NCBI GenBank assembly: GCA_951406725.2
Contig: OX597827.1
Span: 49,848,001 to 49,912,000 of the forward strand
From: Octopus vulgaris
Taxonomy: Eukaryota
DNA length: 64,000 nt
Direction of reading: 5' to 3'
The translations under genes were made by a program, and so were the position numbers. Under the pieces are notes generated by a model. It saw only the letters and a list, made by a program, of their open reading frames with translations, was not told the origin of the DNA and did no database searches. Of the stretch, positions 1-64,000 are shown one piece after another (within the stretch, counting starts at the first letter, position 1; each line of letters begins with the position of its first letter).

Positions 1-664
1 CCATGGTAATAAATTATTTTAATTTATTACCCTCATATTTACGATACACACACACGCATATATATAGGCGCAGGCGTGGCTGTGTGGTAAGAAGCTTGCT
101 TCCCAACCACATAGTGGCCCACCAAAGCCTTGTCAGTGGATTTGGAAGGCGGAAACTGAAAGAAGCCCGTCGTATATATGATTGATTGATTGATTCTAGT
201 TTCAGCTCATGAGCTGTGGCCATGCTGGGGCACCGCCATATATATATATATATGTATATATATATATGTGGCCATGCTGGGGCACCGCCATATATATATA
301 TGTATATATATATATACATGAGTATGTATATATGTGTGTGTCCGTGTTCCCCCGTCATCTCTTGACAACCGATGCGGTGCGTTTATGGCTCCGTAATCTT
401 GCGGTTCAGAAAAAGAGAACGATAGAATAAGTCTAGGGGTCTCTTTTTTCGACTAAAACCCTTCAATTACTTTACGCTTGATAGCGGTTATATACTCTGC
501 TATTGTGAGGGCCAACAAGGTCTAAGGTAGTATTTCCGGGTTTTCAGTAGCCAATAACTTGAAAATCATCAGTAGGGCTGCTGGTTTGTGTGCAGTTACC
601 GAGTGCATATACACACCCAGGAGCACATATTCCACAAAAATATGTGTATGCATATATATATGTG

Positions 665-701
<37 letters not shown>

Positions 702-817
702 ATATGCATACATATATTCATATATATACATACACATGCATACACACACGCACACACACACTCATATTTACATACATATACATATACATAAATTTATTCA
801 GGAGTGGCTGTGTGGCA

Positions 818-1225
818 TAGGCGTAGGAGTGGCTGTGTGGTAAGTAGCTTGTTTACCAACCACATGGTTCAGGGTTCAGTCCCACTGCGTGACACATTGG
901 GCAAGTGTCTTCTACTATAGCCTCGGGCCGACCAAAGCCTTGTGAGTGGATTTGGTAGACGGAAACTGAAAGAAGCCCGTCGTATATATGTATATATCCA
1001 TGCTTGTGTGTGTTTGTGTGTCTGAGTTTGTCCCCCTAGCATTGCTTGACAACCGATGCTGGTGTGTTTATGTCCCCGTTACTTAGCGGTTCGGCAAAAG
1101 AGACCGATAGAATAAGTACTGGGCTTACAAAAGAATATGTCCCGGGGTCGAGTTGCTCGATTAAAGGCGGTGCTCCAGCATGGCCGCAGTCAAATGACTG
1201 AAACAAGTAAAAGAGTAAAAGAGAA
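818..1225 (+). mobile_element. tRNA-derived SINE family A, full length
   Basis: Head GGCGTAGGAGTGGCTGTGTGGTAAG (A box) ... GGTTCAGTCCC (B box), central (TA)/(TG) tract, tail GGCGGTGCTCCAGCATGGCCGCAGTCAAATGACTGAAACAAGTAAAAGAG. Many copies in the window. Confidence 0.85.
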
Positions 1226-1422
1226 AAATAATAATATATGTGTGTACTTGTATGTGTGAATGTGTGTATGCGCGTGTGTGTATGTGTGTGTATGTGTGTG
1301 TGTGTTCATATTTGAGATATTTGGTGACATTGATATTTTAAATACACCACTGTGTGTGATATTAAAGCAAGTATTCTAATAACAATAACGCAGTCTCATA
1401 CAAACATGTAAAAACAAACATA

Positions 1423-1481
1423 AACACACCAGCATCGGTTGTCAAGCAATGCTAGGGGGACAAACACAGACACACAAACAT

Positions 1482-1566
<85 letters not shown>

Positions 1567-1742
1567 CATACATATATACGACGGGCTTCTTTCAGTTTCC
1601 GTCTAACAAATCCACTCACAAGGCTTTGGTCGGCCCGAGGCTATAGTAGAAGACACCTGCCCAAGGTGCCACGCAGTGGGACTGAACCCGGAACCATGTG
1701 GTTGGTAAACAAGCTACTTACCACACAGCCACTCCTGCGCCT
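1423..1742 (-). mobile_element. SINE family A (3'-truncated)
   Basis: Reverse complement of 818-1075 with an expanded internal (TA)n(TG)n tract. Confidence 0.85.
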
Positions 1743-1984
1743 ATATTTCTCTTACATGTAGCAACATTATTTATAGGACACAGACAGACGCACACTGACA
1801 TACATAGATGTATGTATAATATATGTGCTCGAATGTGAATGTATGTATAGTATATGTGCTCATGTGCATATATATATATATATATACATATCGATAGATA
1901 CTTACATACATATGTACACACAAATGCACACGCGTAGAGACACATACATGTATAAGTGTATGTATATGTATTATATGTATATGC

Positions 1985-2020
<36 letters not shown>

Positions 2021-2299
2021 GTAGGTGTGTTTGTGTGTGTGTGCGTGTTTGTTTGCATATTATATGTTAAGTCTCTTGACATACATATGTAGAAAGGGTA
2101 TCACAATTAGCAAAGAAAAACCTTCGAGCAGTGGAGGCATAGAAAAATCTAGATCATCTCACTCCACTCTCTATTTTTCCTATTCGTATTTTCAATCCAA
2201 CCTTATTCCACATTCCCTTGAGACTAACTGGTGTTTTAATCGTAATATGCAGAAAAGTACGCCTAAGTACTAGTTTTACAACCAATTAGAACTATTAAA

Positions 2300-2640
2300 T
2301 CTTGTGCTTCATATGTATTATGTAGTACATTTATCATTTCTGGAAACATGCAGACTAGACCAAATTATACCGGACGGTCTTATGTCAATTATACCAATGT
2401 GTGCATCTCGGCCTTACGCGTCATTGCTTCAAAAGTTTAAATTGATTTCACATAATGGAAGTTATCATTGAACAGTATCTTTCAAAATTAGTATTGCTTG
2501 GTGCAGACATTAAGGAGAATTTGAGTGTCCTTGAACAGGTATGTTCTTCAAAAAATCGTTTCAAGTATTTCTGTAATTGTGAGATGAACTTTGAAAAAAT
2601 GGAAATTTCGTCTCCGAAGCCAAAAGTGAAAAGAAGCTGA
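2300..2640 (+). pseudogene. Probable N-terminal ORF fragment of a Penelope-like element
   Basis: VVHLSFLETCRLDQIIPDGL resembles the HxxFLxxCxxxxxIPxGL N-terminal motif of PLE ORFs. Continues as the ORF 2455-2640. Confidence 0.45.
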
Positions 2641-2859
2641 AAAAGCGGATTTTCCATTCTTCTGGGCAAGGGAACATTTTGGTTGAGAAAATGCCAAACC
2701 AAATGTCCAAACAAGGGAAAAACACCATGAATGCATCCAGAAGAGAAAAAAAACAATATAACAAATGTAAGAAAAGGCAAGTACAAATATAAGAAAATAG
2801 CAGGTACTGAAGGCTAGTTTTTATATATAAATGTAGTTTTACAAAATCTCTTGGGCCAG

Positions 2860-4222
2860 TGGTCTCGACGACCACTGCGGGTTGTCGTTCCGTGTGTTGG
2901 TGGAAGTGGAGATGACGTGTGTGAAGCGGTGTGTATGTTGGGGTGGGTATATGAGGCTCCGGAGTATAAGCATCTGTATGGGATCTTTTAAGTCTATCAA
3001 CAGAGACGGTGTCTCTGGAACCATTGCAGTCAATCGTGAAATGTTTGTTAGAACGAGAAAGAAAACAATAAGGTCCTGAGTAAGGTTGAGTGAAAGGACT
3101 TCTCACGACGTCGTTTCTGACGAAAACGTGGGTTTACGAGGCCATATCCCTCGGGACCGCAGGTTTCACGATTTGATGCCAAGTGTTCATTGGTGGCTGG
3201 GCTTGAAGATAAGTACGAAAGCGGTTCCTATAAAGAGCAGGATCCTGAGTCGGAAGGTTTGCTGGGGCAAGTACCAGCCCAATGAAGTCCGAATGCCGAC
3301 AAGTACTATGGGGAGGTACTCGAACCACCGTTGATTATCAGAGTAAGCATGAAACCCGGCTTTCAACTGCCGATGGAAGCGCTCCACTATTCCATTGGAT
3401 GCAGGATGGTAGCTTGTAGTACGGACCCGTTGGGCACCGATGATCTTAGTAAGTTCCAAGAAAAGGTGGGACTCGAACTGCCTACCACGGTCTGTAGTGA
3501 TGGTGATATGAACACTGTAGCGTGATATCCAAGGCTCGCGCTACAGAGTAAGCAGAAATATCAATTAGAGGAATGGCTTCGGGTCAACGAGTGAAACGAT
3601 CAATGCAAGTAAGAATGTAAGTATATCCTTGACTGACAGGCCAGGTCCAACAAGATCAATGTGATTATGGCGGAAGCGAGTGTCTGGTGTGCTGAAAGTG
3701 CTGAGGGGTGCACCTTCAACCTTTGACAGTGGAGGCAAGAACGAGACCAGCCAGTGATGTCATGCCTCATATTTGGCCAGAAGAATCTAACCGTAATGAG
3801 TTTCACCGATACTGAGGCTCCAGGATTCGATACATTATGCTGGAGTTCGAGTACAACAGCTCGTCTATGAGTATTTAGGACGAAAGGACGAGGGGAATCT
3901 GTCGAGATGCCACACAAGATCATCTAGTCGGAGATTAGTACAGGCAAGTAGTTAAATTTGCACGTGCAAACTCTGGTGAAGTTATCTCGAGTGAGTGCAG
4001 AGGATGATGCTGTGAGGACAAAACATTCAGATCAATATCCATAGTGGACGCGAAAGAATTGATCGGCAGGCGGGACAATGCATCTGCAGTAGTGTTTTGA
4101 ACACCAGAGATGAGTTGAATATCGCTGGTGAACTGCGATATAAAGTCCAGATGTCGAGTCTCTCTCGGTGAGTACTTTTCCGGATTGGACCGCAAGGCAA
4201 AAATATGTTTATTGTCAGGTTA
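2860..4222 (-). mobile_element. Degenerate Ty3/Gypsy pol fragment (RNase H end, integrase H2C2, core, GPY/F)
   Basis: KYSPRETRHLDFISQFTSDIQLISGVQNTTADALSRL; FFWPNMRHDITGWSRSCLHCQR; TTSYHPASNGIVERFHRQLKA; QPYSGPY...DTVSVDRLK. Frameshifted. Confidence 0.92.
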
Positions 4223-4224
4223 AT

Positions 4225-4590
4225 CCGGAAAAAGGAGATTCCTTCATAATTAGAGTATTCTTTTTTGTCTCCTTAAAAAAAATCACTAAATGTTTATCAC
4301 TCCAGTGTCTTTCCAGAGTTCCAAGCCATCCGGTATGTACTAGTCAGCCAGTGAATAACTTCTTTATTGAAAGCTTCTAGCATCACAGGCCGAATCTCAT
4401 CCTTCCTAGCAAATTTTCTTCATTTGGGCACTTTAATCGCCTCTATAACTTCAGCCTCTGTGAGCTTACTTTTTGCTCCTAGATGTACTTCATATCCACC
4501 AGAAGACTTTGTTGTGACTGGATTTGAGAATTCTGCAAAGTATTCCCTCTACCTTCCTCCCAAGGATGCTTTTTCTCTGGGAGAGAACAC
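4225..4590 (-). mobile_element. RTE-type LINE ORF2 fragment (upstream of and into RT domains 0-1)
   Basis: Minus-strand [10 protein letters not shown]...[33 protein letters not shown]...SNYEGIS. Contains stops and frameshifts. Confidence 0.7.
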
Positions 4591-4817
4591 CAGCCGAGTT
4601 CTTAATGGCAGGTGTGGAAGAAAGTTTCTAATTACGAAGTCAGTGTGTGTTGTGCCAGAATACTTTATTAGCCGATCTAAAGTCAGAGTCCAGTACAACC
4701 CCGTTGTGTATATATATGTTTATACAAATATACACGCACACACACGCACGGATGCATACACACACAAACACGTATATGCGTGCATGTATGTATACACGCA
4801 TACATATATATATATAT

Positions 4818-4897
<80 letters not shown>

Positions 4898-4899
<2 letters not shown>

Positions 4900-5158
4900 C
4901 ACCGTGATCACTGTGACCGACCAGGCTATCAGATGTTGCAACACATTGCTGGTCACAATGCGCTTCGCATTAAGCGAGCAGGCCAACAGAAGAAAGAGTG
5001 AGAGAAAGTTGTGGCGAAAGAGTACAGCAGGGATCGCCACCACCCCCTGCCGGAGACTCGTGGAGCTTTAGGTGTTTTCGCTCAATAAACACTCACAACA
5101 CCCGGTCTGAGAATCGAAACCGCGAGTTCGCTGCCCTAACAATTGGGCCATTGCGCCT

Positions 5159-5162
<4 letters not shown>
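4898..5162 (-). mobile_element. tRNA-derived SINE family C
   Basis: Minus head GTGGAGGCGCAATGGCCCAATTGTTAGG..GGTTTCGATTC. A second, more complete copy lies at 5640-5935. Confidence 0.75.
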
Positions 5163-5231
<69 letters not shown>

Positions 5232-5459
5232 AGTATGTATACACACACACACGTGCGCACATACACACGACACGCACACACATACGCACGCATACATACA
5301 CAAATAGATATAAGTAATTATTTGGACTTTGGGTATACGCTTACCTGATGTCATCCACAGTTTTGACATAAATGTCACTGGATCTAAATCGGGAACTCCG
5401 CAGTTTTCGTTGAATTTATAGAGAATGAGGGAAACGGAAAATGTGTGTGTGTGTATGTG

Positions 5460-5514
<55 letters not shown>

Positions 5515-5545
5515 GCGTGTATGTGTATACATATGTGTATGCATG

Positions 5546-5600
<55 letters not shown>

Positions 5601-5639
5601 ATATATATATATACATACATACATGCATACATATATATG

Positions 5640-5935
5640 TGATCACCGTGACCGACCAGGCTATCAGATGTTGTTACACATCACTGGTCACAGTGCACTT
5701 CGCATTGTTTTAGCCTCCAAATGACGCCACCCCGCTGGCAAAGCGAGCAGGCTAACAAAAGAAGGAGTGGGAGAAAGTTGTGGCGAAAGATCACCACCTA
5801 CCCACTGCCGGAGCCTCGGGGAGCTTTAGGTGTTTTCGCTCAATAAACACCCACAACACCCGGTCTGGGAATCGAAACCGCGATCCTACAACCACGAGTC
5901 TGCTGCCCTAACCACTGGGCCATTGTGCCTCCCAC
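5640..5935 (-). mobile_element. tRNA-derived SINE family C
   Basis: TGGCCCAGTGGTTAGG A box and GGTTTCGATTCCC B box. Homologous to 4898-5162. Confidence 0.75.
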
Positions 5936-5982
5936 ATATATATGTATATATATATATGTGTGTGTGCGTGTATATATGTGTG

Positions 5983-6029
<47 letters not shown>

Positions 6030-6059
6030 ATGTGTGTATGTATATATATATATATATAT

Positions 6060-6353
6060 AACAATATTAAGGAATGGCCTTGATAGGCCATTCGACCCAC
6101 TAGAAAGAGCAGCTAAACTCAAACCGCTAAATAGTTGTAATTCAGAAATCAAAGGAAAATAAAAACATTTACCCTTATAATCTTTGGACTATGCATAGTT
6201 TCGACATACATATTGGCAAACCGATTTAACTAAATTAAATTAAATCTATTTTATTTTCCTTTGATTTCTGAATTACAACTATTTAGCGGTTTGAGTTTAG
6301 CTTCTCTTTCTAGTGGGTCGAATGGCCTATCAAGGCCATTCCTTAATATTGTT
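6060..6353. repeat. Near-perfect palindrome, 105-bp arms, in a TA microsatellite
   Basis: 6060-6164 versus 6249-6353, one mismatch seen. The spacer contains GAAA-CUAUGCAUAG-UC on the minus strand (6202-6187), the 3' half of a hammerhead. Confidence 0.85.
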
Positions 6354-6455
6354 GAATGTATATTATATATAGTCTGTTGACTATTTTTTTTCTTTGTCAC
6401 TGGACCGCTGGTGGCGAAAAATTCCTCTTGAATTTTTTGTTACCCTGATATTGAT

Positions 6456-6502
<47 letters not shown>

Positions 6503-6524
6503 TGTATGTATGTATGTATGTATG

Positions 6525-6633
<109 letters not shown>

Positions 6634-7608
6634 GTATATATATATCTGTGTGTGTGTGTGTATAACATGGATCAGACCGACAGACCGGCAGGCTGGCAGA
6701 CAGACAGACAGACTGGTCTCTATACCAGTATGTCGCAATGTTGAGTTGTCTTTGTGTTTATTCCTTTTCTTATCGTTTCATTCAGTGGAGTTAATCAGTC
6801 ATTAAGGTAACTGACTGACAATTTCTTTTATAAAAAAAAGACATCCTTTGTTAATATTGGGGCCAGACTATCATTGTTCAGAATGTTACCTCGACTAAAT
6901 CATCAAGGATTGGTAGACAGTAATCTAGAGTAACGACCCTTCGTACAGATGTGAACATATGTTATGCAATACGGGTGGGGTGAGAGAGGGGAGGTTCAGA
7001 AGGGAGTGAACATGTGATATGAAAACCTGTATGTGTTACACTTCAGTTGTTTACGAAAATAACTTTGTCAACATATATATTCTTTTATCATTTTACTGGC
7101 TTCAGCTATTAGACTGTGGCCATGCTGGGGTACCACTTTTGTGAATTTATTTTCTGATATCCGCCCCAGTAGTTTATTGCATATTTACTGTTAACTACAT
7201 GTTGTTAACAATAACTAATACTGCATAAATAGATACTGCAATAACACAAGCACACACCAAGCTGCATTAGTATCGTACAAGAACCCATTTGATTGTGGTG
7301 AAGTGAACTTCTTAACCGCACAGTAATATTTGCGCGTATATATCAGGCAGAATTAGTGTGGCCTTTGTGTTACAAAGGGCTTTGGTAGTTTTTGTTTATC
7401 CTATTTCTCTTATTTTGCTTAGCCACATGCTAAGACACATGCTCGAGATGCTAACAATGGGATGGAACCCAGTGACTCATGGCTGCAAAATAACCATGGC
7501 AATGCGTGACTACACTCATGCACACACATATAGGCATGTATTCGTGTGTGTGCTTGTGCGTGTATATATATACATGTATATATATATATATATGCGTGTA
7601 TATATATA

Positions 7609-7868
7609 GGGCGGCGAGCTGGCAGAAACGTTAGCAAGGGCTGCGAGCTGGCAGAAACGTTAGCATGCCGGGCGGAATGCTCAGCGGTATATCGTCTGTC
7701 GTTACGTTCTGAGTTCAAATTCCGCCGAGGTCGACTTTGCCTTTCATCCTTTCGGGATCGATAAATAAAGTACCAGTTTCGCACTGGCGTCGATGTAATC
7801 GACTTAATCCTTTTGTCTGTCCTTGTTCGTCCCCTCGATGTTTAGTCCCTTGTGGGCAGTAAAGAAAT
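7609..7868 (+). mobile_element. tRNA-derived SINE family B (head duplicated)
   Basis: GGCGGCGAGCTGGCAGAAACGTTAGC twice, B box GAGTTCAAATTC, core GCCTTTCATCCTTTCGGG..GATAAATAAAGTACCAG, tail CCCTTGTGGGCAGTAAAGAAATA. Other copies at 32357-32501(-), 40940-41107(-) and 45823-46053(-). Confidence 0.85.
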
Positions 7869-8049
7869 ATATATTTGATGAGGACAGTATCAAACTTATT
7901 ATATCGTATTACAAAGACGATATTGACCACAAGGGCAAGAAAATTCTTTGACCATCCTTGGATGTTATCCTAATGTTGCTGGTTGTATAGGGGGCCCCCA
8001 TAACATTTTAAGCTTCAGAGCCCCAATATTGTAGATCCGCCACTGCTAC

Positions 8050-8880
8050 CACCAATGAGTTCGCCCTGTTTTGGATGGTTTTTTACCAACATTTTAAAAT
8101 TATCACTACTTCTACTTCTACTCAATGCAACATAAAGTTGTCCATGGCTGAAAACTGGTGATGGTAGGATGATGTCAACAGTATTGAAGCTCTGCCCTTG
8201 TGATTTGTTTATAGTCATTGCAAATGCTGGGATAACAGGAAGCTGTTGTCTATTCATACTAAAGGGAAGGGTTGTATCACTGGGACGGAGGTTTATGCGC
8301 GGAATAAAGGCCTCCTCATCTTTCTTACTTCCACTAAGTATTTTCCATGAATGAAAAAATCCTTGAGTGAACCTCTCACTGGATTCAGGTTCTTTAGCAG
8401 CATGACTATCGAATGCCTCTTCAAGGTCAGTATATTTTAAAAACTCTACTGGACAATGTATAACAGCTTCGTTATTTTCTTCAACAATGGTGTCAAAGCT
8501 TCTGCAGGTTGTTGCCTTACTAGGCAATAATAATATTATGTGTTTATGTGAAGACAATCTTTGTTTTTTCCACCAAAAGTTCTCTAACAATGTTATTTGT
8601 AGATATCATGTTTTGGGGAATTTCTATGAGGTTTTCTTCCAGTCCTTCATTGTTGGAGAGGGTTCCATTTCCAACTTCTAAGAGCCACATTTTGAAGTCA
8701 TCTTGTTCAGCCATGCGCATATTTTCTGTCAAACTGAGTTTTGTTACGAAATGCCAGAAAGGAGATGGCTTAATTGGGGATTCAATTACTGCTGCATTGG
8801 ATCCTGTTGCGATGTCAGGTGCAGTTTGTCTGAAGTCTCTGCCAAGTCGGAGCACTTTTCCGCCGATCAATGGCTCTCAG
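8050..8880 (-). mobile_element. Helitron PIF1-type helicase fragment (pseudogenised)
   Basis: GGKVLRLGRDFRQTAP...LSLTENMR and IPRINLRPSDTTLPFSMNRQQLPVIPAFAMTINKSQGQSFNTVDIILPSPVFSHGQLYVALSRSRS. Frameshifts and internal deletions. Confidence 0.9.
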
Positions 8881-8939
8881 AGCATTGCATGATAACACTG
8901 ATACTTAAATTTTCAATTATGATAACATTGATGCTTTAA

Positions 8940-10230
8940 TTTTTCCTTAGGTGTGTGACAAGATCTATATTGTCTGTGTTTTGGCTGTAAGATTGGTAGT
9001 GCTTGTGGAGTCTGTATGTGTTGTAATTTGTATTTGAGGTGGCAGTATTGGTGAACGTGTTGTTATTGGTTGTCGTGTGTGTGCTGCTGCTGCTGTTGGG
9101 GAGTTCAGCTTGTTTGCGACTCCCCTTCTTTTCTAATAGTTCTTTATTTCTTTTTTGGTGTGGAGGCACTGTATGCCACTCCCTCTCCTCGACCTCAGTA
9201 CTTAATCAGTCCGTGTTGTTTGGGTTGGGAAGGGGAATTTTTCTGGGTCTTGGACTTGTTGTGGGGATTATTTGTTTGTGGTACTGCTGTTGCTGTTATT
9301 GTAGTTGTTGTTGTTGTTGTTGGTGGTGGTGGTCCTCTGAATGCTGTGGCTTTGGGTGTTGAAAAGTTCCATGACGGCTGGAGGCAGTATCACTGGTGGT
9401 GGTGGTGGTGTTGGTGGTGGTGGTGATGATGGTGATGGTGGTGATGGCGCTACTGTTACCTTTCGTGCATCGATCGCTGGTCTCTGCTGCCGCTGATGTG
9501 GTACTGACACTGGTGTTGGTAGCAGTGCAGGCCGCAGCTCCTTGCATTTGGGGCAATCGACCTTGAAGTGTTTATCACCACAGAAATAGCACCTCGGCTT
9601 CTTGCCTTCTACGGCCACGTGTAGTTTCGTACCATCCGGCAAGTTTATCGAGTTGAGGATGGCATTTATGCCCTCTTGTTCAATTTTGTTGGTGCGACTT
9701 GTGTACTTCCAGTATTGTGGCAGTGACCTCTATGACTAAGCGAACTGCAAATATTTATTCCTGGGGGCACCTCCCCAATTTTAATTCTCGTAACGCGCTG
9801 ACAAAGGTATGTCGGCACGATCATAAAATCTTCTGAATTTAGTAGCACTGTGGAATGCTGTCTTCCTTCTTCCTCTGTTGCAAAACGCACTTCTACAGTG
9901 CCGAACCATTTTCTACGCGTCGCATACATCTTCTCTTTCCAAATTGGTTTTAAAATTAATTCCAGTTGTTGCTGTGTTCCAGTCCTTTTTTCTTTTTGTT
10001 TATACATTTATAAATTATAGTTTTTTTTCTGTTTGTGTCTTTTATTATTTCTTGTGGAGTATTTAGTGAGACGCCTTGGAATGGTCAGGTGGCCAGTCTT
10101 CTGCCAGTGTGGCAGCTAGGCATGTGCTGGCATTTGATGCGCAGACATGCACTAAGGTTGCGCTACCTGCACCAATTTCTGGACGCTGAATGTGTGGGGG
10201 CTCCGTTTGTGAGGCACGTCTTTTCGTAGC
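8940..10230 (-). mobile_element. Tx1/L1-type LINE 5' region with ORF1 remnant (RRM-like plus zinc knuckle)
   Basis: FGTVEVRFATEEE...MIVPTYLCQRVTRIKIGEVPPGI; LPDGTKLHVAVEGKKPRCYFCGDKHFKVDCP; Pro-rich tail. Confidence 0.7.
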
Positions 10231-10249
10231 TCGTCTGCTAGACAGAGCT

Positions 10250-11170
10250 GCAGTCCTGGGTGAAGGAAAGGCCGAGCCCGAGTGCTTAGCACCTACTGTG
10301 TCGTCAGGCAATGATTAGTGGTGAGAGAAGTGCGACGACGTTCTCGGGGAGACACTGGGCGTCGACGGAAACTAACTGGCTAGTCTGTTTACGGAGGACT
10401 TTCCGGTCAGGAGCCACCACGGGTAACTTCCAGATGTCCTTGGTATGGCAGTGCTACTGAGGGTGGGGACGCTGCCAGTTCGGGATAAACTCTACAAGCT
10501 TGTCCAAAGCGCACGCAGAGCGACGAAGCCAACTTGCAATAACTCTTTCTCCGGGCATTGCTGATTTGTAGATATATGCCGAACAACTGCTGTCGCAATG
10601 GAACGGATTCGTCTGCCTCCCGAGTTCATAGCGATGATTGCCCCGCCGCCCTCCTTCAATCGGGCAGGCAAGACTGTTTTCCTTTGCTTGGTGACTGTGG
10701 CAAAAGAGGTTGTCTGGTGCATGAGGTTGAAACGATGAGGAGAGAGACATCCCTCATCGATTTTTTCAAGTTTCGCTCGCAAAGGAAAGTGAGGGTGGAG
10801 TGGGTTGTGCCGTCCTCGGTGAATTTATTGAAAAGTGAGTGGAAGTTGTGAAACTGGCAAGAGTAGATGGTACCACTCTGTTTACCTGTGAGTAGGAAAA
10901 AAATGAATTGGAGAGGGCACTTGCCCTTGCTGTCCAGGGAGATCTTAAACCCTCTCTGTGTCAGGAAAGCTACATAACTATCATCCTTTTCCCTTCTTTT
11001 CTTTTATTATTTTATGCTATGTATACTTCCCTTCTTTGTGTTGTTGTATACCATGTTTGTTGCGTTTTTTATCATTTCATCATATATAAAATACCACACT
11101 TTGTGTCTTTGTATTGTCCGCTTCATCCTGCGCCCTGGTGGCCAATAAAAGGAATCATCATTATTATTTT
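10250..11170 (+). mobile_element. Tx1/L1-type LINE 3' end (ORF2 C-terminus, 3'UTR, tail)
   Basis: ERIRLPPEFIAMIAPPPSFNRAGKTVFLCLVTVAKEVVWCMR is homologous to ORF 13494-13835. Tail CCCTGGTGGCCAATAAAAGGAATCATCATTATT at about 11133-11168. Confidence 0.7.
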
Positions 11171-12040
11171 TTATTTATCTGTTATATTATACTACGCGTG
11201 CCTGAATTTCTTTTTATTTTGTCCACGTATTAAGCTTAGGCCAAGGAAGGTAATAGTTCGTATGGAGAAATATATAAGGGGAGAGAGAGGGGGGAACTAA
11301 GCGTGAGAGAAACAGAATGAGAGAAAATGGGGTGAAGGTCTATATTTCTCTGCATTTGCGTGTTCAAATCGCAGATGCAGTCGAAATGTTTAACAATGAA
11401 GCAACGTCATGAAGATCTACAGATTAAAAGATATAGCGATAAATAGTTTAATTAAAGTGAAATAAACTTAGTGATCAGAAAGCTGTACACGTTACACTTT
11501 TATTATTTACGTGTTCCAGACCATGATGAGGTACCGCCATTATTCACGTATTTATTAATTACTAGGAGTAGCCGTGGAAATTTCCCGAAAAATGAGAATT
11601 AGCGTTCCTTTATAAATTGTATATTCTGCATACCTTTGGTTTAAAAATACATTTCAGTCCTTCTGGATAAGGCTGTAATTCAAGGAGCATGAATTTCCCA
11701 TACTCTCAGAAGTTCGGAGGTTCATTTATAAATCTAAGAGCTTCACAATGATAACAGAGAATATTTATATCACTAACGTAACTATCAACCGTGTGTTTAC
11801 AGGTTTTTTTTTCTTTTTGGCGTTCCCTCTGATTTACATCTTATATTCTAGCTTGAATACATCCCCTTATCTGTTGTAAATACTTACTCTATACTCTTTC
11901 ATTCATATCTTCTATACGCTGATGCTCCCGTGCTTGTTCTAGTGTTTCGACCCTTTGCTTCTCTTTGCGTCATTGACTAATCGGTTTCATTATTTCTGTT
12001 GTTAGCTTACATCGTCTGTCAGCTATATTTTATAAACAAA

Positions 12041-12421
12041 CTAGCAGTATCGCCCGGCGTTGCTCGGGTTTGAAAGAGAAATAACTATATAAGCATTTTT
12101 AGAGATGTAAAGTATAATAGCCATCTCAATATGGCTAACCTACTGTAGCTTTTTACGTTCTGAGATTTAATAATAAATTTTTAGAGAGTTACTTCCCTTA
12201 TATATGCCAAAAATGCATTAAAAATGGGGAAAATTGATGGTAAATTTTTTTTTAAATCGTAGACTCATCGTAGACGCGCGCTAATACCCAGAAGGGCTCG
12301 ATATGAATCACGACTATAAGATACCCGGTTTTGGTTAAACTGCACCGCAAAATGTGGGAGTAGTTAGGAATCTAAATCGTAGGAGACAGACAGCACACAA
12401 CCTCTCTTTTATATATAAAGA
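12041..12421 (-). mobile_element. Non-autonomous Helitron
   Basis: Minus strand starts TC (A|TCTTTATATATAAAA) and ends with the CCCGAGCAACGCCGGG hairpin plus CTAG|T. Inserted at AT with no TSD. Confidence 0.9.
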
Positions 12422-12804
12422 TATCAATTTTCAATGGAACAGACGATCAATAATTGCACTTATAAGTATGCGTTAAATGATAGGTGATATAAAAAAAAAA
12501 CTTAGTTCAATTTAAAAAATTACACTTTTCCTTATCCAATCACCACCGCCAACATCCAATTTAGATCAGTCTCGGTCTTTGCTTCACTATCGCCTTTTTA
12601 ATGTTTTCTTCTTTTTTTTTTAATGTGCACTTCTTTTCTTTTCCTTTTATATCATTTCCATTTTATGTAAATCCCAACAATTTATATCCGTCTTTGTTTT
12701 GTTCTCTTCCTCTGTTGCCCTGGTGACAAATAAAAGGAATCATCATTATCATCACCTTCAGCACTATCAACGCAATAGTCTTTGTCTTTGTCATCGTCGT
12801 TGTT

Positions 12805-13085
12805 GGTTCTTCTTTTTCTTCTTCTTCTTCTTCTTCTTCTTCTTCTTCTTCTTCTTCCTCCTCCTCCTCCTCCTCCTCCTCTTCTTTTTCATCTTCTTCT
12901 TCTTCCTCCTCCTCTTCTTCGTCTTCATCTTCATCTTCTTCTTTATCTTCTTCTTCATCTTCTTCTTTTTCTTCTTCCTCCTCCTCCTCTTTTTCTTCTT
13001 CTTCTTCTTCTTCTTCTTCTTCTTCTTCCTCCTCCTCCTCCTCTTCTTCGTCTTCGTCTTCTTCTTCTTCTTCTTCTTCTTTTTC
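12805..13085. repeat. (TTC)n/(CTC)n polypyrimidine microsatellite
   Basis: Direct reading of the sequence. Confidence 0.95.
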
Positions 13086-13269
13086 TCATCATTAAAAATA
13101 TTAATACGCTAACTTTTTGTTTTTGTACGTACCTGCTATGTGCAAAACAGTTACTTCTTTGAAGTGACAAAGCGAGGAAGAGGAGGATAGAGAGGGAGTA
13201 AGAGAAACAGAGAGAGAGAGAGAGGGAGGGAGGGAGAGAGAGAGAAAGTGAGAGAGTGAGAGAGTTAAA

Positions 13270-13850
13270 TAGTATTTCTTTATTCACCATAAGGTTGAGA
13301 AAAAGAGGGGACAAAACAAACGTTGGGGTCAGGGTATCGAATGAGACGAAACGTATGAATAAACAAACAATTAAAATATATACAATTAAATGAGAATGAG
13401 TGATTAACAAAATAGGAAGCGGAGGACGCGGTTGACCCCACAAACCACATACTCACACTGAAGACTTTGCTTTCTCCTTTTTTACATTCTCGATTAAACA
13501 GGTCCTTTCACTCGCAACATACTTGCTATATACTTCCATCTTTTACGAAACACACTTTGCGACAGGCATTTCTTCTCCAGCCTTATTTTCCGTTTCATGT
13601 GGAAAACAAAAAAGTCGATTAGCTCGAGACTGGAGATAAACATGCCTGTTGCAATTCCTTTCGCTCTCGTCTTCCATACTACCTCTTTTGCCACAGCAAC
13701 TACCGAGAGAAAACAGGCTCGCTCCTCCCTATTCAGGGAGGTCGGCGGAACTATCTTAATTACAGATTCGCTCGACAGTTGTACTCTTCTCGAATGCGAC
13801 AGCAGGTGTTCGACATAAGCCCAGAGTTCAGTCACCTTGGAGCATTGACA
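13270..13850 (-). mobile_element. 5'-truncated Tx1/L1-type LINE (ORF2 C-terminus plus 3'UTR) in a GA-rich tract
   Basis: CQCSKVTELWAYVEHLLS...VVAVAKEVVWKTRAKG...FRKRW*. Tail CCTTATGGTGAATAAAGAAATA. Confidence 0.75.
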
Positions 13851-14454
13851 GCGTTCGTTTTGTGTTTTTAAATGTTTCAGAGAAGACGTAAGAGAGAAAG
13901 TGAGAGAGTGAGAGAGAAAATGAGAGAGAAAGAGAGATAGCTTATGAGTGGTTACGGCGTTCGTTTTGTGTTTTTAAGTGTTTATTACATCGCATGAGAA
14001 GTAGATACATAGATACATATACACATTGTTAAATCAAAAGTGGGAGAGAAGAGTGGCACAAAGGAAGTAAGAGAGAAAGTGAGAGAGACGGTAGATACAT
14101 AAATCCAAAGAAAAGTTCATAGATACATAGACACAGTAAATATTGGCTGTCAATTTCACTATTCATTACCACACGAGGATAAAATTAACTCACAAATGGC
14201 TGAGTACTCCACAGACATGCATAAAATTAAAGTAGTTCTCAGGGAGATTCAGCCTCACACAGAATATGACAAGGCTGGTCCCTTTGAATTACAGCTACAA
14301 CTCGAGTCATATATATATGAATGTATTTGTGTGTATATATGAGTATTTGTGTGTATATTGTATATGTATATTTATGCATGTGTGGCTATTTATATGACTG
14401 TATGCAGGTGTGCATGTGCATGTTTATGCACGTATATGAGTGTATATATGTATA

Positions 14455-14489
<35 letters not shown>

Positions 14490-14529
14490 TTGTGTACTTC
14501 AACCTATATTCAATTAAGGTATGTGTTGT

Positions 14530-14830
14530 ATTTATTCAGGTCACTGCCTGGAATCGAACTCGCAATCTTGGGATTAGTATCCCGCGCTCTTAAACACCAC
14601 GTCATATGCCCGTGGGCAATTTTAGAGTGATATCTAGGGTTTATAAATTCTCCTATCCTTCCTTAATACCGGTTCCCATATGCTATTCATATCTGCACTC
14701 GGTTTGCTTAGGAGGTTGTTGTGTCCTAGCATATGTGCTGCTTCTTTTTAGTTTTCGTATTTTCCAGTGGTCTTTTCTGTCTATTATTTTAACTTCATCC
14801 CACAGGGCGAGGTGGTCTCCAATTCTGAGT
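14530..14830 (-). mobile_element. Penelope-like element 3' end: GIY-YIG C-terminus followed by a tRNA-like sequence
   Basis: DHLALWDEVKIIDRKDHWKIRKLKEAAHMLGHNNLLSKPSADMNSIWEPVL, then GGGCATATGACGTGGTGTTTAAG...GAGTTCGATTCCAGGCAGTGACCTG (14611-14538), the same tRNA-like unit as at 49043-49116. Confidence 0.8.
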
Positions 14831-15749
14831 GAAACTGGGGGAACAGAAACTGCGAAGAGCCTGTCCAATGTATTCCACTTATTTAGTCTTGCCATACACT
14901 ACAATCCTACTGATTGCGCCTGAGAATTACGATAAAGCTACACGCTAATTCTGTAAATAGGTAATTCAGTTGATTGATCAAAAAATCCTTAGGCGGTTGT
15001 TAGGCTTGTAACAAGTCGCAACCCAATTGCCCTAAAAGCATACTGTGTTGTTAATAGAAAAAAAAAGTGGTATGACACATCAGATAAGGTTGTCGAAGAT
15101 CACGGCTTGAAAGCGTTTGGTCTTGGGACAACAAGATCCATACAGATCTGCAGGTAAACAATGACATCAACTATTTGATTCAAACTCTTGACTATGAACT
15201 TCTATAAGATAATACAATTAAGCCACATACCCACATAAACTTTCTGCATACCCAAACCATTGATCAAATATTAATTCACACGATAATATCAACAAGAAAA
15301 GCTAAAACAATTTCATAACACAACAACAAAATCTTGACGGAAATATTAATTTATTCTAAGCATTTTTCAAAATTTAATCATATTTTTTAACGAGTTTTTT
15401 TTAACACATTTGTCTTTTCTGAACCACTTCATTTATGTCTTTCTCTCTATATATATAACTTGTGTATGTGTGTATTTGCGAATCTGTATGTGTAGCTCTG
15501 TATGCGTATCGTCTGTATAAATATTTGCGTGTGTCACCTTTCTTCACGATATTCTCCAGAATGTGGTTTTGGTTCTAAAACTGCAAGTATAAAATGTGAC
15601 AAAATTTACTTCCATCGATCTCTTCCTACACTGCATTATACAGATGGAAATATCTGAGTGAGCGAGTGTATGGCTGTATAAATGTATGTATGTATGTATG
15701 GACGGATGTACGTATTTATGTGTGTGTGTGCACGAGCGCGTAGATAGAA

Positions 15750-15800
<51 letters not shown>

Positions 15801-15951
15801 TATTTGTGTATATATAACACAAATCCATAAATATATATATATATGAATATACACACAAACGCATGCACACATACAAACGTATATATATATATATATATAT
15901 ATACAGTATATATATATATATATATTTATATATATTTATATATATATATAT

Positions 15952-16005
<54 letters not shown>

Positions 16006-16461
16006 GCATGTATGTATATGCTCCAGCATGGCCGCAGTCAAATGACTGAAACAAGTAAAAGAGTAAAAGATTAAAAGAGTAATACAATTGATATATATAT
16101 AAATATATATATATATATACATGCATATATATATATACATATATGCATGCATGTATATATATATATATATCAATTGTATATATGTATATATATACATATA
16201 TATATACACACATATGTGTATATGTACACTTATATATATGTACATGTACACTTATATATGCGTGTGTATGTATATGTTTGTATATAGTTACCCTCATATG
16301 TGTGTATGTGTGAGTGTATACACATATAAATACATACATATAAGGGTATTATGTATTATAAAATGTGAATTTTTAATTATTTTCTGAGATTTTACAAAAA
16401 CAACAACACACATGTATATATACACATACGCACGTATACACACACACACACATATATATAG

Positions 16462-16498
<37 letters not shown>

Positions 16499-16596
16499 CA
16501 TACATACATACATACATACATACATACATACATACATACATGCATGCATGCTTGCATACATACATACATACAAACATACATACATACATACATACA

Positions 16597-16627
<31 letters not shown>

Positions 16628-17149
16628 GTATACTGATATTATTAAGCATGCATGTGTTTGTATAAACTGTACACGCAGTAGTTTCTCTTTATAGATATGT
16701 GTGTACCAGTTTATTTGTGCATTTGTATAACTATTGTGAGGTGCCATATGTGTGTGTGAATATGAATGGGTTGGGCTAAGAATCTGCGATTGAAACGCAC
16801 ATCGCACGTTTAGTGGTGACCACATTTATCTAATTGATGGAAATGAGGAATTAAAGATATCTATTAATAGATTCGAAGATGTTTATCTGAACACCTGAAA
16901 GAATGGTGGCTGAAATAACAGCTACAAGAATAACAACGACATTATTACAAAACAACAGTTGAAACTGTATCAAGAACCAAATGCTGTGACAACATACACC
17001 ATGAGAATGACGCTGAGGATAATTATGACGATAGAGATGAAGATGGTGATGTTGATGAGGATGATGATGATGATGATGAGGAGGAGGAGGAGGAGGAGGA
17101 CAATGATGATGATGATGAAAGCTATCAAACTTAGATAAACAAAAGACAA

Positions 17150-18510
<1,361 letters not shown>

Positions 18511-18824
18511 CGGTCTTTCAGTTTTTTTAAACCCTGTAAAAGAACTGGAAAGGTTAGGACTCAAACAGGTCTTTCGCGATACCCTTAAAGCCAGGAATTT
18601 TTTAGCATCCCCTCGTACGTACATGTATGTATGTATGTATGTATGTATGTATGTATGTATGTATGTATGTATGTATGTATGTATGTATGTATGTATGTAT
18701 GTATATATGTATGTATGTATGTATGCATGCATGTATGTATGTATGTATGTATGTATGTATGTATGTATGTATGTATGTATGTATGTATGTATGTTTTTTC
18801 TTCTTTATCCGTTTTTTCTTTTTT

Positions 18825-19026
18825 TTCTTTTTACTTGTTTCAGTCATTTGACTGCGGCCATGCTGGAGCACCGCCTTTAGTCGAGCAAATCGACCCCGGG
18901 ACTTATTCTTTGTAAGCCCAGTACTTATTCTATCGGTCTATTTTGCCGAACCGCTAGGTGACGGGGGCGTAAACACACCAGCATCGGTTGTCAAGCAATG
19001 CTAGAGGGATAAACACAGACACACAA

Positions 19027-19119
<93 letters not shown>

Positions 19120-19285
19120 TACGATAGGCTTCTTTCAGTTTACGTCTACCAAATCCACTCACAAGGCTTTGGTCGGCCCGGGGCTATAGCAGAAGACACT
19201 TGCCCAAGATGCTACGTAGTGGGACTGAACCCGGAACCATGTGGTTGGTTAGCAAGCTACTTACCACACAGCCACTCCTGCGCCT
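18825..19285 (-). mobile_element. SINE family A
   Basis: Full-length reverse-complement copy. Confidence 0.85.
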
Positions 19286-19964
19286 ATGTATGTATGTATG
19301 TATGTATGTATGTATGTATGTATGTATGTATGTATGTATGTATGCATGTATGCATGTATGTATGTATGTATGTATGTATGTATGTATGTATGTATGTATG
19401 TATGCATGTATGTATGTGCATAACGGGCTATCACACAGTTTTCGTCTATTAAACAAATTTGCTTTAAAAGCGTTGGTCAATTCGAAGTCACAGTAGAAGA
19501 AACTTGCTCAAGACGAAACTTGTAGATAGGGTATTGTTACTAAGCCTATTTTAACTAGTTGTACACTCATACATATATACACACATTCATACTTTCATAT
19601 GTATACATACATACATGCATGCATTCATAAATACATACATAAATGCAAGAATATGAATATAGATTAACTTATATGTGCATATGGGAATACATATTCATAC
19701 AGGCACACACAATCATGCTCACCCCCCCCCACATACATGCACATATTCTCATACATATTCTCACACATATTTACTCACATTGTCATATACATACACACAG
19801 CTAACCTGTTACATTGAATACTCCCTCACTCTTCATCCTTGACCCGGTTAATCACCAGACCTTAGCACCAACTGGTGATTATTCATTCTTCATTTACGCA
19901 CACTCACACACATTCACGCACTTGCACACAGATTCATGCACTATACACAGTTACTCACACACAT

Positions 19965-20028
<64 letters not shown>

Positions 20029-21156
20029 GAACGCGTGCGTAATCACATACACACACGCACACATACCTGAAAATAAACGCAGTCACTCAGGTAAGCAAAC
20101 GTACCGGCAGGTAGACAGAGAGGCAGACAAGACAAAGAGAAACATGCACGAAAGAGGTGTAAAAAGGTGTGGTAGGGAAGAGAGAAAAGAATGAAATTAT
20201 GAAGGGAATAGACTAAAAAAATAAGAATGAAAAGAAGAAAGAATTAAAGGAAGGAAAGAAGGAAGGAAGGAAGGAAGGAAGGGAGAAAGAAAGGCAGAAA
20301 TAGGGAAGGGAAAAAAGAGTTTAATTTTAAAGACATAAAAGAAATAAGAAATACATGAGAAAGAAAACAGAATGGGAGAATATAATAAATAATTTCATTC
20401 TGCGCAGCTTTCTCAAATTGTGAGCACGTAGCCTAGTTAGCTGCAAATTAGTATCATAAGGTAGCTACTATAAAGGACAGACGACGCAACACGTGACATG
20501 CAGACCTACAAAAGAAAACATTTGTCCTTTGCCAGAGTTTTATTGATAAATATCATAATTGTAAGAATAACAGGTTTCTCATGAAAGGACTACTCGTTGG
20601 TTGAGAAGAAAGACAGATTCATAGAAATAACAAGATAACGAGAAAACTGTGGTTCGGTCACATCTGTAGAGTGACTGGGTCACAAATATAATAATGTTCG
20701 GAAAATAAAAGATTAAAGAGGTTGACTAAAGCGAGAATGTATTAACCAGATTGAGACTTGGGACTAAAATGAGAACATCGGAATGCACAAAGAAAGCCCA
20801 TGATCGATTAGAAGGGATGGAAAGGGAAAGTAAAATATTAGAAGTGTCCTTTATTTAGTTGTGGTTTGTGGTTTTGGTAAAAAATATTTTCTTTATTTGT
20901 CGATATATGACCTATAGTTTTGTCAAAACAGTATTAAAGTGGGATGATTAAGAATTTTAGCGATTTGTTGTACACAAGTCTAAATGTTTACTTAGTGGGA
21001 TCTGGCTGTTATTAGTTGCCTATGAATTCAGTGTCTCGGTATCATTTTTGTCTGTTGTATGTAATTTTGTTTTACAACTATTTATAAGATGTGTCTTTAA
21101 TAGGCTGGTAATTAGGACAACCACATTTTTTTACTATTGGTGTTATGACGCTGGAA

Positions 21157-21192
<36 letters not shown>

Positions 21193-23227
21193 GATATTTT
21201 TATTGTCTTTTGCTTTTGATTACTTTATGCATTTCGAGAGATTGCTTTCACTTTTGGGTCTTCCTTTCATAATAGAATATTTTAATCGATAATGTTGAAT
21301 GTTTCTTAACTTTTAGGTTGTCAGTTGTGATTTAACTTAGATTATTAAGTGTATTTGAATTATTTTTTGTCCTTCGTAAGTCTTGAATATTTATTAATTT
21401 GAATATCTATTAAATTTGTTATCAATAAATTTCGTCTGGTACTATCTTTCAAATAATATTTGTTTTAATTTTTGGTGATTTATTTCGCATTTCAGAATTC
21501 GAAACTATTGAACATATTCTTCGTACTAGATTGAACGATATGTTTATTTTGACATACATACAATGTCGCTACATACACCTATTCTTCAGCTGAGTATCTT
21601 AGTACCAATGTTTTTATTCTGGGTGTTGCAGGAATTGCAACCCACTAGGAATATGTTAGTTTTCATAAAATATTATTCCACGATCTATTCCGGCCCTTAT
21701 TTGTTTCATGAATATTAGACATCAATCAAGTAATATAGTAATGTGTTTGAGATTTTGGCAGCATTCCACAGTTGCTCCAGAATTTTTCTGCTTCTTTGGA
21801 ATACAAAAACTTGCTTTCACAAGATTAAATTATTGTTTTTGGCACTCAGGGTCGATTCGATATTGCTGGAACTTCCTCTTTGTCATGCTATATATAAATC
21901 ATTGGCATAGACAAAACATTTGGTATACTATAATCTTTCGGCTTAACGTATTGAACAATGGAGTTTCGTAATTTTAGTGTACGGTTCTTACTAATCAACA
22001 TCTGCGTCTACGTCCTATCATAATAACATCAATGAGCTATGTGAAATTCATGTAATTTGTTAAACTGTGTAAATATTTTTGGACAGTGAGCGGTTAACTG
22101 TATCGTACGCTGCAATTAGCTCAAGAAAAACTATTCCTAGAAATTTCCTTTGTTCAAAGTTATCCTATATAGAGAGTGAGAGCAAGTAATTTAGTTCGTA
22201 GTTGACCTTCCAGAGCAGAATCCGGCTTTTTTAGAAATAAGGTTTTGTTCAATAACAAGTGATAATCTGATTGGAATATCACTTGTTACTCAAAGATCTT
22301 GTAAGGATTTCTTAATCAGTGGGAAGTTTTCTGTCACTGAGAAGAATCTTTCCCTAGCTTCTGAAGAACGATTAGCTTGGTTTTCTTCCATACATGGGGG
22401 GGGGGGGGGTGTAGAGAGATACTGCCATATTTGAGCGTCAGGCCCCAAAAGGCTTATCTGTACAGATGTTGTCAAGATCTCTTCTTTTTCCATTTTTGTT
22501 GCTCTATGTAAAACTTCTTGTAAATACGCAGCTTCAATTGTGGTTTGGGTGATTTTCGTTCTGATTGACATTTTTTGTGACTATTTTTCCTTCATTGTTT
22601 TTAGGCATTTGGTTCGCTGTGATATTGTAATACTCTCTCTCCGTGCTATTTTTATTTATATTTATAAATTCTAATAAAGTTGCCAAATTTGTCGTCGTTG
22701 ACCCGAGAAGGAATTCATAAGAAATTCTACATTATAAACTCTGAAACTAAATCAATTTCAAACTTTTATTTCCATTCTTTATACAATACGGAGTTTTCTT
22801 TTGTATGTAGTCGAATGTATTTTGTGTTTATTTTCTTTATTTAGCAAACTATTCGCAATTTTGCCATAGTTTTCTGCTTTACATTCAGTTTGTGGCAGTT
22901 ACCGCTGTCCTCTTTAAACATTTTCCAATTTGCATTCTGAAAAATTGAATCGGTGTCAGAAATGAAATTCTTATTGGAAAGATAATTTGATCTACCCTGC
23001 CACAAATGGATCGGTGCTATTTTAAGGAAATTATGTCCAAGACTAACTTCTTATACATTACTGCATTTTGATTACAAACTTTAATTCAAGATCGTTTCCT
23101 CGTTTTCAGTGTCCAGTGTTAACTGATTAAACTGAAAGGGTTTCTTTCCGCCTTAGGAATTAACTTCTTCATCCGTGACAGTAACTCGGTTATCCTATTA
23201 AATATATTTACAATTATCATCTCTATA

Positions 23228-24057
<830 letters not shown>

Positions 24058-25066
24058 ATTAACATCTCTAATGACGATTTTTTTTTTCTTTTATGAGTTT
24101 ACGAGTTTTATATGAGAAACCAGAAAGGATGTACAAGGAGGTTTGTGAATTGATGAGTTTTTCCAGTTCTGCCTGCAATACATCAATATTGACACTTCTA
24201 CTTCCATGTTGATATAATCGAATTTTAGTTTTTCTCTAATAGTGCAGTTCTGTATTTTTAAGTGTTTATCCAGTGGTCATAGTAATAAGCGAGGGTGGGG
24301 TGGGGGCGGTTCTTGATTGCTTTACAGATTGATGATATGGCATCTGTAAATGAAAGTGTCTCCTTCAATATTTTTGATAAGATGGATCTTTTATTGTTTA
24401 GGGATATACGGTTGTTGCATGTAAGGGAGTCCGATCTTTGGTAAGCACGGTCGTATGTTTCAGTCTTATTAGGCCTTCTCAGCAAAGCGCAATTACTTGC
24501 CAGACAATATGACTGACAGATATTTAGAGTGAATAAGCACTAACTGGTATGACATGTCATGAGACTGATTGGAGACGGGATTGCAAAGGGATATTTTCTG
24601 CATGTCCTCTTCATTCAATTTTTAATGAAGTTTTGGTTAATTTAAGTTTGAAAATGATGTGTGTGTCTGTTAGACTGTATGTATAAGCATAGACACGCAC
24701 AGAGAACGAGAAAGAGAGGGAGGGAGAGTGACAACATGTAATAATGTCAGAGTAATGTAAAGAATATTCTCGAAGAGGCTGAGTGTTTATGCTGCAATAT
24801 GTTGATTGAAAGTGAGACCCGCATCTAAAATTTGAGAGTGTTCAGTTACAATATTATATAAAACGGTTTCACATCTACCACTCTGCTACAGACCTACCCC
24901 AAGGGTAAACGGGGTGTCACCCCACATTCAATATGACCAAAGTATCACTTACCTCCACCATTATTTTAACTGTATGTTATATTGACCGACATTTACAAAC
25001 CTATTTTCTCTCCCCACTCTCTCATTCTTCACACACACGCATGTATATAGAAAGAGTATTTATATA

Positions 25067-25097
<31 letters not shown>

Positions 25098-25188
25098 CGA
25101 GAGAGAGAGATAGAGAGATAGAGAGAGATAAATTTGCATATATATCTATGTGTGTATGTATAAATATATATATACTCACATATGCATG

Positions 25189-25233
<45 letters not shown>

Positions 25234-25335
25234 TTTACATGTTTCAGTCATTACATTGCGGACATGCTGAGCAATGCATATTCGTGTATATTTACAAGGG
25301 GTTTTTTGCAAAAGATACCTGATATAGTCACAATA

Positions 25336-25706
25336 TCTGTCGTGACCTGAATTTAGTGGTAGTCACTGAACTTATCCGGGTGTTTTTTTTTTTGGCAAAC
25401 TGCTTTGAATGTGTAGATGTAGTGGAATAGTGATTCTGGTACTGTTAAAGTGGTTGCCGTTTTAAAAAGATGGGTATTTTATTTCTTTGTACTGTTGATT
25501 TGTTCCTCAAGCATAACCAACCATGAAGAACAAATCAGCCGCACAAAGAAATAAAATGCCAATCCCTTTAAAACGGCAGCCATTTTTACAGTACCAGAAT
25601 CATATCCCACTAGATCTACACATTCAAAGCAGTTTGCCATCGGCCCTTCAACAACAAAACACCCTGATAAGCTCAGTAACTACTACTTAATTCAGGCCAC
25701 AACAGA
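25336..25706. repeat. Long imperfect hairpin (about 175/183-bp arms, 14-nt loop)
   Basis: 25336-25509 is reverse-complementary to 25524-25706, with mostly transition mismatches and one indel of about 11 nt. Confidence 0.85.
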
Positions 25707-26549
25707 CAAATAGAATGTTCTTCAAGCCGAGGATTTTAAACTTACGGTGACAATATTTACATATCACCCATGGAAACACTACGAGATTTTATAATGCAAG
25801 GAAACAGTTGCATAATCAAGTACCTGCATGCTTCGAGAACTACGTCGCGTCGAAACAATTGTAGTAAATGAAAATAAATGTCCGACCGTACCTCTTCTTG
25901 CTGACTCCAATTTTTGCATGTACCAATTCACGCACGACAGATACCCAAACACAAACCTGGAAGTACGTATAATACTGGATAGCGCAGGGTAAATCTGAAG
26001 ATGGACGAGCTTTATATACCATATATACATATATATATATAGCACAAAGTAAGTTAGGGGTTGTGGGTGTAACCCACTAAGGGATAGTATTTATCCAATA
26101 TACTGTTGGTAAAGTACCCAGATTCTTAATACGTAAATGTTTTTAATTGCAATACAATTAACTTATTTATTGTATTAAACGGGTAAAGGTAAAGAAATAC
26201 TTTACCGTTAATTTATAATACAAATAAGATAATGGAGAGACAAATTTAGTTTGTTCATCAACTTTCAGATATTAGAATGTTGAATTATTTATTCATTTAA
26301 CAAAATGAGAACATTAATAGCATACATATATATCTTAAATTCAATACATATAAGATAAGAATACAAATTATAAAAATCATAATAAATTATTGAAATCATT
26401 AAAATCACTTCTTACAGCTGTTTCAGCCTATGGTTAAAATTAGCTATTTTTATTTCCCTTGCCTATAGTTGTCCAGAGGTTGTAGGCCCCAATAACTAAC
26501 TTATAATTCAGAAACAAGATAACACGTGTCCCGTCATTATATTGACGTC

Positions 26550-26658
26550 GGTTACTGATGAGATTTCGCCGGGTGGATAATATTGTTTTGCTAAATTACC
26601 TATTAAAGGATGGCAAATAATCTTATTTGCAAAAGAAATTCGAAACCATGGTATAACC
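26550..26658 (+). ncRNA. Type-I hammerhead ribozyme motif with long stem II loop
   Basis: GGUUA-CUGAUGA-GAUUUC..(about 67 nt)..GAAAUUC-GAAA-CCAUGG-UA-UAACC. Perfect stem I, palindromic stem III (ACCAUGGU), GUA triplet. Confidence 0.8.
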
Positions 26659-26825
26659 ACTAATAAAAATAACAGGGTAAAAGTTTTTATTTTTCATTTA
26701 CTTCGAAAATTGCTATAAAATCGTGGTTTTGGTCGTGTTGGCTGCTATTTCTAGCATGTAAAAATTACCTGTTAAAGGGTAGTTTTCTTTTGTGTTTAAA
26801 TGTACACTATTTTAAAATACATATA

Positions 26826-26857
<32 letters not shown>

Positions 26858-26975
26858 CTGTCTTTTTGTAATTAATTAATAAATAATTGATGCCAATCAA
26901 TTGTTATTCATCAATTGTATCTCCATTTCCTGTTTTCCTTCTATATAAATACATACATACACACACACATACACA

Positions 26976-27058
<83 letters not shown>

Positions 27059-27234
27059 GACGGGCTTCTTCCAGTTTCCGTCCACCAAATCTACTCACAA
27101 AACTTTGGTCGTCCCGAGACTATAGTAGAAAACACTTGCCCAAGGTGCCACGCAGCAGGACTAAAGCCGGAACCATATGATTGAGAAGCAAGCTTTCTAC
27201 TACACAGTCGCTCTCATATTTATATACACACACA

Positions 27235-27292
<58 letters not shown>

Positions 27293-27669
27293 TTTATATA
27301 TGTAGAAAAATCCGAGATGGTGCTGCCTTGTTTGAAGATAGGCAGAAACATGAATTGATAAAAGAAATGACGAGCTGCAATCTAATGACTGTAGCAAGTC
27401 AAAGATACAAATACCTAGATTCTAATGAATCCTACAATTGAGAATATATACACATATACATGTGTATGTGTGTGTATAAATACATGTGTGCATGTATATG
27501 TATATGTATATATAATTTATTGAAATTATATATATATATATATATATATGTAAGTATGTATATGTGTGTAGTGGAAATATATAGTCAGTGCAAGGTGTTG
27601 ATGTGGCTGCGTGTATATTATTACAAGAGTTCATATGGAGATGAAGAATAAATTCAAGATCTATATACT

Positions 27670-27894
27670 CTCTCTTTACTCTTTTACTTGTTTCAGTCAT
27701 GTGCCTCTGGCCATGCTGGAGCACCACCTTTAGTCGTGCAAATCGACCCCAGGACTTATTCTTTGTAAGCCTAGCACTTATTCTATCGGTCTCTTTTGCC
27801 GAACCGCTAAGTTACGGGGACGTAAATACACTAGCATCGGTTGTCAAGCGATGTTGGGGGGACAAACACAGACACACGCTCACACACACACACG

Positions 27895-27991
<97 letters not shown>

Positions 27992-28153
27992 GACGGGCTT
28001 CTTTCAGTTTCCGTCTACCGAATCCACTAACAAGACTCTGGTCGGCCCGAGGCTATAGCAGAAGACACTTGCCCAAGGTGCCACGCAGTGGGACTGAACC
28101 CGGAACCATGTGGTTCGTAAGCAAGCTACTTATCACACAGCCACTCCTACGCC
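27670..28153 (-). mobile_element. SINE family A
   Basis: Full-length reverse-complement copy. A partial copy also lies at about 27055-27210. Confidence 0.85.
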
Positions 28154-28596
28154 TACATAAAATTATTTTGTTTCACTACATAATTTTTTTTTTTTTTTCT
28201 TTTATCGATGATGATACATGGAATCAAAATGTAGAATCTAGTTGAATGAAGTAATCTATACAAGAAAGTTCAGAGATAGAAAATGTAGAAATAACAGCTA
28301 AGTGGTGGTTTTCAGTTATGTGGCGTAGAGAAATAGACGGATGTAGCAATGACGTGAGTGGCTCTAAATCTAATCGACTAAGAAGCGAAGAGCAGGGTTA
28401 GCAAGCTGTTGTTATTAATAGAACGCTAGACATTCTAGAAACTTCCAAGAGAAACGCTAAGCTTCTTGAATCACGTTTCATGACAGAGATGCTTCGAGAA
28501 ACTTAATAAAGGGAGGTTACTCTATAATCTTTCTTGTAATTGAGATCATCCAACTATTTAGCTACGTAGACCAATACATATGTATGCATATATATT

Positions 28597-28648
<52 letters not shown>

Positions 28649-28787
28649 AGTGTGTATGTGTGTGTGTATTACATGTGTGTGTATATATATGTATGTGTAT
28701 ATATATGTATGTATATATAAGAAATTTTTTGTGTAATGGGATAAAAAAACCAAGGTTGTATAGATATTAGAGCATTTATAAGATAGA

Positions 28788-28838
28788 AAGCTTGACAGCT
28801 GTTTCTAGGATATTAATAATATCCTTTCATCGGAGACG
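28788..28838 (-). ncRNA. Hammerhead-like motif, CCGAUGA core variant
   Basis: CCGAUGA-A-AGGAUAU..AUAUCCU-A-GAAA-CAGCUG-UC. Stem I is degenerate. Confidence 0.55.
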
Positions 28839-28872
28839 GTTTGAGAGTCATAATTAAGTCATAGTTAGCTTC

Positions 28873-28927
<55 letters not shown>

Positions 28928-28932
<5 letters not shown>

Positions 28933-29360
28933 CATAACACATGTAAAACTCAGAAGAGATCTAAGGAAGAATGTTACAATCGAGAAGGTGAATGACAATG
29001 AACTTTTTGTGTGCACAGTTTGTGACAGGTCATGCCTTTCTTTTGCTGGACTCAAATCTCATTTGGGAACCCATGGAAAACGAACCTCTACCAACTATTC
29101 TGCCTATATATCTGTGCACATCTTTGAATGTAGTGTATGCCAGAAGGTTTGCAAATCTAACGGAGGCCTCAAAAGGCATTTTAGGATCCACAAAGATCAG
29201 AACTTCTCTGCAGCTCTTGGTGGTCCAAATCGGATGTGCAATCTATCTGGGTGTCTTTTCAGAACATTGGTTTAAAAAGCCACATCAGATGCTACGATGG
29301 TGCTGAGGTGTCGGTACAGGAGGTAGTCAAACTCAGCATAAGGAGTAGACAGTCACCATA
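28928..29360 (+). mobile_element. RTE-type LINE 3' end with tandem C2H2 zinc fingers
   Basis: CTVCDRSCLSFAGLKSHLGTH, CSVCQKVCKSNGGLKRHFRIH and a third degenerate finger (CNLSGCLFRTL/GLKSHIRC after a frameshift). Short 3' tail ending in (TA)n. Confidence 0.65.
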
Positions 29361-29364
29361 TATA

Positions 29365-30370
29365 TATACTATTTTACTCGTTTCAGCCATGCTGTCGTGA
29401 TCATGCTGGAGCACCACCATGGTCTTTCTGACTACCTCAGTCTGGTTGTTTCACATCATCACTCTTGTATATGACTTTGCCCCTGCTGTTGGTACATTTG
29501 GTGTATAAGTGAGTTTGATTTCGCTGCTCTCGTTCTGTACCTCATGTCGGGTTGTTGGTTCATCCGGTATTGTGGAGAGGATGTCTAGTTCCTTTTTGAA
29601 GACATCTGCTTCCACTTTATGCAAATTTCTTAATTTTTGGTGCAGGGAATTGAAGAGCTGTGGGCCTTTGAAACATAGGCTATTGCAGTACCTGGTCCTG
29701 AATTTAGATGGAGTGGATGGTAGTTTTGGTACAATAAAACGGCGGCCAATTCTTGCATTTGTATAACACTGAATGCCAAAGTTAGGTACTGGTCCTTCTA
29801 GGATTTTCTATGTGTATATTATTGCATATCTCTCACGCCTTCGCTCCAAGGAGTAAAGCTGTAATTTTCTCAGCCTATCCCTATTGCTCATCCACTGCAC
29901 TGCTTCAATCTTTTTTAGTGTAGTGGCATTGGACTGCTTCAAGCTCCGCTGTTAGTTTGGCACCATGTGGTAACCATAACTGGGAGCAGTAGTCCAGGCG
30001 GCTGAAAACAAAGATTCTCCACGGGATCAACATAGTTTCTTGGTCTCTTGACTTGCAGGACCTCAGAATCCATCTTGCCAGTTATCTTCACTTTGCTGCC
30101 ATCGTGCTAATGTGCATATGAAATGACGCGTCATTGCACACACTGATCCCCAAATCTTTCACTGCCTGTGACTATGGGATTCTAGTGCCTTCGAGTCCTA
30201 TGAATGTAGATTATACTGTATTCGAGAGTTGATAGTGCAGTGCTTGAAATTTTCCGGCATTAATCTCCCAGTTTACAAGAGAAATTGCAAGGCCTCGTAG
30301 CTTATGACTTATCATGCCATGATCTACCTTATTAAATGCCTTTGCGAAGTCAATGTATGTCACGCTGAGA
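29365..30370 (-). mobile_element. CR1/L2-superclade LINE, RT to 3' end (degenerate)
   Basis: TYIDFAKAFNKVDHG; VKDLGI; SRLDYCSQLW; LQLYSLERRRERYAIIY; GPQLFNSL..LRNL..DVFKKELD. 3' tail GGTGCTCCAGCATG..GCTGAAACGAGTAAAATAG. Confidence 0.88.
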
Positions 30371-30433
30371 TCTGAATGGTCTAACAGCTGTTTCATCCAT
30401 CCATCCATCCATCCATCCATCCATCCATCCATG

Positions 30434-30533
<100 letters not shown>

Positions 30534-30659
30534 ATTCAAAGAAAGTTCGAGGTTGTGAATCTAACTAAGGGATAGTATATATCCAATATACTGCTGGTAG
30601 AATGCCTAATTAATACACATGTGTTGGTTATTGCGTGGTAATTACCCCACAGAGTATAA

Positions 30660-30925
30660 TAATAATTCCATGTGTCTAACACACGTGGACATGCCTACAA
30701 AGTCAGAAAACAGCACAGCTCCCATGACTTTCGGAAACATTTTTTCACGCTCAGGGTTGCTGAAGCGTGGAATAAACTGCCTGCATCAGTTGTTGACTGC
30801 CATGACACTGCATCCTTTAAGGCCCTCATGCTTCCCGAAATCCGTCGAAACTACACCTGATTATATATACACTTTAGATGAGTTGTAGTGCACCTGAGCA
30901 CTGTACACAATTATTATTATTATTA
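30660..30925 (+). mobile_element. 5'-truncated CR1-type LINE 3' end, nested in a PLE-type repeat
   Basis: NTRGHAYKVRKQHSSHDFRKHFFTLRVAEAWNKLPASVV...FK, with an (ATT)n tail. The flanking host repeat (30530-31250) is related to 26040-26430. Confidence 0.85.
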
Positions 30926-31121
30926 TAATTAGGCGAGGGTAATAAGTGGTTTTACCCTTAATTTATATGGCAAGAAGAAAATGGAGGGAATCCAGAGGTA
31001 GTATTCATCAGCTGTTAGACACTATATTATGGCTATATATTTATTTATTTTAAACAGTTCAGATAATATATAAGTACGTGTAAAGTATTAGTAATTTCTA
31101 GAATAGAGAAAGAAGAGCAGT

Positions 31122-31247
31122 TTCTTACAGCTGTTTCAGCCAAGAGGTCACAATACTCCATATGTTATTTCCATTTTTCCAGTGTATTGTAGTAATCTGT
31201 AGATAAAATTAGGGTATTTGCGTATGCCTCTAGGCTTCGTCGGAGAG
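31122..31247 (-). ncRNA. Hammerhead-like motif, CCGACGA core variant, long stem II
   Basis: UCU-CCGACGA-AGCCUAGAGG...CCUCUUGGCU-GAAA-CAGCUG-UA-AGA, with palindromic stem III. Confidence 0.65.
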
Positions 31248-32254
31248 TTTTATAAGATAGTCCAAGAAGTTCATAGGGCTAATCTATGCATATATAAATA
31301 TATATATAACAAAATGGAGTTGTAGGGTACCGCACGAGTGGAATTATATACGAAAGAAGGTTTGAAAATGCAATTTTAAAAGATGTTTATTTACTTTACC
31401 GGTTTCACTCTTTGGAAAAAACTGTCAAAAGTAACATGTAGAAGTTTGGTTGCGTTAATTATTGGTTGTTACAAAATGCTACATTACATATATACAGTCT
31501 TTGGTAACAAGGACATGTTAAGGACATAAAAAAAGTTTAACAAGTTCCTTAAAATATTGGGCATACATTTACATATATACATACACACCCTTACATACAT
31601 ATGCATACACACATGCGTGTATATATGCATGCACATAGTTATAACAGAATTAGTTATTAGTAGGTGTAGTACAATGTTCTTATTAGAGAATGCATGAAAA
31701 GAGAAAGAGAAATAATATAATCGAAGAAAATAAAGGAGTTTGAGAGAGGTACAGTTTTTTACAACTGAAAATGCACATAAAAAGAGAAATACATATATAT
31801 ACATACAAATACAGATATATATATATATATATATACACGCATGTATATACACACACATATTTCATGCGTTAGGTGAGGTGTATTCCTGCAGTGGTTCGTA
31901 TTGTCTTTGCATACAAATAAATGAATGATATACATATACATAGATATACATACACATATACATAAATGTATGATGTGTCTATAGTTGAGGGCCTGAAATC
32001 ATGGTTCCCGTTATGGGGTGAAAGTTTATATTTAATTTTAGTGTTTTATTTGAGTGGGGGTACCAGCTAATAGGATGTTTATGTTGCGCCATTTTTCATA
32101 TGTTGGTTAGTTCAAGGGAGATAACTCTTTGATTCACCTTTATAAATTGAATAACTTAAAACCATCAGATAGTTAACTAATCAGCCAATTAGCTAATCAA
32201 TCAATTGATTAATCAATCAATTGTGTTTATTGGGGTTGTATATTAATGCTTTCA

Positions 32255-32304
<50 letters not shown>

Positions 32305-32570
32305 GGAGTAAACACATAAATGTGAAACAAGGTGGAAAAAAGAGTATTCAAATACCTATTTCTTTACGACCTACAAGGGGCTAAACACAGAAAGGACAAA
32401 CAAGGACAGACAAACGGATTAGGTCGATTACATCGACCCCAGTGCGAAACTGGTGCTTAATTTATCGACCCCGAAAGGATGAAAGGCAAAGTCGACCTCG
32501 GAAAGAGTATTCAAATACCAGTGGTAGAGTAATATGCTTTATTCAAAAGCAGCAGAAAATTCAACAAAAC

Positions 32571-32608
32571 CTGTTACTCTCAGTTTCACGTTCCCGTTCG
32601 TCGGACAG
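32571..32608 (-). ncRNA. Compact hammerhead-like motif, CCGACGA core variant
   Basis: CUGU-CCGACGA-ACG-GGAA-CGU-GAAA-CUGAGAG-UA-ACAG. Stem I CUGU/ACAG, 3-bp stem II with a GGAA tetraloop, GUA triplet. Confidence 0.7.
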
Positions 32609-32623
32609 TTTTTGCTAGAATTT

Positions 32624-32684
<61 letters not shown>

Positions 32685-32857
32685 GTACACACATACACAA
32701 GTATACACACATACATATACATACAGATATATATATATGCACATACAAATCTATGATTCAGTTTTGGGGATAGTATTTGTGGGTTTTAATTTAATTATTT
32801 AATTATATTATTAAAGATGAACTAGTTTATGTCTATTTATTTAAGATATATTAAATA

Positions 32858-33226
32858 CTAGCAGTATCGCCCGGCGTTGCTCGGGTTTGTAAGGGAAATA
32901 ACTATAAAGCATTTTTAGAGAGTTATAGCCAAAAAATGGAAAAAAATGATGGTAAATTTTTTTTTAGTTAAAAAGGTCGAGTTGCGTCCCCTAGACAGTC
33001 TGTGGTTTGTGTTTCTGATTCTCGACCCCATGCGAATTTATCGATTTTCTTCAGAACTGGAGGAACTTTTCAAAATTTTCGCTGCGTTAGCTTTGAATTA
33101 TGACATTGGGCTATGTGTGTGTCAAGTTTCATCAGAATCGGTTGAAAGCCGTGGTCAGGGTGAGGGTACAACCTAACAGACACACAGAAACACACACAGA
33201 CAAACTGCCGTTTATATATAGAGAGA
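32858..33226 (-). mobile_element. Non-autonomous Helitron (same 3' end, different 5' and internal sequence)
   Basis: A|TC start and identical CCCGAGCAACGCCGGGCGATACTGCTAG|T end. Confidence 0.88.
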
Positions 33227-33349
33227 TGCATACTCACATACGCACACAAGTATACATACACACACATATACATACAGATATATATGCACATACAAATTTA
33301 TGATTCAGTCTTGAGGATAGAACTAAATAATGTTAATACTCTGCATATT

Positions 33350-33752
33350 ACTCTTTACTCTTTTTACTCTTTTACTTGTTTCAGTCATTTGACTGCGGCC
33401 ATGCTGGAGCACCGCCTTTAGTCGAGCAAATCGACCCCAGGACTTATTCTTTGTAAGCCCAGTACTTATTCTATCGATCTCTTTTGCCGAACCGCTAGGT
33501 GACGGGGACGTAAACACACCAGCATCGGTTGTCAAGCGATGTTGGGGGGACAAACACAGACACACACATACATATATATACATATATACGACAGGCTTCT
33601 TTCAGTTTCCGTCTACCAAATCCACTCACAAGGCATTGGTCGGCCCGGAGCTATAGCAGAAGACACTTACCCAAGATGTAACGCAGTGGGACTGAACCCT
33701 GAACCATGTGGTTGGTTAGCAAGCTACTTACCACACAGCCACTCCTGCGCCT
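33350..33752 (-). mobile_element. SINE family A
   Basis: Full-length reverse-complement copy. Other fragments at about 67-178, 16018-16080, 35405-35612, 52995-53140 and 61977-62100. Confidence 0.85.
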
Positions 33753-34039
33753 ATTAGTGGGTTGTAGTTTAACTATTTAATTTTATTATTAAATATGACT
33801 CAAATTGTATCACTACGGAATAGACATTGAAGGTTTGTTTTAAAGAAGAAAAAAATATGAAGGAAAAGGGGGGGGAGAAAAAAGAAGAAAAAGGAAAAAA
33901 TTTCTTTAGAAAAGAAAAAATTGTAAAATTGTTAAGTTAAATGAAACCAACCGAGCGTGGGTCGATTGGCGACATTCCACCTTTCATTATTATGACATTT
34001 ATTCATTTTTTAGTATTTTTGTTATTATTTATTACTCAT

Positions 34040-34792
34040 AAGGCGGCGAGCTGGCAGAAACGTTAGCACGCCGGGCGAAATGCGTAGCCGTATTTCGTCG
34101 TTCGTTACGTTCTGAGTTCAAATTCCGCCGAGGTCGACTTTGCCTTTCATCCTTTCGGGGTCGGTTAAATAAGTACCAGTTACGTACTGGGATCGATATA
34201 ATCGACCTAATCGTTTGTCTGTCCTTGTTTGTCCTCTCTGTGGGTAGTAAAAAAATAGGTATTTCGTCTGCCGTTACGTTCTGAGTTCAAATTCTGCCGA
34301 GGTCGACTTTGCCTTTCATCCTTTAGGGGTCGATTAAATAAGTACCAGTTACGCACTGGGGTCGATACAATCGACCTAATCCGTTTGTCTGTCCTTGTTT
34401 GTCCTCTCTGTATTTAGCCCCTTGTGGGTAGTAAAGAAATAGGTATTTCGTCTGCCGTTACGTTCTGAGTTCAAATTCTGCCGAGGTCGACTTTGCTTTT
34501 CATCCTTTCGGAGTCGATTAAATAAGTACCAGGTACGCACTGGCTCGATATAATCGACTTAATCCGTTTGCCTGTCCTTGTTTGTCCTCTCTGTGTTTAG
34601 CCCCTTGTGGGTAGTAAAGAAATAAGTATTTCGTCTGTCTTAACGTTCTGAGTTCAAATTCTGCCGTGGTCGACTTTGCCTTTCATCCTTTCGGAGTCGA
34701 TTAAATAAGTACCAGTTGCATACTGGGGTCGATCTAATCGACTGACCTCCTCCCCCAAAAGAATTTCGGGCTTAGTGCCTAGAGTAGAAAAT
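34040..34792 (+). mobile_element. Tandem tetramer of SINE family B
   Basis: One head at 34040, then about 180-bp units restarting at GTATTTCGTCTG (about 34259, 34443, 34626). The last unit has a different tail. Confidence 0.88.
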
Positions 34793-34914
34793 ATTACTCA
34801 TCCTCATTTGATTTCCCCACATTCATTGTATTGACTCTCTGTGTTCGCCCCTGGTGGGTCATAAAAAATCAAACCATTTAATAAATTTCCAGCGCAAACA
34901 CTATTCTTTTCATT

Positions 34915-35000
34915 TTCCCTGATGATGGGGGCATTCCTTGGAAGTGAACCATAAGATTCTCATGTACTCTTTGAACGTACTCTAGAAACGATCGCCGGAA
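34915..35000 (+). ncRNA. Hammerhead-like motif with mutated cleavage triplet
   Basis: UUCC-CUGAUGA-UGGGGGCAUUC...GAACGUACUCUA-GAAA-CGAUCG-CC-GGAA. Stem I UUCC/GGAA, palindromic CGAUCG, but GCC instead of GUC. Confidence 0.65.
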
Positions 35001-35355
35001 TACTTTATTTCCTTTAAACATGGTACCTAAAACTCTTTTTAAACATTCATTACTCCCTCCATTTCATAATTTATTTTGAATTTTCATAAGAAGTGACTTT
35101 CTATATTTCATTCTATTTATCTATATTTTTATCTATACTCTGTTATGTTTATATATCTATATATTCATTTGTCCATGCATATTCTTAGCATTCAAATATT
35201 TTTTATATTCCAAATGTATTAATATATGTTTTAGACTGGACAACTCTATCATAATTAATTCCGTATATGTATGTATCAATCGTAGTCTCCTAATTTGAAC
35301 GCCTTCTCTGTATCTCTTATACGTATATATATATATGTGTGTGTGTATGTAAGCG

Positions 35356-35387
<32 letters not shown>

Positions 35388-35610
35388 ATGTTTATATCTC
35401 TCTTTTTACTCTCTCTTACTTGTTTCAATCATTTGACTGCGGCCATGCTTGAGTACTGCCTTCAGTCGCGCCAATTGACCCCAGGACTTATTCTTTGGAA
35501 GCCTAGTACTTATTCTATCGGTCTCTTTTGCCGAACCGTTAAGTTACGGGGACGTAAACACACTATCATTAGTTGTCAACCGATGTTGTGGAGACAAACA
35601 CAGACACACA

Positions 35611-35650
<40 letters not shown>

Positions 35651-36151
35651 ATATAATAATATTAGGGATTAAATCCAAACTTACAGGGAAAAATTAGATT
35701 TAAGATTAAATCAAATTTCACAGTATAAATATAAATTAAATTAGAGATAAAATATAAAATGAGACAAGAACGCAAAACATCCAGATAGACGATACAAAAA
35801 GCCTTTAATCTTCAGTCAAGAACTGGATCATCCTCGTAATTTCGGCTGATTAATCTTGAGATTGCTCCAATCTGGCCAGCCCCGAGGAAAAACTAAGCTA
35901 AGAGCATTAGATTCCTTGAAGAAATGCTTCGAATGTATACAAAATGAGGACGGAAAAACGGATGATGTTACACGAATATAAATACAAAAATAATACAAAA
36001 AACAATAATAATAATAATAATAATAAATATTAATAATAATAATAATTAATTCTTTTATTGGCCACAAGGGCTGACAAAAATTAGTTATAACAAAAAAGGG
36101 ACAAAACAGGACGAAAGGTTACAAAGGGTTTTGTCCGTTTGTAAAAACCGT

Positions 36152-36212
<61 letters not shown>

Positions 36213-36850
36213 TAATAATAATAACAGGACATAACAACAGGCGTCTTTCGACTGGAGACGAATTGAATTCAACTGTCGTGTTGGGAATTATGTCTTACGG
36301 CAGAGGAAACTTATCAGTGTGACAACGACTGTGGCCAAGCGCAAAAAGGCCAGCAGTCGGCCAACGGTCATGTGAGAAGAGAAGAGAGAGAAAAAGAGGA
36401 ACAAAGGAATTAAGGAGGGGGAGAAGAGAGAGAGAGTGTGTAGACGGAAGGATCAGGGAGAGGCGAGAAAATTGGGAGAGACAGGGACAAAGTGAAGTGC
36501 AAAGAAAGAAAGGCAAAGAGATGTGAGAGAGGGGGAGAGAGAGTGTTGAAAAAATCGTACAAAGTTTTAGTGAAATGTGTACTTACATATAAGAGAACAT
36601 AAACGTATGTATGTATACGTGTATGTGTGTGTGTGTGTATGAATGTCTGCCTGTGTGTCTTCGTCTCTCTCATTTCTTTCTCTCTCTCTCTCTCTCTCCC
36701 TCAATTTCTCTATTTTTTCTCTGTTGTAAAACCCTTTTATTCGTATTCGTTTTATCTTTTCATTGATTTTTCTCTTCAGTTCAATACAACAACGATCAAT
36801 AACTGTCATTCAGTACTTTCATTTAAACTTATTTACAAGACAATTAATCG

Positions 36851-37350
36851 TATGTATGTATGTATGTATGTATGTATGTATGTATGTATGTATGTATGTA
36901 TGTGTGTGTGTGTATGTATGTATGTGTGTATGTATGTATGTATGTATGCATGTATGTACGTATGCATGCATGTATGTATGTATGTATGTGTGTGTATGTA
37001 TGTGTGTATGTATGTATGTATGCATGCATGTATGTATGCATGTATGTATGTGTATGTATGTATGCATACATGTATGTATGTATGCATGTTTGTATGTATG
37101 TATGTAGTGTGTATGTATGTGTGTATGTATGTATGCATGTGTGTGTGTATGTATGTATTATGTATGTATGTATGTATGTATGTGTGTATGTATATATATA
37201 TATATATGTATGTATGTATATATGTATGTATATTTGTATGTATGTATGTATGTATGTATGTATGTATGATGTATATATGTATGTATATTTGTATGTATGT
37301 ATGCATGCATGTATGTATGTATAACTATATGCAGATATGTGTAATGTATG
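36851..37350. repeat. Long degenerate (TATG)n microsatellite
   Basis: Direct reading. Similar tracts at 16460-16625, 18622-18793 and 19285-19420. Confidence 0.95.
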
Positions 37351-37851
37351 TAATTAGAGGAATATATACTGCTACATTCATAAAATCATTATGCACTGTT
37401 GCCGTGTTGGTAATCTGTCGGAGATTATGATTTAATAGGTGTTAATCTCTGTAATTCTCTCCAGGATTATAATTTTGACATAATGGGTCGCAGGTCCAAC
37501 ACGAGATAAACTAGTAAAATAATGATTTAGGATGTAGCCACGAGTTCAAGGAGAGAAACAACAAAGGCGATTTTTTTCTCCAGCTTACACACACATATGT
37601 GTAAGTGCACACAGTATACATTCAATACATAAATAGACACATACCCACACACTATAGAGAGAGCGAGGGAGGAGGGGAGAGTAAGAGAAATCAGTCAATC
37701 AAATCTACATCGCCTACGTAATAAGGGAGCATACTCTTGCTATATAACCTATCGTTTGTGAGTGTGGAGGGGTGCGTGCGCGCAAGTTTTGGATAGTCTT
37801 TCCACCATTTTTATTTTTCACCTGTTTTGGTGGGGAGACAAAATAGATTAT

Positions 37852-38255
37852 GGATCTTTTCGGTTTGATCGGCATTTTAAAATAATTGCCATGTAACTAA
37901 ACACTTTTAAACTTCGTATATTGGTAGAATGTATTTATAAAACATCTTTTTCTCTTGGCTTTATTGAGAAAATTCTATAGTTTGTAAGATATTTGTTATT
38001 TTTTTTCTTCAATTTCTGCAATTTCAACCAATCAATGACGTCCATTGAGGTAAAAAAACATTCTGTGCCGTATGAATATGTCCCTCATTTAAGAAACAGA
38101 TTGGGTTTATTTACATTTGTGAAGAAAAAAAGATACCCTTTCCCCCACCCCTAAAACAGATTGAAATGCAATAGATCGATACTAGGGTCATAATTATGGG
38201 TGACAATTTCATATGACACCGCTAGAAAAAACTGCCGTTCAAACCGAAACGATCC
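37852..38255. mobile_element. MITE with 23-bp terminal inverted repeats
   Basis: GGATCTTTTCGGTTTGATCGGCA ... TGCCGTTCAAACCGAAACGATCC (2 mismatches). No coding capacity; TSD not evident. Confidence 0.75.
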
Positions 38256-38819
38256 CCATCTTTCATATTTATACTTGATGAGGATATATATCACCTAACT
38301 GAAATGAATATTCAGACAGGATCATGGCAGAAGTTAGTTTCATAGTTTTCTTTCCTTAGTCTTGCACTTTTTTTATGTAATTATCCATGTATTAATTGGG
38401 TCATTATGTAAGTACATGATCAGGGGAAGAAAACTCATTGAATCTACTCCCTTCATATCCCTATCAGAATGATCATCGAATGAAATTATCTGCATTCACT
38501 CAACACAACCCGTGAAAATCATGGAATCGGAGTGCTTGCTACATTGTGTCACATGCATCATCAACCACTACCAGAATGATGGATGCATATTCATCTGTGT
38601 TATTCAAACTCATGCTCATATGTGTGTGTGTGTGACGGATGTAATATACGCGTTTGCAACATCCCGCCGATATTTTAGGAACAACTTCCTCTTATTCCAT
38701 TTCAGGGTGATACTAGCCACCATTCTCGTCACCTCTCCCCCAACCATCACCACAAATTCTTGTCCACCCGGAAGTTCGGGTGAAATCAGATCCCGAGTAT
38801 TTTAACCAACCCCTCTGTT

Positions 38820-39990
38820 CAGTGCCCCCCACGACACTGTCACGTGGCGTGTACCTGCTTCTCTAACTCCCGAGCCTCAATCCCACCGACTTCTCATTGT
38901 TAATCTTTGCTCCTGTTACTGCTTCGCATTCCGAGTTGTCCAACACTGTTACAGCAACGTCGTCCACATAAGCCGATACGAGTCTTTCGCATGCTAGCTC
39001 ACGCGGAAAGCCCTTCGAAATATCCAACTCTCTGATGTACTGCGAGAGATGGAGATTGTCGTAGATAGATCCGTTTAGGATAGCGCATACCTGTGCGTCA
39101 CCAACCAGTTTATTGACTACAAACACCTTAGTCAAAATCTTGTAATCTGCGTTTAGCAGAGTTACAGACCTAAAATTATCTATTTCGTACACCCTGACCG
39201 AATCCTTTCTCAGCAGCACCACCAAGCCATGTCTCACAGCACTAGGAATCCTCCTGTTCAACTGGCAGATGTAGGAGACATCTGCCAAGAGACACCGAAC
39301 AAATCTGGCATATGAAGATTAAAGTTCGAAGGACAGGCCATTCAAACCCGGAAGCTTCTCCCTTGTGCAGCTAGTCATCGCGTCCCGTATATCTCCGGTT
39401 GTAATCAGTAATTTGCAGATCTCTGTATCCCTGGCCGAAATGTACGGCATGCAGTCAAGTTAGTGGATGAAATCTACTCTCGTCTCCGAACAGTCGGTAA
39501 AATGCTGCTGAAGTTCCGTACACGTCTGCTTGGATTCGAGTAGCAAGAGCCTATTCCAGGCCGTCCAAAACCGAATTGTAGCTTTGTTGCCACGTTGCGC
39601 TGCTGCCACCTGGCCCCATCGAAAGGCTTTCGTCAGTTCATGACTTACAGCACGCATCCCTAGCTCTGACGACGCAGCCTTCGTGCTTGGCACTGAAGAT
39701 ATTGATCAAGAGCCAATCTTGCCACCAGTACATCAGTCGCTAAGTCACTTCTAAATCCCCCCCTTCTTGCTTCCTAATTAGGTCTCCCTGTAAAGCTATT
39801 TCATTGCTAAACCCTCTACACTGATAGCCTTTTTCAGGGCTATCCACAATCAATTGTTGACGATTGCATCCGACAACTTCCGGTCTCTGAAAACTTGATG
39901 CACTGGGAAAGCGTGTCCAGCTTCCTGTATCCAGGATGCAGCCTATGGATCACATACAGGTCGACAGTACAGATCGCAAGTTTACGGTCT
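38820..39990 (-). mobile_element. Tx1/L1-type LINE ORF2 RT fragment (degenerate)
   Basis: PGLNGL; GLVVLLRK..IDNFRSVTLLNADYKILTKV; QVCAILNGSIYDNLHL; SAYVDDVAV; TGAKINNEKSVGLRLGS. Confidence 0.85.
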
Positions 39991-40416
39991 GTGTACAATA
40001 GTGGTTAAGAGGTGATTCCACACTCCTCAAACCCTGAAACTAGAGCCCCATTACCGGATGTAGTTTATAGTCATGCCCAGGTGTCATCATAATTTTAAAT
40101 AATAAATTAGCTTTTCTTTGAATATTATATTTCTTCTTAACGTTCTTTTTGTATGCGTTCATGTATTATAGATATTATTTCAGTTCACTTTAGATTTAAC
40201 CTGCTTTGGGTGACTTGATAACATTATGCTAATAAAAATTTTTTGGCTTGACTGGTATTTTGTACTTTTTTTTCTATATCTAAATAAACTAGCACAACAG
40301 AAATGATCGTCAGTAATGTATGTGGTATAATCATCAATCAAAAATGTGATTTTCTCCATTCTTGTTCACATTATATATATATATATAGAGAGAGAGATAA
40401 ATATAGATAGCTAGAC

Positions 40417-40448
<32 letters not shown>

Positions 40449-41920
40449 TGTTGCCACTCAAACATGGCTGTTCCGCAAGAACCGACCTTATTGGTACTTT
40501 TAACCCAGGAGGATGAGTATCCTCGGTGGTGGATACTCATGTGCTAGAGATAGCAGTAGTTCACTCCAGCTCGTAATATATAGAAATCAAGTGACACAAC
40601 CACTGATCTTGCAACAAGCAAATTAACTACTTGGAAAATCTCTATAACTATACTGAGAAGTAATGTTTATTGCCACTTAAACATTGAAAATTGCATTAAA
40701 CCAACCAAATAATTTCATTACTTAGCCACAAATCTAATCACCCAGATCATATAGTGCGAAGCATGTATAACAAAATATCTAGACTGGATGACAATAGCGG
40801 CTGTACATGCTGACCTGAATACTTCTGAATTCATTGAGGAGGGGCCTAACAAAAGAACCATACTACCCATCCTGGCAAAATAAGTCCAACATTATCACAC
40901 ATACTTCCATCTCCTTATAACTACCTCTCCTTCCATCACCTATTTCTTTATTACCCACAAGGGGCTAAGGATAGAGGGGACAAACAAGGATAGACATAGG
41001 TATTAAGTCGATTACATCGACCCCAGTGCGTAACGGGTATTTAATTTATTGACCCCGAAAGGATGAAAGGCAAAGTCGACCTTGGCGGAATTTGAACTCA
41101 CAACGTAACCACTTTCTCACCAAATACGCACAGTAATCCCTACATACTCTAACCAACCTTCTCATTGGTCAAAATTAGTAAACGACCCTCAGTTAAACAT
41201 CCATTAATGCTCTATGACTGGAAGAAATGAATGCATGAACATGATCTACCCGATGTTCATAGATACTATGGACTGCACGGTAATTATCCTAGGAATATGG
41301 ACTATGATCTTAAAAAACATGTGATTAGTGGAAATGCGCGAAGCAATGCATTAAAATATTTATAAATTCCATCCAAGGATTATTACTATATATATATATA
41401 TATATATGTTACTATATATATATGTATGTATTACATGGGAAAATGCAGGCAAGAGAAATAATATTCTTAAGATTATAAAAATGGAAAATTACAGGACCAG
41501 TTATTACATCTCATAAAGTACAGAACAAGAACATTTTTACTTAAAATATTGCAGCTTAGGATAAAATTTCAAATAAAATATTTAGATGCAGTAGGTGAGA
41601 GAAACTAGGTGAAGGAAGGAAAAGGAATGAGATCTAAAAAGAAGAGAACCTGGTGGGGGTAAGGTGGAGGGGGAAAATTAAAGTGACAGCAGAGCTAAAA
41701 AAATATGCCTGGGATTATTGTTTTAGGAAGGGGTAGAAAATGTTCATTGAAACCAGTCAGTGCCAAGGCTCTGAATTTAGAAACGGAATGTTGTTCTGTT
41801 TCCTTAGGAACAAGTATCTATGGTGTGCAGAAAGGCTGGACACTAATACATGGGTAATGGAGAGGTCCACTGGAATCAGTATCTGGCGACGTGTTGACCT
41901 GGCATATGTTAAAGTATATT

Positions 41921-42265
41921 CATCATCATCATCGTTTAATGTCCGTTCTCCATGCTAGCATGGGTTGGACGGTTCAACCGGGATCTGGGAAGCCAGAAGG
42001 CTGCACCAGGCTCCAGTCTTATCTGGCAATGTTTCTACAGCTGGATGCCCTTCCTAACGCCAACCACTCTGTGAGTGTAGTGGGTGCTTTTTACGTGCCA
42101 CCTGCACATGTGCCAAGCAAGGCTGGCAACGGCCACGGTCGGATTGGTGTATTTTACGTGCCACCGGCATGGAAGCCAGTCGAGGCGGCGCTGGCATCGG
42201 CCACGAGTCGGATAGTGCTTTTTACGTACCACCAGACCAGGGATCCTGGCTGGTTCAATTCGATT
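41921..42265 (-). mobile_element. SINE-like family D with (GAT)n tail
   Basis: TGGTTGGCGTTAGGAAGGGCATCCAGCTGTAGAAAC motif and internal TTTTACGTGCCACC repeats. Related copies at about 44896-45080(-), 53241-53430(-) and 53495-53665(+). Confidence 0.7.
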
Positions 42266-42284
42266 TCGATATTACGAATGTATT

Positions 42285-42900
42285 TACAAAGGCCACTGGC
42301 CAGGTGATGGCCTGTTTCACCAATGTAAAAAGTACAACACAGTTTTCAGATGATTTTGGAAGATATGCAGAAGATGGTTTAGGGGTCGGTGATGGTTGTA
42401 TTATTTATGTTGCATCTCCAGCTAGTGCATTTAAAAGTATCTGGTTGTATATGCCTGAGTGTAATTGAGTTTCTAACTAGAAGGTTACCAAGTTTCTTAT
42501 GTTTCTTCCAGGCAAGATGTGGTTAGGAAAATATCAGAGTGTTTATGAGGTTAATGAGTACGGTTTGGAAGTAGCAGATAAGTGTGTAGTGTAATGGGAA
42601 GACGGACAGTTGGAAGGAAGGAAAAAGTGGAATCCAGTGTGCATAGAAAGGGCAGTATGGTTAATGGCCTGGGCACAGCAGAGTGAAGAGTCACAAGTGG
42701 TTGAGAGTACCGTTGATTCTGGACGAAAGATCGCATTCCATCACAATAAAATTTGAAATCTGAATCGATGCTGTAGAATTGACAAAGAGTAATTGAATAG
42801 CGGGGGTTGGCGTCCTTTGAGTAAGACGAGGAATAGCGGAGATAGGGGTGGATATGATGAAATGAATTCCAAGGAGATGTGAGAGTTAATAAAAAGATGA
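42285..42900 (-). mobile_element. Degenerate Penelope-like element (RT thumb to GIY-YIG)
   Basis: YLRYSSS...SIDSDFKFYCDGMRSF (PLE thumb region) and FYIGETGHHLA (the GIY-YIG YIGET motif), with frameshifts. Confidence 0.6.
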
Positions 42901-45900
42901 TAACTGATAAATAAATACACTTTACTGAAACACTATTTACTCTCCTTGTCTAAGTAGTCCCCAGCTTCTTGAACCTCTGAAATTCTTATTACTTGAAGAT
43001 AGAAATGAAAATGAAACAGGGTTTCAAATATATTGCAAATGTGACCAAGCAGGAAAGATATCATACACTAAAACTGCAAACTGTAACATAAGGTCATTTA
43101 ATAAGGTGATAATCTGACAAACTTCTGAGGAAAGTGGTAGACTGTTAAATCCACTTAAGACTGTTGTTGAAAAATCTTGAAAGAAAGTTTCCTGAAGACA
43201 ATGTTTTGCCAATTAAACGTTTGTTAGTAAAGAACGAAGATTAAGAGTAAAGAACTATTTGAATTTAGAATGGTACAATAACAAGAGTAGTATGAATTGA
43301 AACACATGACAAACAGATGAAACAAAAATATAGAAAACAAAGGTTTGAATGAGAAGGCAACTGGATCAATTGCTAGATGGAAATGTTTAGCTGATTAGCA
43401 CATATTTTGTCTATTAAGACCTGCTGGACATGGAAACCAGTGTCAAGTTTTATGAAATCTTTAAGGGAGCCAGCATAGAGTTTGATCTGAAAGTAGACAT
43501 TCGTGACTTTGAGGGAATTTATAAAGATTTCTTACTTTTTCCAATACAAGATGTGAAAAATTTGGGATAGGTTGTTTATATATATATACATAAGGTAATG
43601 GTTATCATTACCATCAAAACAAACACATATTAATTAACTCTTAACATCCTGCTTGAATCTGTCAATCTTATACTGCCTGAAACTGCATGAGTTGAATCAT
43701 TCTTGTTTACATTTGTTTCAAAGGAAAGAGAAAATTTTAATAACTTTCACTATCATTTATTTGCATTTTGCAACCTTTGCTGAGTGTTTCCTGTTTTACT
43801 TTTCTTTTCTTTTCTTTAAATTGAAACTTCAGAGAATGATCACCAATCATTCTTAAGTGAAAGCTTATTTGGTCATTTATTCAATGAATTAATGGCGACA
43901 AATGCACAGGGCCAAGTGGGCCACTTTTGGTAAGTAGAACTAAGTGATGTGGAATGATAACCAGAGAGATATATCTATTTTTTTCTATGCACACTTTATG
44001 TCTGTCTTTGATCTGTTCGATTCTTGAAGTGATTTGGACGAAATATTACGTGAAGAATAAGCAACACCGAAACTTTTTCAAGAATTGTTGGTCCAAAAAT
44101 ATCTTTAGAACTTGTATTTTTTTTATCAGTTTTTTTTTTTTTTCTATGAAACTTTCATTGGTACAATAATTCAGCATTTATGCAGAACAAAAAGGAAGCT
44201 TGCGCATGTGTTGATGAAATACGTGCATACCGGAGAATCAGAGTGACAGCTTACTTGGAAATTTCTTAATGAATAAGCTGCAAAAAATCAAGAAAAGGTA
44301 TTTTGTTTGTGATGTTTGAATGCCCATGTCTACTAATATTTATTACCAACATCTTTCTTTACCACATTGCTTTTTTTTTTCTCTTTATTTTTAGAGTAGC
44401 TTTTGGTAATGTAATTAACAATGACGCACATTATTTGTAACACAAATGACTATTTACAATAAAAATTAAAATTCTTTTCTGCAGTACGGCCAATTTTTCC
44501 CACTAACCTGACAAGTAAAGACACCATAAACATTTGAAAAATCAAACCCATTTTTAAAGATATTTTCTACTCAATCATTACAAGACTAAGCTTTTGATAC
44601 TTAAGTTCCATGCATGTGTAGCATTAGAGATGAGTGATTAAGTTCATAAGAATTCAGGGACAAAATGAATAATGCACAGTTGCATGCATTAGATTTAGTT
44701 TCACAAATTTAATAACATACATTAGAACTCTAACACTGAAAAATATTACATCAGAGAAAAGTGATGAGACTGTCTTTTTAGTGAATTTAAAAATAGATAT
44801 TAGATGAGGGTATACAAGGAGTAGGATATCAGTTAATGTTATATAGAACACGCAAATCGTGCAATCAAAATTATGAAAAAGTGTACTACACCATTCATCA
44901 TCATTCTTTAATGTGCGCCTTTCATGTTAATAATGTTAGATGGTTTGACAGGATCCAATGTACCAGAGGGTTAAACTGAGCTCCAGTATCTGTTTCGGCA
45001 TGGTTTTTACCGCTGAATATCCTTCCTAATGCCAACCACTTTACAGTATCTACTGAGTGCTTTTCCTGTGGTACTGGTGCTAGTGAGATCACCATTAATA
45101 ACATAAAATAAGAATTTTAGTAACAAAAGTTTTGCACATCCTCTGGACACCATAATTGTCTGGACACTTACTTTTCCATGCATGCATGGGTCAGGCAGAA
45201 ATTTTTACAGCTAGATGCCTGCCCTAATGCCAGGCAAGGTAACAATTTCCCAGTCTATTGACAATAAACAGCCCAGACATACTTTCATAGAAGACTGTAA
45301 ACAAACAATACTGTTTGTATGAATGGTGAAGCTTTTGTTTACTATCAGAGCACACATATCATGAAGGACAATAGGTACTCAGTCATCAATATGTGTGTGC
45401 GTGTGTGTGATATACCCACAACTGGCTTCTTCCAAAATCTGCCAATCAGTCAATCAATTTCACTCACAAGGTAATGGTCAACCCATGGCTAAAATGGAGA
45501 ACACCATTGATAGTGTCCATGCAGTGATACCAAACCCATAACTCCATAGCTACCCTGCACCTAAAGACATCAAGGCAAATTTTTTTTCCCTATGTTTCAG
45601 TGAACAGTATTCTATATCTGGATCTCAACAAATTGTTTTCAGAATTTATTGTATCAACCTCCAAACTGAAGACCTTAAGAGAAATAATCCGTGCTTTTGT
45701 TGTTGAGTGTCACTTTAAAAATGCCAGACCATTCTCCATGCATACTAGAAGACTACCTTATCCTTCAATTACAAAACTGTGCTACAAATTCTCGAAGTTT
45801 CTCTATTTCATTTAACATACTACTTATTTCTTTACTACCCACAAGGGGCTAAACACAGAGAGGACAAACAAGGACAGACAAACGAATTAAGTCGATTATA

Positions 45901-46455
45901 ACGACCCCAGTGCATAACTGGTACTTAATTTATCGACCCCGAAAGGAAGAAAGGCAAAGTCGACCTCAGCGGAATTTGAACTCAGAATGTAACGGCAGAC
46001 GAAATACTGCTAAGCATTTCGCCTGGCGTGCTAACGATTCTGCCAGCTCGCCACTATTTCACTACTATACAGGATTATATAACTGGCATAACGGAACTGA
46101 CAAAAGCTTATTTTTGTATACATGAAAAAAATTCATTTGCTGTCAGCTAAATGAACTTCCTCAAGCATCTACAAATAACACAGCCTACATTCACTTTAAC
46201 TAATGTAGCCTGTATAAAAAAAAAATTGTCTTTCAAAAGCTGATTTCAAAGTGTGCATTGAGTCAAGATATTTATTATCTTGAGACAGTATGTACAATAT
46301 CAATCTGTAATCAAGCCTGTTTATTAGTCATCAAATAAGACAAAATTATAAACAATTGTTTTTATGAGATTAAAACAAAGCCAGTCTTTAGACATTCAGC
46401 AAAGTAAGTAAAAGAATATAAAGTTTAGAGAAGCATTTAAAACTGATCATTTTAG

Positions 46456-46505
<50 letters not shown>

Positions 46506-46756
46506 TAATTTCTTGACATAGGGTTCATCTGCTAAGTGGGTTGTGATTTGGCTGCTTAAAATATTTGAGCAGCAATCACTTGTCTAAACTCTAAACCATA
46601 AATACACACACAGATAATGGTAGAACCTCTATATGGTTGTTCAGCCTGGTAAAAACAGCAACCACATCCTTAAACTAAAAATTTCTAAATACTGAGAGTA
46701 CAAATGAAAATGCAATAAGATTTTACCAAAGTTATCATTGCCTACCTATCTGAAAG

Positions 46757-46795
<39 letters not shown>

Positions 46796-48077
46796 TTATA
46801 TAAGCATATTGCATATACAAAATTTGTTTTTCACTATCTTTTTGTGAAAGAGGGTTCCATATAACATACTTGTGATTGAAAACATGTATTGTTTGTTATT
46901 GCATAAGTGCAACAGGACAAGGAAGGCAGGACTTAAAGAACATATTCCTTCAGTTTCACAGAGTATATCAGACATGTGTCTGGATTGTATAGGAAGTATA
47001 CAACGCTTTAAGTCAGTTACTACAAACATGAGACAGTTCTACATGGATTGTACTTATATGGCTAACATATGTATATTCAATAATCTTTGTACATGCACAC
47101 ATGTACTCACAGGAAACAGTATCACATGTACAGCACATAAATGTTAGTTGTTCCTTAGCCCCAGGTTAACTTTGAGGTATTTTGCCTATGACCTTTCATG
47201 CATTCTGGACAATATTACCTAATGTTTGAAAGGGAGTGATGGGAGAGATTTGGCTGCTATTTCTAACAAGTTGAGTGAACATGTAGAAGCACCCTCATGG
47301 TGTATATGTGCATGCACTAACACACGCTGAATATCCCAGTGAAATGAAATGCTGAAACACAACCATTATAATATCAGTAATACAACAGACAGTTGTTATT
47401 TGAACCCAGGTCAACCCAGATCCAGTAAATCTAAAACCAAAAGCATTCTAATTATGACCATCCTGTCACTTTTCAGGTACAATGTGTCTAGGAATACATT
47501 ATTCAAGGCCCTTGTTTTTATTGAAGAGATTTAACTTGAAGATTTGGTTGCTATTTTTAGTAGGTCATAAGACCATATCAAGGCTTCCACTTTAGCTAGA
47601 CACACAACCGAAAGTTATTCAATATGTAATTACCAAGTCTAACATGGTAGAGTCTAAGTGATCATGTAACTAGCTAGAAATAGCAGAAAATTCCTCTTAA
47701 ACCACACACTACTGTCTTAAAAATGGAAGGGCACACTGGATAATGTGGTTCTGATAGGATATGATGACCATGAGTGGAATGCTTAGAGCATAGGTCCAAT
47801 TAGTCAAGACTGAGCTGGCATTAAACATTAACACCACACAAGCACCAACCAATATACCAGTCATTAAACAAACAGTTACTAAAGCAGATATTCAAAATTA
47901 CAGGAGTATCATAATTTCATTTTATTTTCTAAACTAACACAAAAAATGAAAATATAAAACAATTTCATTTCTTAGGACAGTTTAAATGTTAACATTGAAG
48001 AAAATATAGATGTATCTTGAATGTAATTCTGTGATATGCATATGTATCTACTGCTTAATTTATAGGAAGGTGTGTGC

Positions 48078-48114
<37 letters not shown>

Positions 48115-48119
<5 letters not shown>

Positions 48120-48779
48120 TATTAAAATGCTCAAAATTAATACCTACAATTCTTATTCCAAATTATCATAATTAATACCTTCAATTCTTATTTCAAATCA
48201 TATACTTTACTACGCATGTTTCATGACAACATATTCCTCAATATTGCTGAAATAGAATGTCTCTAAATACAATACCATATTAAAACGATTAGATTGCCAA
48301 TCTTCAGGTCTAGCATATATGAACTTATTTTGCAATTGACATCCTATATAAAGACATGACAAACTAAAGTTATATAGCTAGAAGTTGTTGGAATAATGTT
48401 ACTTTAGTAAATAATGAACAGAAATGTGGAATAAAAGTTGGAAAAAGAAATGTTAGTAAAAAGAAATGTTAACTTATCTGTATGGTAATTTTCTCTCCAT
48501 GAATTAAACATGGCTACCAGCAATCCAACACTGAGAGCTACTTTTTGGGGGAGATAATTCTTATTAACAGTTCATATATGCTAGACCTGAAGATTGGCAA
48601 CATAATCGTTTTAATATGGTATTGTATTTAGAGACATTCTATTTCAGCAATATCAAGGAATATGTTGTCATGAAACACGCGTAGTAAAGTATGATTTGAA
48701 ATAAGAATTGAAGGTATTAATTTTGATAATTCGGAATAAGAATTGTAGGTATTAATTTTGATATGATTTTAATATTTAG
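48115..48779. repeat. Fold-back element: about 210-bp inverted arms with a 240-bp spacer, each arm carrying a hammerhead-like motif
   Basis: 48115-48325 is the reverse complement of about 48569-48779. Each arm reads CUGAAGA-U-UGGCAACAUA...UAUGUUGUCA-U-GAAA-CA(C/U)GCG-UA (48587-48683 on +, 48307-48211 on -). Confidence 0.8.
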
Positions 48780-48853
48780 TCCCATATGTACCTATTGTGG
48801 ATAATGTCATTCAATGATGATTGAGTTGCTTGAGGGTGATTCTGTCTCTTAAA

Positions 48854-48896
<43 letters not shown>

Positions 48897-49262
48897 CAGT
48901 TCTATATTTAAGAGATGAAGAATTATGTACATTATTTACATTTGACAGATATTTGCCCTCATCTTGTTTGTTGTTAACACAATGTTTCAGCTGATATACC
49001 CTCCAGCTTTCATCGGGTGTCTTGGGGAAATTTTGATCCCATGAGTATATGGCGTAGTGATTAAGACCATGGGCTACTAACACCAAGATTCCAAGTTTGA
49101 TTCCAGGCAGTGACCTGAATAATAATATCAAAAAATACCTTAGGAATGAGAACCCAAGTTCGAAATTTCCCCAAGACACCTGATGAAGGCTGGAGGCTTA
49201 TATCAGCCAAAACGTGTTACCAACAAAAGAGGACAAATATCCATCAAATGTAAATAATGTAT
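48897..49262. mobile_element. Inverted pair of PLE pseudo-LTR ends with two hammerhead motifs and a tRNA-like segment
   Basis: Minus copy with HHR 48976-49021 (CCGAUGA-A-AGCUG/CAGCU-GAAACAUU). Plus copy with tRNA-like 49043-49116 (A box TGGCGTAGTG, B box GTTTGATTCC), AAT repeats and HHR 49175-49218 (GAAA mutated to AAAA). Confidence 0.75.
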
Positions 49263-49263
49263 G

Positions 49264-49316
<53 letters not shown>

Positions 49317-49325
49317 ATGTGTTTG

Positions 49326-49368
<43 letters not shown>

Positions 49369-49373
49369 ATGTG

Positions 49374-49405
<32 letters not shown>

Positions 49406-49643
49406 GGTATGTATATATGTGTGTGTGTATATGTATGTGTATATATATATGTATATATACATATATGTTTATATTTATAAATACTCTTGTAGAGATTCTT
49501 ACAGTAGTAGAAAAAGAATTTTTAACTCCTATTTCTAAATTCGGTATGTGGTGAAGCAATTAGCTGGCCCCTAATTATAATTGTGTTTATAATTATAGAA
49601 AATTTATATATATAAATATGTATATGTGTGTGTGTATGTTTAT

Positions 49644-49676
<33 letters not shown>

Positions 49677-50799
49677 CACATATATAGCAAATGAAAGACA
49701 GAAGATGTAAACCATTCATTTTATTATCACATACATATGTGTGAGTGTCTGTGTGTATATATATATTACACAAATACTACACATGCATGCATACACACAC
49801 ACAGTGTACATATATGTAACAGTATGTATATACTCGAAATGAGTTTTAGATACTATACACACACAAACACACACATATATATATATATACTCCTTATATC
49901 TGAATTTTAAATATGCAAGCAAAACCCTATCAATTTCTGTGTTTATGAACGCATTTACATGTGTGCCTGTGTGTGTGTGTAAATAACAAAACAGATTACA
50001 GATAATACTTAGCCAGAGTGAACACGTATGGGAAATGCTCCATAGAAAATATTATACACTGATTCAAAACAGTATATAACCATAATGAGGATATTTGTGA
50101 CCATATATAATTTAAGATGAGAGGGAATAATATTTGCATTGTGCAAAAAAAAAAAAAAGGTCTAAAACATTGCACAGAAGAAAGGATGAAAGATTCATTT
50201 TTACAATTTAAAATGCATTTTTCTGTATCAGGGATTTGTCCTCAATTATTTCTATTTCTATTTTTTACTTTTCCTAGATTTTATATTTTTTTAAATAATA
50301 ACAAATAGCAACAAATGACAATAACAAGTAATGAGTTTAAAATCAGCAAAAAAAGAATTAGACTCTGTGGCGAAGAGGATGAGATATATATAGTAGTACA
50401 TACAAATCTTTCCAAATAATACATGGAAAAGTGATCCTAACTTGGAATTGAAAATATGATAATAATTGCTGACATTGGTACAAAGCCATACACATTTGTA
50501 GAGAATGAGAAAGTCAAGTGATATTAATTTTATCGATCTGGGAGGAATAAAACAAATTAAATCCAGAATGTAGAGGAATAAGACTAAATATTGTAAGGCT
50601 TTTACTCCACTCTCTAGTGTAAATATAACCAACATCTGCACAAGGCCTAATCTTTAGGGTAGATGTTGAGTCCATGAAAATTGGTCGGTAATACTTAACT
50701 CCTAGATTATAGATGAGGCAAAGTTGACTGACAGGATTGAATGATCCGATATAAATCCTGAAATTTTTAGAAGTGGTAGGTATAAACAACTGAATCAAT

Positions 50800-52200
50800 C
50801 CCAATACATACCTGGAATTTTATTTCATCAACCACCCCAGTGGAATGAAAGGTAAATTTAGCCATAGCTAGATACGAATTCAGAATACTGAAAGATAAAC
50901 CCAAACACTGATTAGTATTTAGACTGATCTTGTTCTATTCCAGCCATTCCATCACCTTTATAACAATAAGAATGGTTTCAAATTTTGGCACAAGGCCAGT
51001 AAATTTGGGGGGAATGGGCTACGTTGATCAGATTGACCCCAATGCTCAAATGTTACTTATTTTATCAACCTGAAAAGGGTGAAAGGTAAAGTCAACCTTG
51101 GTGGAATTTGAACACAAGATATAAAGATAGACAAAATGCCGCTAAGCATTGTTTGCTTGCAATAATAATAATAATAATAATAATAATGATAACAATAATG
51201 GTTTTAAATTTTGGCACAAGGCCTGCAATTCTGAGGAGACAGGGTGAGTTGATATCATGGACCCAATATTTCACTGGTCCTCTATTTTATCAACTCTGAA
51301 GAGACAAAAGGCAAAGTTGACTTTGGCGTGATTTGAACACAGAACATAAAGAGTTGGAAGAAATGCTACTAACGATTCTGTCTGATGTGCATATGATTCT
51401 GCTGGCTCACCAAATTAATAATTATGGCTTCAAATTTTGGCACAAGGCCAGAAATTTTAGATGGAGTGGGTTAGCCAATTATATTGGTGTCCAATACTTT
51501 ACTGGTACTTTATCAACCTTGAAAGGATGAATGGCAAAACTGATTTTGGTGGGATTTGAACTCAGGATGTAAAGTACCAGAAGAAATGCAAGTCCATTTT
51601 TTTCTGATGCTCTAATCATTCTGATAGTTCACAGCCTTAAAGGGTTTCTAATTTAGGTACAAGGCCAGCAATTTGAAGGGAGGGTGTTTATGGATTACAC
51701 TGCTCCCCACCCCCAGTCCTTAACTGGTACAATATTTTATCGACCCTAGAGGGATTTGAAGTGTAAAGTGCTAAACAAATACACAAACCATTTTTTCCAA
51801 CACTATAATAATTCTGCCAATTCATTATTAATAATAATAATGGTTTAAAATTTTAGCACAAGGTCAGCAAGTTTGGCGGAAGGAGGTAAGTTGATTACAT
51901 TGACCCCCAGGGCTCAACTGGTAGTTATTTTATCGACCCTGAAAGGATGAAAGGCAAAGTCAACCTTGGCAGAATTTGAACTCAGAACATAAAGACAGAT
52001 GAAATTTTGCTAAGTGTCTTGCCAGGCTTGCTGCCCTAATGATAATAATAATAATAATTTTTTCTAGTTTTGGCACAAAGCCAGCAGTTTTGAAGGGAAG
52101 GGGCACTTAATTACATCAACCCCAGTGCTTGACTGATGCTTATTTCAGCAATCCTGGAAGGATGAAAGGCAAAGTTGACCATGGTGGAATTTGAGCTCAA
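50800..52200 (-). repeat. Second head-to-tail cluster of diverged SINE-B-type copies
   Basis: About 6-7 same-orientation units starting TTTTGGCACAAGGCCAG, separated by (AAT)n. Confidence 0.8.
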
Positions 52201-52744
52201 TAATACTAAAGTGATTATTTTCCATTTCATGTTTGAGTTCACATATCTTTCCTCTGTATTACTTCTCCCCACCCACCTACTGTCCATTTTAATATATTTC
52301 AATAAAAATAGAAATGAGACAATTCTCAATATTTTTTTTCCTATGAAGTAATATTAGATAAAATAATTGGAAAAATAAAATTTTCAGGGAAAAAAAAAAA
52401 AATCAAATCAAATTAAAAGAGAATACATTCTTCATGCCAAAATAACAAAGGCTGACAGAAGACAATAAAGCACATGTACAATATAATTAAGTTCAGACCA
52501 ATACCAAAATTACCATTGCCACTACTACCACTGCTACCTTATGGCCTTTTGATATCCAGCAAGAATAAACAGTAAGTTTTATTCTATACCTAATGTAAAT
52601 GGCTTCCTACTTTGTCTTTAGTATATATGAAAATAAAAAATTCTTCCAATGAAAAAAAAAAAGGAAAATTATGAAGAAAGATGCTCACTCTTTACCACCA
52701 CAAAGTCGTCTAACTACCTCCATTTCTCCCCTATACACACATGC

Positions 52745-52810
<66 letters not shown>

Positions 52811-52811
52811 T

Positions 52812-52862
<51 letters not shown>

Positions 52863-53176
52863 GTATATATTTATGTATATATATATATATATGTATATAC
52901 ATGTGTGTATACGGGTATATGTGTATCATCATCAGTTAACTTCAGTCTCCCATGATAGCATGAGACATATGTGAAAAGATACACGTTAGAGAGTGTGTGT
53001 GTGGTTTAGAAGTTTGCTTTACAACCACATGGTTTCAGCTTCAGTTCCACTACGCCGCGCTTTGAGCAAGAGTCTCCAGGGTCAATCAATGTCTTGTGAG
53101 TAGATTTGGTAGATGTAATCGGAAAGAACCTGTACTGTATATGTATGTGTATATTATGCATGTATGTAGGTTTGTC

Positions 53177-53246
<70 letters not shown>

Positions 53247-54134
53247 CATCATCATTATCATCATCATCGTTTAACGTCTGCTTTCCATGCTAGCATGGGT
53301 TGGCCGATTTTGACTGAGGGCTGGTGAGTCAGATGGCTGCACCAGGCACCAATCTTGATCTGGTAGAGTTTCAACACCTGGATGCCCTTTCTAACACCAA
53401 CCACTCCGAGAGTGTAGTGGGTGCTTTTTACATATATATATATATATATATACATATATATATGTACATATATGTATATATATATATATAAACACACCCA
53501 GTCTACGCTGTAAAGTGGTTCACATTAAGAAGGGCACCCAGCTGTAAAAATGATGCCAATGCAGACAGCAGTGGAGCTTGGTGCAGTCTCTACCCTATGC
53601 TTACCAGCTCCTGGCAAACTATCCAACCCATGAAAAAATAGATATTGAATGATGATGATAATGATGACACACACACACACATATAGGTAAGTATATATGT
53701 GTGTGTGTGTATGTATTTGCGTCACTTGTCTTGATATCACAAGCAAGTTGTAAATGAGTGTTATCATCATGCAAGAAGTGTCATTTGTTTCTATTGTTTT
53801 GTGGTAAAAATGTCCTGACATGGGGAAATATTACCTTGCTTTAAGACAAGTGAAGGTGGGTGACAGAAAGCCATCTGACTGTAGAAAATCTACCTCACTG
53901 AATTATATCTGACCCATGCAAACACAGAAAAGTTGATGATAAAACAATTATGGGTGTGTGTATAACTATGTATGAATGCATGTGTGTGTGTGTGTATAGA
54001 TATATATATATATATACAAATATTAATTATAATAAAAGGTTAAAATCAATAATAATATTACCAGGTAGTCAGTGCGGAAATAAAAACCTCATAGGTAATA
54101 ATAGGAAATAAAAACCTCATAGGTAAATTTTACA

Positions 54135-54390
54135 AAATATTTTATAATTATATACATAATTATAAAAAGGGATCGGCTTTACGCCTCACCACGCACTGCA
54201 AGAAATAGACTCCATATGAAGTTAACCAGCCATGTAGATTCATTATTTTCTTTTGCTTGCCTACAATATAGTGTGTTATTCTCGGAGATTTTAAGGTGGT
54301 ACTTGGGGCTTTAGCGCCTATTTCTTGCAGTGCGTGGTAAGCGTAAAGCCGATCCCTAGCTATAATTATGTATATAATTATAAAATATTT
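54135..54390. repeat. Inverted repeat, about 74-bp arms
   Basis: 54135-54208 (...GGGATCGGCTTTACGC..CCACGCACTGCAAGAAATAG) is reverse-complementary to 54318-54390. Confidence 0.8.
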
Positions 54391-55232
54391 TATATATATA
54401 TAGTTAAAATTTATAGACAAACAAAAGATGAAGACAAGTGTATGAACAACAAACAAGTGTATTAGTTTGATGCTTGGGATGATGAAAAAATGTTTTACGT
54501 TTTGAGCGTATGCTCTTCAACGGAAAGGAATAAAAGAAAATAAACAGAGAGAATTTAGCGGTCCAGTATGGCGAATGATTGCATAAAATATATGTATACA
54601 CACCCACAAACACACACATGTGTGTATAGACAGATAGATAGATTATCTTTCATTTTTCTGTCCTACTAACACTCAAGTCACTGCTGTTAGCATGGTAGAA
54701 TGGACTTGAAAGTTAGAATTGCCAATTTAAAAACAAGTTTTTCTATGACAAAGTTTGACAAATATAAATCTTTAGGAGCTGATAAGAAGCAACACATAAC
54801 ATCAGTACAATTACTAATAACAATTGTTTCTGGCATAGGCATTAGGACACAGCTCTGGAGGACGTAGTCGACTATATTAACTACAGTACTTGACTGGTAC
54901 TTCATTTTATTGAAACCCCCTCACCACCACCATCAGATAAATAAAAGGCAAAGTCAGCCTTGATGTTTTTGAACTCAGAGCATAGAGACAGGACAAATCC
55001 CACAAGGAATTTTATTGTTATTAAACAATTTATATCCTTTCATTATCTTCTTCCACTTCAATAGCAATGATAATTATTAAGAATTTTAAATGACAGTAGT
55101 AGTAGTAGTTGTAATAGTAGTAGTAGTAGTAGTAGTAGCAGTAGTAGTAATTTTGATAATATTCCAAAGACAACACCCTCACCAAACCCTACCCCACCCA
55201 CAGAAGAACAACCAAATTCACAAATTCTTATA

Positions 55233-55304
55233 TCATCTTCCTCCAAGACCACTTCCTCCGCTGCCGCCAATACCACCAGAGTCTTGCAAGATGCAGATTT
55301 CCAA
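55233..55304 (-). CDS. GOLGA7: GOLGA7 last coding exon, LEICILQDSGGIGGSGGSGLGGR*
   Basis: TTCCTTAAT branch point followed by CAG acceptor. In frame with the previous exon, resembles human IEITIYEDRGMSSGR*, and ends with TGA at 55235-55233. Confidence 0.9.
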   Translation of the reverse strand: MEICILQDSGGIGGSGGSGLGGR

Positions 55305-55785
55305 CTGGACATCTGATTAAGGAAATATGATTGAATCTGATTAACAAAATGACAAAAGTAAAATTTATCCCAAGTGCAGTAGTTTAGTTGGACTCAACAG
55401 GGAGTAGTTTAATTGAACAGAATACAGTTCAGTCGTCGTGGATTCAGTAGGGTTTAGGTTGGAAATGTAAAACCAGTAAGATGTAGTCTAAAGAAGTTGG
55501 ATATTGTTAGAAGCAGTTTAAATGATAGGAAACCTCAGACAGCTCAGCCACTACAACCACTTGCTAAGTATATACCAAGCCGATGAGAGATTTTCTCCAT
55601 TTGTTTGACTTGCTAAAAGTAATATTAGATAATCCAATTCCTGTTACCCTAAAAATCAGAGAGGGTCATGGCTGGAATGCATTTAATAATAAGTCTATTC
55701 AATCAGGGTGACCCTGAAATTAAATAAAAGATATGTTATTTGTATAGACTGATGGTCCTTATGGCCAATAAAGTAAGGATTATTT

Positions 55786-56252
55786 TGTAGTGACACTACT
55801 GTGTAAGTTTCAGCGCACATGCGCAGAATTGGATTACTTCCAGTTGGCCACCGGAAGTTTTCCTCGTGCACATGTGCAGGAACTGGAACCTAAAAGCCTG
55901 ACCGCTGAATCGGTCTTTCTAGCATGAGCAGCGCTAGCGATCGGACGTGGCTTGACTTTCTCTCAGGGAACAACCCTACACTCAGAGAACCTCACCCCAA
56001 CGAAGCGGGAGCGAACTGACGAATCGTCTTGACTCACACGAGAAAGCATCGCAACCAGTCCTGCGGATTCGGCTGCCGGTTTCCCTACTAGAGATACACG
56101 TGCACTAGTTCTTACCTGTAACCGCAGAATAAACCACCACTTACTGTTGTCGAAGACCGCCCGACTTTGTCTCCGTTTCTTCAACTTAAATTGTATGTGA
56201 CAGGATCAGATCGGACACCCCTCCAGTGTTCCTAAACTCTCATCCTGTTACA
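55786..56252 (+). mobile_element. Solo LTR (Gypsy-like), 467 bp, inside the U12 intron
   Basis: TGTA...TACA termini, 4-bp TSD ATTT (55782-55785 and 56253-56256), internal AATAAA near 56128, and GC-richer than its flanks. Confidence 0.8.
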
Positions 56253-56707
56253 ATTTGTATAGACTGTGCATTCATGAATGATGCACACCACTAAGTAAAT
56301 TTGGAAAAAATATCTTGTGTTTAGTATGGTACTGTTTCTCCTTTCAATTTATGACAAATAGGAAAAAAACTTTGACCAGAATGCTTTGACTTTTAAATAT
56401 TAGAGTAAAATCAGTCAAAATACATTAATATAAAAAACTATCTTTGATTGACTGAATTACATGATATACAGCTATAATTACTAAAGAATAATGTATGTTT
56501 TCTTTGACAAGATAGCCGAAGATAAGGTGGAAAATGGACTCAGTCAAATAAATACAGTACAGTATTAATTAGACATCAATAAGATAAGAAATCAAGTCCT
56601 TTCCAGTTTCTGACTTTTACACTCATATAAGCAACTTTTCCTTCATTTTATTTTGTCTAAAATATTTTCTTCATCAGTATCAACCAAATTCATTTTATAA
56701 CTTATTG

Positions 56708-56739
<32 letters not shown>

Positions 56740-56741
<2 letters not shown>

Positions 56742-56990
56742 TAAAACAGTAAGATAACAAAAGAAAGAAAGAGACCTCAATATTATGTAAATAGAGGAAA
56801 TTTATCTGTAAAATAATATATGACAATTATTCGGTAGCCAAGATAAAACTCCGGGTTTCGGATGCCGAGGTGGAAATCCACACCATCATCTCTTCAGTTA
56901 TCTGGCCATCTGAAAAACGGCCAGATAACTGCATCCGAAACCCGGAGTTTTATTTTGGCTACCGAATAATTGTCATATATATATATATAA
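56740..56990. mobile_element. PLE-type fold-back insertion flanked by (TA)n, in the GOLGA7 U12 intron
   Basis: 56817-56865 is inverted with 56931-56979, and 56895-56907 is inverted with 56919-56931. Contains the hammerhead at 56842-56902. Confidence 0.75.
56842..56902 (-). ncRNA. Type-I minimal hammerhead ribozyme motif (PLE-derived)
   Basis: GAUAA-CUGAAGA-GAUG[..GUGGA/UCCAC..]CAUC-C-GAAA-CCCGGAG-UU-UUAUC. Stem I GAUAA/UUAUC, intact core, GUU cleavage triplet. Confidence 0.75.
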
Positions 56991-57008
56991 AACAGATGAA
57001 AAGGATAC

Positions 57009-57110
57009 TGTTCGCAAACCACGTTCAGCTGGATCTACCAACATTAATCCACGAGAAACATATATTGTTTGATTTTGGTTTTCAATATATCGACCAATCT
57101 TTTTCAAACA
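57009..57110 (-). CDS. GOLGA7: GOLGA7 coding exon (102 nt)
   Basis: cttttgcag|CLKKIGRYIENQNQTIYVSRGLMLVDPAERGLRT|GTATCCTTTT. Matches human [34 protein letters not shown]. Confidence 0.96.
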
Positions 57111-58559
57111 CTGCAAAAGAAGAAATTAGGATGTGACAATAAAAACATTTAACGAGTATGGTATCAGGAAAAGTTAAATGATTTTAGACAGTAAACACTT
57201 TTCAAAACAATTAGTGACCAAATCATGAAAAAAACAAGTGATGAAAAACATATAAAGTAAATAATATACACACGCAAATGAACCCACACATACCTCTCAA
57301 ACACACATAGCACACACTCATACATACACGCACACATTTATACATACATGTACACACACACATTTAATTTTCTATGTGACTACAATTTAAATATAGGGTA
57401 TAATTTTTTTTAAAAGTTAGTTTTAATAATTGGTGATCACAGGCTCCCAACAAAGAGGGATAACCAGTAGATGTTATAGAAAAGCAAGTTTACAATAAAT
57501 AATGCTCTATGGAAAGTGAATTGGTGGTTAGTGAGATGGAAAGACACTGAAAGTGGTGAAGGTGGTTTGTAACTGCTTCCAGCTACTTGTGATATGTTCA
57601 AATGAGAACAATACTCTGGTAGATAGCAGGATCAGTGAAAGTAATTTGGGCTACTAGGTTGAGTTATGTCCTTGAAATGAGGACTAGCGTTTGAAGACTA
57701 ACATTGTATTGTGTATTCAAGTATGAACGACTTAATGTATTTATTGACTGAAACAGCGAAATAACTCATCAGTGTTATTACTGAAACAAAGTGGTCCATC
57801 AACAGAGAAGCATGAAGTCAGACCCCTATTTCTCTTCCTGAAATGAGTAATACAAACATCTTTCTTAAGCAGACACTTTTCTTGTAGGCTAATATTTGTC
57901 TAAAATATTTTCTTCATCAGTAGCTGAGCCAATGACACTTTTGTACAGCGAGAAACATTATTTCTTGCTCAGTGAACTGATGTAAGGGTTGGAGTAACAT
58001 GTGACATGAAATATTTTTTGGATGCAGTTGCAAATAAATAACAAAAGGTCTAATATCACAAAACAGCCTCTGACCTTACATGAAGCAGATGACTATCAAT
58101 CATCGCATCAAGATTTAGATGTTTGGTTTCTGTATATGGAACAGCTTAAAAAAAAAAAAGCAACTGAGACCTGCAGGCTTCTTTATTCTCCTTCAGAATT
58201 GGACTACAAATGTCTCTCTTGTACAAGTTTCATTTTCCTGTAAGGTATGATTTTCTTACTGCCATTCAAACTTGTTTTACAATATGCTGTGTATTCAAAT
58301 AATATATGTATGAACAGCTTTAAATGTGTTGACCACTATAAACATGAGACACATAGGTAGTATGTTTTCAAAAATAGGGAGAGATTCTTGAGAGAGACTT
58401 GTGATTTTGGTGACGATAGAGTCATGCTCTGAAATTTACTGTATATGAATGATGTCAAATAAACCATTAAGGAAAGGTTAACCTCTTTTTCTTTCTTTTT
58501 TTGCTAGGTCAAGACGATGAAATTAATTCTACTGAAACTACTGCAAGTTGATAACTGTA

Positions 58560-58960
58560 GAAAAGTCATGAGTAAGGAGGTGCTAAGACAAAATGCTAGA
58601 TATAATTGATAATATGGGGTGTAGGATGAGGGCATTAGATACAACATCAGTGATTAGAAGAAAAGAGGATGAGCTTGCATAGAGGCACCACAAAACAATC
58701 AAGCAGTGAAGAATAGCAGCCATTGTAGTGGTGGGAGAGAAGACAGAGAAGAGACAGCACTTCTGTAGAACAGGAACTGACGTCTGTGAGTGATATTATG
58801 CCAGTTAATCAGGTGGTGTCTCTCACTGGAAGCAGCCTAGAACCCTCATTGTGGATCCTACCTAAGCTTCTTTGAAGTGTTAGTAATTGCCATAGGCTGA
58901 AATATTTTCTGGTTCTGAAGAGAAGGACTAATCTTTGAGATGCAGTCCTAACTTGTATTA
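58560..58960 (-). mobile_element. Very old LINE 3' remnant in a GOLGA7 intron
   Basis: Remnant resembling RR.VSSLCL..HHYNG.YSSLL, a C-terminal motif of jockey/CR1-group ORF2. Confidence 0.35.
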
Positions 58961-59325
58961 ATTCTCAAAAATATAACTAGTGCATGAATTTGGATGAAAT
59001 TTGTTGATATGGTATAATGATCACTGATCTACATTGTGAATGAGGCTTTTACCAGTTGTCTCTTTCAACCTGCCCAGGTAGGTTGAATACAAGTAAGTTG
59101 ATTACTTGAGAGCATTTTCTTGTGTTGAATTTGAGTTCTTTTTAACTTACAAGCTGCAGAACTATAAATCAGAAATACTCATACTACTGCTGCAGACAGT
59201 CCATTTAGTCATAGTATGGTAAAATATCACAACATGATAGTGGCAGAGACAATGCAAAAAGAGAAAAAACCCTAACAAAATGATGTCTGAATGAAAATAA
59301 CATTGATCACAACAATTAATAATAC

Positions 59326-59478
59326 CTTTTCATAGTGAGTGTCCACACACAAATAGGAAAGATATGCAGTGAGGCAAGCAAAACAGCTTTCACAATAGGT
59401 ACTACCACCCAAGCTTTCGGCTTCTTTGTACATTTCATTGATGGTGTTTATTGTTTCTGCAAATGTTGATCTTTCAAT
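59326..59478 (-). CDS. GOLGA7: GOLGA7 coding exon (153 nt)
   Basis: ttccag|IERSTFAETINTINEMYKEAESLGGSTYCESCFACLTAYLSYLCVDTHYEK|gtatt. Matches human IDRQQFEETV...EAEKLGG..Y.EGCLACLTAY....THYEK, including the palmitoylated CxxC cysteines. Phase 0/0. Confidence 0.96.
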
Positions 59479-59679
59479 CTGGAATGTTAAAGATTAAAGT
59501 TGGTTAGAATAGAGGACATTATGTAGCTGCAGTTAAAGATTATTTATTTATTTATAATGGGAGTATTATAAGTATTTTTAGACTAGATGAAAGCTGCAGT
59601 GATGACCTTGATGATGTTGAAATATTGCATTGTTATCGTGTGGTTTGAGTTAATCTTGGCCATACAAAATTATGGTATA

Positions 59680-60077
59680 CTAGCAGTATCGCCCGACGTT
59701 GCTCGGGTTTGTAAGGGAAATAACTATATAAGCATTTTTAGAGAGTTATAGCCAAAAAATAGCAAAAAAATGCATTAAAAATGGAAAAAAAATTATGGTA
59801 ATTTTTTTTAAAATCGTTGACTCATCATAGACATCTTTAGAGAGTTACTTCCCTTATATAATAGCGAAAAAATGCATTAAAAATGGGAAAAAATGATGGT
59901 AAATTATTTATAAAATCGTAGACTCATCGTAGACGCGTGCTAATACCCAGAAGGACTCGATATGAATCACGACTATAAGATACCCGGTTTTGGTTAAACT
60001 GCACCGCAAAATGTGGGAGTAGTTAGGAATCTAAATCGTAGGAGACAGACACACAACTTCACTTTTATATATAAAGA
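59680..60077 (-). mobile_element. Non-autonomous Helitron in a GOLGA7 intron
   Basis: Near-identical to 12041-12421, with an internal tandem duplication. TC...CTAG termini. Confidence 0.9.
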
Positions 60078-60815
60078 TAATAGGTCAGTCAAAGAATTGG
60101 ATATGATAATAGATTCATTGCTCCAGATATAATGTGTCTCAGCTTGGTTAAGGATCACACCATACATTCTGAATAGTTTATTATATGGGTTGCAGTATGG
60201 GTATGTTGCAATTCCTTCATTGCCCACTTTTGTTCTTATATAAGTACAGGATCAGTTGGAGGCAAATATAGTGAATATGATAGATAGATGTTTTGGTTTA
60301 TATCTTAAAGATTTAACTGTGCTCTGATAGTTTTCTTGGATGGCTTTGCAGTAGGGACCTTGACCATATCAACTTTAACCACTGATATGAATAGCCAGTG
60401 AGTAGATTAATTGATTGATGTGAACAGATCAATCACAATTCATGAGCTCACTGTGCAACTGGTGTTAGATCACAATACATTATAGAAGATAGTGGACGAT
60501 TCTGGGTATTTCAGCAAAATGGGTACTTCAACAATTGATATCTAATTTGAAGGAAAAAAGGGTGGAAGTCTGCTTTGATCTTCTTATAAGTATACTTCCA
60601 CCCTATATGCTAAAAATAAGACTAAATAATTACTTTTTCCTCATTTTTGTCACTGGAGGTCAAACAACTATTACAAATTGTAGATGTTCTGAAAAAGTTT
60701 ATTCAAAAGATTTTTTTCAAGTTTTAAAATATACACTCACTAGAAGAAAACCTAATTAAAGTAAATTAACAAAGAATACAAAATTACTAATTGTTTCACA
60801 CTTAGTGTAACTAAC

Positions 60816-60935
60816 CCTTCCTTCCAATTCAGCAGGAAATTTTGTCTGGAATCTGACTGGGGTGCCATCTGTATAGTCTCGCTGAATGAAAACTTTAATT
60901 CCATTAGGTTGTGGAATCCTGGATATATCCTCCAT
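60816..60935 (-). CDS. GOLGA7: Golgin subfamily A member 7 (GCP16/ERF4 family), first visible coding exon; the exon itself starts at 60948
   Basis: Minus-strand translation [40 protein letters not shown] matches the KVFIQRDY...[10 protein letters not shown] motif of GOLGA7. Acceptor ttcttctttcag precedes 60948; donor GTTAGT starts at 60815. The frame is open upstream of the ATG (T GAG GCC ATA CCA ATG), so an upstream coding exon is possible. Confidence 0.93.
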
Positions 60936-62368
60936 TGGTATGGCCTCACTGAAAGAAGAAAGAAGAACAGAAAAATATTTAGAGGCAATGTTAATGATGC
61001 TAAATAATAGAGATTATTGTAGAAAAGAAGAATTTAAGATCTATATGAGACATGGTTATTTTAAATTATATCCTAGCTAGTGTTCTACTTTGGTACACAG
61101 ACACTCTTGTATAACATCTGTAGGATCTTATGCATGACAAAATGGTAGCATGACTATATGTTGGAAGGTATTTCTAGTGTGGAAGATATTTCATTTTTTT
61201 ATACCATGCATTTTGTGAACATTAGCCTTGTTGGTCATAAGTTTCCAACATCTCAATTACTGGTTTACTGCAATTTAAGTAAAATACACACATATATCAT
61301 AGGCTTCTGCTCCATCTACCAAATTTCAGAAAGTATTTGCCAACCGGGATCTAGAAGCAAACTTCTTAACCACACAACCTGTGCCCATATGCAGTCCATG
61401 ACTAGATTCCTGAACTGGATGCATTGACATATTGACCAATATGACTGGCGAATGTGACCTGAGGGTTAGGGTTAGTTTCCTGTAGTAGCTTCCTGAAATA
61501 TATGCATGTGTATATAGAGAGTAGCAATTGTTATTTAACCCAAGGTCAATTCTGAGCAAACTTATGATCAAAGGCAATCATCTTTTGTTCAAACATTAAA
61601 TAGATGCATCCTATTTTTTCATCTTTAATTCAAAGATCACAAGTCAGGTGGTGGATGTTAAATCTAGAAAACTATCATGGATAAAAAAAAATATTTAAAA
61701 AAAAAAACATTAAAAAATACAATGCTAAGAATCTTCTCTTTACCCACATTTTTGTCAAAGGAAACTCAAATCTACTGACCTCACTAATTTTCAAGGACCA
61801 TGCATGTATACTGCAGGGTTTTCTTAGATCAATTGTAAAAAAATAAAAGATATGCCAATGAAATATATCAAAATGGCGAAAACATTAAAGCAGAGGAAAA
61901 ATGCTTTGGGTTGGATATTCGATTATTATGCAGACTGCTAGAATTTCCACTGGATTAAAATTATTTATATATATATAGGCACAACGAGGCTGTGTGGGAA
62001 GAAGCTGGTTCCAGGCTGTCCTACTGCATAGCACCTTGGGCTGACCAAAGCTTTGTTTGTTGATTTGGTAGACAGAAACTGAAAGAAGCCTGTTGTGTCT
62101 ATATATATAAAACTGAAAATGTGTGCCTGTCTTGAGAACTACCAAACTGATTTCATTCAAATTTTATTAATGCCTTAATTAGGGTCCATGCAGTGACATG
62201 GGCCAATAAAATTTTCAACTTCTTACCTAATGTGAACCTAGAGCAACCTCTTATCTTTTACACTATTTCAGTATTACATGTCAAAAGTGAAACAATAATA
62301 TCTCTATTGTAATGTGAGATAATACTTTCAGTTTTAATAGTGTGGGTATATATGTATATATTTATCTA

Positions 62369-62700
62369 TCTTATATATTTAAAGGTAAGTTGTCTGTGTG
62401 CGCGTTGTGTAAACCACTTCAACTCCTACAATTTTCAACTGAATTTCACCAAATTTGACATGTGTGCTCTCTTTGACTTAGGATGCTTTTTCTTATAATT
62501 TTTTCCTCAAAATTCCATGCCCCCAACATAAATTGACTACTCTCAATTCACTTAGAATTTGGCTTGAGCCAGTGCAAAAATGTGACACACCCAGCTGGAA
62601 AAAACCAATACTTTATACTTTGTCGGCTGAGGCAAACTCTAATTGACTGCTTGCACAGTACTGCCAGCAGTATTCATTTGTGAGTTACGATTTGCCTCTG
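62369..62700 (+). mobile_element. Possible Helitron 5' fragment
   Basis: A|TCTTATATATTTAAAGG followed by TTTCAACTGAATTTCACCAAATTTGACA, similar to the 5' part of the element at 32858-33226. No 3' end found. Confidence 0.4.
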
Positions 62701-64000
62701 TTTTCATGTGAGTGCTCTTTTTCATATAATTATTCTAACTTAAATTAGCAACTTCAAAACTCTTTCCCAAAATTAAAAATTCTTAATTCGGTCTGTTTGA
62801 TTAACATTTTTGCCAACTACATTTTACTATTTTTTGGGTTCTACACATTCACCGCTTTTTCCTAAGGACTTTTTCTATTGTGTAAACTGATCATTTTCCA
62901 CCATGCCTTGATGCAAAAGATACAATATAGGTCAGCAAACAAATGCTGCAAAGAAAAGTAACTCAGAACCATTCAGAGAAATATTTTCATGCATCTTTTC
63001 TTTGTGTCGTTCAGGAAAAGTAGATTGGTATCATTTCATACAGTTTTCCCCAATAACACTTTGGTTTACACACACACACAAAGTCTTATAATACAGAACA
63101 CCTCATACCTCTGATCCTTTCATTGTAGAGTATTAGCAAATCTTAATTTCAGCTTGATGACTGTTAGGTATAGTGGTTTGCTCTTAGCTAAGAAGGTCTT
63201 GATCTTTCCCCTTTTTTCCAATCTTTCTAGGCCTACCTTTTAGTTTTTATGGTTCTATGTATTGTACAATTCTACCTTCCTTTTAGTTACTTTATTCTAT
63301 GAATTGTAGAATGCCACCTTCCTTTTAGTTACTTTATACACAGATCTGATCCATCACTCACAATAGACAGTATCATAGAGACTCCTTTATGTTGAAAATC
63401 CCTATTTCCTCTTCCATCTTGTCACACATCACCGAGTGTTACTTTGATCTTACATCTGGCCAAGGGAACTTTCAGCTTCCATAGTTTCTTCTCGAGATTG
63501 TCTCATATTTTTGAGTTCAGCTAGCTCTTATCTTGAACTTGTTGATCAATGTGTCTATGTTGAAAGGTACATTGTACACCAAAGAAGAACTTAGTATTCA
63601 CAAGCAGTTGCCTACTCTTTGTTTATACATACTTTGTTGCTGTCAGATAAAGAGAGAGTGCTTTATCCAAGTTAAAGTACACTTTCTACAAAGCCATTAT
63701 AACTCTTTGGCAAACATAAACGCTCAACAGAAAACCATAACAAAAAATGACCATCAAACAACAAGCGCTGTTCTGCTGCCGCCGCCGTAACTCAATTTCT
63801 GTTTCGATTCATTTGCATTTGTCTGCAAACTCTTACATTATACAGATGAGAGAAAACTTTTCTTCATGAGAAGATGATAGTCTATCACATATTGTTGTTG
63901 GCATCCTTTTTGTCTCAGGAGACAATGGAGTTGCGCATAAAATAATCTAGTCCAGCTTTTACATTTCATGTCCTAATACATTTCCTGCTGTGGCTATGTA

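Follow-up and report, generated by a model that had tools for sequence, protein, structure and literature searches.

A truncated Penelope-like element carrying a hammerhead motif and its own inverted arm in the U12-type intron of octopus GOLGA7

The insertion that lies just inside the U12-type intron of GOLGA7 is read here as a truncated Penelope-like element (PLE) that landed within a (TA)n run and likely rides along as a neutral passenger, with a ribozyme predicted not to cleave; the probability of this reading is put at about 85%. It lies within a 64-kb stretch of octopus DNA, which was analysed at its full length and is called the window. A first-pass annotation had described a sense-strand hammerhead with a built-in antisense arm at this place. 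That observation stands and its coordinates hold, but the PLE repeat family behind both the motif and the arm had been missed. The PLE stub of the GOLGA7 intron is a real feature of an ordinary kind, and we infer that the insertion is neutral for splicing.

The coding exons of GOLGA7 in the window and the splice signals of the host intron are as follows.

60816–60935, minus strand: GOLGA7 coding exon, starting at the ATG of P0002 (spliced-frame match)
59326–59478, minus strand: GOLGA7 coding exon, with a 100% match to P0001, a protein that carries the name golgin subfamily A member 7-like
57009–57110, minus strand: GOLGA7 coding exon preceding the U12-type intron (Pfam Erf4, E 4e-5, with the exon alone)
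56999–57008, minus strand: U12-type 5' splice site GTATCCTTTT, from the sequence
55305–55325, minus strand: U12-type branch point TTTCCTTAAT (55325–55316) and acceptor AG (55306–55305)
55233–55304, minus strand: final GOLGA7 coding exon (LEICILQ...GGR*), equal to the end of P0002

P0002, whose source name is golgin subfamily A member 7, is the spliced frame across the U12-type intron and matches Pfam Erf4 with an E-value of 3e-35. The intron measures 1,704 nt (57008–55305) and combines a donor of the form RTATCCTTT, a CCTTAA branch point near the acceptor and a frame that stays intact after splicing. The U12 donor that had been placed at 57008 is borne out, as its ten letters directly follow the exon end at 57009 and the spliced frame equals P0002. 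Human GOLGA7 presumably has a U12 intron at the equivalent place, and a literature search on GOLGA7 and minor introns gave no paper on the subject. The two introns flanking exon 57110–57009 share a 28-nt identical direct repeat, found at 56652–56679 and at 57895–57922.

The element itself comprises 243 bases, from 56980 to 56738, flanked by two (TA)n runs, and has the following parts.

56975–56988, no strand assigned: (TA)n run on the donor side, the target site, from the sequence
56710–56738, no strand assigned: (TA)n run on the far side, from the sequence
56931–56980, plus strand (antisense in the pre-mRNA): long part of an inverted second pLTR copy, pairing with 56816–56865 at 49 of 50 positions
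56919–56930, plus strand: short part of the same inverted copy, pairing with 56896–56907
56738–56918, minus strand: forward, 5'-truncated PLE pLTR copy, with 91–96% identity to the best other genomic copies
56738–56799, minus strand: 62-nt one-sided 'tail' bounded by positions 56800 and 56738, the two 3' end sites that are fixed in the family
56837–56906, minus strand: type I hammerhead of the pLTR, with stem I GCCA-GAUAA / UUAUC-U-UGGC, a short stem III and a predicted cut after U56847

The upstream arm had been interpreted as an internally deleted inverted copy, and this proved correct: an internal deletion of ~30 nt, covering the region of stem-loop II, precedes the short part. Of the pairing claimed for it (13 bp plus about 49 bp), the long part is confirmed, while the short helix, 56930–56919 with 56896–56907, amounts to 12 bp, the thirteenth pair (C56931–G56895) competing with the long helix. 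The arm begins at intron position +29 and leaves the donor outside the helix. The feature does not end at 56817; its 3' tail continues to 56738. The forward copy in the window thus carries the tail, and the inverted arm ends 16 nt before the short end site, within the TA run. The fold of a 201-nt stretch has a z-score of -16.7, none of 200 shuffles being equally stable. Two further inverted repeats occur in the window, one of ~210 nt with 94% identity, which adjoins TA runs (48116–48778), and one with arms of 54 and 24 nt, 93–96% identical, around a 109-nt spacer (54131–54394).

The hammerhead had been claimed to lie in pre-mRNA sense with a predicted cut after 56847, and all its coordinates are confirmed: C3–A9 (CUGAAGA) at 56897–56891, GAAA at 56859–56856, U16.1 at 56848 and H17 at 56847. 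It is the sole match of a type I descriptor within the 64-kb window, in which Rfam gave no match at its gathering threshold. The description of the motif as near-intact is right for the core, with 13 of 13 letters, the A15.1–U16.1 pair and the triplet GUU, and needs two caveats. The G10.1–C11.1 pair requires an adjacent bulged C, and this unpaired C in stem II (56861 in the window) is family-wide, being found in 119 of 122 arms. A T>C change in stem III at 56854 is nearly private to the window copy, as 119 of 123 arms have T, and a variant 22-mer with this change has 33 exact matches genome-wide. The full 13-letter core is kept in 29 of the 91 arms that span the whole hammerhead, and most core failures belong to a lineage of the family with U4C and do not reflect decay. 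Stem III is only 2 bp long and depends on palindrome pairing in a dimer; with the T>C change at 56854, the window copy can form 6 of the 9 pairs of this palindrome, where typical copies form 8 of 9. No further sense copy of the family that could act as dimer partner was found within the 64-kb window, so that the hammerhead has neither a stable stem III nor a partner.

Genome-wide searches have revealed that this anatomy belongs to a large family. Two core 17-mers gave 6,501 hits in the genome, 2,516 with CUGAAGA (control, 1) and 3,985 with CCGAAGA (control, 0), counts that include exact matches only and are hence lower bounds on the number of arms. The U4C 17-mer therefore outnumbers the canonical one, and the lineage whose core is non-canonical has been at least as successful in spreading as the canonical lineage. 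A search of the genome with the 176-nt hairpin returned 3,157 first-look candidates, 40 of which were scored. All 29 other loci obtained with this query showed a TA run, an inverted arm, a junction differing from copy to copy and a forward copy. As this set is biased by its query, two fairer sets were built. With a forward-only query, an upstream inverted arm was present in 17 of 29 loci (two of these loci are a duplicated pair and one is shared with the hairpin-query set). Among 40 loci taken in chromosome order by an exact core 17-mer, 18 had the arm, 19 the intact core pattern and 9 both; by eye, the arm extends into the hammerhead in 16 of the 18 arms and in 8 of the 9 loci positive for both. 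Neighbouring copies less than 3.5 kb apart were back-to-back in 27 cases and face-to-face in 1, among the first 100 of the matches listed. The 5' junctions differ from copy to copy, and the 3' ends are fixed: of 128 arms, 44 end at the equivalent of 56800 and 67 at the equivalent of 56743–56738 (together 111/128), the two sites lying 57–62 nt apart across arms. Both fixed sites fall on ATAAATT, 62 nt apart, in the window (56800 and 56738) and at loci L127, L128, L134, L135 and L137. This motif may define the two start sites of reverse transcription.

The assignment to PLEs comes from longer copies, which were walked upstream to an ORF that combines motifs of reverse transcriptase (RT) with a linker of the form CxC..CPLxGxC and an endonuclease of GIY-YIG type (DIVDF, MGS, YKDD, CSC..CPLNGAC and IIYEA..KYVG). 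The nearest Atlas clusters of this ORF carry HTH_animal, RVT_1 and GIY-YIG, with scores of 0.94–0.95, and a search at E <= 1e-30 yielded 130 relatives. Pfam hmmscan returned no family for the family ORF and six relatives, and sequence searches of NCBIfam and PDB with the family ORF gave no significant match; therefore, the PLE identity rests on the motifs, the Atlas clusters and the architecture. In 6 of 15 loci the hammerhead and tail precede the ORF start by ~105 nt; they follow the ORF in loci L081/L082 and lie on both sides of it in the array of L151/L152. Direct pseudo-LTRs, tandem or partial-tandem, are present, and so are the inverted 5'-truncated copy at the 5' end (in the window and at family loci) and, on one side only, an optional tail bounded by two RT start sites. 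RT and, at the C terminus, a GIY-YIG domain occupy one ORF in the long copies, and the window copy has no ORF.

PLEs typically show an inverted 5'-truncated copy at their 5' end, a one-sided tail of 30–40 bp and (TA)n targets, according to the available part of Craig et al. (PMC8557442). The portion at hand of Frangieh et al. (PMC11167929) reports that the PLE protein cleaves and extends both strands, that RT starts at the two sites bounding the tail, and that hammerhead mutants leave PLE insertion in vitro unimpaired. As far as these two sources describe them, endonuclease-bearing PLEs with a C-terminal GIY-YIG and a linker of Neptune/Nematis type resemble the octopus family in their pLTR-ORF-pLTR tandems and in the hammerhead of the pLTR. 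The likeness extends to the order of RT, Zn-finger-like linker and GIY-YIG, the 5' truncation, the inverted 5' copy, the two fixed 3' ends and the (TA)n targets. Judged by its letters, the linker motif points away from the Penelope and Poseidon clades. The tail is different, with 62 nt in the octopus family and a quoted 30–40 nt in the part of PMC8557442 available; and priming in the octopus family could involve 2–3 nt of TA microhomology, whereas the anole element is described in PMC11167929, in the portion available, as starting RT without homology. The literature searched gave no paper on the octopus family, which may already be catalogued in repeat libraries such as Repbase or Dfam; cephalopod PLE families, or the hammerhead variant, may also appear in the supplements of PMC8557442 and PMC4209133. 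Traces of other families were also seen. At L082:9235–9675, 1 kb from a family copy, a frame with a related linker and a GIY-YIG-type motif belongs to a different PLE family. In the window, a more decayed hairpin insertion between TA runs (48857–49306) has arms that are 73% alike; its minus strand shows, at 49016, the hammerhead-like string CCGAUGA..GAAAC, and it is probably another PLE family.

The hammerhead can be compared with three known groups. Metazoan PLE hammerheads, in the available part of Cervera and de la Pena 2014 (PMC4209133), occur as opposite-strand pairs 100–700 bp apart. They share with the octopus family the type I form, a possible G10.1–C11.1 closing pair, a small palindromic helix III suited to a dimer fold and an occurrence mostly as lone motifs or opposite-strand pairs derived from truncated PLEs. 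Compared with what that source describes, the octopus family lacks the unpaired base between A9 and G10.1 and has an unpaired C beside C11.1 instead, its stem I is longer and interrupted, and its majority lineage is U4C. The type I hammerhead of non-LTR retrozymes, in the portion of bioRxiv 10.64898/2026.07.22.740005 available, likewise comes from the pLTR of a PLE, but these retrozymes are head-to-tail tandems, whereas the window copy consists of one inverted pair. The RECK and C10orf118 hammerheads and the HDV-like ribozyme of CPEB3 also place a self-cleaving motif in an intron in pre-mRNA sense; these domesticated ribozymes are described, in the parts of PMC3088659 and PMC10761166 available, as single-copy, conserved across amniotes or mammals and cleaving as monomers. 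The window hammerhead, in contrast, belongs to a multi-thousand-copy repeat and is paired to its own antisense copy.

Tandem arrays of the octopus family were observed at two places. Locus L150 (C16:47251500–47258500) holds, at 1196–5945, a head-to-tail array of 41.5 copies of a 109-nt unit with 96% matches, made of the hammerhead region of the family. Each unit extends from a point shortly ahead of stem I to the short 3' end site of the family. The core reads CUGAAGA in 28 units, and an inverted copy closes the array. This array looks like a non-LTR retrozyme born of a PLE pLTR, in which dimer cleavage would be possible. At L151/L152 (C1:57206500–57225500), a tandem and inverted array of full-length copies has a period of ~2,580 nt and open frames of 664–717 codons, and all six of its cores read CCGAAGA (U4C).

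The arm is a by-product of PLE insertion, of a kind already described for PLEs, because the same inverted arm occurs at 18 of 40 loci and arm ends fall at two fixed sites, the signature of the PLE 'tail'. The proposed sequence of events would start with the PLE endonuclease cutting both strands at the TA run of the GOLGA7 intron. Each cut would then prime reverse transcription from one of the two internal start sites of the family, both cDNAs would stop early and be joined 5' to 5', and a deletion of ~30 nt, later or concurrent, would shorten one arm. TA microhomology at the ATAAATT ends may help priming, although this is a guess drawn from the letters. Over 46 columns, arms differ on average by 2.56 within a locus (48 loci) and by 3.99 between loci; the two arms of the window differ in 1 column, and by at least 4 from all 94 other arms. 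Such likeness within a locus is as expected if both arms come from one template or if conversion takes place between them.

The history of the site was followed in DNA-run contigs of related organisms. At the two flanking TA runs, the contigs break in each of organisms A, B, D and E. The summed depth over the element, ~10^4 times that of the flanks in these four, shows that it is a repeat and does not give its copy number. In one contig from organism D, 58 letters adjoining the TA run on the donor side show no alignment to the arm, which weakly hints that the element is absent there. The U12 intron also contains a 471-nt repeat (55782–56252), which is present in organisms A, B and D and cleanly skipped in organism E, where 55781 is joined to 56253; its absence there indicates that this intron gains repeats over short times.

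Folding was predicted with ViennaRNA, whose nearest-neighbour model ignores tertiary contacts and proteins. The cleaving fold lies 5–10 kcal/mol above the ensemble for the motif alone, 21–32 kcal/mol with the short arm and 58.7–77.1 kcal/mol for the whole element at 10–37 °C. The 5' strand of stem I is paired to the short arm with a mean probability of 0.94–0.99 at all seven transcript lengths tested. The three-helix fold is thus predicted to be inaccessible in the native transcript, in a model in which tertiary contacts are ignored, and the gap is far above what such contacts and proteins usually contribute. How accessible the donor is was also computed, both for the intron carrying the element and for the intron lacking it, but these values hinge on local pairing that arises by chance and were set aside. 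In the pre-mRNA, the arm would be transcribed first and would capture the 5' strand of stem I on its appearance, then close progressively into a ~50-bp helix that covers both GAAA and the cleavage site. Splicing would remove the intron with the hairpin inside, leaving at most an ADAR-editable duplex in the discarded intron. In the portion available of PMC4209133, a single PLE hammerhead did not cleave in vitro and dimers were weak, and in that of PMC11167929 the anole PLE hammerhead cleaves only with protein help and is dispensable for insertion. By analogy, the window hammerhead is probably inactive as a lone motif.

It had been suggested that the insertion is tolerated because the fold-back silences the ribozyme. 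This fits the predicted folding, but the arm is standard in the family and no explanation specific to this locus is needed. A related proposal treats the arm as selected for, intronic sense-strand hammerheads being purged unless they arrive with an antisense arm. The complete silencing predicted for the arm agrees with it, and so does the depletion of retrozyme copies from Xenopus introns reported in the available part of bioRxiv 10.64898/2026.07.22.740005. However, there is little to silence, since the lone PLE hammerheads described in the portion of PMC4209133 available are inactive and the window palindrome is reduced, and about half of the family copies have the arm whatever the context; such selection is distinctly improbable. 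The earlier suggestion of a switch between hairpin and self-cleavage, flipped by editing or temperature and regulating a slowly spliced intron, could draw on the intact core letters, the sense orientation and the adjoining U12 donor. It finds no support in the folding results, in which the gap shrinks only from 77 to 59 kcal/mol on warming from 10 to 37 °C, stays at 60–69 kcal/mol with all 19 arm A read as G, at 42–49 kcal/mol with all 19 arm adenosines unable to pair, and at 50 kcal/mol or more with half of them unable to pair (30 random draws). The inhibitory arm is moreover transcribed first, the 64-kb window offers no dimer partner and the anatomy is family-wide. With so large a predicted margin, a temperature or editing switch is very unlikely.

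An effect on splicing that needs no cleavage has also been considered, namely that the PLE-derived duplex of ~50 bp changes the rate of minor-intron splicing, for example via ADAR or dsRNA-binding proteins. Editing is abundant in coleoids, U12 introns are spliced slowly, and the helix is long, near-perfect and very near the donor. The donor nevertheless remains outside the helix, hundreds to thousands of similar hairpins exist genome-wide, and the intron tolerates insertions, as with the 471-nt repeat skipped in organism E, all of which makes the effect unlikely. Co-option of the hairpin as a control on how fast the GOLGA7 minor intron is spliced, through ADAR binding or editing and not through cleavage, seems slightly less likely still. 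As to the nature of the element, a short hairpin between TA runs would also suit a MITE-like DNA transposon with terminal inverted repeats and a hammerhead arisen by chance. This candidate was rejected and keeps next to no probability: the symmetric termini and fixed internal sequence of such a transposon are not seen, the arms being asymmetric with two different fixed ends and the central junction different in every copy, and about half of the copies are armless and copies continue into the RT-GIY-YIG ORF. The truncated PLE passenger remains the preferred reading, with some findings counting against it. A distance of +29 from the U12 donor is closer than that of most random insertions would be, the window copy has kept an intact 13-letter core, and proteins, which the folding model ignores, assist cleavage by the anole PLE hammerhead (PMC11167929).

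As it stands, the insertion in the GOLGA7 intron matters little, being one among thousands of PLE stubs; should its hairpin prove to tune U12 splicing, it would exemplify something rare, a minor intron under the influence of a duplex of transposon origin. The combination of a ribozyme with an antisense arm is the default product of Penelope-like insertion, which is a useful warning. The L150 array is of more interest than the GOLGA7 insertion, and the octopus family as a whole is a good natural data set for PLE insertion, with two fixed RT start sites and arms placed back to back, tandem arrays that are intact, a U4C lineage more numerous than its canonical counterpart, and a retrozyme-like array whose boundary falls exactly on one of the RT start sites.
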